Below are positions 1 to 32,278 of a DNA stretch of 32,278 bases, piece by piece. Under the pieces are notes generated by a model that had not been told where the DNA came from, did no database searches, and saw nothing but the letters and a program-made list of their open reading frames with translations. The stretch is from the IMG/VR virus record IMGVR_UViG_2897375277_000010; one strand, 5' to 3'. Origin of the DNA: a virus. Lineage: Duplodnaviria > Heunggongvirae > Uroviricota > Caudoviricetes. Position 1 is the stretch's first letter, and each line of letters begins with the position of its first letter. The position numbers and the translations under genes are program-made.

Positions 1-219
1 TTACATCCACATAATTTGCTGCCCTGACGGCAACGGGTGCGGCCTTACGGCGTGGACTTCTCCCGGCTTCACGATGTATCGCTGTACCGACTCATAAGTG
101 ATGAACGTGGCGCTGCAATTCACGTTCTGACACTGGTGATAACGCTCTTTTGTCGTGTCAGTGATATAGCGACTTGTACGCGCATGTGCGGCATGCTGGC
201 ATAAAGGACAATGAAACAT
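1..219 (-). CDS. ogr: Ogr late-gene transcriptional activator, C4 zinc-finger, 72 aa
   Basis: ORF track 1..282 (-); internal ATG at 217-219 gives MFHCPLCQHAAHARTSRYITDTTKERYHQCQNVNCSATF..., recognised from memory as P2 Ogr with its Cys-x2-Cys...Cys-x4-Cys spacing; sits downstream of D as in P2. Confidence 0.85.
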   Translation of the reverse strand: MFHCPLCQHAAHARTSRYITDTTKERYHQCQNVNCSATFITYESVQRYIVKPGEVHAVRPHPLPSGQQIMWM

Positions 220-300
220 CGCGAGCACCTCTTCCGGTTTTGTTGATGGTGTCATTTTAGTTAACTTATCCTTATAAAACAAACAGATAAAATAAAAACA

Positions 301-1464
301 TCACTCATCATCTTCTGTTTCGTACTCCACATCAGAAAGCCTGACCTCAAGCTCTAAGGACGTCGTGAAGCCGCTATTATTCAGAAAATGTGTCACCTTA
401 GTGATGGTCCAGTCCTGCTCGTCTATGACGCGCTTAAAGCCTGACACTTTAACCGGTGTTTCCGTGTAAATATCTGCCCGACCGGTAGCCAGGCTGATGG
501 AGAACTCCGCCACACCCCGTTGCAGTTTATCCCACTTCGCCTGAGCGGCGCGCATGGCCTGCGCTTTCGTGGCATATACCGTAGTCAGGGCAAAAACGTT
601 ATCAGCCTCACCGGCCATGTATTCACCTTCGCGCGCTTCCGGTACTTTAGGCGCTTTCTTCTGCCTGACCGGTTTCGCTTTCGGGTGCTCCAGTGCGCGC
701 AGGTGTTTTTCTTTCTTTTTGCGTTTCAGTTTTACCTTCTGCTTTTGCGGTTTCGGGTCTTTGGTGTGTAACCACTTTGCTGTTACGCCGGTATAGGCTC
801 CACGGTCAGCAATCGCAAAATGATGGCGGTCGCCGTCACTGCGGGTGATGGTAATCTGCGGGATTTTTTTACCGCTGGCCGTCACCCCCTGCCCCGCTTT
901 GAGAAACAGCAGTTTTCCCATTTTTACCGACACCTCACCGCCGTTGCGTTCTGCAAGACGGGTCAGGAATTTCGCATCAGACTCCTGCGACTGGTCGATG
1001 TGCGGGATTTTAATTCCGGCCAGTGACGGAGCGACACTGGCTTCCAGCCTGTTACGGGAGGCAATCGCCTCAACAATCGCACCGAGCGTGGTGTCATGCC
1101 AGGAGCCTTCACGGCGGGAATTGAGCGTCCCGCGGAAATCTGCACTCCGGGCGCGGATGGTGACCACATCCGGCGCGCCCCGGTGTTCAACCTCATCAAC
1201 GGTAAATTTCCCTTTGCATACCAGGGCAAAACCTTTCCAGCCGATATACACCGTCAGGACAGCGCCACGAACCGGCAGCCCGACCTGCCCGTCGGCATCG
1301 TTCAGTTCAATATCAAGCTGGTCAGCCTCAAAGCCCCGGTTATCCGTCAGGGTCATGCTCATCAGACGGTCACTGATATTGCCGGTAATATCCCTGCTGT
1401 CGAGCATCAGCATGTAATCCGGCGTCAGCGTACTGCCTGCATCAAATGTCAGCGCATCCAGCAT
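301..1464 (-). CDS. D: Tail protein D (late control gene D), 387 aa
   Basis: 387-aa ORF; length and sequence recognised as P2 gpD; start overlaps the U stop; synteny U-D-ogr. Confidence 0.88.
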   Translation of the reverse strand: MLDALTFDAGSTLTPDYMLMLDSRDITGNISDRLMSMTLTDNRGFEADQLDIELNDADGQVGLPVRGAVLTVYIGWKGFALVCKGKFTVDEVEHRGAPDVVTIRARSADFRGTLNSRREGSWHDTTLGAIVEAIASRNRLEASVAPSLAGIKIPHIDQSQESDAKFLTRLAERNGGEVSVKMGKLLFLKAGQGVTASGKKIPQITITRSDGDRHHFAIADRGAYTGVTAKWLHTKDPKPQKQKVKLKRKKKEKHLRALEHPKAKPVRQKKAPKVPEAREGEYMAGEADNVFALTTVYATKAQAMRAAQAKWDKLQRGVAEFSISLATGRADIYTETPVKVSGFKRVIDEQDWTITKVTHFLNNSGFTTSLELEVRLSDVEYETEDDE

Positions 1465-1943
1465 TATCCCGCCCCCGTCATACCCGTGAATTTAGTCGCC
1501 ATACTGCCAGCCTTACCGATGAGCGATTCCGCCTGTTTACCGATATCGCCATAAAGCGCGGCCAGTGATTCATCAACGCGGGTGAGCGACAGCGTAAAAT
1601 CAATTTTCCGGGGTGTGCCGTCTGCAAAGAAAATACTCCCTGTTTCACTCACCTTGCTGATGACATACATGCCGTAAATCATGCCGGTGCCATCCAGCAA
1701 CGGCCACGCCCGGCCTTCCTCTGCCATCAGTCTGAGCGTGGTCATCGTCAGCTTGCCGCCGGTCAGTTCGGGATAAAGCACACCGGCAAGCGTGATGTTT
1801 TCCTCACCCACACCGAGAAACTGAAAGGCATCCCGTTTACCGATACGGGAATTTGACGGCCAGCGATAATCTGATTCACGCTGCATGGTCTGGTGTGGCA
1901 GCGTCTGGCGCATAAAAACAAACATACCTAACGCGAGCATCAT
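1464..1943 (-). CDS. U: Tail protein U, 159 aa
   Basis: 159-aa ORF matching P2 gpU in length and position between T and D. Confidence 0.85.
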   Translation of the reverse strand: MMLALGMFVFMRQTLPHQTMQRESDYRWPSNSRIGKRDAFQFLGVGEENITLAGVLYPELTGGKLTMTTLRLMAEEGRAWPLLDGTGMIYGMYVISKVSETGSIFFADGTPRKIDFTLSLTRVDESLAALYGDIGKQAESLIGKAGSMATKFTGMTGAG

Positions 1944-1957
1944 TTTTCGTCACCTCC

Positions 1958-4405
1958 TTAACCGTCATGCATCATGCTGGCACGGGCGCGCGCACGTTTA
2001 TCCCGCTCGTATTTTTCGAGCGCATCCTGTAACTGGCGGTCAAGCTGTGTCCCCGGCGCAGTACCACCCGTCAGGCTGATGTGATATTCGTTTTTACTCT
2101 GGTCTACATAAGAGCGGCCAGCCGGTGCCGTGACCGGCTGATAAGCCTGATAGCCTGCATAAGAGCTGGTCGCCGGAATATAACCACCGGTGCCATACGT
2201 GGCGGCATTAGTCCTTGCGGCGGTCTGGTCAAGTGTGTCTGACTCTTTGTTGATAACACCGAGTTTTTCCAGTACCCAGTCAATACCACTGCGCAGTTTG
2301 TTGAACGCATTAAGCGGCAGCATCAGCGCATCAGCCAGTGCCTGCCCGAACATGACCCCCGTGTCACGGCAACTGTTCAGGGTGTCCTGAGTGGCTTTGA
2401 CCGGGGCAATCAGGTTTTTAAACCACTGCCACGCGGCCTGTAACTTTTCACCCAGCCAGTCAAACACCGGCTTAAGTGGCGTGAACAGTTCCCCCACCGG
2501 CGCAAATGCCACTTTCAGCCCTTCAACCACACCGCCAAAGAATGCGCTGACAGGCTCCCAGTATTTACGGATAAGCAACGCCCCGGCGACAATTGCGGCC
2601 ACCACGGCCACAACCGGCCAGCTAATCGCCCCGATGGCGGTCATAACAGCACTGCCAACCGTCGTGAAGACTGCCCCCATTGCGCCTGCTGCCGCGATGA
2701 TGGCATTGATGCCGGTGATAACCGGCCAGGCTACAAGACCAATGGCACCGATGATGCCAGTCAGCACCAGTGCGCCACCGGCAATGAGGCCGATGGTTGA
2801 CGCCAGTGATTTGTTTTTCTGTATCCAGCCGTCGAGTTTTAACACATACTTTGTGGCCATCTGCGTGAGCTTACGCAGCGCACCTTCCTGCTGGTCAAAC
2901 AGGTCAGTCCCTACCGCCTCATAAGCGGACTGAAACTCCTTAAAGTCACCGCCGAGGTTGTCCTGCATGATATTTACCAGCTCCGCGGCCTTCCCGTCTG
3001 AGGCTTTAAACGCAGCGGTCAGTTTGTCCAGCTTTCCGGTTGAGGCGGCAGTAATCAGCACGGCGGCGGCTGAGCTGGCCTCCTCCCCGAAAATGGTTTT
3101 CATGTATTCAGCCTGCTGGGCAGTACCGAGCCGGTTTTTCTCAAAACTGGCCTGCATTTCTTTCAGAATGGTAAATATTGGCCGGGTGTTTCCCTTGCTG
3201 TCTGAGGTTTTCACTCCAAGCTCTTTGAGAGCATCCCATGCTTTTCCCGTCGGTGCCTGCAGGCGGCTTAACACGGCACGGCTTCCCGTCCCCGCCATTG
3301 AGCCTGTGATTTTTGCATCATGCAGCGCCCCGACCATTGCGGCGGTTTCTTCAATGCTGACACCGGCATTTTTTGCCACAGGTGCGGCATAGGTCAGCGC
3401 ATCGCTCATGCCGTCAAAATCGGCGGCGGTTTTGTTCATCGTCATGGAGAGAACATCCCCGATATGAGCGACCTTATCGTTTGAAAGCTGAAAGGCGGAT
3501 TTCATCCCCATCAGCAGGGCGGCGTTTTCTTCCATCGTGCGGCGGTTCGCCAGCGCCATATTCAGCGTGACCGGCGTTGCCGCCTGAATGGCATCAACAT
3601 CCCCACCGGCTTTCGCAATAATAATCTGCGCACCGGCTGCATCATCTGCCGAGGCGGCGGTATTGTCGCCAAGCTGACGCGCCTGTTTGCGTAGTGCGGC
3701 CATTTCGGTGGAGTCTTTTGCCACTCCGAGCACAGCCTGTAATTCTGAGTTTTTCTGCGCAAACTCATAACCGGGCATCAGCAGCTTAACTCCGGCCATC
3801 GTTCCCGCCGCCGCAATCCCCACACCGGCAGCGCCCACTGAGGCCATATTTCCGGCCAGTTCCTTTCCGGCCTGATAACGCTGTTTTACTGCGTTAAGTT
3901 TTGCCTGTTGTGCACTGACACGCGCCAGCGCGTCACGCTGACGGTTAAGCTGTGCGGTGGTTTCACTGATACGGTTTTTCAGCCCTCGTTCATCATGCGC
4001 CAGATTACGGGTATTAATACCCACCTGACTTAACTCCTGACGCTGGCGCTGTACCGACAATCTCAGGCTGTTATATTTCGCCTGTAACTCAGACGCATTT
4101 TTACGCGCGGCTTCCATTGCCTTTGCCTGTGCATTTGTCGGTCGTTCAGTATTTTTAAACTGGACAGCCAGAGCTGCGGCTTCCTGTCTGGCTTTTTTCA
4201 GTTCCTGACCAGTCACGGCGAGCTGTGCACTGGTCTTGCGAAATCCCTCAATACGGGATGCCTGACCGTTCAGCTCGCGCAGTGATTTTTGTGTTTCCCG
4301 GATATCCCCCGACAGCGATTTGCTCGCTGTGCGGATGGATTTAAACGGGCGGGATGCCTGGTCAACAGCCCTGAGCAATACCTGTAATTTTACATTGTTA
4401 CTCAT
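1958..4405 (-). CDS. T: Tail tape measure protein T, 815 aa
   Basis: 815-aa ORF with coiled-coil N-terminal region and Gly/Ala-rich hydrophobic central segment typical of tape measure proteins; ATG at 4403-4405; P2 gpT length. Confidence 0.9.
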   Translation of the reverse strand: MSNNVKLQVLLRAVDQASRPFKSIRTASKSLSGDIRETQKSLRELNGQASRIEGFRKTSAQLAVTGQELKKARQEAAALAVQFKNTERPTNAQAKAMEAARKNASELQAKYNSLRLSVQRQRQELSQVGINTRNLAHDERGLKNRISETTAQLNRQRDALARVSAQQAKLNAVKQRYQAGKELAGNMASVGAAGVGIAAAGTMAGVKLLMPGYEFAQKNSELQAVLGVAKDSTEMAALRKQARQLGDNTAASADDAAGAQIIIAKAGGDVDAIQAATPVTLNMALANRRTMEENAALLMGMKSAFQLSNDKVAHIGDVLSMTMNKTAADFDGMSDALTYAAPVAKNAGVSIEETAAMVGALHDAKITGSMAGTGSRAVLSRLQAPTGKAWDALKELGVKTSDSKGNTRPIFTILKEMQASFEKNRLGTAQQAEYMKTIFGEEASSAAAVLITAASTGKLDKLTAAFKASDGKAAELVNIMQDNLGGDFKEFQSAYEAVGTDLFDQQEGALRKLTQMATKYVLKLDGWIQKNKSLASTIGLIAGGALVLTGIIGAIGLVAWPVITGINAIIAAAGAMGAVFTTVGSAVMTAIGAISWPVVAVVAAIVAGALLIRKYWEPVSAFFGGVVEGLKVAFAPVGELFTPLKPVFDWLGEKLQAAWQWFKNLIAPVKATQDTLNSCRDTGVMFGQALADALMLPLNAFNKLRSGIDWVLEKLGVINKESDTLDQTAARTNAATYGTGGYIPATSSYAGYQAYQPVTAPAGRSYVDQSKNEYHISLTGGTAPGTQLDRQLQDALEKYERDKRARARASMMHDG

Positions 4406-4825
4406 TCGTGTTTCCGCTTCGCCGGAGCGCCTTTTCGCGCCATGTGATGAGTTCGGTCAGGCTCATGGGATATAGTTCTGATGGCGGCCAGTGAAATATC
4501 ACTGCCACATCCGCCATCAGGTCATCGACCGAGAGATTTTTCGGAAACGTCACTGCACCGAGTTCGGCGACAAAAAACCGACCACCTTACCGGCCAGCGC
4601 CACAAGGTCAGGCAGTTCCAGCGCGGCGACCTCCTGCTCGGTCAGCATCGGTGCCGTCATGCGCGGCAGCACTTTAATCAGTGCATCGACTTCGGAGTTT
4701 GCGACCGCAGCCAGACTGACACCGCGCAGCGTCCCGGCACTGGGTTTCATCAGCGTGACCTGTTCGATAACCTGCTCACCACGCTTGACCGGATTGTCCA
4801 GGGTAATCACATTTTCTTTGTTCAT
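4398..4825 (-). CDS. E+E': Tail assembly chaperone E+E' made by programmed -1 ribosomal frameshift (about 142 aa)
   Basis: Slippery heptamer T_TTT_TTG on the minus strand at 4571-4577; the -1 frame stays open from the slip site to a TAA at 4398-4400, which overlaps the second and third codons of T; the combined length of 142 aa matches the P2 E+E' product. Confidence 0.8.
4550..4825 (-). CDS. E: Tail assembly chaperone E, 91 aa (zero-frame product)
   Basis: 91-aa ORF between FII and T; ends ...GKVVGFLSPNSVQ with the slippery run GGT TTT TTG near its 3' end. Confidence 0.85.
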   Translation of the reverse strand: MNKENVITLDNPVKRGEQVIEQVTLMKPSAGTLRGVSLAAVANSEVDALIKVLPRMTAPMLTEQEVAALELPDLVALAGKVVGFLSPNSVQ

Positions 4826-4882
4826 GGTTTTCTCACTTCTGAATCGGGGGTTAACCGGTCAGCCTGGCTGACCGGATGAAAA

Positions 4883-5401
4883 TCACAGGCCGATATTGCG
4901 GCGGTGTTGCTCCAGCCGGTCGACGCCGTTCACCTTCTCAATCATGTTGATGGTGTCAATTTCGACCAGCTCCTTACCGTCCATCGTCAGCCGGAAATAG
5001 GTGCAGACCACGGAGATTTTCGACTCGGTGTCTTCTCCCTGTTTACCCTCGCCGGTGTCGATTTCTTTCTGACGGCCACGCATGACCACTTCGACGGCCA
5101 CCGTTTCGCCGGTATCGTCACGCTGGTAAGAGCCTGCAAAACGAATCGGTACGGCATCCACACCGGTTGCGGCGTAAAGCTCCCAGATAACCGAATCCGG
5201 GAAGCCCCCGAGCGACCACTCCATTGACAGTGCATCGTCATCAAGGCCGAGGTCTACCGGTGCGCTGCCGTTCATCCCCGCACCGCGGTAGTTTTCGAGC
5301 TTACGGGTCAGTTTTGGCAGCGTGACGGACTTTGCAACGCCCTGATAGCTGTAGCCGTTCAGAAAGACGTTCATTAACTTGAGTTTGCGCGGCATTGCCA
5401 T
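4883..5401 (-). CDS. FII: Tail tube protein FII, 172 aa
   Basis: 172-aa ORF directly downstream of FI; P2 gpFII length and synteny. Confidence 0.88.
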   Translation of the reverse strand: MAMPRKLKLMNVFLNGYSYQGVAKSVTLPKLTRKLENYRGAGMNGSAPVDLGLDDDALSMEWSLGGFPDSVIWELYAATGVDAVPIRFAGSYQRDDTGETVAVEVVMRGRQKEIDTGEGKQGEDTESKISVVCTYFRLTMDGKELVEIDTINMIEKVNGVDRLEQHRRNIGL

Positions 5402-5413
5402 CGGTCAGGCTCC

Positions 5414-6604
5414 TTAATTGCTGTTAACCGAAGTGACCAGACTTGCCAGGTATCTGGAAGTAATACGCTGGCGCAAGGTCAGGTTTTCGAGGGGAGGCAC
5501 CGGGGTATAGTCGTAGTCGATATACAGTTTTCCGGCCTTGAGGGTTTCCGCATCGTTGGCTTCTTCACTGAACCAGCATGTGCCATCCACGATATAACCG
5601 TTGTTTTTCAGTTCGCGGAATTTGGCATTAATGCCGTCAATGATGTCGCGAATCAGCGTTGCGGTAATTGGCTTATCAATAGCCCACATGTGCGCCTCAG
5701 CCATCGTGTCGGCCAGTACCTGCGCGGCACGGGTGTAGCTTTCAAAGAGGAACAGCGGGTCATCGGAGCAGGTACGGTTACCCCAGAAACGGAAACCGTC
5801 GCGGCGAATCAGCGTTGTGACGCCTGCCTCGTTCAGCAGGTCAGCATCGGTGCCTGGCTTCTGCAAATCCCAGAATACGGACGCACTGATGCCGGTAACA
5901 CCGTTTACCCCGACGTTGGACAGTGTTTTATGCCAGCCCTGCTCCTGGTCGATTTTAGCGCGCAGGCCCAGCGCACGGGCGGTGGCATACGCGGTGGCGG
6001 TGGCACTGGTGACCGTATCCCATGCGAGGAAATCCGGCCAGATGACCATCAGCTCACGCTGGCTGAAATTCTGGCGGTAGGCTTTCACCTCGGAAATGGT
6101 TTTACAGCCCCATGCGCTGATATACCCGAATGCATTCAGTTCCTGGCATACCGATGCCAGTGCGACAGCCACCTCTTTGGTATCCAGTCCCGGCACGCCG
6201 AGAATGCGCGGTTTAACGCCGGTAACCGACTCAGCGCCCATCAGGGCTTTCAGTCCGGTGTACTGACCGTTTTCGTCGGTGGTGCCGATGATATTGGAAA
6301 CGGTCTGTGCAAGTTTCGTTTCTTCGTCGTCGCCGGTGCCGTCTTCCACACGCACGACAACGGTGACCGGTTTTGACTGGTCAGCGATGGCCTGCAACGA
6401 CGCCGCCAGCGTGCCTTTTTTACCGGCCTTTGCAATCGCGCTCTGCACATTGGTGATCAGCACCGGTTTATTGACGGGGAAGGTTTCCGAATCCGCATCG
6501 CTGGCCGTGCAGACCATGCCGACAATGGCGGTTGATACGGTGGAAATGACGCGGGTGCCGTCGTTAATCTCCAGCACCTGCACGCCGTGATGATAGTCAC
6601 TCAT
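5414..6604 (-). CDS. FI: Contractile tail sheath protein FI, 396 aa
   Basis: 396-aa ORF; P2 gpFI length; first gene of the FI-FII-E-T-U-D operon. Confidence 0.9.
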   Translation of the reverse strand: MSDYHHGVQVLEINDGTRVISTVSTAIVGMVCTASDADSETFPVNKPVLITNVQSAIAKAGKKGTLAASLQAIADQSKPVTVVVRVEDGTGDDEETKLAQTVSNIIGTTDENGQYTGLKALMGAESVTGVKPRILGVPGLDTKEVAVALASVCQELNAFGYISAWGCKTISEVKAYRQNFSQRELMVIWPDFLAWDTVTSATATAYATARALGLRAKIDQEQGWHKTLSNVGVNGVTGISASVFWDLQKPGTDADLLNEAGVTTLIRRDGFRFWGNRTCSDDPLFLFESYTRAAQVLADTMAEAHMWAIDKPITATLIRDIIDGINAKFRELKNNGYIVDGTCWFSEEANDAETLKAGKLYIDYDYTPVPPLENLTLRQRITSRYLASLVTSVNSN

Positions 6605-6704
6605 CCGTTTAACTCCGTGGTTAATGGGTGAGTGCTATTTTCAGTTGTGCCGGAGATGTCAGGCTATTTGTCCCGGTTGGCTAATCGACAGCACAACCAC
6701 CGGT

Positions 6705-6731
6705 AAAGAAAAGGCGGGCAATAAGCCCGCC
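6705..6731 (-). terminator. Rho-independent terminator after G (end of the V-W-J-I-H-G operon); also T-rich on the plus strand
   Basis: Perfect 7-bp stem GGCGGGC/GCCCGCC (6713-6719 and 6725-6731) with a 5-nt loop, followed on the minus strand by a T-run (complement of AAAGAAAA at 6705-6712); located 6-30 nt past the G stop. Confidence 0.65.
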
Positions 6732-6736
6732 TGTAT

Positions 6737-7150
6737 TTATTGCGGTATTTCCGGCCATTCGGGATTTGCTGTATCCACACGACTGACCAGAACGCTGTAG
6801 CGTTCCCATGCTTCCAGTCGGCTGCGCTCCTCATCTGTTGCCATATTCAGCCTGACAGCGCGCTCCAGTGGCAATATGACAGACTCCGCTTCTGTCAGAA
6901 GCTTAGATTTTTGTCTCTCTGCTTGTCCTGTTAACTCTTCCTGAGTTGGCAGCTCTGGTTCTGTAACTACTGGCTGACCATATTCATTGATATTAATAGT
7001 TTTTCCTTCTGACTGCTTTTGCAAAAGATAGTTATACCATCGCTCTGATATTTCAGTAAGGTCTTCTGGCCATGAGTCATTATTCTGGTAGTCGTTTTTT
7101 AATTTATCGTCGTAAAAACCTTTCGTTGATGGGCTGTAATAAATCGTCAT
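6737..7150 (-). CDS. G: Tail fibre assembly protein (chaperone), 137 aa
   Basis: 137-aa ORF immediately downstream of H; conserved C-terminal ...[18 protein letters not shown]...PEWPEIPQ typical of tfa proteins; shorter than P2 gpG (175 aa from memory), with an AT-rich 5' half. Confidence 0.75.
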
Positions 7151-7151
7151 A

Positions 7152-9104
7152 TTAGTAACCTATAGCTGTCCAGTACATATTGCCATTACCTTCACTGTTA
7201 AATTTTGCCCCGGTTCTGGATAGTGAGTTAACAGCAATACTGTAGTCAAATCGCCCGTGTGCGTTAGTGATTGTTATGCTTGCGCAGGCAGAGGGAAAAG
7301 CCACTGGAAATGTTAAACCTGCTCCAGCATTAGAAATATACCCCCACTGCGTAATAATTCCTGTAGAGGCATCTTTATGCCAGCCATTCGCCGCTTTGGA
7401 CGCGGTATTTTTAGCCTGATAACGTGAATCAAAATTACCATAATTAGCTGGTATCACCTGACCTGTGACTCTGAGCGCATCAGACTTCAAAAACATTAAG
7501 TCTTTTGTTGCGCTTCCAACCCTGGTACGCCATTTGAAATATTCATTGCCATTATCACCAGTTTCAAACCACAGGTATGAGTCAGTATCGGAATCTGAAT
7601 CATTTTTAAATCCGATTTTCGCCCAGTCGGTGTTTCTTTCCCAAATCAGGAAGGCATCATTTATAAATTTAATACTCCCTGACATGCTACCGCCAGCTAA
7701 TGCCAACACTGCGAGCTCTGCCGGGGTCGGTTTGCTTTGTGAATTATATTCTCGTGCCCACGGTGTCCATGGTTCTGATGAATATTTGCTACGTGACCAC
7801 ACTCTTGAGGAGTTATACACATGATAAATTTGTTTTACGCCAGCATTTTTTAACACAATTAAATTTCCGGCGTTATTCTCCGGGTAGTTTAACGCAGAGC
7901 TTGTATTAGCGTTGAGCGACTGATGATACAGACCAGGAGTCATATAATCATTTAAGTTTTGATTAGCACCAATAGAAATGCTCTGCCCATTAAAAATATC
8001 CTGCGAAGTAACATTTATATCACTGGTTAACGCACGCCCATTTACTTTGCGTGTTGCTGGTACCGCCCCTGCCGCTAACTCTACCGTTTCCTGCAAACCG
8101 AGGTATTCGATAACGGCGGCAACGGTCGCTTTAGCCAGAATATCTCGCCCAACTTTTGTCAGAGTTGCCAGGCTGGCGGTGTCATTCCCCGTAAAATACG
8201 GAAACCTGTCTGCCGCAGTAGCAAGCCCGGCCAGCGCCGTCAGGGTGGCATCTTTCGGCTGCTTGCCCGCAAGCGCGTTGGTCATAGTGGTCGCAAAGTT
8301 CGGGTCATTGCCCAGTGCCGCAGCCAGCTCGTTCAGCGTATTCAGTGCGTCAGGTGATGAGTCTACAAGTGCGGCAATCGCGGCCATAACGAACGCCGTG
8401 TTTGCTATCTGAGTATTGTTAGTGCCCTTTGGCGCAGTTGGTGCGGTTGGCGTTCCGGTGAGTGCCGGACTCGACAGCGGCGCTTTCTTGTTCGTTTCAT
8501 CCATTACCGCCTTAACAGCTTTTGGCGTTGCGGCCAGTGTTTCAGACGTACTGTTGGTCGCACTGCTTAACTGAGTAAAACCTTTTGCGGTCAGCGAGGC
8601 GTCCGGGTGACGTCGCGACTGTTCGTGCTCTGCAATTTTGTCGTCAACGTAATCCTGCGTCGCCATCACCGTTGTGGTGTCAATGGTCAGCGCCACTGAG
8701 GCCACACTGCTGACGATGATGACCATGCGGCAGGTCTGCGAACGCCCTGAGCCTTCGGCAAGGGCTGGCTTATAACTTTCGGCCATGTTCGCCACGGCAA
8801 TTAACGTTCCCGCATCATCGTACAGGCCAAGCTCACGCATCCAGAAACCGCCCACCTCCGGCGGAATAACCAGCTCTGCGATAATATAATTACTGTGTCG
8901 ATTGTCCTGACTGATTTTATTCAGGGTATGTCGCCAGACCTCATTAACAAGTTTTGTCTGTCCGGCATCCGGGACAGGCAATTTACCACCACCATCCCCG
9001 ACGGCCATCGTGGTAATGTTGACCTTCCGCCCTCCCGGCGCGGTTGCCGCTGCCAGCTTTGCTGCACCGGCAGTGGTGATAACGGTTTTGAATTTTGTGC
9101 TCAT
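7152..9104 (-). CDS. H: Tail fibre protein H, 650 aa
   Basis: 650-aa ORF between I and G; N-terminal part P2 H-like, C-terminal part AT-rich and divergent (receptor-binding region). Confidence 0.85.
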
Positions 9105-9114
9105 TATTCCTCAC

Positions 9115-9645
9115 TTATCCGGGGTAAACCGTAATTACATCGCCGTCGTAAGCCACACCACCGGCGAACAGGTGGCCGGGAATGTCCTGGGTAATGTTCA
9201 GACCAATAAGGTGACGGCTTGCAGGTTTGGCATCAGCAATCAGCCTCTCCATTTCCAGATACATTTCCTCTGTGATGCCGCTTTCCAGTACACCAATATC
9301 AAGCCGGAAGGTGCCGGGCGGGTCACTGTTTTCCCACCACTCCGTCACGTTGATGAGATAGCCGAGCGGCTCCACCACACGCCGGATTGCACCTATAGTG
9401 CCTTTATGACAGTGGATGAAATAGGCATCGCGGATAACGGCGCGTTTTGTCGCTTCCGGCCACTTTTCATCCCACCTGTCGACCGAAAACGCCCACGCCA
9501 GCCACGGCAGCAGATTTGCCGGGCAGGTGTCCGGGTTCCACAGCTCACGAATCCTGACCGGCGTTTTTTCAATTTCCGCACAGGCTTTTGCGGCGGCGAC
9601 TTCAAGCGGTGATGAGCCGGTCGGCAGCAGTCGCGAATCACTCAT
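9115..9645 (-). CDS. I: Baseplate protein I, 176 aa
   Basis: 176-aa ORF; P2 gpI length and synteny J-I-H. Confidence 0.85.
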   Translation of the reverse strand: MSDSRLLPTGSSPLEVAAAKACAEIEKTPVRIRELWNPDTCPANLLPWLAWAFSVDRWDEKWPEATKRAVIRDAYFIHCHKGTIGAIRRVVEPLGYLINVTEWWENSDPPGTFRLDIGVLESGITEEMYLEMERLIADAKPASRHLIGLNITQDIPGHLFAGGVAYDGDVITVYPG

Positions 9646-10546
9646 CCGAGCCTCCGGTCACGACGCTGTATTCGGTACAGAAAGACGCCTGCGTGCTGTT
9701 AAGCACGATATCGGCCAGCGGTGCAGCCAGTTCGACACGCTGCACGCCTTCCACATGCAAAGCGGCATAAATGGCAGACAGTCGGATATCGCGCCCCAGC
9801 CGGTGCTGTGCCGTGATATACGCTTCCAGTTTTTTCACGGCGGCAGCGCGTATGGGTTCGCTTTCGGGACCAGGGTAAAGGTAAAGCGTGGCGTTTATCT
9901 GGTATTCAACGATGGCGGCAGACTGCACGGTCACGCGGTCGGCCACCGGCCTGACGTCCTCGCCATTAAGGGCGTTACGCACCACCGCCAGCAGGTCTTC
10001 GGATGCGACACCGTTATTTTCACGTGACAGCACAGAGATAGTGACGCAGGCCGGAGACGGACTGGTGACAGAGATATCCGCGACACGCCCGTCGGCACTG
10101 CGGCCATGATACTGATAGGCACCCACCGACCCGGCGACGCTTAAACCTTCAAACGCCTGCTGAATACGCAGCCGATAATCGGTGTCAGATTCCATCACTG
10201 CCGGTGTCGGCGGGATGGTCGAATCATCTGCCGGGGTGATAATCAGGCGTGCGGTGTTGTAATTGGCACCAATCACATCAAGGTCATTACCGGCGGCACA
10301 GGCCAGCATCACCGCCCGTGCGGCCTCATTCACACGCTGGCGCCAGATAAGCTCACGATAAGCATTTTCCTCCAGCAGTTTGACGAGAGGCTCGGATTCC
10401 AGCGTCAGGGTACGGGCGACCGCCTCCTGCTGGTCTTCCGGGTAAAGGGAAATCAGTGTCGCCTTGCGTTCAGCGAGAATGGTTTCAAAGTCCAGCTCCT
10501 CGACCACATCCGGTGCGGGTAGCTGGTTCAGGTCGATAATCGGCAT
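9638..10546 (-). CDS. J: Baseplate assembly protein J, 302 aa
   Basis: 302-aa ORF; P2 gpJ length and synteny. Confidence 0.88.
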   Translation of the reverse strand: MPIIDLNQLPAPDVVEELDFETILAERKATLISLYPEDQQEAVARTLTLESEPLVKLLEENAYRELIWRQRVNEAARAVMLACAAGNDLDVIGANYNTARLIITPADDSTIPPTPAVMESDTDYRLRIQQAFEGLSVAGSVGAYQYHGRSADGRVADISVTSPSPACVTISVLSRENNGVASEDLLAVVRNALNGEDVRPVADRVTVQSAAIVEYQINATLYLYPGPESEPIRAAAVKKLEAYITAQHRLGRDIRLSAIYAALHVEGVQRVELAAPLADIVLNSTQASFCTEYSVVTGGSDE

Positions 10547-10550
10547 GGTT

Positions 10551-10898
10551 TCAACTCACAGGGATGGTTAACGAAAGTGGCTGGCCGGTGTCGTTGTGCT
10601 GGCCGGTTAACGTGACCGTCATTCGCCCGTCAAAGCTGCGCGCCGTGGTGACGGATGACAGGGTGACGCGGGGTTCCCATTTCAGCACCGCCATGTAACA
10701 GGCGACCTTAATCTGCAACTCAAGCGCCGGGGTCTGCGGCTGGTCAATCATTGATGCCAGCAACGAGCCGTAATCACGACGCATCACCCGTGAGCCGACC
10801 GGTGTGCGCAGGATATCGCCGATACTCTGGCTGATATGCTCAAGGTCAGTGACAGTCAGGCCATCACTGCGATTCATTCCGAGATAACGTGCTGTCAT
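10551..10898 (-). CDS. W: Baseplate wedge protein W (GPW/gp25 family), 115 aa
   Basis: 115-aa ORF between V and J; P2 gpW length. Confidence 0.85.
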   Translation of the reverse strand: MTARYLGMNRSDGLTVTDLEHISQSIGDILRTPVGSRVMRRDYGSLLASMIDQPQTPALELQIKVACYMAVLKWEPRVTLSSVTTARSFDGRMTVTLTGQHNDTGQPLSLTIPVS

Positions 10899-11530
10899 TT
10901 TGTCCCCTGCGTCCAGCTGTCACCTGACTTAACACCACCGTGACCGTGGTCATCCACCTGAACGCCGTTAGACGTGAATTTCCCGTCGGTATGCGCGATG
11001 TTGCCGCGCATCGTCCCGCCCTTCTGCACTTCCAGCGTGCCGGTAGTCAGTTTGTTGGTGCAGACCACCTCCGGTGTGTCCAGGGTGATGCGGGTTGATG
11101 CTTTCACCATAACCACCGGCACCGAGGCAGTAACAGAATCAGAAGCCGTCACGCTGGCCGTTTTAATTCCGCTTACCGTGAGTGCACTGGTTTCGGGTTC
11201 ATACTCAATCACCGCCCCGTCAGGGAAACGGATATGCAGGGCATCCGCCGACGCAGACGGTGCGGGGTTATCGCCGGAATAAATCCCCGGCAGAACGAAC
11301 GCCGTGTCGAGTTCACCGCCCACGGCCAGAATCAGCACCTGTTCCCCCACGGAAGGTGCCCACCATGTGCGCGAACGTCCTGCACGATGGGTCAGCCACT
11401 GAAGCCAGTCAGTGCACATGCCGCCGGTCTGCACACGGCAGCGACCGGCGTTAAGGTCGGTTTCGACGACAAGGCCGGTGCGGATCATGTTGCGTATAAA
11501 GCGAAGTATTTCATTGTATTGTGTATTCAT
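10895..11530 (-). CDS. V: Baseplate spike protein V, 211 aa
   Basis: ORF track extends to 11608, but the internal ATG at 11528-11530 gives a 211-aa product (MNTQYNEILRFIRNMIRTG...) matching P2 gpV length; the upstream extension would overlap the divergent promoter region. Confidence 0.8.
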   Translation of the reverse strand: MNTQYNEILRFIRNMIRTGLVVETDLNAGRCRVQTGGMCTDWLQWLTHRAGRSRTWWAPSVGEQVLILAVGGELDTAFVLPGIYSGDNPAPSASADALHIRFPDGAVIEYEPETSALTVSGIKTASVTASDSVTASVPVVMVKASTRITLDTPEVVCTNKLTTGTLEVQKGGTMRGNIAHTDGKFTSNGVQVDDHGHGGVKSGDSWTQGTK

Positions 11531-11616
11531 TCGAGAATGATGATTCTGTACAATCTCGAAGTAAATCACGTCACGCTTTTTGGTGCACAGAACAACAAGG
11601 AACAACAAAATCCATT
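11531..11616. promoter_or_regulatory. Divergent intergenic region: expected late promoter for V-W-J-I-H-G and promoter/RBS of the divergent cargo gene
   Basis: 86-bp gap between the V start (minus) and the cargo ATG at 11617 (plus); AAGGA at 11597-11601 upstream of that ATG; promoter assignment is by position only. Confidence 0.4.
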
Positions 11617-12690
11617 ATGAATATTTGCTTTTTTTCATCAGAAACAACTAAAAGATTGCTCAAAGATTACCAAACCTTTTTGGAGAACCTTACCCCTGAC
11701 ACAGATTTTGAATCAGGCCGAAACAAAATAATCATTCAAGCAATAGACTTCATTTCAAAAAAACCAGAAGATTGGGACGAAAAATCCCTACACAGCATTA
11801 AAAGACTCGGCGATGAATTTAAAAGATTACTAAAAGAAAAGGGAGATAATGAAGACAGCATCAATCTTATATTCACTTATTTCCTTAGGTTCATTATTGA
11901 ACCAAGCATTTTCTCTACAGAAGTAGAGTCACCCGACTCACTCCCAGAATACATCAAAGATTTCGCTCAGTATAACTATGGTAAATTCGATACTCGAAGC
12001 CAAAAAAGCATAGATATATCTCTAAGAGGAATGCCATTAGCAATAGCTAAGGAGATTCTAAGCTCTGGCAATGTGGATACATATAAAAAATATCTCAATA
12101 AGTTAAACGAAGGCCATAAACTTCTCGAAGAATATGATTCTACCTTCAAAGAACAACAGGCTAAAGTAGAGTCAATTAAAGAATCATTAAAGGGATACGA
12201 GACTGCTTTCAATTTCGTTGGACTCTTTGATGGCTTCAATTCACTTGGCAAAAAGAAAGCGAATGAAATTTTAGCATCAAGACTCATTCTTATTTTTTTA
12301 GCTATAATTATTCCATCCCCCTTAATATATTATGGCATTCACAAATTACCGGCCCTCGAAGCAACAAATGCTGCCACATATTTCATGTCAGCGCTACCTT
12401 TTGCATCAGTTACATTGATTTTCATGTATTACTTTAGAGTTGTACTGATAAATCACATATCGTTACGAACTCAGATTATGCAAATAGAACTTAGAAAGAC
12501 CCTTTGTCAGTTCATTCAGAGTTATAGCGACTATTCCTCAAAGATAAAGAAAAACAACCAAGATGCTCTTTCAAAATTTGAAGATGTAGTATTTTCAAAC
12601 ATCATGCTATCCGATGATAAGATACCATCTACATTTGATGGCATTGAACAAATAGCATCGCTAATCAATTCACTGAAAAATGGCAAGTAA
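11617..12690 (+). CDS. AT-rich cargo protein, 357 aa, with two predicted transmembrane helices near the C-terminus; function unknown
   Basis: ORF track 11521..12690 starts at a GTG that overlaps V; the first ATG is at 11617 (MNICFFSSETTKRLL...). Coding sequence is visibly AT-rich against the GC-rich flanking tail genes. Hydrophobic segments LILIFLAIIIPSPLIYYGI and ATYFMSALPFASVTLIFMYYF; Lys/Glu-rich helical N-terminal domain. Occupies the P2 orf30 position between S and V, on the opposite strand. Confidence 0.7.
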   Translation: MNICFFSSETTKRLLKDYQTFLENLTPDTDFESGRNKIIIQAIDFISKKPEDWDEKSLHSIKRLGDEFKRLLKEKGDNEDSINLIFTYFLRFIIEPSIFSTEVESPDSLPEYIKDFAQYNYGKFDTRSQKSIDISLRGMPLAIAKEILSSGNVDTYKKYLNKLNEGHKLLEEYDSTFKEQQAKVESIKESLKGYETAFNFVGLFDGFNSLGKKKANEILASRLILIFLAIIIPSPLIYYGIHKLPALEATNAATYFMSALPFASVTLIFMYYFRVVLINHISLRTQIMQIELRKTLCQFIQSYSDYSSKIKKNNQDALSKFEDVVFSNIMLSDDKIPSTFDGIEQIASLINSLKNGK

Positions 12691-12692
12691 TA

Positions 12693-12727
12693 GTAAAAGA
12701 CCACCTCCTGAGGAGGTGGCTTTTCAG
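12693..12727. terminator. Bidirectional rho-independent terminator between the cargo gene (+) and tnpA (-)
   Basis: Perfect 8-bp stem CCACCTCC/GGAGGTGG with a 3-nt loop (12701-12719), flanked by GTAAAAGA on the left and CTTTTCAG on the right, giving a T-run on either strand. Confidence 0.6.
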
Positions 12728-12772
12728 AATGCCCCCTATAAGGGGGGGAGGGCGAATGTCATATTCCGTTTT

Positions 12773-13207
12773 CTACTCTAGCAACTCCATCTGCTGTTCA
12801 TGTGTTTGTTCCATCTTTTCCTGATGCCTCACATATCGTCTGATAATTTCTTCGTTCACGCCTACCCTATCAACAAAGTAACCCCGCGACCAAAAATGGT
12901 TTCCCCATAACTTCTTCCTGATATGCGGGAATCGATTGTAGAGTCTGATTGCACTGCGACCTTTCAGATGCCCCATCAGAGTAGATATTGAGATTTTTGG
13001 CGGCACTATTACGACAAGATGCACATAATCTGGCTGTACATTTAACTCCAGAACCTCGCAATCTTTTATTCCGCAAAGAATATAGATGGTTCTGTACAGC
13101 TCCTTGCCCAATTTATCCCTCAGGATCCTAAAGCGGTACTTTGGCGTCCAGACTATGTGATATTTGCAATGCCAATATACATGTGATGAACTTCTGTAAA
13201 GCCCCAT
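12773..13207 (-). CDS. tnpA: IS200-family transposase TnpA (HUH Y1 transposase), 144 aa
   Basis: ORF 12773..13264; likely start at ATG 13205-13207 (MGLYRSSSHVYWHCKYHIVWTPKYR...). Contains the HUH-type motif YVHLVVIVPPK and the downstream Tyr region WSRGYFVDRVG characteristic of IS200 TnpA. Confidence 0.8.
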   Translation of the reverse strand: MGLYRSSSHVYWHCKYHIVWTPKYRFRILRDKLGKELYRTIYILCGIKDCEVLELNVQPDYVHLVVIVPPKISISTLMGHLKGRSAIRLYNRFPHIRKKLWGNHFWSRGYFVDRVGVNEEIIRRYVRHQEKMEQTHEQQMELLE

Positions 13208-13428
13208 GTCAGTTTGTCTCCTTTTACTTGTGGTGAGTAAGCAGAGATATTCCGACATGGGCATTCTTCAGGCTATAGCCTTACAGGTTCAATCACCACC
13301 TCCCTAGTAGGTGGTTTAGGGATAACAATAAAAGGCCAATAACTGGCCTTTTATTTATTAACGTAAAAACTCAAAATAAACCATGCTAAATCAAATGATT
13401 TCATTTTTATATTCTCAGATGATTAAAG

Positions 13429-13881
13429 CTAGCGATTCAGGTGAGCCAGAATAATCTCTTCAATCATCTGCACATCCTCACCGGTAAAGCCGAGCAGAGG
13501 ACGCGCCGGATAATCAATTTTCTTACCGTCTTTCCGGGTTTCTTCCGACAGACCGAACTGATGCACACTGGCGATTTTCGGCGACTTCCCGCCGTAAAAT
13601 TCCATTGATGCCTGTTCCGGGCTGGCGCGGATATGCAAAAAACGACTGGTGATAAGTTTCGCAAACATTTTTCGCTTAACACGACCAGTCTTTTTTCTGG
13701 CGCTCTGCTGCTGGCGTGGCGCGTAGGGTGTGCCGTCCGGGGCTTTCTGTGCCATCACCCGACGCTGCTGACTCTGACGCAGACGTTTCGCCAGTTCGGC
13801 GCTCAGTCGCCGACGCCCTGACGGTGACAGCGATTCAATCAGTCCGGTCAGCCGGTCTTCAAAACGCTTAAACTCATTCAT
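13429..13881 (-). CDS. S: Tail completion protein S, 150 aa
   Basis: 150-aa ORF; P2 gpS length; overlaps the R stop; last gene of the O...S operon. Confidence 0.82.
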   Translation of the reverse strand: MNEFKRFEDRLTGLIESLSPSGRRRLSAELAKRLRQSQQRRVMAQKAPDGTPYAPRQQQSARKKTGRVKRKMFAKLITSRFLHIRASPEQASMEFYGGKSPKIASVHQFGLSEETRKDGKKIDYPARPLLGFTGEDVQMIEEIILAHLNR

Positions 13882-14341
13882 CCCACTTGCTCACCAGTTC
13901 GCCATTGATGTAAAGCTCCACCGGGCGGGTGACCGGCTCCGGCGGCGGGGGTTCCGGGATATTCTTCACATGCAGCGCACCATCAACCTCGCTGACCAGC
14001 GTGCGCTCGGTCAGCATCAGGCTGATGCTGATATCAAAGCTGCTGTCATTGTTGATGTCCGCATAAAACGTGAAGCCCTTTTTCTGGCCTTCGTCGGTGG
14101 TCATGATGTCGGGCTGATTTTCCCGCAGCCACGCCAGCACCGGCACAATGAGCAGGTCAAAATCACCGGTAAAGTCGGTCACAATGACATTGAGCGTGTA
14201 ACGCTTTTCGAATGACAGCGACGTCGCCAGTGTGGAGGCAATACTCCCGTTATCCACGAATATCCGCAGCATCTCGGGGCTTGTTTTCAGCACCGTGACG
14301 GCATCAGTCAGCGCCCTGCGCAGGCTGTCGGGTTTGAGCAT
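13874..14341 (-). CDS. R: Tail completion protein R, 155 aa
   Basis: 155-aa ORF; P2 gpR length and synteny. Confidence 0.82.
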   Translation of the reverse strand: MLKPDSLRRALTDAVTVLKTSPEMLRIFVDNGSIASTLATSLSFEKRYTLNVIVTDFTGDFDLLIVPVLAWLRENQPDIMTTDEGQKKGFTFYADINNDSSFDISISLMLTERTLVSEVDGALHVKNIPEPPPPEPVTRPVELYINGELVSKWDE

Positions 14342-14594
14342 CGTTTTCGTCCTGACAGTGTTTAATCATTTTTACCTGGCTGGCACAGCGTGCCAGCGCG
14401 TTCTCAAGCTGCCGGATATCGGCACTTAAATCGCCGTTCGTCTGCGGGTCACTGCCCGGCATCGGGCAAAGGCTCACTTTCGGGCAGGCGTTGTGGACAA
14501 TCACTGGCGTCGGTGCATGCCGGACGCTGGTGCAACCAGCGCACAGCATCAGGCAGGTCAGCACCGTACCAGCGGCGGAAATCTTCGTTTTCAT
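14304..14594 (-). CDS. lysC: Outer-membrane spanin lipoprotein LysC (Rz1-like), 96 aa, embedded out of frame in lysB
   Basis: ORF track 14304..14711; internal ATG at 14592-14594 gives MKTKISAAGTVLTCLMLCAGC... with a signal peptide and lipobox (LCAGC); 96 aa as in P2 LysC; overlaps lysB in another frame. Confidence 0.7.
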   Translation of the reverse strand: MKTKISAAGTVLTCLMLCAGCTSVRHAPTPVIVHNACPKVSLCPMPGSDPQTNGDLSADIRQLENALARCASQVKMIKHCQDENDAQTRQPAQGAD

Positions 14595-14874
14595 TAAGTA
14601 ACCTCGTGATGGTTTTCTCGCGCTGTGCTTCACGCTTCGCGGCGTTCTCCAGTTCCTGACGCAGTACCACCTGCGCCAGCTCGTTTTTGTCTGCCCTGGT
14701 GAGGGCAACATGAAGCTGATTTTTCAGCATGGTGATGGTCGTCTGCTGCCCGGTGGCGACGTTGTTCGCCCTGTCCAGCGAGGCGCGCAGGCTGGCGTTT
14801 TCATGCTTCGCCAGAAACAGCCCCGCCACCGCCAGCGATAACAACACGACCAGCACAATCATCAGCTTTGACAT
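14449..14874 (-). CDS. lysB: Inner-membrane spanin LysB (Rz-like), 141 aa
   Basis: 141-aa ORF with an N-terminal TM helix followed by a coiled-coil, Glu/Arg-rich periplasmic domain; P2 synteny. Confidence 0.8.
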   Translation of the reverse strand: MSKLMIVLVVLLSLAVAGLFLAKHENASLRASLDRANNVATGQQTTITMLKNQLHVALTRADKNELAQVVLRQELENAAKREAQREKTITRLLNENEDFRRWYGADLPDAVRWLHQRPACTDASDCPQRLPESEPLPDAGQ

Positions 14875-15287
14875 GGTTCCCGCCCCTCAAAACGCTGACG
14901 ACAGGCCGTACGTATCAGCCGGAAGAACACCGACGCCACGAGGTAAATCAGCGCGGTAAAAATCCACCCGGCAGCGACCAGCAAGATAAACGTCGCCACC
15001 ATCACCACCAGAGCCGCCGCCCGTCTGCGCCACGGCACCGGCTGCAAAAACAGCGACGTGACAATCTTCACGGCCAGCGATTCCGGCGGCAGCTCCCGCC
15101 CGTAGCGTTCCAGCACATACTCAGTGGCATACACGCCGACACCACCGGCAACCACACAGATAACCGTCGCCAGAATCGCCCAGGCAGCGACAAAATTGAC
15201 GGCCACGCTCTGCAGGTAAATCAGGGACAGTGCCAGCATCAGCGCCAGCGACACGTTCAGCATCAGTGAAAGGGATAATTTCTTCAT
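14862..15287 (-). CDS. lysA: Lysis timing membrane protein LysA, 141 aa
   Basis: 141-aa highly hydrophobic multi-TM ORF directly downstream of K; P2 LysA length. Confidence 0.78.
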   Translation of the reverse strand: MKKLSLSLMLNVSLALMLALSLIYLQSVAVNFVAAWAILATVICVVAGGVGVYATEYVLERYGRELPPESLAVKIVTSLFLQPVPWRRRAAALVVMVATFILLVAAGWIFTALIYLVASVFFRLIRTACRQRFEGREPCQS

Positions 15288-15301
15288 GGTGTTTACTCCG
15301 T

Positions 15302-15799
15302 TTAAGCCGGTACGCCGCCGGCGGTACGCCAGACGGTGACCAGTTTTTCCAGTGAATGCTCACGCTGACCGTAACCGGCACCCGGCAGGGACGCCCAGAT
15401 ATTGCGACAGCGTGAAATGGCGCGCTCAATGCGTCCCGCCCGGATGTCATCCAGCGCACCGCGTTCGCGGATCAACTGAATGGCGAGTCTGTCCTGTGAC
15501 AACGGACTGAAATCCGGCAGGGCAAGCTGTTTGCGGTAATGCGGCCAGAACAGGTAAAGCTGCTGATAGCGACCGGAGGCCGTGGATTTTTCACCGCGAC
15601 GGTTAAACACCTTCGCCGGTCGGCCATGCGCGAACGGGTGGTCACTGTAGTCGGTGAAAATTTCCGGCTTCCCGTCCAGTCCGGTGACTATCACGTCATA
15701 GCCCCGGTTTTTCGTCAGCGGATGGTTCGCCGTCCCTTCGGACACGGCCAGCATGTCGAGAAAGGCGGCGATATTCTGATGCGTGTTAATTACCGGCAT
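15302..15799 (-). CDS. K: Endolysin (lysozyme) K, 165 aa
   Basis: 165-aa ORF downstream of holin Y with a conserved lytic-enzyme N-terminus (...LAVSEGT...); P2 gpK length. Confidence 0.85.
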   Translation of the reverse strand: MPVINTHQNIAAFLDMLAVSEGTANHPLTKNRGYDVIVTGLDGKPEIFTDYSDHPFAHGRPAKVFNRRGEKSTASGRYQQLYLFWPHYRKQLALPDFSPLSQDRLAIQLIRERGALDDIRAGRIERAISRCRNIWASLPGAGYGQREHSLEKLVTVWRTAGGVPA

Positions 15800-16080
15800 T
15801 ACTGTTTCCCCCTGCCCTTAAAGCGGCGCTGAATGGCAATCTCAATCACCTGATAACCGGCGATACCCAGCATGGAGCCGATGCCGCACACCGCAGGCAG
15901 TGACAGGTCAGGAAACTGCACCAGAACAACACCGGCAACCATCGAGACAAAACCACCGAGCAACATGCGCCCGATAAACAGACGCGGGGTGATGGCTTCA
16001 CCACCGGCAAGCACCTTGCCGACAACAATCAGCACCCCAATCATGAAAAGCGACAGAACGCTTTTTTCTTCTGCTGTCAT
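15799..16080 (-). CDS. Y: Holin Y, 93 aa
   Basis: 93-aa ORF with three hydrophobic segments and a charged C-terminus; P2 gpY length; stop overlaps the K start. Confidence 0.85.
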   Translation of the reverse strand: MTAEEKSVLSLFMIGVLIVVGKVLAGGEAITPRLFIGRMLLGGFVSMVAGVVLVQFPDLSLPAVCGIGSMLGIAGYQVIEIAIQRRFKGRGKQ

Positions 16081-16083
16081 GCG

Positions 16084-16287
16084 TTACTCCCACAGATTGA
16101 CAGTTTCAGCCACGGGCGCGGTCTGAACGTCGGGCAGTTCGACGGCGGTGCCGTGCGGCAGCACCGCCCCCAGTTCAGCAAGACCCGGATTTGCGGCGAG
16201 CACGGTCTCAACCACGCCCTCAGTGCGCCCGTAATACCGGACACAAATGGCGTCGAGCGTGTCGCCCTGTAGCGCAAAGGTCTTCAT
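16084..16287 (-). CDS. X: Tail protein X, 67 aa
   Basis: ORF track 16084..16356; internal ATG at 16285-16287 (MKTFALQGDTLDAICVRYYG...) gives 67 aa as in P2 gpX; this start overlaps the L stop (TGATG). Confidence 0.8.
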   Translation of the reverse strand: MKTFALQGDTLDAICVRYYGRTEGVVETVLAANPGLAELGAVLPHGTAVELPDVQTAPVAETVNLWE

Positions 16288-16796
16288 CAGATTTGACTCA
16301 CTATGCAGCGCGGCTTGTCCTGGATACGCGCCACTGCCCAGCGCATATCCCGCCACAGCTCATCAATGGTGCTGTCAATGCTGTCGGCCTTCTTGTCGCC
16401 TTTCGCACTGGCATCCACGCCGCGATAACGCTCATAAAGCGATGCGGTCGCCATCGCACACACGGCGCGCTCGTAGTAAAAAACTTTGATGCTTTCACCG
16501 TCGATGTCGTCCGCCGGAACGTCCGCCAGACGCGTAAAACCGGCGGCAATTTTCTGTTCGCGGTACTCGTACAGCTCCGCATTCGTCTCCGCCATGCCTG
16601 ACTTGATGGCCTCACGCAGACGGGCGGGGGCGACGGTCTGCTCAAGGCGCATACGTTCCCGGACGCGCTTCGGGTCGATATCGGGAAAAAAGAACGTGTT
16701 TTTAATCACCGGCTCGTCGCCTGCCGGTTGCGGGATGACCACCGTACCCTCACCGGACACGGGAGCCTCCTTTCGCGGAATAATCAGCGTCATCAT
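16287..16796 (-). CDS. L: Head completion/stabilisation protein L, 169 aa
   Basis: ORF track 16287..16856; start chosen at MMTLIIPRKEAP... to give the P2 gpL length of 169 aa. Confidence 0.8.
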   Translation of the reverse strand: MMTLIIPRKEAPVSGEGTVVIPQPAGDEPVIKNTFFFPDIDPKRVRERMRLEQTVAPARLREAIKSGMAETNAELYEYREQKIAAGFTRLADVPADDIDGESIKVFYYERAVCAMATASLYERYRGVDASAKGDKKADSIDSTIDELWRDMRWAVARIQDKPRCIVSQI

Positions 16797-16895
16797 GACT
16801 ACCTCTGAAAAGTCGGGCGGTGGACGCCGGTGCAGTGTCAGGTGATTCACCCTCACTGACCGGCGTGCCGCCCTGGCGCGGGGCGCATTCGGTTG

Positions 16896-17639
16896 TTAAC
16901 TGGCTTTCTTTTTCGGGCGTCCACGTTTTGCCGGTGTCACGCTCCGGGTCTTACGCGGGGCGCGAGTGGCCGCTTTGGGCTGCGGCTCCGGCTTCGGTTT
17001 CAGCTCCCGCTCCAGTCGTTCAATCTCTTTTTTGACGCCTGCCTGACAGTCGAGCTGTGTCGCACGTTGCAGGTGTGCCAGCGCCCCTGCGGCATCACCA
17101 GCGTCACGCAGAAACAGACCGGTGATTTTGTGCAGCTTTGCGCGCACTTCATCAGGCATGTCAGCCGTGGCGGTCAGTTCAAGGGTGTCTGTCAGCAGGC
17201 GGGTATCCACAGACTCACCGGCAGCGTGAGCGCGCATGGCCGCAAGCGCCACCTCCTCGGTGAACATGTACGGCGGGGTGCGGCGGTGTTTACCCGGCAT
17301 GGTCAGACCGTACTTCAGGGCATAACGGGCAATCTCCAGCGCACCGGCAATATCGCCGGTATCCAGACGCCACAGCATGACTGTCATCAGAATGTCATCC
17401 TGTGCACCTTTGCCCTGCTCCAGCACGCCGTTCACCCACGGCAACCAGAACGGCAGCAGTTCGCGTTTTTTCGCGGCCTTCAGCTCTTTTGAATAAATCG
17501 CTTTCAGTGTGCGCTGGTCTGCGGCCAGCTTGACCAGCATCTGCTCATAGACAGTTGCATGTCGCAGCGGGGCGGCTTCCCGCTGCGCGGTCATCGCTGC
17601 CGAGACCCGCATCATGTGGCGCTGTGCGGGACTCGTCAT
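16896..17639 (-). CDS. M: Terminase small (endonuclease) subunit M, 247 aa
   Basis: 247-aa ORF with a basic C-terminal tail; P2 gpM length and synteny N-M-L. Confidence 0.85.
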   Translation of the reverse strand: MTSPAQRHMMRVSAAMTAQREAAPLRHATVYEQMLVKLAADQRTLKAIYSKELKAAKKRELLPFWLPWVNGVLEQGKGAQDDILMTVMLWRLDTGDIAGALEIARYALKYGLTMPGKHRRTPPYMFTEEVALAAMRAHAAGESVDTRLLTDTLELTATADMPDEVRAKLHKITGLFLRDAGDAAGALAHLQRATQLDCQAGVKKEIERLERELKPKPEPQPKAATRAPRKTRSVTPAKRGRPKKKAS

Positions 17640-17642
17640 CGG

Positions 17643-18716
17643 TTACGCTCCCGGCTCTGCGGTCGCCTTAGCCGGTGTGGAGAAATCACCGACCTTAATT
17701 TTTTCCACCAGACAACCGGCGGCGTAGTCCTCCACCACGTAATCAATGTTCATTGACTCGTAGTTCTCCACGCGGTCGAGTTTCGGGTTTTCCACAATCA
17801 CGCGGCGATGGCTGTCATCCATGTAGTAGATGGACAGGTTTTCCAGCTTCGTGATGAGCATCGCATCCGCCGGGAAGTACGGGACGCGTACCGCCGGCAG
17901 GTTACCGATACGTTTCTGACTGATGATGACGTCAGCGGCCAGCATTTCGCTGTTGTCCTGCTCCTTGTTGACGATGGGGAAATACTTGTCCGCCAGTAGC
18001 TGACGTCCCACAATCACCACAAGGTCAGGGTCTTCCTGATACCACGGTTCAATCAGGTTATTGGTCGCATCCATCACCAGTGCATCAAGGCTGGCATAAT
18101 CACCGCCCTTACCCACGCGGATAACCTCAGAGGTGGTACGGCCTTCCTCGTCAGTGACCTTGCTCATCACGCGCGCCGGGGCTTCATTGCGGTATTTCTG
18201 CAGCCAGCCGACCGCCACATCCTGCAGCATCGGATTGCTGCTGCGGTCAGAGGTTTCGGCACGCTTCACGCCGTTAAAACCGGCCATGATGAAATCAAGG
18301 GACTGGCGTTTGATAATGGCGTTACGGACACGGAGCTGGAAATCCTGATAACGCGCCCACAGGTCAAGCGTTTTGTAGCGGATATAAAAATCGAAGTTAA
18401 TCTGGTCGCATTCGTACTTACTGGACGCCAGCTTCGAGAAGTCCTTCGGCTGACGCTCGGTGCCACCGGCGGTGTCGGTGGTGCTGGCGATGGAGCCGGT
18501 GACACCGATACCAATTTTTTCCCCTTTCATTTCGCTGACCGGCACAATGTTGATGCGGGTCAGGAAATCAGAGGACTCCTGCATGGTGTTCATCAGGGTC
18601 TGGGTGACCGACGGTTCAACGGTGAATTTTTTCGACACATCACCGGCGTCGATGCCGTTCAGTTCGGCAACACGGGACAGGTAGGTATTAAATTTAAAGC
18701 GGGTTTCCTGGCGCAT
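17643..18716 (-). CDS. N: Major capsid protein N, 357 aa
   Basis: 357-aa ORF; P2 gpN length and synteny O-N-M. Confidence 0.9.
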   Translation of the reverse strand: MRQETRFKFNTYLSRVAELNGIDAGDVSKKFTVEPSVTQTLMNTMQESSDFLTRINIVPVSEMKGEKIGIGVTGSIASTTDTAGGTERQPKDFSKLASSKYECDQINFDFYIRYKTLDLWARYQDFQLRVRNAIIKRQSLDFIMAGFNGVKRAETSDRSSNPMLQDVAVGWLQKYRNEAPARVMSKVTDEEGRTTSEVIRVGKGGDYASLDALVMDATNNLIEPWYQEDPDLVVIVGRQLLADKYFPIVNKEQDNSEMLAADVIISQKRIGNLPAVRVPYFPADAMLITKLENLSIYYMDDSHRRVIVENPKLDRVENYESMNIDYVVEDYAAGCLVEKIKVGDFSTPAKATAEPGA

Positions 18717-18774
18717 AGGTTTTCCTGAAATTAAGGGTTAATCGTGAAGGTTTTCCCGGACTGACTGACGACGG

Positions 18775-19629
18775 TCAGCAGTTCGTCATCAGGGCATCAC
18801 CGCCACCGCCGGTGGCCTTGCTGCGGCGCTGCTGGGTCAGACTTTCGGTGTGGTCGAGACTGTTTTTCAGGCGGGTGAATGCCTGGCTGGTTTCATCCGC
18901 CCTGTCAGTCACCTCCTGCTTAAGTGCGGAAAAGGCGGTTTCCATCTCTGCGAGGCGCTGCTCAGTGGCGCTCAGTTTTTCCTGCACATGTTCAGCAACA
19001 GCGGTCACCGCTTCATGCACGTCATTCAGACGGGCGTCATCGCTGGCCTGTTTGCGGCCAAAAATGGATTTCACCTTTTCGGTCAGGGCGGTGAACACGG
19101 TTTCAGGCAGGTCTTCAAATTCCAGCTCAACGGGCGTTGCCACTGAAATCAGGTTTTCAGGGCTTAATTTGAAGCGGTTCAGGGGGTTGTGTTTTGCCGT
19201 GTGGCAGAATTCCAGGTATTCCGTGCCGAGGCTTGCCGGGTCATCGGTGACGGCCAGACCCACCAGATAACATTTGCCGGTATTGGCAAAGTTCGGCTGA
19301 ATTTCCATTGAGGTGTAGACCTTCTGCGCGGCCTTGTTCATCGCGATAAGGTCATCGGTCGGGGTGATTTTCGCAAACAGCGCCCATTTGCCTTTCAGCG
19401 CCGAATCATCGTCAATCTTTTCGGCCTTCAGTTCGACCACATCGCCATAACGTTTAAAAATACCGTCAGGCAGGATGCCGCGCAGATGTTCCAGGTTAAT
19501 GCGGCAACCATAGACTCGCGGGTCAAAGGTTTCGGCCATTTCCTGAATATCCTGCGCACTGATGACACGCCCGTCACAGGTGTCACCCTCAACGCCGATA
19601 CGAAAGAATTTTGAGACTTTTTTTGCCAT
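18775..19629 (-). CDS. O: Capsid scaffolding protein O, 284 aa
   Basis: ORF track 18775..19695; start chosen at MAKKVSKFFRIGVEG... (ATG 19627-19629) to give the P2 gpO length of 284 aa. Confidence 0.85.
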   Translation of the reverse strand: MAKKVSKFFRIGVEGDTCDGRVISAQDIQEMAETFDPRVYGCRINLEHLRGILPDGIFKRYGDVVELKAEKIDDDSALKGKWALFAKITPTDDLIAMNKAAQKVYTSMEIQPNFANTGKCYLVGLAVTDDPASLGTEYLEFCHTAKHNPLNRFKLSPENLISVATPVELEFEDLPETVFTALTEKVKSIFGRKQASDDARLNDVHEAVTAVAEHVQEKLSATEQRLAEMETAFSALKQEVTDRADETSQAFTRLKNSLDHTESLTQQRRSKATGGGGDALMTNC

Positions 19630-19802
19630 TGTCAGGAGTCCTGAATAGTGATTAGAGGAGTCACATGTCGGCATCAGTTTCCCGACGATGCGCATCCTCC
19701 GCCATCAGTCCCGGATGGCTTATCACTGACACAACAGCACCTTAGCGAATCGCAGGGCGCGACTCAGTAGCCTTGCCGTGTATTCATCACGGCGAGGTAT
19801 TC
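19630..19802. promoter_or_regulatory. Divergent late promoter region between O (minus) and P (plus)
   Basis: 173-bp intergenic gap between divergently oriented O and P, as for the Ogr-dependent P_O/P_P promoters in P2; contains the palindrome GCCGTG-TATTCAT-CACGGC (19773-19791). Assigned by position; no consensus could be verified by eye. Confidence 0.45.
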
Positions 19803-21575
19803 ATGACCATCACCACAGACACCACTCTTTTACACGACCCGCGTCGTCAGGCGGCGCTGCTGTACTGGCAGGGGTTTTCCGTGCCGCAGATTGCCGCCAT
19901 GTTGCAGATGAAACGCCCGACGGTGCAGAGCTGGAAACAGCGCGACGGCTGGGACAGCGTTGCCCCCATCAGCCGTGTCGAAATGAGTCTGGAAGCGCGG
20001 CTGACCCAGCTCATCATCAAACCGCAGAAAACCGGCGGTGACTTCAAGGAAATTGACCTGCTGGGACGCCAGATTGAACGACTGGCACGGGTCAACCGCT
20101 ACAGTCAGACCGGCAACGAGGCAGACCTTAATCCGAACGTCGCTAACCGCAACAAAGGCGGGCGCCGCAAACCGAAAAAGAATTTTTTCAGTGACGAGGC
20201 CATCGAAAAGCTGGAGCAGATTTTCTTTGAGCAGTCTTTCGACTATCAGTTGCACTGGTATCGCGCCGGGCTTGAGCACCGCATCCGCGATATTCTGAAA
20301 TCCCGCCAGATTGGCGCAACGTTTTATTTTTCCCGCGAGGCACTGCTGCGCGCCCTGAAAACCGGTCATAACCAGATTTTTCTGTCGGCCAGTAAAACGC
20401 AGGCGTATGTGTTCCGCGAATACATCATCGCCTTTGCCCGTCTGGTTGACGTTGACCTTACCGGTGACCCGATTGTCCTGGGCAATAACGGCGCAAAACT
20501 GATTTTTCTCGGCACCAACTCCAACACCGCGCAGAGCCATAACGGCGACCTGTACGTCGACGAGATTTTCTGGATCCCGAATTTTCAGGTACTGCGTAAA
20601 GTGGCATCAGGTATGGCCTCACAGAGTCACCTGCGCTCGACCTATTTCTCCACCCCGTCCACGCTGGCGCACGACGCCTACCCGTTCTGGTCGGGTGAAC
20701 TGTTTAACCGGGGACGCGCCAGCGCCGCCGAACGCGTGGAAATCGACGTCAGTCATAACGCCCTTGCCGGTGGGCTTCTCTGTGCGGACGGTCAGTGGCG
20801 GCAGATTGTCACCATTGAGGACGCCCTGAAAGGTGGCTGCACGCTGTTCGACATTGAGCAGCTCAAACGCGAAAACAGCGCCGACGATTTTAAAAACCTG
20901 TTCATGTGTGAATTTGTTGACGACAAGGCGTCGGTGTTCCCGTTCGAGGAGCTGCAACGTTGCATGGTCGACACGCTGGAAGAATGGGAAGACTATGCGC
21001 CGTTTGCCGCCAATCCGTTCGGCTCACGTCCGGTATGGATTGGTTACGACCCGTCACACCGTGGCGACAGCGCCGGATGCGTGGTACTGGCACCGCCGGT
21101 AGTGGCCGGTGGCAAATTCAGAATACTTGAGCGTCACCAGTGGAAAGGCATGGACTTTGCTACCCAGGCAGAATCCATCCGCAAACTCACCGAAAAATAC
21201 AACGTCGAATACATCGGTATTGATGCCACCGGCCTCGGTGTCGGCGTGTTCCAGCTCGTGCGCTCGTTCTATCCCGCCGCGCGCGATATCCGCTACACGC
21301 CGGAAATGAAAACCGCAATGGTGCTCAAGGCAAAAGACGTCATCCGCCGTGGCTGTCTGGAATATGACGTCAGCGCCACCGACATCACCAGCTCGTTTAT
21401 GGCTATCCGCAAGACCATGACCAGCAGCGGACGCAGCGCCACCTATGAGGCCAGCCGCAGCGAGGAAGCCAGCCACGCCGACCTCGCCTGGGCGACCATG
21501 CACGCCCTGTTAAATGAGCCACTCACCGCGGGTATCAGCACTCCGCTGACATCCACCATTCTGGAGTTTTACTGA
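19803..21575 (+). CDS. P: Terminase large (ATPase) subunit P, 590 aa
   Basis: ORF track 19773..21575; ATG at 19803-19805 (MTITTDTTLLHDPRRQ...) gives the P2 gpP length of 590 aa; stop overlaps the Q start. Confidence 0.88.
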   Translation: MTITTDTTLLHDPRRQAALLYWQGFSVPQIAAMLQMKRPTVQSWKQRDGWDSVAPISRVEMSLEARLTQLIIKPQKTGGDFKEIDLLGRQIERLARVNRYSQTGNEADLNPNVANRNKGGRRKPKKNFFSDEAIEKLEQIFFEQSFDYQLHWYRAGLEHRIRDILKSRQIGATFYFSREALLRALKTGHNQIFLSASKTQAYVFREYIIAFARLVDVDLTGDPIVLGNNGAKLIFLGTNSNTAQSHNGDLYVDEIFWIPNFQVLRKVASGMASQSHLRSTYFSTPSTLAHDAYPFWSGELFNRGRASAAERVEIDVSHNALAGGLLCADGQWRQIVTIEDALKGGCTLFDIEQLKRENSADDFKNLFMCEFVDDKASVFPFEELQRCMVDTLEEWEDYAPFAANPFGSRPVWIGYDPSHRGDSAGCVVLAPPVVAGGKFRILERHQWKGMDFATQAESIRKLTEKYNVEYIGIDATGLGVGVFQLVRSFYPAARDIRYTPEMKTAMVLKAKDVIRRGCLEYDVSATDITSSFMAIRKTMTSSGRSATYEASRSEEASHADLAWATMHALLNEPLTAGISTPLTSTILEFY

Positions 21576-22609
21576 TGAGCAAGAAAAAAGGGAAAACACC
21601 GCGACCAGCGGCAAAAAAAATGACCGCCAGCGCCCCGAAAATGGAGGCATTCACCTTTGGCGAGCCGGTGCCGGTTCTCGACCGCCGTGACATTCTGGAT
21701 TACGTCGAGTGCATCAGTAACGGCAGATGGTATGAGCCACCGGTCAGCTTTACCGGTCTGGCAAAAAGCCTGCGTGCTGCCGTGCATCACAGCTCGCCGA
21801 TTTACGTTAAACGCAATATTCTGGCTTCAACGTTTATTCCGCATCCGTGGCTTTCTCAGCAGGATTTCAGCCGCTTTGTGCTGGATTTTCTGGTGTTCGG
21901 TAATGCGTTTCTGGAAAAGCGTTACAGCACCACCGGTAAGGTCATCAGACTGGAAACCTCACCGGCAAAATATACCCGCCGTGGCGTGGAAGAGGATGTT
22001 TACTGGTGGGTGCCGTCCTTCCATGAGCCGACAGCCTTCGCGCCCGGCTCCGTGTTTCACCTGCTGGAGCCGGATATTAATCAGGAGCTGTACGGCCTGC
22101 CGGAATATCTCAGCGCCCTTAACTCTGCCTGGCTGAATGAGTCGGCCACGCTGTTCCGCCGCAAGTATTACGAAAACGGCGCACATGCCGGATACATCAT
22201 GTACGTCACTGATGCCGTGCAGGATCGCAACGATATCGAAATGCTCCGCGAAAACATGGTGAAGTCGAAAGGCCGCAACAACTTTAAAAATCTGTTTCTC
22301 TATGCACCACAGGGGAAAGCCGACGGCATTAAAATTATCCCGCTCAGTGAAGTGGCGACGAAGGACGATTTTTTTAATATCAAAAAAGCCAGCGCCGCTG
22401 ACCTGCTGGACGCACACCGCATCCCCTTTCAGTTGATGGGCGGCAAGCCGGAGAACGTCGGGTCGCTGGGTGATATTGAGAAAGTGGCAAAGGTCTTTGT
22501 CCGCAATGAGCTTATCCCGCTACAGGACAGGATCCGCGAGATAAACGGCTGGCTTGGTCAGGAGGTCATCCGCTTTAAAAACTACTCACTGGACACTGAC
22601 AACGGCTGA
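21575..22609 (+). CDS. Q: Portal protein Q, 344 aa
   Basis: 344-aa ORF downstream of P; P2 gpQ length; followed by a terminator and cos. Confidence 0.88.
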   Translation: MSKKKGKTPRPAAKKMTASAPKMEAFTFGEPVPVLDRRDILDYVECISNGRWYEPPVSFTGLAKSLRAAVHHSSPIYVKRNILASTFIPHPWLSQQDFSRFVLDFLVFGNAFLEKRYSTTGKVIRLETSPAKYTRRGVEEDVYWWVPSFHEPTAFAPGSVFHLLEPDINQELYGLPEYLSALNSAWLNESATLFRRKYYENGAHAGYIMYVTDAVQDRNDIEMLRENMVKSKGRNNFKNLFLYAPQGKADGIKIIPLSEVATKDDFFNIKKASAADLLDAHRIPFQLMGGKPENVGSLGDIEKVAKVFVRNELIPLQDRIREINGWLGQEVIRFKNYSLDTDNG

Positions 22610-22613
22610 ACAT

Positions 22614-22636
22614 CGCCGCCTGCGGGCGGCTTTTTT
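22614..22636 (+). terminator. Rho-independent terminator of the P-Q operon
   Basis: GC stem GCCGCC/GGCGGC (22615-22620 and 22625-22630) with loop TGCG, followed by TTTTTT (22631-22636), 5 nt after the Q stop. Confidence 0.8.
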
Positions 22637-22778
22637 ATATCCCGTCATCACGACCTCACACGCTCACCACCGCACAAAACACCCCGCAGACACACCAATG
22701 CCCCGGCGCACAATCTAAACGCCGTCACGACGCGCTCAGACGCTGAAAAAATAAAATCAGCACCACCGCCAGCGCGCG

Positions 22779-22797
22779 GTGCTTTCCCCGCCTCGCC
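22779..22797. other. cos: cos site (19-nt cohesive-end sequence)
   Basis: Plus strand GTGCTTTCCCCGCCTCGCC is the reverse complement of GGCGAGGCGGGGAAAGCAC, recalled from memory as the P2 cohesive end; located about 170 bp downstream of Q, as in P2. Confidence 0.75.
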
Positions 22798-22938
22798 CGC
22801 CCGCTTCATGGGTCGGTTTTAATGCAGTTGCATGACCACTCTAGGTTTCCGCCAGGTCTGCTTACTCTTAGCTATAACAAGGAAACCTAGTGCATGCAAA
22901 ATCATGCATGAACTTGACGCATGATTTTAGTGATGGAA

Positions 22939-23478
22939 TCAATCATCATGATGAGAGAACCTAGCATTTACTATTCTTGAGTGAAGATTGTTTGCAAATG
23001 ATAAGTTGCTTAAAATAACACTAAACACACACTTTATTTGTAACCAGCACATAAAATAAACAAAGGTGATTCCAATCATTCTAATAAGATCAGAATACAC
23101 CACTGAACTCGATAGCACAGAGCCTATTGATTTAAACAGATAAACAAACAAGATCGAAAGCATTACTACTGCTGAAGTAATTACAACGTAAATTAGCTTT
23201 TCAATTCGAGGTGCATCTTTCGTATTCTTTATGTAATCAACATCATCATTGACAATGCTTGCAATTGCATTCGGATATAAAAAACCAATCCATAATCCAA
23301 CTATGGTAAAAATTGCAGCAGATATGTTTTGCAAAACACCCAGTATATCTTTTATATCACTATAGTTAACATGAGCTTTCAGCCAATAGGAGGCCGCAGC
23401 AATTAGAAACAGAATTAACAAATTCCATTTCCATTGTATTATCAATGCCTTTAAATCCTTACTTGTTTGAGGTGACAT
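22939..23478 (-). CDS. Predicted four-helix integral membrane protein, 179 aa; candidate effector of a two-gene cargo operon
   Basis: ATG at 23476-23478 immediately follows the TAA of the upstream gene (TAAATG); four hydrophobic segments of about 20 aa each; strongly AT-rich. Confidence 0.75.
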   Translation of the reverse strand: MSPQTSKDLKALIIQWKWNLLILFLIAAASYWLKAHVNYSDIKDILGVLQNISAAIFTIVGLWIGFLYPNAIASIVNDDVDYIKNTKDAPRIEKLIYVVITSAVVMLSILFVYLFKSIGSVLSSSVVYSDLIRMIGITFVYFMCWLQIKCVFSVILSNLSFANNLHSRIVNARFSHHDD

Positions 23479-24489
23479 TTATGCCTCCGCCGTTTTTAAA
23501 GATTTTTCTTCCACCTCTTCATTATAAAGGATTGTTTGGAGTAAATCATCACGAACAGCCTTTATTTCATGAAGGAGTTTTTCTGGAGAGAAATGCTCAT
23601 CCCCGGTAGAATCGCTGACAATTAATGCAGTTCTCGCCATATATTTTTTTAACCATAATGGGCGAGATGAATCTTTAAGAACAAAGCCAACATCAACCCA
23701 GTCAACATCATCTACATTTCTATCCAATAGTTGTTTTATTTCCTCTTCCGAAGGAGCGCCATCTACTCGAACCTCAATTTTTTTAGGTTTTGTAAACTTG
23801 GTTTGTTCTGTTCCCAAGAAATCCGATAGTACATTACTCACCAGACGTAATAACGGTTGCCGGGTATCCTCAACTTTTGCAACCGTAGTATCACGAATAA
23901 TTGTCTGAACAATTTTATCTCGTACATCAAGAATATTCGTCCCTGGTTTATTAACCTTCGTCACTTCAGCCTTAAATTTAAAAACGCAATTACACTTGCG
24001 TCCATTTTCATCTACATGCTTGAAAATTGTTTTAGAAATAAGAATGTCATCTTCCGAACATGAAGAACGAGCTCTAGTAAATGAGGTAGTATCCTTTTCC
24101 CTACCAAAATCACCGTGATTTACTACAAAATTAAAAATATAATTGCTTAACCTCGGTGTATCTGCACCTGAATGAGGAAATATAATGGATGCAATCTTGT
24201 TATATTCAGGAATTATCCAATAATAACATGGCTCAACCCAAATATAGTCTTTTCCATTCGTTTCTGTCTTTACTGTATCATTTTCTGTAGCACCAACAGG
24301 TGCGTTTTTTTTAACAGCGTGCAAACGTCCCTTCGCGGAACCTAATGCACGATACATTACCATCACCCGATCTTTTGTATCTGGATCGACAGCCACTCCT
24401 CGTGAGTAAGTTCTGGCTCTTAGCGGATGAGTTCCCGTATCCCACGGAATTGACTCCTCAACGCTTTTGTCATCAAGCCAAGCCTGCAA
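23479..24489 (-). CDS. Soluble cargo protein of unknown function, up to 336 aa (292-294 aa if started at the ATGs at 24363 or 24357)
   Basis: Long AT-rich ORF; first in-frame start is a TTG at 24487-24489 with no Shine-Dalgarno sequence, and internal ATGs lie at 24361-24363 and 24355-24357. No motif assignable by eye; tightly coupled to the downstream membrane protein. Confidence 0.7.
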   Translation of the reverse strand: MQAWLDDKSVEESIPWDTGTHPLRARTYSRGVAVDPDTKDRVMVMYRALGSAKGRLHAVKKNAPVGATENDTVKTETNGKDYIWVEPCYYWIIPEYNKIASIIFPHSGADTPRLSNYIFNFVVNHGDFGREKDTTSFTRARSSCSEDDILISKTIFKHVDENGRKCNCVFKFKAEVTKVNKPGTNILDVRDKIVQTIIRDTTVAKVEDTRQPLLRLVSNVLSDFLGTEQTKFTKPKKIEVRVDGAPSEEEIKQLLDRNVDDVDWVDVGFVLKDSSRPLWLKKYMARTALIVSDSTGDEHFSPEKLLHEIKAVRDDLLQTILYNEEVEEKSLKTAEA

Positions 24490-24763
24490 CGCGTCAAAGA
24501 TCTCATCAAGTGTTCCGAATTTATGCTCTCATTCTTCTGCGTTTTTCTTCAGTCTGTAAAAACCACAAGCCTTGATATCAAAGAACGTAACGATTCCAGT
24601 TTCCATCACTTTCCCTACGAAGCGGTAAAAAATCCCCAGAACAATAAGGGATCTATGCAAAAGGTTCAATGCTCAAGATTATCACCTAGTATGCTAACGC
24701 CTCCGCAGATGAGTTGTTCACCCCGCCAGCCCTGAAAACAAGTTTCACGACTGGCGGCGTTCT

Positions 24764-24970
24764 CTATCGTCTGCGTGGTGGTGGCGCAACTCTGGACTGA
24801 CCGATATAGTTAAACCGCCCGTAATTATCCCGGACTATTTCGGCACACCCGACTAGCTCATCGGGCGTCAGATTTTCGTTGACCATAATCTGCTGTAGAC
24901 GGTGAACAATGGCCATCAGCTTGATATTTTTAGTTTTATGGTGCGGTATCTCGCCTGGTATTCTGTGCAT
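24764..24970 (-). CDS. Small hypothetical protein, 68 aa, translationally coupled to the upstream ASCH-like gene
   Basis: ORF track 24764..24982 begins at a GTG; the ATG at 24968-24970 overlaps the upstream stop (TAATG); last gene of the early operon before a 274-bp gap. Confidence 0.5.
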   Translation of the reverse strand: MHRIPGEIPHHKTKNIKLMAIVHRLQQIMVNENLTPDELVGCAEIVRDNYGRFNYIGQSRVAPPPRRR

Positions 24971-25425
24971 TATCCAAGCCACCCATTTTGCTTTGCACGC
25001 TCCACCTGTTCATCTGAATAGTTCCATGCTCCATCCGTGGCAACCATTGCCCCGCCAGACATCCCCGTCTCTGGTTCATACATAACAGCAAGGCCGAGCT
25101 GATGCATAATTTCATGATTAATTCTGAATACCAGGCCACGCTCACTAAGTTCTTTCCAGTTCACAATCTTATATGCGCCCGTATTAAGCAGCTCAATACT
25201 TAGCAAGACATAATCTTCCAGCCAGTCTGACAGGTCAGTAACGTCTGTTATCCGGGCTTCAACCTTTCGCCCCGTAAACACACCCTGCACCCATTCATGC
25301 AAAATCAACGTGTCCCCGCGCTCATAATTACGGTCATTTTTCCGAAACTCTGCGCGTTTCTTTCCTTCCAGCACAAGGTCAAAATATTTTGCGTGCAGCT
25401 TTACCTCGTGAATTTTTGCCATCAT
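24970..25425 (-). CDS. ASCH-like (PUA-fold) domain protein, 151 aa, translationally coupled to A
   Basis: ATGATG start at 25420-25425 overlaps the A stop TGA; GGAG upstream; contains GKKRAEFR, which fits the ASCH GxKxxExR signature; the C-terminal part carries an HEIMH (HExxH) motif. Confidence 0.65.
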   Translation of the reverse strand: MMAKIHEVKLHAKYFDLVLEGKKRAEFRKNDRNYERGDTLILHEWVQGVFTGRKVEARITDVTDLSDWLEDYVLLSIELLNTGAYKIVNWKELSERGLVFRINHEIMHQLGLAVMYEPETGMSGGAMVATDGAWNYSDEQVERAKQNGWLG

Positions 25426-27707
25426 TTCCACTCCATTACTGTTGAAAATCCCGGCCACTCATCAGCGACCGGATACGTGAATTTTTTCCCGTCATAATTT
25501 ACGGTTGCGCCACGCGCCAGCGCCTCAAGCTCCCATCGCTGCGGCCTGATACCGTTCTGAGCAAGGTCAACGCGGATACGGGTAATTTGCATTCGTTCCG
25601 ACCGGGTCAGTCTGGCAGATGGTGCAATTTCATGCGGTTTTAACGGGCTTCCGTTTCTTTGCTGACGGTTTGATGTTCTCAGGCCGTGTTTTAATGCACC
25701 CCTGAGCGCCCTCACGACCTCCGGGTCATTCCATTCGATAACACCGTCATCAACCAGATTAAGCACTGCTGCGGCGTGCTCAGAAGGTGTGGGAGCCGGT
25801 AACGCAGTATCACCGCCGGTGAGCTTTCCACAGTTATTGACAGGACTCCGAGGCGCGGCGATGCCGCTTTTTAAAGTCAAAGGCTCAACGACAGGAACTT
25901 TCGGAACAATGCGCCAGTCCGTGGTTCTGGTGATATGAATATGACGCGCGCCGAGATGCGGCGCGTAAATGCCGACCACTCTCTCGACTTCTTCCTCGTA
26001 CTCGTTAACGTCATCCGACGGGCTACGGGCGACCCTGACAGTCTGACAATCGCGCGGGACATTTGCCCCGCCCTGCGCGCTGATATACAACGCAAAATCA
26101 CCACTGTCTGCAGCGGCGCGTGCAGCCTCGACGCGCTCGTCAAACTCATCAGCAATGCTGACGCCGCGAGGCAATTTGCGTAGTTCACGGTAAGCCCCCA
26201 TTGTCGGCAGACCAACCGTTTTAAATTGCGGGATGCGCCACGTTGACGCCCATGCGGTAACAGCCGCGGCAGTATCTTTCAGCGGTCTGCCGGTATCATT
26301 ATCGAGCTGACCATCCAGTGCATAGCCGTCGATATTTTTTGAGATGTATTTCGCGATATACCCCGCAGCACCGCCCCGGTTAAGATGTTTTGCCTGAAAA
26401 CGGTTTCGCGCGGCTCCTCTTTCGTCTCCATCCTCTTTGAGCGCGTAGCGACGCATGATTTCAATAATCTGGTTACGCTGGCGTGGATTACAAAAAAGCA
26501 TCATATGCCAGTGCGGCGTTCCGTCGTGGTGTGGCTCGACGACACGCAAACCGTAGACCTGTAAATCATTATCCTTGAATGCCGTGCGCATCAGGCTCCA
26601 GATACGGCAGAGATAACGCTGCGCATCCTTTGGATTAAATGCCTCATCGTTCCAGCCGTGATTAAGCTGCACGGTTTTACTTTCGCCTTTTCCGACCTGA
26701 CGTGTCGGGTGATACTTTGACGGCGCGGTCAGCGTGATAAACATCCCCACATCGCCCTCTGCGGCGGCGTAACGCTCAATACCGGCAATGGTGTTCATCA
26801 ACTCCATCCGACGAATTTCAGGATTAGAAATACTGCCCATCACCTTACTGATAAGGTCGATGCGCTCGCCGGTTTCCCTGTTTTCGAGGTCACACGATTT
26901 AAGAAATTCCAGATTTGCCTGGCGGCGAGCACGCACATCACGAATGGCGTGTTTACTGGCATAAGGAGAACGGTCTTTATTCACCTCCCCGACAGCAATC
27001 AGTAACGCCTCATGCCAGCGCATACGCTGGCCTTTAAGCTGATGAGTCCACCACTCATCGTTAAACAGACGGGCAATGGCAGAATATGCCTGCCTCGTGG
27101 TCATCAGTCCTTTACGGTATTTTTTCCAGTAGAGAGGGGAAATATTGAAAGCACGTGCAGCGCCAGCAACATGACCATAGAGGTGAGCCTGCGCCTCATC
27201 CGTAAACAGCGATTCTTTCTCGCCATGCGCATCCACCCAGGCATCGCAGAGTTCCCCATACATCATGAAAAGCTGTGATGAGATACGGGCGGCAAACTTT
27301 TTCAGCTCCTTGTCATTCATCCCCGGCAGGCGCGCATACTGGTCGCGCTCTGCCAGAAACAGCAACGACGCGTCGGTGTTCATTTCATGGCGCTGATTCA
27401 CGCGCTCAATGCGCGGCCATAAACGACGCTGAAAAGTGGATGTGAGGAAATAAAACCCGTGCACCGGGCTTTTATTGCGCCGGATGTAGTCATAGCGTGA
27501 AGTAAACAGCGAGCGCAAAAAGTAAGGCAGGCGGTTAATCGTGGATAAAACACCTTGCACCTGACGCATCTCGTCACGTGTAAGGGGTCTTTCGCGCCCG
27601 ACAGCCTCGCGTGGCGCGTTCCATGCATAAGCACCGGTAAACGCCTTACCGGTGCCTGCAGCAAATGCTGACGGAGGGACAAAACGCCCGGAGGCTTTAA
27701 CGGTCAT
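25422..27707 (-). CDS. A: Replication initiation protein A (rolling-circle nickase), 761 aa
   Basis: ORF track 25422..27749; start chosen at MTVKASGRFVPPSAF... (ATG 27705-27707) to give the P2 gpA length of 761 aa. Confidence 0.88.
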   Translation of the reverse strand: MTVKASGRFVPPSAFAAGTGKAFTGAYAWNAPREAVGRERPLTRDEMRQVQGVLSTINRLPYFLRSLFTSRYDYIRRNKSPVHGFYFLTSTFQRRLWPRIERVNQRHEMNTDASLLFLAERDQYARLPGMNDKELKKFAARISSQLFMMYGELCDAWVDAHGEKESLFTDEAQAHLYGHVAGAARAFNISPLYWKKYRKGLMTTRQAYSAIARLFNDEWWTHQLKGQRMRWHEALLIAVGEVNKDRSPYASKHAIRDVRARRQANLEFLKSCDLENRETGERIDLISKVMGSISNPEIRRMELMNTIAGIERYAAAEGDVGMFITLTAPSKYHPTRQVGKGESKTVQLNHGWNDEAFNPKDAQRYLCRIWSLMRTAFKDNDLQVYGLRVVEPHHDGTPHWHMMLFCNPRQRNQIIEIMRRYALKEDGDERGAARNRFQAKHLNRGGAAGYIAKYISKNIDGYALDGQLDNDTGRPLKDTAAAVTAWASTWRIPQFKTVGLPTMGAYRELRKLPRGVSIADEFDERVEAARAAADSGDFALYISAQGGANVPRDCQTVRVARSPSDDVNEYEEEVERVVGIYAPHLGARHIHITRTTDWRIVPKVPVVEPLTLKSGIAAPRSPVNNCGKLTGGDTALPAPTPSEHAAAVLNLVDDGVIEWNDPEVVRALRGALKHGLRTSNRQQRNGSPLKPHEIAPSARLTRSERMQITRIRVDLAQNGIRPQRWELEALARGATVNYDGKKFTYPVADEWPGFSTVMEWK

Positions 27708-27972
27708 ATGAGCCAAAAGCCTCTGAACAACGCCTGCTGAGTTGCTCAACCTGCGCGTTTAAATCAGCAAAAGACTTTGCGCTTCCGGTCAGAATATCGT
27801 GATGCATCAGGCCGGAAACGAGCTGGCTTAATTTCGGATAATAACCAACCACCGCCAGCCATTCCTGACCGGCGTTTTTACCGCTTTCCGCTCTCTTTTT
27901 CTCGTGGAGAATAAACTGAAAGCTGTCACTGGTAACGACATAACGTTCGCCAATTTCAATACGAATACTCAT
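27697..27972 (-). CDS. Early-operon hypothetical protein, 91 aa (P2 orf83 position)
   Basis: 91-aa ORF whose ATG overlaps the stop of the upstream zinc-finger gene (ATGA); position between that gene and A. Confidence 0.6.
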   Translation of the reverse strand: MSIRIEIGERYVVTSDSFQFILHEKKRAESGKNAGQEWLAVVGYYPKLSQLVSGLMHHDILTGSAKSFADLNAQVEQLSRRCSEAFGSYDR

Positions 27973-28193
27973 GCCGTTCTCCGGTAATGTTTGTTTTTTG
28001 CTTCAAAGACTGACTGGCAGGAAACACAACGCGTGGCTGACGGATAAGCCGCACGACGGGCAGCAGGTATTGGCGCGTCACACTCTTCGCAAACCAGCGC
28101 AGAAGCACCGCAATGTTTTACCCTTGCCGCGTTAATCTGGCGCTCCAGTAATTCAGCTTGTTGTTCCTGAATAAAATCTACGTTGTCCGGCAT
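27969..28193 (-). CDS. TraR/DksA-type C4 zinc-finger protein, 74 aa (P2 orf82 position)
   Basis: Cys-x2-Cys...Cys-x2-Cys arrangement (VCEECDAPI...RCVSCQ) in a 74-aa protein; GC-typical composition; ATG overlaps the upstream stop. Confidence 0.7.
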   Translation of the reverse strand: MPDNVDFIQEQQAELLERQINAARVKHCGASALVCEECDAPIPAARRAAYPSATRCVSCQSVFEAKNKHYRRTA

Positions 28194-28483
28194 TACCAGT
28201 TCCTTTTGTCGTTCAGTTTCTTAAATTCATCAGCGCAATAGCTGGTGACTTCTGTCGTTAATTTTGTCAGTTCATCCACGGAGGAAATTTGCTTATGAAA
28301 TACAGCGCGTTTAACAAGTAAATTGACCACATCAGACAGGAGATTTAATTTATCCGCATAAATGGCTATAGTTGATTCAACCATATCCCCAGTGTTTTTA
28401 TCGCGTTTAATATCAGCTAGCGACAAATCACCATTTTTCATAACTGAAATCTTCAGCCAGTTATTAAGCAATATATTTTTCAT
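28193..28483 (-). CDS. AT-rich hypothetical protein, 96 aa (early-operon moron)
   Basis: ATG at 28481-28483 overlapping the upstream stop (ATGA); AT-rich; no recognisable motif. Confidence 0.55.
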   Translation of the reverse strand: MKNILLNNWLKISVMKNGDLSLADIKRDKNTGDMVESTIAIYADKLNLLSDVVNLLVKRAVFHKQISSVDELTKLTTEVTSYCADEFKKLNDKRNW

Positions 28484-28725
28484 TCGCTATATGCCCTCTC
28501 CGCAGAATCAATCATTTCCCGGCCATTATCGGTAATACAGAAACCTTCTCTTGATTTGGTCACAAGCCCCCATTTCCCCATTGCTATAAATGCTTTTTCC
28601 ACACGACTAGGCCAGGAGCGGAAGACATCGCTTGATGGATGTAGTGGAGTCTTGTCATCTAATTTTTTAAGTAATGAAAGTTGATAATCTGTTAAGCGTT
28701 TCCTGAACCATTTTGTATTTGTCAT
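28480..28725 (-). CDS. Hypothetical protein, 81 aa (early-operon moron)
   Basis: ORF track starts at a TTG (28731); ATG at 28723-28725 is preceded by AGGAAAG; no recognisable motif. Confidence 0.5.
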   Translation of the reverse strand: MTNTKWFRKRLTDYQLSLLKKLDDKTPLHPSSDVFRSWPSRVEKAFIAMGKWGLVTKSREGFCITDNGREMIDSAERAYSE

Positions 28726-28739
28726 CTCCAACTTTCCTG

Positions 28740-28952
28740 TTATTTATTGAGTCCTAGATTATGGAATTTGGCAGACTCCTGACTGAGCAACTCGACTATC
28801 TCCACGCGGGATAACTCCGCCTTTGTGATGTGGCGAATCATGGCATCAAGATGAGACGAAAAGCGCGTTGCTGCGTCGGCCTGTGCTTCGGTTCTGGCCT
28901 GTTGCAGCATTAATGAGTATTTACCGCACTGATTTTCAGAAACTGTATGCAT
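28740..28952 (-). CDS. Early-operon hypothetical protein, 70 aa (P2 orf80/81 position)
   Basis: 70-aa ORF directly downstream of B in the same orientation; ATG at 28950-28952. Confidence 0.55.
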
Positions 28953-29015
28953 GACTTTCTCCAGGCAAAAAGAAGCCCCGCACGATTAAGTGCGTTAAAA
29001 ACTCTGGTTAATTAC

Positions 29016-29516
29016 TTAATGCAGATATTGCTCTGGTTTTACCGACGTCAGAATTGTCGGTGCATACTCAAACAGACTGAATAATTCACGTAATGCACGG
29101 AATAAAGCATCACGCCAGTAACATGATTCTTCATTAATTCGCCAGTACGGCTGGTTAAATTCTTTTTCTGTCAGTCGTGCGTGCATAAATAAAGTACGGC
29201 GCTGACTGACTGTTAAAAAACTAATATATGCATACTCACTTGCACCGACCTGACGACGTTTTGAGAATGCCCCACGCAATTCATCAATTGCACAAACCAG
29301 CCGTTCACGTTCGACGTCGTTCATTTCTTCAAAACGCATCGTTGCGTGACGCTGTTTTAACTGCGCATGGAAGCAAACTGTTAGCCGTTCGCGCTCCATC
29401 ATCTGATTATAATAATCACATGTATCCTGCCAGCGAGGAACGGCAAGATGCTTACCAATTATCCGGCGCATAGCTGCTGGCTGTTTTTCAACGAGATTGA
29501 GCGTCATCACTGTCAT
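29016..29516 (-). CDS. B: Replication protein B (helicase loader), 166 aa
   Basis: 166-aa ORF (MTVMTLNLVEKQPAAMRRIIGKH...), P2 gpB length; ATG at 29514-29516 overlapping the upstream stop. Confidence 0.85.
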   Translation of the reverse strand: MTVMTLNLVEKQPAAMRRIIGKHLAVPRWQDTCDYYNQMMERERLTVCFHAQLKQRHATMRFEEMNDVERERLVCAIDELRGAFSKRRQVGASEYAYISFLTVSQRRTLFMHARLTEKEFNQPYWRINEESCYWRDALFRALRELFSLFEYAPTILTSVKPEQYLH

Positions 29517-29683
29517 TTCCAGACCCTCCGGCTTTTCAGAAAGGTCAGAGCCTTCTTTAACGAACTCTGTTTTTTGGTGCGGATAATGATTCCCTTGCGT
29601 CCTTTCCCGTGGGTGATGGTGAAGTCAATCGCCCTAGGGCTTTCGTTACGCAATAACTGAGCAATACAACGAGGTTCCTGCAT
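29513..29683 (-). CDS. Small basic early protein, 56 aa (P2 orf78 position)
   Basis: ORF track 29513..29761 starts at a TTG; the ATG at 29681-29683 is preceded by a strong SD (AGGAGGAG, 4-nt spacing); stop overlaps the B start. Confidence 0.6.
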   Translation of the reverse strand: MQEPRCIAQLLRNESPRAIDFTITHGKGRKGIIIRTKKQSSLKKALTFLKSRRVWK

Positions 29684-29783
29684 AACTCCTCCTGAAACAG
29701 AGCCGGTTTTTAGCCATGTCCGGCACATGGTCTTGTGGTAAGATCGAATCGCCAAAAACAACCAACCACAAGCGAGGTAATAA

Positions 29784-29978
29784 ATGAATAATCAAAATAT
29801 TGACGAACTTATAACCACTCTCGAAAAAGCGGTTGCATTAGCAAATACCCTACCAACTCCAATGGGAGATTTTGAGGACGCTAAAAAAGTGGATGAATTA
29901 ACTATTCAATTAAGAGAGATCATTCACCCTAAAAAGCCAGTCCAACTCAAAGGCTTTATTGATATAAATCATTTTTAA
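29784..29978 (+). CDS. Antisense small protein, 64 aa, hydrophilic, AT-rich, with its own promoter-like and RBS signals
   Basis: ATG at 29784 preceded by GAGGT with 6-nt spacing; an extended -10-like TGgTAAGAT at 29735-29743; convergent with, and overlapping by 23 bp, the 154-aa minus-strand gene. Confidence 0.45.
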   Translation: MNNQNIDELITTLEKAVALANTLPTPMGDFEDAKKVDELTIQLREIIHPKKPVQLKGFIDINHF

Positions 29979-30420
29979 AATAGCATCTTGCATCCGTATG
30001 CTGTTTATACGGATGCGTCATCATGTCAAAAATACTTTTCCAGTCATCAAGCCCTATTGACCATTTAATACTATTTATATCGCCTGATTTAGAAATTATC
30101 GTTTCACGAAGAGCCTTAGCGAGTTCCATGCGCTCTTGAACGGTCATACCAACGCATTCATATTTAATGCGCAAAAAAGAGTCATGAAATAAAGATTTCA
30201 AATTCAGCCGTAGAATTTCTTCATCACCATCTGAACTAATAAAAACAAGTTCATCATTATCCAAAATGATATTTTGTTTTCTCAATTCATCGGCTGATTT
30301 ATATTCTTTCGTACTATTAGCAAACTCACTATACGTAATAGTCAGGCTGTTAGATGGTGATGCATCTTCAAGGTTTCCTCTGATGATAGTCACCGATGTT
30401 TTATTTAAATCTTGCCTCAT
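29956..30420 (-). CDS. AT-rich hypothetical protein, 154 aa, translationally coupled downstream of cox (moron)
   Basis: ATG at 30418-30420 preceded by AAGGAGGAG, which directly follows the cox TAA stop; AT-rich; acidic Asp/Glu-rich protein with no recognisable motif. Confidence 0.7.
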   Translation of the reverse strand: MRQDLNKTSVTIIRGNLEDASPSNSLTITYSEFANSTKEYKSADELRKQNIILDNDELVFISSDGDEEILRLNLKSLFHDSFLRIKYECVGMTVQERMELAKALRETIISKSGDINSIKWSIGLDDWKSIFDMMTHPYKQHTDARCYFKNDLYQ

Positions 30421-30429
30421 GGCTCCTCC

Positions 30430-30786
30430 TTAGGCCGCGTGGCCATGTCTGGATTTGCTGTAACTTATGCGGTTCTTCCAGTCATGCCATTCTGTCGGAG
30501 CTTCATCGACTAGTTGAGCTGCATATTTGTCCCACTCACGACGATTAATCCATAACTCAGCGTGACCGCCCGGCTTTAACGGGTCTGTCATATAGAATGC
30601 TGGCAGCTTTCCAGCTCGTGCCATTTCAGCCACCGCACGAGGAGTCTTACCGATGTAAAGAGCAAAACCCTCTTTCGACAGTAAATCTGACGGATCCGCA
30701 GCCAACTTAATGGAATCACGCTTGTTTTTTTTAAGAGCAGAAACTTCTTGTCTTTTCTCGTCACAAATTTCAGATCCGACATTCAT
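30430..30786 (-). CDS. cox: Cox-like excisionase/early repressor (HTH), 118 aa
   Basis: First gene of the minus-strand early operon, divergent from C; region YIGKTPRAVAEMARAGKLPAFYMTDP resembles the P2 Cox HTH region; GAGGAT RBS 7 nt upstream of the ATG at 30784-30786. Confidence 0.7.
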   Translation of the reverse strand: MNVGSEICDEKRQEVSALKKNKRDSIKLAADPSDLLSKEGFALYIGKTPRAVAEMARAGKLPAFYMTDPLKPGGHAELWINRREWDKYAAQLVDEAPTEWHDWKNRISYSKSRHGHAA

Positions 30787-30889
30787 TTTGCTATCCTCAC
30801 ATTGATGTCAGCGATCTAGAGCGATTTAGAGTCGTTAGATGCTGATAAATCATATCAACTATGCAAAAGAATACGAGGTTAGAGAATTT
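30787..30889. promoter_or_regulatory. Lysis-lysogeny switch region (divergent Pe/Pc promoters and putative C operator repeats)
   Basis: 103-bp gap between divergent cox and C; tandem 10-bp direct repeats GCGATCTAGA / GCGATTTAGA at 30811-30830, reminiscent of the direct-repeat operators bound by P2 C. Confidence 0.5.
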
Positions 30890-31189
30890 ATGTCAACTGA
30901 CACTAGCGAACGTTTGAAGCTTATCCGTGAGTCTGAACGTCTGAAAATGAAGGAGGTAGCTGAACTAGCTGGCATCAACTACACCACATATGCAGGTTAT
31001 GAATCAGGTAAGGCTATGATGTCCCTAGAAAATGCTAAGAAGTTTTTTAAAGTAGAAAGGTTCAGAAAATACCGTGACTGGTTCATGTTTGATGAGACAG
31101 ATCCCGCTGCCGGACAAATAGCCCCGGCGCTCGCACACATTGGGCAAGACTCAACAACCTTGCACCACTCAGACCAAAAGACTGGCTGA
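30890..31189 (+). CDS. C: Immunity repressor C (HTH), 99 aa
   Basis: ORF track 30839..31189; ATG at 30890-30892 with GAGG upstream gives 99 aa; C-terminus ...GQIAPALAHIGQDSTTLHHSDQKTG recognised as P2 C-like; upstream of int. Confidence 0.8.
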   Translation: MSTDTSERLKLIRESERLKMKEVAELAGINYTTYAGYESGKAMMSLENAKKFFKVERFRKYRDWFMFDETDPAAGQIAPALAHIGQDSTTLHHSDQKTG

Positions 31190-31282
31190 CGATTTATTCA
31201 GCATATGTGTGCAGTAAATGTACGAAAGAAAATTGCATTAATTTTCAAGTAGTAGAAGTAAACAGCGTCATCGGAGGGCTTT

Positions 31283-32278
31283 ATGTCTATTAAAAAGCTC
31301 GATGATGGTCGTTATGAAGTGGACGTCAGGCCGCAGGGTGCAGATGGAAAACGTATCAGGCGGAAATTTAAAACTAAAGGTGAAGCCCAGGCATTCGAGC
31401 GTCATGTCCTGGTTAACTACCACAACAAAGAGTGGTTGGAGAAGCCGGCCGACCGCCGAACTCTTACAGAGTTGTTAGGCAGATGGTGGATATATCACGG
31501 AAAATCACATGAGCGTGGAGATATTGAACGGGGGCGTTTGACGACAATAATTGCCAAATTTGCTGAGATGGGAGTGTCCAGGGCGGACCAGCTAACAAAG
31601 AAAACGATAACTGATTATCGCGTTGTAATGATGAACGACGGTCTAAAACCAGCCAGCGTAAATCGGCATCTGGCAATAATGAGCGGGATGTTCACCAAGT
31701 TAATTGACGCCGGTGAATATCACTCTCACAACCCGTTCCGTGAGGTGAAGCGGTTACGTGAAGCTGTTACGGAAATGGCTTTTTTGTCCAGTGAAGAGAT
31801 TACGCGGCTGCTATCCATGCTTGATGGTGATGAATTAAATGCGACTCTGGTCTGCCTTTCTACTGGTGGACGCTGGAGTGAAGTGTCTAATTTAAAAGCT
31901 GAACACATCATTAACCAAATGGTTACGTTTATGAAAACCAAAAACGGAAAGCGCAGGACAATTCCCGTTTCGCAGGACTTGATTAAACGGATCAAAACCA
32001 AAAATTCTGGCAGGCTTTTTAATGCCAGTTACTACAAAGTGCGCAACGCTCTCAGGGAAGTAAAACCCGATTTACCTGACGGACAGGCAGTGCATGTTTT
32101 GAGGCATACATTTGCCACACATTTTATAATGAATGGAGGTAACATAATCACATTGCAGCGCATCCTGGGTCATTCTAACATTCAGCAAACTATGACCTAC
32201 GCACACTTTGCACCGGATTTCTTACAAGATGCTGTGACTCTTAACCCGGTGTCAGGAATGTCCATAATGCGTCCATAA
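31283..32278 (+). CDS. int: Tyrosine site-specific integrase, 331 aa
   Basis: N-terminus MSIKKLDDGRYEVDVRPQGADGKRIRRKF... P2 Int-like; C-terminal catalytic region HVLRHTFATHF...LGHSNIQQTMTYAHF carrying the His/Arg/Tyr residues of tyrosine recombinases; reads outward at the prophage end. Confidence 0.9.
   Translation: MSIKKLDDGRYEVDVRPQGADGKRIRRKFKTKGEAQAFERHVLVNYHNKEWLEKPADRRTLTELLGRWWIYHGKSHERGDIERGRLTTIIAKFAEMGVSRADQLTKKTITDYRVVMMNDGLKPASVNRHLAIMSGMFTKLIDAGEYHSHNPFREVKRLREAVTEMAFLSSEEITRLLSMLDGDELNATLVCLSTGGRWSEVSNLKAEHIINQMVTFMKTKNGKRRTIPVSQDLIKRIKTKNSGRLFNASYYKVRNALREVKPDLPDGQAVHVLRHTFATHFIMNGGNIITLQRILGHSNIQQTMTYAHFAPDFLQDAVTLNPVSGMSIMRP

Follow-up and report, generated by a model that had tools for sequence, protein, structure and literature searches.

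A 357-residue membrane-protein gene lying between the tail genes S and V belongs to the accessory cargo that P2-like phages carry in their orf30 variable region. It is a good candidate for a new phage-defence gene, because it is intact and occupies a position that holds immune-type genes in related phages. The gene (phrog_9373; 11617..12690 on the + strand, stop codon at 12688-12690) is part of a window of 32,278 nucleotides, the whole stretch of DNA analysed here.

Roughly one in three E. coli genomes carries a P2-like prophage, and the hotspots of these prophages have been the source of many defence systems. The variability of the S/V (orf30) slot has been known for two decades, yet the slot has gone unmined. 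It is shown here to hold immune-type cargo (RelA/SpoT and AAA-TIR proteins) and also one large unannotated membrane-protein family that is faithful to the site across genera. If the family is antiviral, it would represent a new class of single-gene membrane effector, and the slot would be a new place to seek defence genes; if it is not, it would point to an unrecognised function of the P2 lineage. The gene is small, solitary and easily testable.

Is the open reading frame a genuine gene? The longest frame (11521-12690, + strand) opens at a GTG codon; the ATG at 11617, which gives the 357-residue product, is favoured as the start because conservation within the family begins at residues 5-6 (FF). 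The initial annotation of the window had described an AT-rich gene whose product has a Lys/Glu-rich cytoplasmic domain. The former is borne out, with a GC content of 0.34 for the gene against ~0.57 for its flanks (0.34-0.37 over 11.6-12.8 kb, and 0.56-0.59 on both sides), but the enrichment in lysine and glutamate is only modest (K 10.6%, E 8.9%). An AT-rich region, a neighbouring insertion sequence (IS) and the lack of an annotated function are what might be expected of a spurious or decaying frame in junk DNA. However, a frame of 357 codons is improbable by chance at 34% GC, hundreds of relatives are collinear with the gene, which is full-length, and the IS lies outside it. Moreover, comparison with the E. 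coli allele shows that the gene is under purifying selection, with a dN/dS of 0.23 for the whole gene, 0.28 for residues 1-195 and 0.10 for residues 196-357. Conservation and purifying selection thus effectively refute the junk reading, whose probability is negligible; the frame is intact and real. E. albertii encodes a 100% identical protein, annotated as hypothetical. When the alleles of E. albertii and E. coli are compared, dS is 0.63 for the cargo gene versus 0.13 for S, which suggests allele exchange.

The cargo gene lies on the strand opposite to that of V, W and J on one side and S and R on the other. It is divergent from the baseplate spike gene V (10895..11530, - strand; Pfam Phage_base_V and Phage_spike), from which it is separated by exactly 86 bp (11531-11616), and it is upstream of the tail completion gene S (13429..13881, - strand; Pfam Phage_tail_S, E=6.5e-44), followed by gene R (13874-14341, - strand). 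The ORF coordinates therefore agree with the orientation and the 86-bp distance from the V start that had been claimed.

P2-like phages have three recognised variable regions, namely the TO-region (old/tin), the Z-region (fun) and the orf30 position, and the last of these is a site of horizontal transfer in this group (PMC3091744). The S-V slot is non-essential, and its content is replaced among P2-like phages (PMC3091744, PMC6823313). What does the slot hold in E. coli? In a spread sample of 44 full S/V junctions, 29 were empty, eight held orf30, three a 246-aa protein and two the cargo gene, while a RelA/SpoT protein (PADLOC PDC-S33) and an AAA-TIR protein (PADLOC PDC-S59) were each found once. 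A survey for alternative cargo, as the initial annotation had advised, thus finds the junction to be polymorphic, and the S/V cargos all have a GC content of 0.33-0.36. The cargo gene itself occurs in 60 of 5426 E. coli genomes. It is missing from P2 and from ~96% of E. coli P2-like prophages and is therefore not a backbone structural gene, the role that had been set against acquired cargo. Low GC, divergent orientation and variable presence all uphold the description of the gene as accessory cargo at the orf30 position.

The statement that the junction of P2 holds only a small orf30 has to be corrected, since orf30 measures 786 bp (261 aa) and is likewise divergent from V. It shares the S-V slot and the divergent orientation with the cargo gene, and alignment of P2 Orf30 to the family profile with hhalign detects no homology (probability 0.1%, E=0.57). 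The 246-aa occupant, which is of the R18C type, also shows no homology to the cargo family. Of the S/V occupants, the cargo gene is the first for which this analysis found a large family that spans genera and is bound to the site. Immune-type alternative cargo, in the form of the RelA/SpoT and AAA-TIR proteins, is present at the same site. However, the shared slot is a weak argument for defence, as it also holds orf30 and the 246-aa protein and is empty in about two thirds of the E. coli prophages sampled.

The known defence cargo of P2/P4 hotspots comprises old, tin, fun, PD-T4/PD-lambda and the Rst systems (PMC9122126, PMC9519451). Like the cargo gene, these systems are prophage-borne, low in GC and flanked by core genes, and their alleles are exchanged by recombination. 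They differ from it in location, as they lie in the published Q/A, Z/fun and int-C hotspots, and PADLOC scans find no homology between them and the cargo protein. Most of the unknown genes tested from P4 hotspots gave protection against phages, and many unknowns in P2 hotspots are predicted to be antiviral (bioRxiv 10.64898/2026.02.27.708500). Neither the S/V slot nor the cargo family is described in the hotspot papers.

Clustering at 50% identity divides the family into at least 939 clusters, and the proteins are nearly all of ~355 aa. The best 150 of the 939 cluster representatives share one common architecture, and in none of these 150 is the conserved C-terminal module fused to another N-terminal domain; a Klebsiella phage-plasmid encodes a member that is full-length and has a longer coiled coil. 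The window protein matches phrog_9373 (E=5e-112), whose function is listed by PHROG as unknown. Searches for remote relatives, which had been recommended, found none in PDB, Pfam, NCBIfam or PADLOC. The window protein itself matched no Pfam, NCBIfam or PADLOC model, a PDB sequence profile search returned nothing below E=0.5, and no viral-fold relatives of the family were found. When the scans were extended to other members, Pfam gave only scattered noise for 37 of them (among the 25 of 43 matched families listed), as did the known and candidate systems of PADLOC-DB v2.0.0 for 174 (37 + 137). In the literature, no paper was found that names phrog_9373 or any of the family accessions tried.

How closely is the family bound to the S/V junction? 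About 69 of 80 relatives on viral contigs are located there. At 68 of the 80 loci, with identities of 29-100%, V lies 84-516 bp upstream and S downstream; at one more (L085) the gene occupies the same junction but is co-oriented. The V-S arrangement is repeated in phages of E. coli, Yersinia, Pectobacterium, Pantoea, Citrobacter and Kosakonia. The gene is thus not a recent one-off insertion, to judge from the junction shared by relatives down to 29% identity. So close an association with a single junction in a single group of phages could instead indicate a P2-specific role.

A role of this kind, in which the gene would serve the P2 lineage without defence (in the timing of lysis or late genes, prophage maintenance, interplay with P4 or lysogenic conversion), would account for the extraordinary positional fidelity. 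It would also be compatible with the divergence of the C-terminal domain (46-52%), which is close to that of S (42-50%) and would fit long co-residence, and with a 5' leader that overlaps the presumed PV late-promoter element, the lysis cassette being close by. However, the fidelity is inflated, because a survey of viral contigs is blind to non-phage contexts. Among ~14 genome contexts inspected, family members lie beside a restriction-modification (RM) system and PemK, beside Phd/ParE and a Lon-like protease, and in an integrase-AlpA-primase island, and the family also occupies a different slot, int-CI, of a Moritella P2-like prophage. Further members reside on Klebsiella phage-plasmids, and so, with the RM, toxin-antitoxin (TA) and primase-island contexts, the family extends beyond P2-like phages, which favours a function that does not depend on the structural genes of P2. 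As P2 and most P2-like prophages are also viable without the gene, a P2-specific role without defence is considered unlikely.

The architecture of the protein is that of a large cytoplasmic domain followed by a membrane hairpin and a conserved tail. Residues 1-195 (11617..12201, + strand) form a variable, all-helical domain, predicted to be cytoplasmic, that ends in a long helix (154-197); the mean pairwise identity here is 26-30%, and over residues 1-140 the block-mean pLDDT of the AlphaFold model is mostly 86-97, with one block at 69. A conserved juxtamembrane segment, AFNFVGLxxGFxxLxxxKxxE, follows on the cytoplasmic side (residues 196-217; 12202..12267, + strand). Its mean pairwise identity is 60.5%, and N199, F200, L203, G206, F207, L210 and K214 are invariant in 37 sequences. 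Transmembrane helix 1 (residues 218-241; 12268..12339, + strand) reaches 2.33 in a 19-residue Kyte-Doolittle window. It is connected by a short periplasmic loop (residues 242-254; 12340..12378, + strand) to transmembrane helix 2 (TM2; residues 255-283 by hydropathy; 12379..12465, + strand). TM2 has a mean identity of 52%, a conserved cytoplasmic half (IYYFRVxLxN) and invariant Y271, F273, R274 and L277. The most conserved cytoplasmic module is made up of residues 284-357 (12466..12687, + strand), with a mean identity of 58-64%, many invariant residues and the motifs QxxQIELRKxLCxFIQxY ... KFExxIFSNIM ... KxPSTFDG. The AlphaFold model has a pTM of only 0.45, and its final 28 residues have a pLDDT below 50.

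The two adjacent hydrophobic helices reported initially stand up to analysis: Kyte-Doolittle hydropathy places them at ~218-241 and 255-283, both segments are helical in the AlphaFold model, and their position is kept in 36 of 37 relatives. The cytoplasmic N-terminal domain is large, helical and predicted to be cytoplasmic as described, but its size is ~215 rather than ~235 aa; similarly, the C-terminal tail exists but is 74 rather than ~95 aa long. Both termini are predicted to be cytoplasmic because of a charge bias, the mean number of K+R being 0.9 in the loop versus 2.8 and 3.1 in the flanks. The two halves of the protein evolve at different rates. Identity to distant phages is 20-32% in the N-terminal domain versus 46-52% in the C-terminal module, and the corresponding values for the E. 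coli allele are 64% and 91%. A fast-evolving N-terminal domain joined to a conserved C-terminal module is typical of immune proteins with sensor and effector parts.

Could the protein block the entry of incoming genomes without killing the cell? T4 Imm, P22 SieA and HK97 gp15 act in this way, and small membrane proteins are common among the exclusion factors of prophages. The gene would be in keeping with superinfection exclusion in being prophage-encoded, divergent from the late genes, located in an accessory slot (PMC3091744) and predicted to form an inner-membrane hairpin. However, only ~13 residues would be exposed to the periplasm, and no other part of the protein is so poorly conserved (mean pairwise identity 9.6%), whereas more than 85% of its length, and every one of its conserved motifs, would lie in the cytoplasm or in TM2. 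The short, poorly conserved loop and the 58-64% identity of the cytoplasmic segments favour a function that faces the cytoplasm over periplasmic recognition. A protein of 357 aa with a folded cytoplasmic domain of 215 aa is also unlike the known small exclusion proteins, and the members in RM/TA islets and phage-plasmids fit generic immunity equally well. Exclusion is therefore an improbable reading of the gene.

A more general comparison can be made with lactococcal AbiZ, lambda RexB, T4 Imm and P22 SieA, which are membrane proteins encoded by phages or plasmids that protect against other phages; AbiZ has a cytoplasmic N-terminal part and C-terminal transmembrane helices. In size, motifs and details of topology, these proteins differ from the cargo protein, and the AbiZ model of PADLOC matches one of 137 representatives at noise level (E=7e-4). 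The likeness to SLATT effectors, for which a pore-forming suicide role has been proposed, lies in a hairpin of two adjacent transmembrane helices followed by conserved cytoplasmic helices. Kinship with SLATT-type proteins, to whose architecture the initial annotation had likened that of the product, is not supported, however. Marginal matches to PADLOC RTasSLATT are limited to two of 174 members, one among the 37 (E=1e-3) and one among the 137 diverse representatives (E=0.035). The latter stands amid 23 unrelated families with a single hit each, such as Cas3, Csn2 and AbiZ, and can be regarded as noise. The 37 members matched 43 Pfam families (E<=0.1), and among the 25 of these that were listed there is no SLATT family (SLATT_1-6 or fungal). 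Unlike SLATT proteins, the cargo protein has an N-terminal domain of its own of 215 aa and is encoded by a solitary gene, which in more than 90 loci has no SMODS, SLOG, TIR or reverse-transcriptase partner. It is thus very unlikely to be a divergent member of the SLATT family.

Two further candidates were rejected. With CorA/MCU two-helix channels, the analogy is only topological, at a score in the range of generic helices. These channels carry their selectivity motif in the loop between the helices (GMN in CorA, DIME in MCU); the equivalent loop is the least conserved part of the cargo protein, and the PDB profile search shows no sequence similarity. Class II holins have two transmembrane helices, are smaller than ~150 aa and are encoded in a lysis cassette with an endolysin. 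By contrast, the cargo protein is 357 aa long and is encoded on the opposite strand, and the Y-K-lysA-lysB cassette, a separate unit nearby, does not include its gene.

How is the gene expressed? The 86-bp divergent intergenic region between V and the cargo gene (11531..11616), delimited by sequence, is conserved in the E. coli allele. A -10-like TACAAT can be seen by eye at 11549-11554 on the + strand, and the ribosome-binding site of the cargo gene is weak or distant. The assignment of a promoter is tentative, because a scan with the sigma-70 consensus called none on the + strand upstream of the gene. On the side of V, a survey showed that every junction variant carries a GTTGT...ACA element ~65 nt ahead of V; the copy in the window is degenerate (GTTGT...CAC, 11582-11596), and an exact TGT-N12-ACA late-promoter dyad is absent upstream of V in the window. 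This conserved element, presumed to be the site of the late promoter PV, which Ogr activates, is overlapped by the 5' leader of the cargo gene. Divergence from V and a terminator hairpin after the stop codon in IS-free loci are the features of a separate transcription unit. With a divergent unit of its own, the gene is probably made in the lysogen and not together with the late genes.

It is quite possible, if somewhat short of an even chance, that the gene is an accessory (moron-type) gene whose membrane protein is expressed in the lysogen and gives single-protein protection against other phages. Under this proposal, the protein would be produced from its own divergent unit and anchored in the inner membrane by the helical hairpin, with both termini in the cytoplasm. 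The helical N-terminal domain, which evolves fast, would be linked through a long helix to the conserved module of juxtamembrane segment, TM2 and C-terminal tail. The variable domain may sense a cue of infection or keep the protein inactive, and the conserved membrane module would then act, most likely through oligomers that permeabilise or depolarise the inner membrane in abortive infection.

A broader version of the same proposal is doubtful, although it deserves mention. The family may be a widespread single-protein immune system, in which a sensor-gated lethal pore occupies a third, as yet unexploited, defence slot and its promoter is interlocked with PV, so that immunity would switch when the prophage itself enters the lytic cycle. 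Such a system would have been carried for a long time across Enterobacterales and marine Gammaproteobacteria.

The IS200/IS605-family element next to the gene (12700..13333, +/- 6 bp, - strand) encodes a tnpA at 12773-13264 (- strand; Pfam Y1_Tnp, E=1e-38), and its terminal hairpin at 12700-12720 immediately follows the cargo stop codon. It is not present at the E. coli loci L006 and L007. In such IS-free E. coli loci, a terminator-like hairpin, GGCCAATAACTGGCC, abuts the stop codon; in the window, this native and bidirectional hairpin, with its T-run, is at 13334..13352. The IS thus lies behind the stop codon and ahead of the native terminator. An IS beside the gene had been taken to indicate ongoing remodelling. 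The element does lie next to the stop codon, but it is a bystander, which came between the gene and its terminator and left both neighbours intact. Copies that are ~97% identical are found in 380 of 5426 E. coli genomes. The same prophage also carries a PADLOC candidate system, PDC-M18, in its Q/A hotspot.

The cargo gene at 11617-12690 (+) lies between tail genes V and S. Mechanical ORF listing gives 11521-12690 (+) with a GTG start, but conservation across the family begins at residues 5-6; the real start is therefore the ATG at 11617, and the 357-aa product of the initial annotation stands. The gene is AT-rich, with a GC content of 0.34-0.37 vs 0.56-0.59 in its flanks, and it diverges from V (10895-11530, minus strand) at a spacing of exactly 86 bp. 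S (13429-13881) and R (13874-14341) follow on the minus strand, and all three neighbours are confirmed by Pfam. Overall, the window comprises a near-complete P2-like prophage, with gpD, gpA, Cox, C and Int among its genes. Its cargo protein has 100% identity to Escherichia albertii proteins annotated as hypothetical.

What the initial annotation observed is confirmed, and its interpretation is supported in part. It held that the S/V junction of P2 contains only small orf30. In the P2 record, ORF30 is a 786-bp ORF (L013, 814-1599) encoding 261 aa, contrary to its description as '261-bp-long' in the R18C paper (PMC6823313). P2 orf30 is thus not a small gene, and it diverges from V just as the cargo gene does. 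The cargo protein is not homologous to P2 Orf30, nor to the R18C-type 246-aa protein.

What else occupies this slot? The orf30, TO and Z regions are given in the literature as the three sites of horizontally acquired genes in P2-like phages (PMC3091744; PMC6823313); recent hotspot papers centre on Q/A, Z/fun and int-C, with no more than loose references to hotspots among the late genes. In a sample of 44 full S/V junctions from E. coli, 29 were empty (~66 bp). The others held orf30 (eight), the 246-aa protein (three), a member of the window's family (two), and one each of a 359-aa RelA/SpoT-domain protein (PADLOC PDC-S33; strain S88, L008 2039-3118) and a 508-aa AAA-ATPase-TIR protein (PDC-S59; L009 1976-3502). 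All S/V cargos have a GC content of 0.33-0.36. The RelA/SpoT and AAA-TIR cargos indicate that the orf30 slot behaves as a defence-type hotspot.

Alleles of the window's gene, with a DNA identity of ~81%, are present in 60 of 5426 complete E. coli genomes, at the same junction and in the same orientation but without the insertion sequence. Between E. albertii and E. coli, dS is 0.63 for the cargo vs 0.13 for S; the cargo is far more diverged than the backbone, which indicates that alleles have been replaced through recombination. Position and orientation are shared by a further six P2-like hosts: two Yersinia phages, Pectobacterium, Pantoea, Citrobacter and Kosakonia. A scan of viral contigs, blind to non-phage contexts, found 80 loci with 29-100% identity; 68 of these have S downstream and an oppositely oriented V 84-516 bp upstream, and five more are truncated but consistent with this arrangement. 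In a divergent P2-like contig (L085, 6001-7098) the junction position is conserved and the orientation flipped, so that the gene is co-oriented with S and V. The Pantoea cypripedii locus L016 carries a tandem V-cargo-S duplication with two divergent paralogues (7001-8065 and 12151-13287); the copies, of 354 and 378 aa, share 37.8% and 37.5% identity with the window protein. The viral contigs L068 and L069 contain additional fragments of V and S, consistent with a similar duplication.

The remarkable site fidelity supports a rival explanation, a role specific to the P2 lineage, as does the overlap of the cargo leader with a conserved element. In most junction variants inspected (L001, L009, L010, L012, L014, L018), V is preceded at a constant spacing of ~65 nt by a GTTGT...ACA element; three loci have an exact TGT-N12-ACA and three have TGT-N10-ACA. 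The element probably serves as activator site of the late PV promoter. In the window, a degenerate copy (11582-11596) falls within the cargo leader. However, most P2-like phages lack the gene, and family members occur in five contexts outside the slot: in the int-CI interval of a P2-like prophage from Moritella, within an integrase-AlpA-primase island, adjacent to Phd/ParE plus a Lon-like protease, adjacent to PemK plus a restriction-modification system, and on Klebsiella phage-plasmids. Cargo function is therefore not tied to P2 structural genes.

The family itself is new and unannotated, and occupies a niche of a known kind, phage hotspot cargo. Clustering of members at E<=1e-3 gives 496 clusters with a 90% identity threshold and at least 939 with a 50% threshold, from Enterobacterales as well as Moritella, Methylobacter, Sedimenticola and Amphritea. 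Nearly all members are ~355 aa long with a single architecture, shared by the top 150 of 939 representatives, and they are annotated as hypothetical throughout. The window protein matched nothing in Pfam, NCBIfam or PADLOC v2.0; its PHROGs match is phrog_9373, of unknown function, and neither this group nor the accessions tried are mentioned in any paper found. Scans of 37 members (Pfam and PADLOC), and then of 137 diverse representatives (PADLOC), gave only scattered single matches among those listed. The proposal of a SLATT-type effector is not borne out: a marginal RTasSLATT match in 1/37 (E=1e-3) was not replicated, with 1/137 (E=0.035) among 23 unrelated families.

Hydropathy analysis upholds the two adjacent hydrophobic helices (residues 218-241 and 255-283), whose positions are kept in 36 of 37 relatives. 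The cytoplasmic N-terminal part measures ~215 aa and the C-terminal tail 74 aa, rather than the 235 and 95 aa first estimated. K/R residues per 15 number 2.8 and 3.1 in the flanks vs 0.9 in the 13-residue loop, and both ends are therefore predicted to face the cytoplasm. An AlphaFold2 model is all-helical (mean pLDDT 78, pTM 0.45), with a confident N-terminal bundle (residues 1-140, block-mean pLDDT mostly 86-97), a 44-residue helix (154-197), then the hairpin, and a TM2 that extends ~30 residues into the cytoplasm. Conservation is very uneven. Mean pairwise identity is 26-30% over the N-terminal 195 residues, 60% in the juxtamembrane AFNFVGLxxGF..K, 9.6% in the periplasmic loop, 52% in TM2 (IYYFRVxLxN) and 58-64% in the post-TM2 tail (QIELRKxLCxFIQxY, KFExxIFSNIM, KxPSTFDG). 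Comparison of the E. albertii allele with that of E. coli gives a dN/dS of 0.28 in the N-terminal part and of 0.10 in the C-terminal part.

How might such a protein act? A rival explanation, exclusion by blocking phage entry, is made less likely by a periplasmic loop that is tiny and not conserved. Architecture and context suit an accessory protein that acts alone, is probably expressed in the lysogen, and has a conserved working end that is cytoplasmic and membrane-embedded. Single-protein immune systems usually have their sensor and effector laid out in this way, with a rapidly evolving N-domain joined to a constrained membrane module, and abortive infection is therefore favoured. The protein would be made in the lysogen, and infection would trigger membrane permeabilisation. 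An anti-phage role reaches beyond architecture and context and is offered tentatively; the pore mechanism is less likely still. The gene is of moderate interest, since an experimental test would be cheap.

An IS200/IS605 element (~12700-13333; tnpA 12773-13264, Y1_Tnp E=1e-38) leaves both the cargo gene and S intact. Alignment with IS-free E. coli loci shows that the element entered 3' of the cargo stop codon, ahead of the native terminator, a hairpin of sequence GGCCAATAACTGGCC-TTTT. Both IS ends carry GC-rich hairpins that resemble each other (ACCACCTCC..GGAGGTGG), at 12700-12720 and 13294-13316; the former is now directly 3' of the stop codon and may stand in for the displaced terminator.

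Other regions of the window may also be variable. The canonical Q/A (old-tin) hotspot holds two low-GC ORFs of 179 and 336 aa (22939-24489, minus strand) that lack Pfam domains; their matches are to PDC-M18B/PDC-M18A, a candidate system in PADLOC (E=7e-17 and 8e-27). Between them and replication gene A lies a DUF3850/ASCH + DUF7415 protein (24970-25458, minus strand). A low-GC stretch (28400-30420, 0.35-0.46) just upstream of cox/C/int may be a further variable region; its ORFs at 29016-29516 and 29956-30420 have no Pfam or PADLOC match. GC falls to ~0.41-0.43 at 6800-8000, across assembly gene G and the 3' portion of the tail-fibre gene, H, consistent with a swapped host-range module. Finally, several independent E. 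coli P2-like prophages (H62, H69, H79, H83, H93; L007 2699-5914) carry ISEc12, of the IS21 family, within baseplate gene V, a recurrent insertion that should inactivate the phage.

Follow-up and report, generated by a model that had tools for sequence, protein, structure and literature searches.

The window analysed here, the whole stretch of 32,278 nucleotides, is a P2-like prophage with its late genes (R, S, V, W and J) on the minus strand. On sequence evidence, positions 12693-13327 (minus strand) are an insertion sequence (IS) of the IS200 group, 635 bp long, that lies together with a plus-strand cargo ORF in the interval between S and V. Probably, this copy integrated once beside a terminator in a P2-like phage lineage, was inherited there and is now a decaying passenger that is most likely no longer autonomous. 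The features of the region are as follows.

13874-14341, minus strand: R, late gene.
13429-13881, minus strand: S, P2 tail completion/virion morphogenesis gene, last gene of its operon and upstream of the terminator (Pfam Phage_tail_S, E=6.5e-44).
13330-13352, both strands: bidirectional intrinsic terminator AAAA-GGCCA-ATAAC-TGGCC-TTTT, common to the cargo gene (plus) and S (minus), and target of the insertion.
12693-13327, minus strand: IS200-group (IS1004-like) insertion sequence, complete, with ends taken from comparisons of occupied and empty sites.
12773-13207, minus strand: tnpA, 144 aa, Y1 (HUH-family) transposase (PF01797, NF033573, PDB homologues).
11617-12690, plus strand: cargo gene, 357 aa, with a predicted membrane-anchored C-terminal half, intact after the insertion.
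10895-11608, minus strand: V, late gene.

The ends of the IS were determined with three pairs of occupied and empty sites: the mltD/yafE intergenic region, which carries the IS in strain CUPF09 and is empty in K-12, the yfeW/yfeX region, and the cargo/S junction of the window, which was compared with L001, a prophage with an 83%-identical cargo allele and without IS. The plus-strand ends obtained from all three are [A]GTAAAAGACC...GGGATAAC[A]; the tnpA-sense strand reads 5'-TGTTATCCC...GGTCTTTTAC-3'. The register is ambiguous by one base, 12692-13326 also being possible. The three comparisons revealed no target-site duplication. Joined without the IS, the flanks in the window read GGCAAGTAATA+ATAAAAGGCC, which differs from L001 by one base. 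Since every informative place listed for the exact cargo allele carries the IS, no perfect empty site was found, and the empty site was taken from the 83% allele and the two chromosomal sister loci. Identical ends are present in 37 independent copies, and in L020, a Tatumella contig of 849 bp, the right end (RE) lies directly against the left end (LE) in agreement with these boundaries (CTTTTAC/TGTCAC; a slash marks the end of an element or the point of insertion here and below). The homology of the E. coli sister copies to the window is confined to approximately 12692-13334, and the recurrence of the sequence with identical ends at unrelated loci is more than chance would give. The tips TGTTAT... 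and ...CTTTTAC are not inverted repeats of each other, so that terminal inverted repeats are absent. The size of the element is 630-635 bp, and tnpA is the only ORF that fits between the ends.

The profile matches and the empty site bear out the earlier note, which had proposed a hairpin-flanked, intergenic insertion of the IS200/IS605 family (IS200 group) between the cargo gene and S. Its start, 12693, is exactly the RE boundary, 2 nt past the cargo stop codon TAA (12688-12690). Its end, 13400, overshoots by 73 bp: the real end is 13327, and 13328-13400 is continuous with the uninterrupted L001. The distance of about 30 bp that it gave between tnpA and the S stop is likewise too short, because the S stop codon is located at 13429-13431, with the LE tip 101 bp and the tnpA ATG (13207) 221 bp beyond. 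It had proposed a comparison with an uninterrupted related junction, and L001 provided this empty site and thereby defined the insertion site. A domesticated gene with phage-continuous flanks, which it had named as the finding that would overturn its reading, is excluded, since the L001 empty site shows an interruption and the flanks are thus not continuous through tnpA.

The A/T-flanked palindrome AAAAGGCCAATAACTGGCCTTTT described previously is indeed present at 13330-13352 (DNA fold −11.7 kcal/mol, z = −7.1), but its assignment to the IS end does not hold, as it is found in the L001 empty site. There it is uninterrupted and lies 5 nt past the stop codon of the 83% cargo allele. Phage S164, which lacks a cargo gene, and P2, with orf30 as cargo, have other hairpins at their S-V junctions and not this palindrome. 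Its presence in L001 and its absence from the S164 and P2 junctions identify 13330-13352 as the native terminator of the cargo cassette, which also closes the S operon. The consensus terminator scan did not call this palindrome, and folding energies were therefore used instead. One could place the palindrome inside the IS as a built-in left-end terminator, with an element that extends to approximately 13355-13400: the left end of IS200 contains a terminator hairpin at nt 12-34 (PMC4513863), and a hairpin with a T-run lies just outside LE in every copy of this IS. However, this outside hairpin has a different sequence at each locus and occurs also without the IS, at the empty K-12 site (mltD/yafE) and in L001, which rules it out as an IS end and leaves this placement with practically no probability.

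The presence of an HUH Y1 transposase gene on the minus strand is confirmed by matches to Pfam Y1_Tnp (PF01797, E=1.2e-38) and NCBIfam NF033573 transpos_IS200 (142.9 bits, cutoff 55). The tnpA start is identical to the RefSeq start in the sister copies L002-L004, and RefSeq annotates sister copies as IS200/IS605 family transposase. PDB homologues are 2ec2, 2xm3 (3e-19) and 2a6m (2.6e-18), and the solved TnpA structures matched are those of Sulfolobus, ISDra2 and ISHp608. The class-1 signature Y---Q (described in PMC6006769) is kept as Y125-V-R-H-Q129 with the catalytic Tyr125 and Gln129; among 120 relatives, the respective columns contain Y in 108 and Q in 101. The HUH motif of this copy reads Y61-V-H63 instead of an intact His-hydrophobic-His, and Y61 aligns with the first His of HUH in the PDB homologues. 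This departure concerns the function of the copy; the assignment to the IS200/IS605 family stands.

The two ends of the element, the adjoining target and the leader of tnpA contain the following features.

13328-13333, minus strand: target and left cleavage site TTTTAT, flank DNA outside the IS (from the logo of 37 flanks).
13315-13327, minus strand: LE tip TGTTATCCCTAAA with the presumed guide TAAA directly 5' of the hairpin foot, conserved in all copies.
13296-13314, minus strand: LE subterminal hairpin CCACCTaC-TAG-GGAGGTGG, whose stem has a mismatch at 13308 that is specific to the lineage.
13185-13295, minus strand: predicted tnpA leader stem-loop pairing the Shine-Dalgarno sequence and the AUG (from the RNA fold and the analogy to the IS200 leader).
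12732-12746, minus strand: second RE-proximal hairpin, GC-rich, downstream of the tnpA stop, with a 4-5 nt insertion at its edge (12748-12752).
12701-12719, minus strand: RE subterminal hairpin CCACCTCC-TCA-GGAGGTGG, followed by TCTTTTAC (12700-12693), which closes the element.

The LE and RE hairpins have the common stem CCACCTCC/GGAGGTGG, and the matched hairpins reported before at 12701-12719 and 13296-13314 are thus found again, the second with one mismatch (13308). The DNA fold of the LE hairpin amounts to −6.5 kcal/mol here versus −9.5 kcal/mol in a consensus copy; for the RE region a value of −17.3 kcal/mol (z = −4.5) was obtained. On the plus strand, the RE hairpin reads CCACCTCC-TGA-GGAGGTGG with a perfect 8-bp stem. 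The consensus terminator scan called it terminator-like on the minus strand only, i.e., for tnpA.

Elements of the IS200/IS605 family move as single-stranded DNA. TnpA binds the subterminal hairpins on one strand, cuts at sites set by tetranucleotide guides 5' of the hairpin feet, excises a single-stranded circle and integrates it on the 3' side of a target recognised through pairing with the left guide (PMC5934647, PMC5027513). This mechanism is established for the family, and we infer it for the element described here. The copy integrated 3' of TTTTAT, 6 nt past the last G-C pair of the S/cargo terminator. By analogy to the IS608 rule, TAAA is the presumed guide tetranucleotide at LE, and its comparison with the target T-N-R-T would fit the pairing scheme in three of the four positions. 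At RE, the AAAG 5' of the hairpin foot and the terminal TTAC are identical to the guide/cleavage pair of the IS608 left end (PMC5934647). Located upstream, the terminator may shield tnpA from the S late operon.

The tnpA leader RNA has an MFE of −39.8 kcal/mol (z = −4.9), and its stem-loop is predicted to hide the ribosome-binding site of tnpA; among 10 distinct, near-identical copies, 0 compensatory pairs were found. A permissive Rfam search of 12400-13600 yielded only a chance-level hit to JA03 (E=0.82) and no IS200 sRNA family; thus, in contrast to IS200, no art200/STnc490-like sRNA was detected. Upstream of tnpA, no promoter-like site was found.

To describe the state of this copy, the prophage lineage was aligned with seven full-length copies from other loci (E. 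coli, another Escherichia species, E. albertii, Tatumella and Buttiauxella), nine full-length copies being considered in all. Five changes are private to the prophage lineage, at 13308, 13170, 13027 and 12867 and as the 4-5 nt insertion close to the right end (12748-12752). The change at 13308 lies within the LE hairpin stem and is unique among the nine copies. Three of the changes alter codons of tnpA.

13169-13171, minus strand: codon 13, His where the sister copies have Arg (R13H; change at 13170).
13025-13027, minus strand: codon 61, TAT (Tyr) versus CAT (His) in the sister copies, first His of the metal-binding HUH (C to T at 13027).
12866-12868, minus strand: codon 114, Arg in place of the Thr or Ser of relatives, in the conserved motif FVDTVG (change at 12867).

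At the HUH motif the sister copies read QPDHVHL, and of 120 homologue clusters, 116 have H as residue 61 and none has Y. The histidines of HUH, together with the Gln of Y---Q, bind an essential metal ion (PMC5027513, PMC6006769). At residue 114, 104 of the 120 relatives have T or S. R13H is milder, since 12 of the 120 relatives have H at this position (R in 88). The three coding changes are all non-synonymous (0 synonymous) and differences between genera are mostly at third positions; this is the pattern usually found in single IS copies on which selection no longer acts, with three changes being too few to tell neutral decay from chance. The copy has gained H61Y, T114R, R13H, the LE stem mismatch and the small insertion near RE since it inserted, and these changes together suggest that the transposase is probably dead and the copy most likely non-autonomous. 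The IS had been taken to be intact, and functionally it is not, with a Tyr for the first His of HUH, an Arg for the conserved Thr and a mismatched LE stem. Since tnpA is not truncated, the LE hairpin can still fold and neither cleavage-proximal sequence is damaged, this copy might be mobilised in trans by an intact one residing in the same cell.

The look-up reported 13 contigs with the exact TnpA and listed eight places. All seven listed places with flanking genes show the order S-tnpA-cargo-V; at the eighth, on a contig of 1 kb, tnpA adjoins a convergent ORF that is cut. Between the exact-TnpA contigs, the identity of the region amounts to 99.8-100%. For the exact cargo protein, tnpA adjoins in four of the five listed places; on the fifth contig, the sequence breaks off inside the IS, short of tnpA. 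The YVH variant was thus found at one locus only among the places listed (up to 10 per look-up). We read this distribution as one old insertion, which would have occurred in one P2-like phage lineage and been passed on with the phage.

Whether the copy might still be an intact, autonomous and active IS, with the Tyr in HUH tolerated and the hairpin mismatch harmless, depends on how these changes are weighed. The ORF is full length, both ends are present and the LE hairpin still forms; the hairpins of IS608 are naturally imperfect as well (PMC5934647). In addition, another family member, the D. radiodurans homologue in PDB 2fyx, likewise reads PDYVHL, which shows that a Tyr at this HUH position recurs in nature. 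The absence of Y61 from the relatives, the role of the histidines in binding the essential metal, the restriction of the exact variant to one locus among the listed places (7/7 with flanking genes; 13 contigs) and the exclusively non-synonymous coding changes alongside the LE stem change all speak against activity, which we regard as unlikely.

Far less likely still is that the phage has domesticated tnpA, for instance as a non-cleaving factor that binds ssDNA or hairpins. Loss of catalytic residues with retention of the fold is a common route to domestication, and several assemblies show stable inheritance of the copy along with the prophage. However, both IS ends are kept, the flanks are interrupted in comparison with the empty site, and there is no sign of purifying selection since the insertion (0 synonymous and 3 non-synonymous changes), and domestication was rejected on these three grounds. 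Moreover, L004, another P2-borne copy, has seven private amino-acid changes as expected for ordinary decay, and a promoter-like site upstream is missing from the sequence searched. We therefore retain the reading of a non-autonomous, decaying copy.

Full-length copies of the IS are found at unrelated loci in many genera, which marks the IS type, not the YVH variant, as mobile. They are uncommon in E. coli, where 28 of 5426 complete genomes contain them, at up to 9 places per genome. A query with the IS only gave 380 genomes with any match, and most of these matches are fragments; the figure of approximately 1700 E. coli genomes from the first megablast was inflated by the S and cargo flanks in the query and was discarded. 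The particular insertion described here is present in none of the 5426 complete E. coli genomes.

The nearest named relative is IS1004 of Vibrio cholerae (IS200/IS605 family, IS200 group), which likewise has a single tnpA and a similar small size (approximately 0.63 kb). Homologues labelled IS1004 transposase by NCBI comprise a V. cholerae cluster with 77% identity and a K. pneumoniae fragment with 89%. In ISfinder practice, isoforms share roughly at least 95% DNA identity. The comparison with IS1004 was made at the level of the protein, and with about 77% identity to the V. cholerae protein the element is, judged by this practice, a distinct relative of IS1004 and not an isoform. IS200 (Salmonella) and IS1541 (Yersinia) belong to the same group and share the one small Y1 transposase, the subterminal hairpins and the lack of inverted repeats. 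As in IS200, a terminator lies immediately upstream of tnpA and the leader is predicted to hide the Shine-Dalgarno sequence (PMC4513863), but the terminator hairpin of IS200 is internal (nt 12-34; PMC4513863), whereas here it is supplied by the target. IS200 is also longer (approximately 707 bp versus 630-635 bp). IS608 (H. pylori) and ISDra2 (D. radiodurans) have homologous TnpA proteins and also insert on the 3' side of a short target, which is retained at the left flank; unlike them, the element described here has no tnpB. A further difference from IS608 lies in the T-rich target, which is linked to a hairpin ahead of it, whereas adjacent duplex DNA 5' of the IS608 target is tolerated and not stimulatory (PMC5027513). 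Altogether, this is a known kind of element that behaves in a known way.

To derive the target rule of this IS lineage, copies were collected with a scan for the LE hairpin, which gave 29 loci spread over many genera of the Enterobacterales as well as 7 viral contigs. Directly ahead of the element, 37 independent left flanks read T-T-T-(T>C>A)-(A>G)-T over six bases, with T at −5 and −4 in all 37, T at −1 in 36 and A or G at −2 in 36, so that the insertion point is directly 3' of TTT(T)AT. A perfect GC-rich stem ending at most 9 nt before the element was found in 26 of 33 flanks, compared with 4.6% at random positions and 4.0% after TTNRT, and most of the remaining flanks contain imperfect yet stable hairpins. 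The mean flank MFE is −16.8 kcal/mol versus −8.6 and −7.2 kcal/mol in the random and after-TTNRT controls, respectively. The distance from the last G-C pair of the stem to the insertion point is 6-9 nt in 32 of the 37 flanks, with a mode of 8. The copy in the window obeys this rule (GGCC-TTTTAT/, 6 nt).

IS1541 insertions have reportedly been found beside terminator-like stem-loops, an observation attributed to Odaert et al. in 1998. A survey from 2026 describes terminator-like sequences directly upstream of ISs, most strongly for IS200/IS605 (PMC13548323). In the lineage analysed here, RE (AAAAG-hairpin-TCTTTTAC/) shares its architecture with the targets, which consist of an A-run, a GC hairpin and approximately 8 T-rich nucleotides up to AT/, and terminators may hence be read as RE mimics. 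The LE hairpin alone, with TGAT/ 8 nt later, also fits the target rule, and 40-nt solo left ends are found after terminators in eight species; these could accordingly be one-hairpin mini-elements. A tentative proposal, to which we assign a low probability, is that the lineage may choose its targets by structure as well as sequence, using terminators either as right-end mimics or as the exposed non-template strand of a terminating transcription bubble, and that solo left ends could be mini-elements mobilised by TnpA and not mere scars of abortive excision.

For the prophage, the insertion has few consequences. As already noted, it is intergenic and touches no reading frame of the phage or of the cargo; based on this, it is judged to be neutral for the phage. 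S transcripts still encounter the native terminator before they reach the IS. The cargo stop codon is unchanged in comparison with L001; the cargo protein gave no Pfam match above threshold (SidM below threshold only), no NCBIfam match and no PADLOC match. The cargo gene is now separated by 635 bp from its native terminator, with the RE hairpin alone in between. It is plausible that this hairpin now serves as the only terminator of the cargo gene, as the earlier note had stated, but the case is weak, since the plus-strand stem is followed by CTTTTC with only four T and was not called a terminator there by the scan. Equally possible is read-through of cargo transcripts antisense to tnpA up to the native terminator, given that the insertion parts the cargo gene from it.

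The IS adjoins the exact cargo allele at every informative place listed, as would be expected if the cargo gene and the IS had entered the S-V hotspot together as one mobile unit. Yet the 83%-identical allele is located at the same place, with the same terminator and without the IS, the IS ends bracket 635 bp without the cargo gene, and IS200-group elements carry only tnpA between their ends. A composite of cargo gene and IS was rejected on account of the IS-free 83% allele, and its probability is close to zero.

The region should be annotated as a 635-bp IS (12693-13327) with a transposase that is probably dead, and with the native terminator at 13330-13352 still ending the S operon; beyond this correct annotation, the copy is of little importance. 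Within the family, the case exemplifies the published generalisation that IS200/IS605 elements lie closely downstream of intrinsic terminators, and it supplies an exact target logo and the spacing for one enterobacterial lineage. Both could guide an experiment on how a single-strand transposase locates terminators.

The prophage carries accessory genes at two places:

Window 22939-24489, minus strand: two cargo ORFs adjoining the portal gene, with matches to the PADLOC candidate defence system PDC-M18.
Window 11617-12690, plus strand: cargo gene of the S-V hotspot, 357 amino acids, no family match.

The two portal-adjacent ORFs matched the PADLOC models M18B (7.4e-17) and M18A (8.4e-27) and contain no Pfam domain; they constitute the prophage's second accessory locus. 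For the S-V cargo gene NCBIfam and PADLOC returned no family match, and Pfam gave only a sub-threshold match to SidM. About 60 complete E. coli genomes carry an allele of this gene, with 83% identity, at the corresponding position.

The same IS type was also observed in an E. coli prophage and IMG/VR contigs (L004, L051, L053), where it has the portal gene on one side and an AAA-ATPase cargo gene on the other. This site is a second P2-like cargo hotspot with the IS, and the insertion is again located directly after a hairpin and TTTTAT. The IS copy found there has seven private amino-acid changes and is therefore also decaying. The replacement of the first HUH histidine by tyrosine that marks the window copy was also found, by alignment, in a solved homologue, the putative transposase of D. 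radiodurans (PDB 2fyx), which reads PDYVHL, whereas ISDra2 TnpA reads PDHVHL. The same substitution has thus arisen independently.

Full-length IS copies are rare in E. coli (28 of 5426 genomes). Altogether, 322 of the 415 matching places in this species are plasmid-borne, and most plasmid matches, judged from 30 records taken at even intervals from the 393 that matched, are an unannotated left-end fragment of 107 nt that corresponds to window 13221-13327 (e.g., positions 1201-1307 of L058, NZ_CP019905.1). The right-end half (IS nucleotides 1-332) is also frequent among the E. coli matches.

Two other loci depart from the full-length form. In Citrobacter amalonaticus (L033), about 230 bp from the left-end match, a derivative that lacks tnpA retains a left end together with a right end (CCACCTTCTAAGAAGGTGGACTCTTTAC) and resembles the PATEs, miniature derivatives in the IS200/IS605 family. 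On an 849-bp contig of Tatumella terrea (L020), TnpA is truncated by an internal deletion. The right end there is joined straight to the left end (CTTTTAC|TGTCAC); this junction could come from a tandem copy, from circularization or from faulty assembly.

A further form is a 40-nt solo left end, TGTCACCCCTAAA-CCACCTCC-TGG-GGAGGTGG-TGATTGAT, which is located directly after terminators in eight different species (L007, L008, L014, L016, L018, L019, L023 and L028). At all eight loci it ends exactly 8 nt beyond the foot of the hairpin, a distance identical to that of the right-end cleavage site, and its terminus is TGAT, in agreement with the target rule (T-N-R-T). Solo left ends may be scars of abortive excision or mini-elements with one hairpin.

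Follow-up and report, generated by a model that had tools for sequence, protein, structure and literature searches.

The window, as we call the whole stretch of 32,278 nucleotides that we have analyzed, is a nearly complete E. coli prophage of the P2-like group (Peduovirus). The genes and regions which concern us are the following:

25422-27749, minus strand: gpA, replication gene
Listed between gpA and gpB: small early genes (DUF5405, TraR/DksA zinc finger, DUF2732)
29016-29516, minus strand: gpB (replication gene B)
29513-29683, minus strand: orf78 homologue, 56 aa (phrog_273, 5.9e-40; L-413C annotation)
29686-30430: AT-rich insert of 745 bp between the cox stop and the orf78 start, which contains the whole two-gene cassette
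29784-29978, plus strand: 64-aa ORF with an ATG start (ORF list; PGAP call; RefSeq WP_001064716.1, "hypothetical protein")
29956-30420, minus strand: 154-aa gene of the early operon (WP_001248439.1), whose SD (AAGGAGGAG) overlaps the cox stop
30430-30786, minus strand: Cox-family excisionase/repressor (Pfam Phage_Cox, 8.6e-29; RefSeq annotation)
Right end of the window, plus strand: C repressor, then integrase (31283-32278)

[quoted passage not shown] The downstream boundary is the orf78 homologue, which starts with an ATG at 29683, has the SD AGGAGG and is followed by gene B. A preliminary description of this DNA had pointed to a 272-bp gap in the early operon with a 64-aa ORF on the opposite strand. 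Both are there: the gap lies between the 154-aa gene and the orf78 homologue (29684-29955). The 3' end of the ORF overlaps that of the 154-aa gene by 23 bp (29956-29978), as had also been reported. No minus-strand terminator was found in the gap by a simple consensus scan, so early-operon transcription is expected to cross the plus-strand unit.

In L-413C and classical P2 the cassette is absent and cox abuts orf78. When the window is compared with P2, L-413C and dozens of relatives, the similarity breaks off at 29685, precisely where orf78 starts. Base composition also changes at this place: the GC content is 0.32-0.37 across 29800-30400, versus 0.46-0.50 in the flanks. These comparisons indicate that the 64-aa ORF and the 154-aa gene were acquired together, on one AT-rich segment inserted between these two genes. 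Of 5426 complete E. coli genomes, only 4 have this exact cassette, and PGAP lists the products of both ORFs there as "hypothetical protein". Lysogens with the cassette are E. coli DAX4, A3024, BUCT2930 and EA2.

The 64-aa ORF evolves as a coding sequence. We have compared three pairs from three diverged lineages over the first 56 codons (Nei-Gojobori), and dN/dS is 0.15, 0.24 and 0.20 in the ORF frame, versus 0.66-6.5 for the same pairs in the two alternative frames. Between the window and its homologue in locus L016, there are 19, 5 and 34 differences at codon positions 1, 2 and 3. Homologues form nine clusters at 90%, with the frame intact in all of them. They are 62-64 aa long, some start with GTG, and they come from IMG/VR contigs, a Logan contig, and Citrobacter and other assemblies. 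Judged by this pattern of substitutions, the ORF is a genuine gene under purifying selection.

The product is acidic and has no membrane segment. It has no match in Pfam, PHROG, PADLOC or NCBIfam. A PDB sequence search with its profile gave designed helical repeats as the sole matches, which is consistent with a helix-loop-helix shape, the probable structure of this protein.

Three further elements, all on the plus strand, surround the ORF:

29702-29744: promoter-like core (GCCGGTTTTTAGCCATGTCCGGCACATGGTCTTGTGGTAAGAT), found near-identical ahead of unrelated ORFs
29745-29783: leader, with a predicted transcript start near 29750-29752 and a CA-rich unstructured 5'UTR (CGCCAAAAACAACCAACCACAA), then the SD
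29990-30016: perfect 10-bp hairpin (GCATCCGTAT / ATACGGATGC) with a 7-nt loop, in the last codons of the 154-aa gene

The core is made up of an inverted repeat, CCATGT-CCGGC-ACATGG (29714-29730), a TG (29736-29737) and the -10 hexamer TAAGAT (29739-29744). The extended -10 element TGgTAAGAT had been noticed previously; it occupies 29736-29744, one position to the right of the place given then. The SD (GAGGT, 29774-29778) had been noticed as well, with a spacing of 6 nt, and it lies in fact 5 nt 5' of the ATG. The best -35 sequence, ATGTCC, has a 17-bp spacing and is poor, with 3/6 matches; since a good -35 is absent, a simple consensus scan misses the extended -10. Core and leader together would constitute a sigma-70 extended -10 promoter with a weak -35, from which transcription would start near 29750-29752. 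The core occurs once in the window, and the palindrome has no second copy elsewhere in it. Inspection of the leader by eye revealed no fitting site for LexA, CRP, sigma-54 (GG-N10-GC) or Ogr (TGT-N12-ACA). Rfam gave no match at the gathering threshold, nor at E<=10.

This leader is not restricted to the cassette in the window. The 67-86 bp adjoining orf78 (29686-29771) recur in 60 of the 5426 E. coli genomes, in most cases with different genes behind. Scans of IMG/VR with exact patterns gave 17 contigs and then 58. A segment of 45-90 bp is shared by phages of E. coli, Yersinia and Salmonella and by the 58 IMG/VR contigs, with unrelated ORFs behind it. A comparison of 47 distinct leaders reveals a conserved core, (T)GCCGGG-TTTTAG-CCATGYCCGGCRCATGG-TYTTGTGG. 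The TG and a hexamer TAnnnT (T1, A2 and T6 fixed) are present in 47/47. The most frequent hexamers are TAATTT (17 leaders) and TATTTT (15), followed by TAGGAT (6), TAAGAT (3) and others. After nearly all leaders, an SD and a start codon are found at a fixed position; in the type E loci, no SD-led ORF follows directly. The predicted 5' end of the transcript is a stem-loop in the longer leaders of other loci and a short CA-rich stretch in the window. When the G-U wobbles in the stem-loops of long leaders are read for the transcribed strand, the signal is mixed. Leader and ORF are separated by an inserted IS3 element in two STEC genomes.

In most loci the core reads CCATGC-CCGGC-GCATGG followed by TTTTGTGG, which also resembles an intrinsic terminator on the plus strand, so part of its conservation may serve another role. 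The core might even be no promoter at all: it could terminate plus-strand transcription, serve in recombination or mark a boundary between phage modules, in which case the 64-aa gene would be transcribed from elsewhere or only sporadically. In 38 of the 47 distinct leaders, the 6-bp stem CCATGC/GCATGG is directly followed by TTTTGTGG, an arrangement that agrees with simple terminator criteria. The closing pair of the stem varies among copies (T-A, C-G, T-G, C-A), and cassette breakpoints fall at the edges of the element. Nevertheless, no plus-strand gene lies upstream here that would need a terminator, TG and TAnnnT are invariant, and the SD and ORF come at a fixed distance. The copy in the window has a good -10 and a degraded T-run (TCTTGTGG), and where the element is found in tandem, each copy precedes a cargo. 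We consider this possibility very improbable.

The genes behind the leader, which we call cargos, are diverse. The plus-strand cargos fall into about 17 mutually unrelated families, and their minus-strand neighbours into 13. The cargos include a 58-60-aa family ending in KYP, proteins of 68-78, 95 and 151-158 aa, a YegP-like protein, and acidic peptides of 39-45 aa followed by two-transmembrane proteins. The leader of the window is found in cassettes of types A, B and D, ahead of different ORFs. Other cassettes are:

Type B: 68 aa (plus strand) and 198 aa (minus strand)
Type C: 58 aa and 62 aa; also in Yersinia phages vB_YpM_115 and 117
Type D: 62 aa and 199 aa; adjoins a 186-type cII
A further type, in Salmonella phages SEN4 and SEN5: cassette flanked by the repressor and a cox-like gene

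Relatives of the 186 type have the cassette one gene downstream of cII. When the proteins of the sister cassettes are compared with PHROGs, only families of "unknown function" are found. The 64-aa family may itself be a distant member of the KYP family: hhalign gives P = 6e-4 with 29% probability over 48 colinear columns, and pairwise z-scores are 3.5-3.7, which is suggestive and falls short of establishing the relationship.

Plus and minus genes are combined in different ways. One minus-strand family (EKPHQK...) is found with three different plus-strand cargos and differs in its C-terminal tail from cargo to cargo. The KYP family, for its part, is found with three minus-strand families, and some cargos have no abutting minus-strand ORF. 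There are also tandem leaders on one contig, each with its own cargo. As the two genes are shuffled independently, the recombining unit looks like a promoter, an ORF and a terminator. The minus-strand ORF appears simply to read into the terminator until a stop codon occurs. On these comparisons, the leader would be a portable platform, which P2-, 186- and SEN4-like phages reuse where the accessory early genes give way to the replication genes.

The third element of such a unit is the hairpin. It had been described as a perfect 10-bp stem past the stop of the 64-aa ORF, inside the coding region of the 154-aa gene, and this is confirmed; it begins 12 nt past the stop. Its predicted free energy is -17.4 kcal/mol (z = -4.1), none of 200 shuffled sequences is as stable, and it is the most stable of the 597 forty-nt windows spanning both ORFs. 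A fold in this position is found in other cassettes: the top local 40-nt fold begins within about 25 nt of the plus-strand stop in 7 of 9 cassette variants, which represent 5 of 6 independent families. We estimate the chance of such recurrence in five of six families as about 5e-5. Between loci L016 and L023, the stem is altered by paired substitutions while the encoded tail of the minus-strand protein changes; in other homologous lineages, the stem is kept through wobble pairs.

In loci L003, L029, L033 and L054, the hairpin is followed by a T-run on the plus strand, and it usually lies within the last codons of the convergent minus-strand ORF. The T-run in these relatives allows the hairpin to be read as an ordinary intrinsic terminator within the 3' coding end of the convergent gene. 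The hairpin in the window corresponds to this feature, but a T-run after it is absent on both strands, so termination there is uncertain; the hairpin is likely the 3' end or a stabiliser of the plus-strand transcript. Read-through past it would run antisense into cox and then in the sense direction into C and int.

The 154-aa gene, into which the hairpin reaches, codes for a soluble, acidic protein and is likewise under purifying selection. Its family is very rare. An exhaustive HMMER pass over 1.84 billion representatives gave about four real relatives, among which only two are full-length (144 and 139 aa) and one is a fragment of 53 aa. A further candidate, P0004, was discarded as a low-complexity artefact. 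No match for the protein was found in Pfam, PHROGs, PADLOC or NCBIfam, or by a PDB sequence search. AF2 models are unusable, with a pLDDT of 39 for the protein alone and 49 with a 3-sequence alignment. A weak phmmer link connects residues 82-145 with helicase-associated (HA) domain repeats (P0006, E 4.6e-7); Pfam gives no support to this assignment for the protein itself, and we treat it as a lead only.

We have located six diverged lineages of the 154-aa family, with proteins of 136-154 aa (154, 144, 139 and 136) and 32-42% identity to the protein in the window. In each of them, the gene lies between a Cox gene and a plus-strand ORF of 62-64 aa, with a 3' overlap of 4-23 nt. This arrangement is kept across Cox proteins of 88, 118/119 and 153 aa and several Cox/C immunity types. 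In family A, the small gene and the 154-family gene have only been seen together. The preliminary description would have abandoned its proposals if the ORF were not conserved beside the 154-aa gene in related prophages; every 154-family gene that we have found has a small ORF under selection next to it.

Such strict pairing also fits a dedicated two-gene system. The 64-aa protein might be an antidote to the 154-aa early protein or might regulate it, or the roles might be exchanged, as in esc/sieB. One partner would be produced constitutively from the prophage and the other only from Pe, and leaky or mistimed activity of either would be neutralised when the other binds it. Besides the co-occurrence of a 62-64-aa homologue with every 154-family lineage, this proposal agrees with the purifying selection on both genes, the overlap of their 3' ends by 4-23 nt and the fact that the 154-aa family was not found elsewhere among the 1.84 billion representatives; a small, acidic, helical protein is also more like a binding partner than an enzyme. 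On the other hand, the two genes lie within 700 bp of each other, so linkage alone can explain their co-inheritance. In sister cassettes with the same leader, plus and minus genes have recombined independently, and some plus-strand cargos have no minus-strand partner at all. No toxin, antitoxin or defence domain was detected, the convergent layout is unlike that of type II toxin-antitoxin operons, and the AF2 models of the monomers are of low confidence. We regard a dedicated pair as rather unlikely, but as the first of the rival readings, ahead of a role at the RNA level and of a core that is no promoter.

The comparison with known toxin-antitoxin systems gives a similar picture. Co-occurrence appears obligate in the six lineages, as in type II systems, and adjacency could explain it. 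A type II system is otherwise not supported: the genes are convergent and not co-directional, and neither protein matches Pfam, NCBIfam, PADLOC or PDB. The type I systems txpA/RatA and bsrG/SR4 likewise have convergent genes with overlapping 3' ends and one constitutive-looking promoter. They differ from the present case in that the candidate "toxin" is here a soluble, acidic protein of 154 aa and not a small hydrophobic peptide, and the antisense partner codes for a protein. A type I system with a 3' overlap is not supported for these reasons (dN/dS of the plus-strand unit 0.15-0.24). Apart from co-occurrence and the 3' overlap, the unit has none of the testable defining features of type I or type II systems. 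Membership of a known anti-phage defence system is not supported either, as PADLOC gives no match for the 64-aa or 154-aa proteins or their homologues. In P22 and lambda, sieB, an exclusion gene expressed by the prophage from within an early operon, is paired with esc, an escape function of the phage in its own lytic growth; the cassette might be arranged in a similar way. There is no sequence relationship, and sieB and esc share reading frame and orientation.

The position of the unit also allows a function at the RNA level. A plus-strand RNA with its 3' end at the hairpin would be complementary to the 154-aa mRNA over about 61 nt. Convergent transcription and this antisense overlap might be what matters, as for lambda OOP against cII, with the ORF secondary; in a lysogen, leaky read-through from Pe into the 154-aa gene and orf78-B-A would be damped. 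The unit is always found inside early operons, where it faces Pe and adjoins the upstream side of the replication module. Conservation is far higher in the putative promoter and leader than in any cargo, and the type E leaders have no SD-led ORF directly behind. Against this, the 64-aa ORF has an SD and is clearly under selection at the protein level, an SD and an ORF follow nearly all leaders, an extended -10 promoter of such weakness would hardly block Pe, and there is no match in Rfam. We find such a role quite improbable as the main one.

The likeness to OOP itself is real in its geometry. OOP, transcribed from pO convergently with the pR operon and overlapping the 3' end of cII, is short and has a promoter and a terminal hairpin, to which the promoter-like leader and the hairpin in the window would correspond. 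An early regulatory gene precedes it, as here, and the 3' portion of its RNA can pair with the end of the mRNA from upstream. However, OOP is a non-coding RNA of 77 nt, while the present unit codes for a protein under purifying selection. Its assignment to the class of OOP-like cis-antisense RNAs is not supported for this reason, nor does Rfam give a match.

Morons are the known elements which the unit resembles most in its structure. Those of lambda (bor/lom), HK97 (gp15) and P2 (old, tin and Z/fun, at the positions A-Q and G-FI) are also extra DNA of atypical composition between conserved genes, absent from close relatives. They have their own promoter-like and terminator-like signals and face the surrounding operon; expression from the prophage would be expected here too. 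In the window we find an insertion between conserved genes which are otherwise adjacent, absent from relatives, and with a composition unlike that of its surroundings. There are also differences. The unit lies at cox-orf78, inside the early operon and outside the moron sites of P2, A-Q and G-FI, the only ones named for P2-like phages (PMC3573123). Many unrelated cargos are found under one conserved promoter-leader, the putative terminator hairpin falls within the last codons of the gene that it faces, and the product has only 64 aa. A survey of 2026 describes the interval between integrase and primase (int-gpA) as a minor defence hotspot only (PMC13586616). A full-text search of the literature for both RefSeq accessions and for this site, leader and cassettes found no description of them. 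The best reading is that cox-orf78 would be an undescribed third moron position of P2/186-like phages.

The preliminary description had offered three roles: antisense regulation, partnership with the 154-aa protein in the manner of an antitoxin, or a moron expressed in the lysogen. The last one is favoured by the absence of the unit from P2 and L-413C, its AT-rich composition, the conserved leader, the end hairpin and the sharing of the leader with unrelated cargos. For an antitoxin-like partner, strict co-occurrence speaks in favour, but adjacency suffices to explain it, sister cassettes shuffle their genes, and the toxin-antitoxin features that we examined are lacking. A purely non-coding antisense unit is contradicted, because the 64-aa ORF shows coding selection; an antisense effect may be added to its coding function.

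We thus propose, with moderate confidence, that the 64-aa ORF is a small-protein gene in a self-contained transcription unit of the moron type, which faces the P2-like early operon. The unit would comprise an extended -10 promoter, a short CA-rich leader, an SD, the ORF and a strong hairpin in the 3' end of the convergent gene. Its expression probably takes place in the repressed prophage. There the C repressor would keep Pe silent, and the plus-strand promoter could fire unopposed, giving a transcript of about 270 nt and a small helical protein. This protein would probably work by binding a protein partner, in an accessory role or in lysogenic conversion. C repressors of P2-type phages do not respond to SOS induction; derepression can be brought about by Cox or by the P4 epsilon protein. 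Once Pe becomes active, on infection or derepression, strong convergent transcription would run through the unit, and this transcription, together with antisense pairing, should shut the plus-strand unit off.

A more far-reaching view can be put forward, which we think unlikely. The leader would be a portable "expression socket", common to P2-, 186- and SEN4-like phages, for swapped small prophage-expressed genes, whose mRNAs have a dual role: they would code for proteins of about 60 aa and, by way of the terminator hairpins within them, act as antisense to the convergent early gene. Together, these cassettes would form a new class of sense/antisense two-gene modules, with a toxin-antidote or defence-escape logic, switching automatically between lysogeny and lytic growth.

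For the window alone, the outcome is chiefly that its annotation is corrected by one genuine small gene. For the family, the consequences may be wider. If the promoter is active in lysogens, P2-like phages would have a third moron position, inside the early operon, and a single leader motif of 25 nt would retrieve dozens of prophage-expressed small proteins together with their convergent early partners. These genes, now the dark matter of annotation, would be plausible sources of superinfection-exclusion, anti-satellite and host-takeover or antidote functions. In addition, terminators placed in the coding ends of convergent genes would provide a compact natural case for the study of transcriptional interference and of sense/antisense coupling at the lysis-lysogeny switch.

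The leader, which comprises a promoter-like core with an extended -10 element, a 5' UTR and an SD ahead of a plus-strand ORF, recurs with unrelated cargos, the plus-strand genes behind it. Directly 3' of the -10 element most leaders have an 8–10-bp stem-loop, the long leaders being those of loci L026, L029, L030, L038, L042 and others. In these long leaders its sequences are GTTATGCCGC...GCGGCATAAC or GCGCCC...GGGCGC, and from its position it would form the extreme 5' end of the predicted mRNA; the wobble patterns within it do not decide which strand it serves. The window leader does not have this stem-loop. Another type of repeat is found in L010 and L007, two 186-like contigs. Some 45 bp ahead of the leader core, an imperfect inverted repeat of about 16 bp (CCTATTGGTAACCGCC ... 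GGCGGTTGCGAATAGG) occupies part of the interval that separates the leader from the SD of the following minus-strand gene.

Some leaders are duplicated or interrupted. In L012 (IMGVR_UViG_3300012135_000057) promoter and leader are present twice in tandem (about 2830–3560), with copies about 535 bp apart, and the homology begins at the start of the neighbouring minus-strand gene and reaches into the initial codons of the plus-strand ORF. The two copies precede different cargos: a 60-aa ORF follows the first, a 45-aa acidic peptide and a 153-aa two-transmembrane protein follow the second. In L006 (E. coli 2013C-4830, NZ_CP027325.1, locus 2589–3817) an IS3-family element interrupts the leader after ...CAAAAACAAC and parts the promoter-like core from the 68-aa ORF, the plus-strand cargo of type B; this prophage also has a frameshifted Cox and a truncated gpA. 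The same insertion is found in E. coli 2012C-4227. The leader region's first 86 bp recur without a mismatch at 39743–39828 of NZ_CP134387.1, an 88-kb record annotated as a plasmid of E. coli TUM11352, which has a chromosomal leader copy too.

Two sigma-70-like consensus matches are found in the AT-rich cassette, the insert which contains the 64-aa ORF and the minus-strand 154-aa gene:

30256–30285, minus strand, TTGAGA-18-GATAAT, inside the 154-aa gene
29959–29986, plus strand, TTGATA-16-TAGCAT, where the 64-aa ORF ends

Both are probably by-products of its AT-rich composition. Other genes in the window include:

22939–24489, minus strand, gene pair with a match to PDC-M18, a PADLOC candidate defence system
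24970–25458, minus strand, 162-aa ORF with ASCH/DUF3850 and DUF7415 domains, just downstream of gpA
30839–31189, plus strand, C repressor, longest ORF 116 aa

The PDC-M18-like pair (A component, 336 aa, E 8e-27; B component, 179 aa, E 7e-17) occupies the classical P2 hotspot, the interval between gpA and the portal gene. As listed, the 162-aa ORF overlaps the 3' end of gpA. The RefSeq C repressor product has only 99 aa, starting with MSTDTSERL; the 17 additional codons of the longest ORF would overlap the region of Pe and Pc, the early-operon and C-repressor promoters.

A single family of early minus-strand genes (..EKPHQKLLLVFPGKPQ..) is found in L028, L030, L031 and L039, with different C-terminal tails (137, 162, 202 aa). 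The tail varies with the identity of the abutting or overlapping plus-strand cargo. The proteins of this family look chimeric at their 3' ends.

Follow-up and report, generated by a model that had tools for sequence, protein, structure and literature searches.

Two convergent genes and a promoter-like element that recurs in other phage cassettes form a low-GC insert within the early operon of a P2-like prophage

The window analyzed here, that is, the whole stretch of 32,278 nucleotides of the IMG/VR virus record IMGVR_UViG_2897375277_000010, ends in the switch region of a P2-like (Peduovirus) prophage, as identified from the list of open reading frames and their matches to Pfam and PHROG families (Table 1). 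In this region the gene of the C immunity repressor diverges from an early operon that opens with cox, and Pe, a candidate early promoter recognized by its match to the consensus, lies between C and cox, in keeping with a P2-type switch; no other strong promoter-like site precedes cox and the gene that follows it. The second gene of the operon (X) faces a convergent gene (Y) preceded by a promoter-like element (PY), and X, Y and PY form a cassette beyond which the operon resumes with a homologue of orf78 that shares 96% identity with orf78 of L-413C and has its own Shine-Dalgarno sequence (CAGGAGGAGTT-ATG). Since orf78, B and A lie beyond the cassette, transcription from Pe must cross X and, in antisense, Y and PY.

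Table 1. Coordinates of the features in the switch region at the end of the window and further copies of the PY element.
Feature	Position	Strand	Basis
Integrase gene (int)	31283-32278	+	
C immunity repressor, 99 aa	30890-31189	+	Pfam HTH_3 6.6e-08; PHROG 147 2.6e-36
Candidate early promoter Pe, facing the C gene	30868-30896	-	TTGACA, 17-nt spacer, TATTCT; consensus scan 10/12
cox, 118 aa, opening the early operon	30430-30786	-	Pfam Phage_Cox 8.6e-29; PHROG 1831 1.2e-60
cox stop TAA and overlapping Shine-Dalgarno sequence AAGGAGGAG	30421-30432	-	Direct sequence reading
X, 154 aa, second gene of the early operon	29956-30420	-	ORF; homologues always directly after cox
Hairpin GCATCCGTAT / ATACGGATGC, within the 3' coding end of X	29989-30017		RNAfold -17.4 kcal/mol, z = -3.7
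Y, 64 aa, convergent to X	29784-29978	+	ORF; homologues beside X in every X locus
PY, promoter-like element and leader of Y	29700-29783	+	Near-invariant across phages; promoter function inferred
Cassette, 746 bp, cox stop to orf78 start	29684-30429		Comparison with empty sites (L004 and 111 other contigs)
orf78 homologue, 56 aa, where the early operon resumes	29513-29683	-	phrog_273 5.9e-40
gpB replication gene, 166 aa, same operon further downstream	29016-29516	-	phrog_235 3e-104; annotated gpB in L-413C
Further copies of PY	L001, L003, L010-L016, L018-L035, L152, L023:2870-2896, L023:3406-3432		

A preliminary description of this DNA had presented X as an AT-rich gene for an acidic protein without recognizable motifs, lying directly after cox behind a strong Shine-Dalgarno sequence, and most of these statements stand. 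The cox-X junction on the minus strand reads TAA-GGAGGAGCC-ATG, so that 9 nt separate the cox stop codon from the ATG of X, whose strong Shine-Dalgarno sequence overlaps that stop. The composition is not uniform with that of the neighbouring genes, since the GC content is 0.338 (33.8%) in X and 0.367 in the cassette, compared to 0.471 in cox, 0.480 in orf78 and 0.513 (51.3%) in the window, and only 5% of the windows of 746 nt are as AT-rich as the cassette. The acidity of the predicted protein turned out to be only mild, with a pI of 5.2 and 25 aspartate and glutamate residues against 20 lysine and arginine residues. The expression of X together with cox, also put forward in that description, can be deduced from the layout, given the 9-nt gap and the fact that a consensus scan predicted no promoter between the two genes, and X is thus probably co-expressed with cox from Pe. 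X matched no family in Pfam, PHROGs, PADLOC or NCBIfam (no PHROG match was better than E = 0.28), nothing was found when all 19 X homologues were compared with Pfam and PHROGs, and profile searches of the PDB sequences with X and Y returned nothing below E = 0.1; homology and fold searches assigned no function to either protein.

Relatives of X became visible only by sensitive comparison. A word-indexed search with X as the sole query recovered its own cluster only; true relatives at 34-44% identity were found by an exhaustive HMMER search, and a follow-up profile search delimited a family of 19 protein clusters, all of them annotated as hypothetical and drawn from Enterobacterales (E. coli, Citrobacter, Yersinia ruckeri, Salmonella, and Kluyvera). 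Two other HMMER matches were discarded, namely the 412-aa repeat protein P0006 (E = 4.6e-7), for which hhalign gave a probability of 4.5%, and P0004, which on inspection is a low-complexity protein with a long simple repeat. Because length and conserved motifs are kept across the 19 clusters down to 31-40% identity, the genomic position is constant, and dN/dS is about 0.2-0.4 (two close pairs with small counts), X is, as far as sequence conservation can tell, a real gene rather than a chance ORF.

Alignment with empty sites places the 746-bp insert exactly between the cox stop codon and the ATG of orf78, with AGGAGGAG flanking it on both sides on the minus strand (30423-30430 and 29686-29693). 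Where the site is empty, only 6-14 nt separate the cox stop from the orf78 start, as shown by L-413C and by a relative sharing the 118-aa cox type. The sample used to survey this interval across P2-like relatives comprised 114 evaluable IMG/VR contigs with the orf78 type of the window, and the site was empty in 111 of them (about 97%), the remaining three carrying an insert that was in no case the X/Y insert. The latter occurs in 4 of 5426 complete E. coli genomes and, in an identical form (100%), in Escherichia albertii NBRC 107761 = DSM 17582, and neither X nor Y had a tblastn match among 50,697 deposited phage genomes. The absence of the insert from most relatives indicates that X is dispensable, accessory and moron-like, in agreement with its earlier designation as a moron. 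Morons are accessory inserts with their own transcription signals. Presence or absence among close relatives and a deviant GC content (0.367 vs. 0.513) characterize the insert as a whole; as for its own promoter and terminator, X has neither of them, and the candidate signals of Y are its conserved extended -10 element and a downstream hairpin free of a U tract.

Other compositional and accessory features were observed elsewhere in the window. In the classic gpA-portal cargo hotspot, PADLOC indicated a candidate PDC-M18 defence system consisting of 179-aa and 336-aa ORFs (22939-24489, minus strand; B 7e-17, A 8e-27) that form a low-GC island. A further low-GC island (11352-13165) lies beside the spike gene (10895-11608, minus strand) and includes an IS200-like Y1 transposase (12773-13264, minus strand; 1.2e-38) with a neighbouring 389-aa ORF (11521-12690, plus strand) that has no Pfam match, and this island probably arose by insertion of an IS200/IS605-type element into the tail region. 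Just downstream of gpA there is a gene for a 162-aa protein with ASCH/DUF3850 and DUF7415 matches (24970-25458, minus strand), whose start lies within the 3' end of the listed gpA ORF. In the early operon, a second and mildly AT-rich stretch (28100-28700, GC 0.36-0.40) covers orf81/orf82-like genes (ORFs of 96 and 83 aa; DUF5405 region).

The convergent gene Y, its promoter-like element PY and the cassette nature of the locus had been overlooked in the preliminary description. Y has the same orientation as C and int and shares 23 nt with X where the 3' ends of the two genes overlap, and homologues with 50-67% identity are found at the same position in every X locus. The Y family consists of 11 clusters from the same taxa as the X family, in three cases apparently from the same contigs. 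The proteins have 62-64 aa across loci, without a transmembrane segment or known domain, and their conserved motifs survive at 50-64% identity; judging from these sequences, Y is a real gene as well. PADLOC (PADLOC-DB v2) returned no match for X or Y, and weak, non-significant matches only for the other cassette proteins.

Seven X/Y loci were compared (the window, L010, L011, L012, L015, L037, and L038), and despite their divergence the gene order was identical in all of them: C in divergent orientation, cox and X, the convergent Y, and then orf78 and B. These loci span three cox types (88-89, 98, and 118 aa) and gpB identities of 62-91%. X diverges faster than Y (31-40% vs. 50-64% identity), and the pairwise identities of the two proteins were poorly correlated (r = 0.32), as exemplified by L012 and L037, which share 37% identity in X but 70% in Y. 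So weak a correlation speaks against a binding pair that has tightly co-evolved. The co-occurrence of X and Y, which holds at the family level without strict co-divergence, could partly reflect physical linkage, and strict co-evolution of the two is not supported. Moreover, the identity of Y tracks the gpB flank (r = 0.79) and that of X tracks cox weakly (r = 0.45); taken with the incongruent phylogenies, these correlations indicate that the two halves of the cassette have recombined.

The segment upstream of Y is more conserved than any nearby coding sequence. The PY consensus, GCCGG-TTTTTAGCCATGnCCGGCRCATGGTCTTGTGGTAnnAT...AAAAACAACCA...GAGG-ATG (about 29700-29783 in the window), includes a 17-bp dyad CCATGTCCGGCACATGG (29714-29730) over the -35 region, an extended -10 element (TGgTAAGAT, 29736-29744), a CA-rich leader, and the Shine-Dalgarno sequence of Y (GAGG, 29774-29777). 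The element is near-invariant across P2-like phages, 186-like phages, SEN5 and one unrelated phage; its 27-nt core (CCATGnCCGGCRCATGGTCTTGTGGTA) barely varies among ten diverse copies and was found as an exact pattern match in 28 of the 151 collected loci. Since there is almost no covariation, PY looks like a DNA signal rather than an RNA fold: reading the dyad as an RNA structure found little support in view of its almost invariant stem, and a search of the PY region in Rfam gave a sub-threshold RNA-OUT match only. With the dyad over its -35 region, PY could need an activator instead of being constitutive. Besides, in 7/7 X/Y loci a stable hairpin lies 13-16 nt after the Y stop codon (about 12 nt for the hairpin of Table 1), inside the 3' coding end of X, where it covers the codons of the conserved (R/H)P(Y/H)(K/R) residues. 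Its stem sequences differ between loci, a U tract is present in none of the seven, and the hairpin could correspond to the 3' end or terminator of the Y transcript, to a processing site or to a pause site. The presence of this hairpin directly after Y in all loci also speaks against PY as a promoter of the pE type from which C and int would be transcribed.

PY is not restricted to X/Y loci, and in other P2-like phages it precedes non-homologous convergent gene pairs at the same slot. In Yersinia phage vB_YpM_115 the cassette contains a 62-aa ORF on the minus strand and a 58-aa ORF on the plus strand, and in E. coli 90-3040 it encodes a 198-aa protein and a 68-aa small protein (Y'). In four 186-like contigs (L018, L021, L025, and L033) a 169-aa CII homologue is followed downstream by a PY cassette, and in L018 and L025 the genes apparently driven by PY are on the plus strand and have no clear partner; the element is absent from phage 186 itself. 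PY was also found in SEN4/SEN5 phages, with the cassette of Salmonella phage SEN5 lying between the repressor and a cox-like gene, and it occurs twice in tandem between the terminase genes of an unrelated phage (tandem units in L023). A metagenome scan revealed no further cassette types. The cassette proteins matched no family in Pfam, PHROGs, PADLOC or NCBIfam, and profile comparisons detected no homology between the cassette types; likenesses perceived by eye between Y and the 62-aa and 60-aa partners, and between a 199-aa protein and the 158-aa protein of SEN5, were not supported by these comparisons. Non-homologous cassettes occur in phages whose C and cox are 98-100% identical, and close relatives have no cassette. 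A 72-bp PY segment was additionally detected on the 88-kb E. coli plasmid NZ_CP134387.1 (hit H41), which suggests the presence of P2-like or cassette DNA on this plasmid.

One C-terminal domain connects some of these proteins. This domain (Z) has about 75 aa. X-Z fusions occur in Kluyvera (P0020, L016:4001-4651) and in the metagenome-derived sequence P0018, and the 198-aa protein (L003:3293-3889) ends with the same domain. A gene of the Y' type was present in every Z-bearing locus inspected (L003, L016, and L161), including L161, in which a truncated 111-aa form retains Z and Y' is retained too, and in the one locus inspected with an X-Z fusion (P0020, L016) the convergent gene is Y' and not Y. 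Domain shuffling among the cassette proteins is apparent from the comparison of these sequences.

The preliminary description had also placed X at the position of orf78 in P2 and of cII in phage 186, but X neither replaces the former nor is a counterpart of the latter. X does hold the place directly after cox that orf78 occupies in P2 and L-413C, but it is unrelated to orf78 and nearly three times as long, and the orf78 homologue exists separately in the window; by sequence comparison, X has been added beside orf78 and does not replace it. Similarly, in the early operon of 186 the cII gene comes immediately behind the equivalent of cox/apl, but hhalign gave a probability of 0.4% for homology between X and CII, and X has no helix-turn-helix or other Pfam match; comparison with the family libraries likewise revealed no homology to a conserved phage regulatory protein. 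A role of X or of its cassette as a substitute for cII was rejected because cII and a PY cassette coexist in the 186-like contigs L018, L021, L025, and L033.

A closer positional parallel is provided by the fil and dhr genes of phage 186, whose products are annotated as a cell-division inhibitor (Fil) and a host-replication inhibitor (Dhr). Like X, they are non-essential and belong to the early lytic operon, in which the switch genes precede them and the replication genes follow, a likeness that follows from the gene order in the window, the annotation of 186 and the absence of X from most relatives; besides, the slot of fil and dhr after cII is the site of the PY cassettes in the 186-like contigs. 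They differ from X in being co-directional and without a convergent partner, and X is not homologous to them, with hhalign probabilities of 0.14% for Fil and 0.16% for Dhr. BstA/aba is an example of a prophage defence with cognate self-immunity, and such effector-immunity pairs possibly follow the same logic as the cassette, with one component made in the lysogen and an early-lytic counterpart; this is an analogy only, and BstA/aba-type systems have no homology to the X/Y cassette. The assignment of X and Y to the type II toxin-antitoxin systems was discarded, as the genes are convergent, with separate promoters, and match nothing in Pfam, NCBIfam or PADLOC. The morons of P2-like phages (old/tin and Z/fun) resemble the insert in being low-GC accessory DNA that is present or absent among relatives. 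In contrast to that cargo, the X/Y cassette lies inside the essential early operon, with X dependent on Pe and Y facing it, and it differs from the cargo hotspots of P2-like phages in having no match to known defence or anti-defence families (the latter as far as Pfam and PHROGs include them) and in occupying a slot that is about 97% empty in the sampled relatives. Surveys of these hotspots have dealt with the gpA-portal and tail (Z/fun) loci and include, without detail, a minor 'integrase-primase' hotspot (PMC13586616; bioRxiv 10.1101/2024.10.15.618418). This minor hotspot is reported to hold 8% of the P2 defence systems (PMC13586616), and the X/Y cassette falls within its interval. Literature searches retrieved no description of the cassette, the PY element or the RefSeq accessions.

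Our preferred reading, to which we assign a probability of roughly 0.35, is that X may be an early-lytic effector and Y its antagonist in the lysogenic phase. In a lysogen, C would repress Pe, so that X would be off and Y would be made from PY; upon infection or derepression Pe would fire, cox and X would be made together, and transcription from Pe running antisense through Y and PY would damp Y by transcriptional interference and antisense pairing. X would then act as a non-essential early effector against a target in the host or in a competitor, like Fil and Dhr of 186 in position, and the putative anti-defence or host-takeover role suggested in the preliminary description remains plausible; Y would be a small antagonist that buffers leaky or incoming X in lysogens. 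This interpretation draws on the architecture of the locus, the coupling of X to cox, the insertion into an otherwise empty site and the low GC content, as well as on the origin of the X and Y families from the same taxa and their identical order in seven loci. It is also consistent with the conserved PY and the conserved hairpin after Y, with the occurrence of Y' alongside the Z domain, in which a small gene is linked to a domain of the large gene, and with the 186-like cassettes in the slot of the host-directed fil and dhr. The lack of a family or PDB match, the incongruent X and Y trees, the dyad over the -35 region of PY, which may denote an activator, and the hairpins without U tracts argue against it.

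The same architecture might be read with the roles reversed, which we consider unlikely: Y would be an exclusion or defence factor of the lysogen that would also hinder the lytic growth of the prophage itself, and X would be an early self-immunity protein that switches Y off upon induction or infection. Such a function would call for abundant early X, as expected from a gene that is the first after cox and has a strong Shine-Dalgarno sequence, and it would accord with the strong conservation of the promoter and leader of Y, the pairing of X and Y at the family level, the faster divergence of X, and the existence of several non-homologous cassettes at one slot, as in an arms race. Nevertheless, Y has only 62-64 aa and lacks a transmembrane segment, a known domain or a PADLOC match, X and Y do not co-diverge, and the X-Z fusion occurs with Y' and without Y. 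The recombination indicated by the incongruent phylogenies and by the different flanks tracked by Y (gpB, r = 0.79) and X (cox, r = 0.45) is what would be expected if the two genes were independent neighbours, Y being a moron with its own promoter and terminator-like hairpin and X an extra early gene, which travel together only through their adjacency and overlapping 3' ends; the plus-strand genes without a clear partner that PY appears to drive in L018 and L025 point in the same direction. This explanation is doubtful, however, considering that the association holds down to 31% X identity in every locus seen, that a large gene facing a small convergent gene recurs in non-homologous cassettes, and that Y' follows the Z domain.

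The coexistence of cII with PY cassettes, the different or missing cassettes beside identical C and cox, the absence of a promoter belonging to X and the convergent arrangement disfavour both a regulatory and a toxin-antitoxin function. It is very unlikely that X regulates the choice between lysis and lysogeny, as a CII-like activator of PY or as an antirepressor, with Y as a brake. Although X lies directly after cox, Y is co-oriented with C and int and the dyad overlaps the -35 region of PY, X has neither homology to 186 CII nor a helix-turn-helix match, the 186-like contigs hold cII in addition to the cassette, C and cox that are 98-100% identical occur with non-homologous cassettes or, in close relatives, with none, and the hairpin just past the end of Y speaks against transcription continuing into C and int. 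A toxin-antitoxin or abortive-infection pair acting as a defence in the lysogen is brought to mind by a low-GC module of two genes, for a large and a small protein, located in a prophage, but it is hardly credible, given that X, without a promoter of its own and behind the C-repressed Pe, should be silent in lysogens, and that the genes are convergent instead of forming a bicistronic operon and have no Pfam or PADLOC match.

Going beyond the X/Y pair, the PY cassettes might represent a previously unrecognized class of switch-coupled two-gene modules with antagonistic products, which are swapped by recombination in their flanks, a proposal that we put forward as speculative and rather improbable. 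The class would include X/Y, the L003-type pair of a 198-aa protein and Y', the L001-type, 186-like and SEN5 pairs, and the tandem units of L023. In each module a portable, near-invariant promoter-leader would drive a small protein in the lysogenic orientation, and a cognate larger protein would be read from the lytic operon, the two acting as effector and immunity or as exclusion and self-immunity factors, with cassettes being swapped among Peduoviridae and at least one unrelated phage via the conserved flanks.

Few carriers of accessory immune cargo have been mapped as well as the P2-like prophages, and the mapping has centred on two or three hotspots. Accessory genes carried in the early operon of a phage are known in kind, and what is unusual here is the convergent, promoter-sharing architecture: a small family of uncharacterized convergent gene pairs inside an essential early operon has one highly conserved promoter-like element in common. 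If the products of these pairs antagonize each other across the switch between lysogeny and lysis, the cassettes would be a compact new way of coupling an accessory function to the developmental state of the phage, and they would add new effector, immunity or anti-defence proteins.
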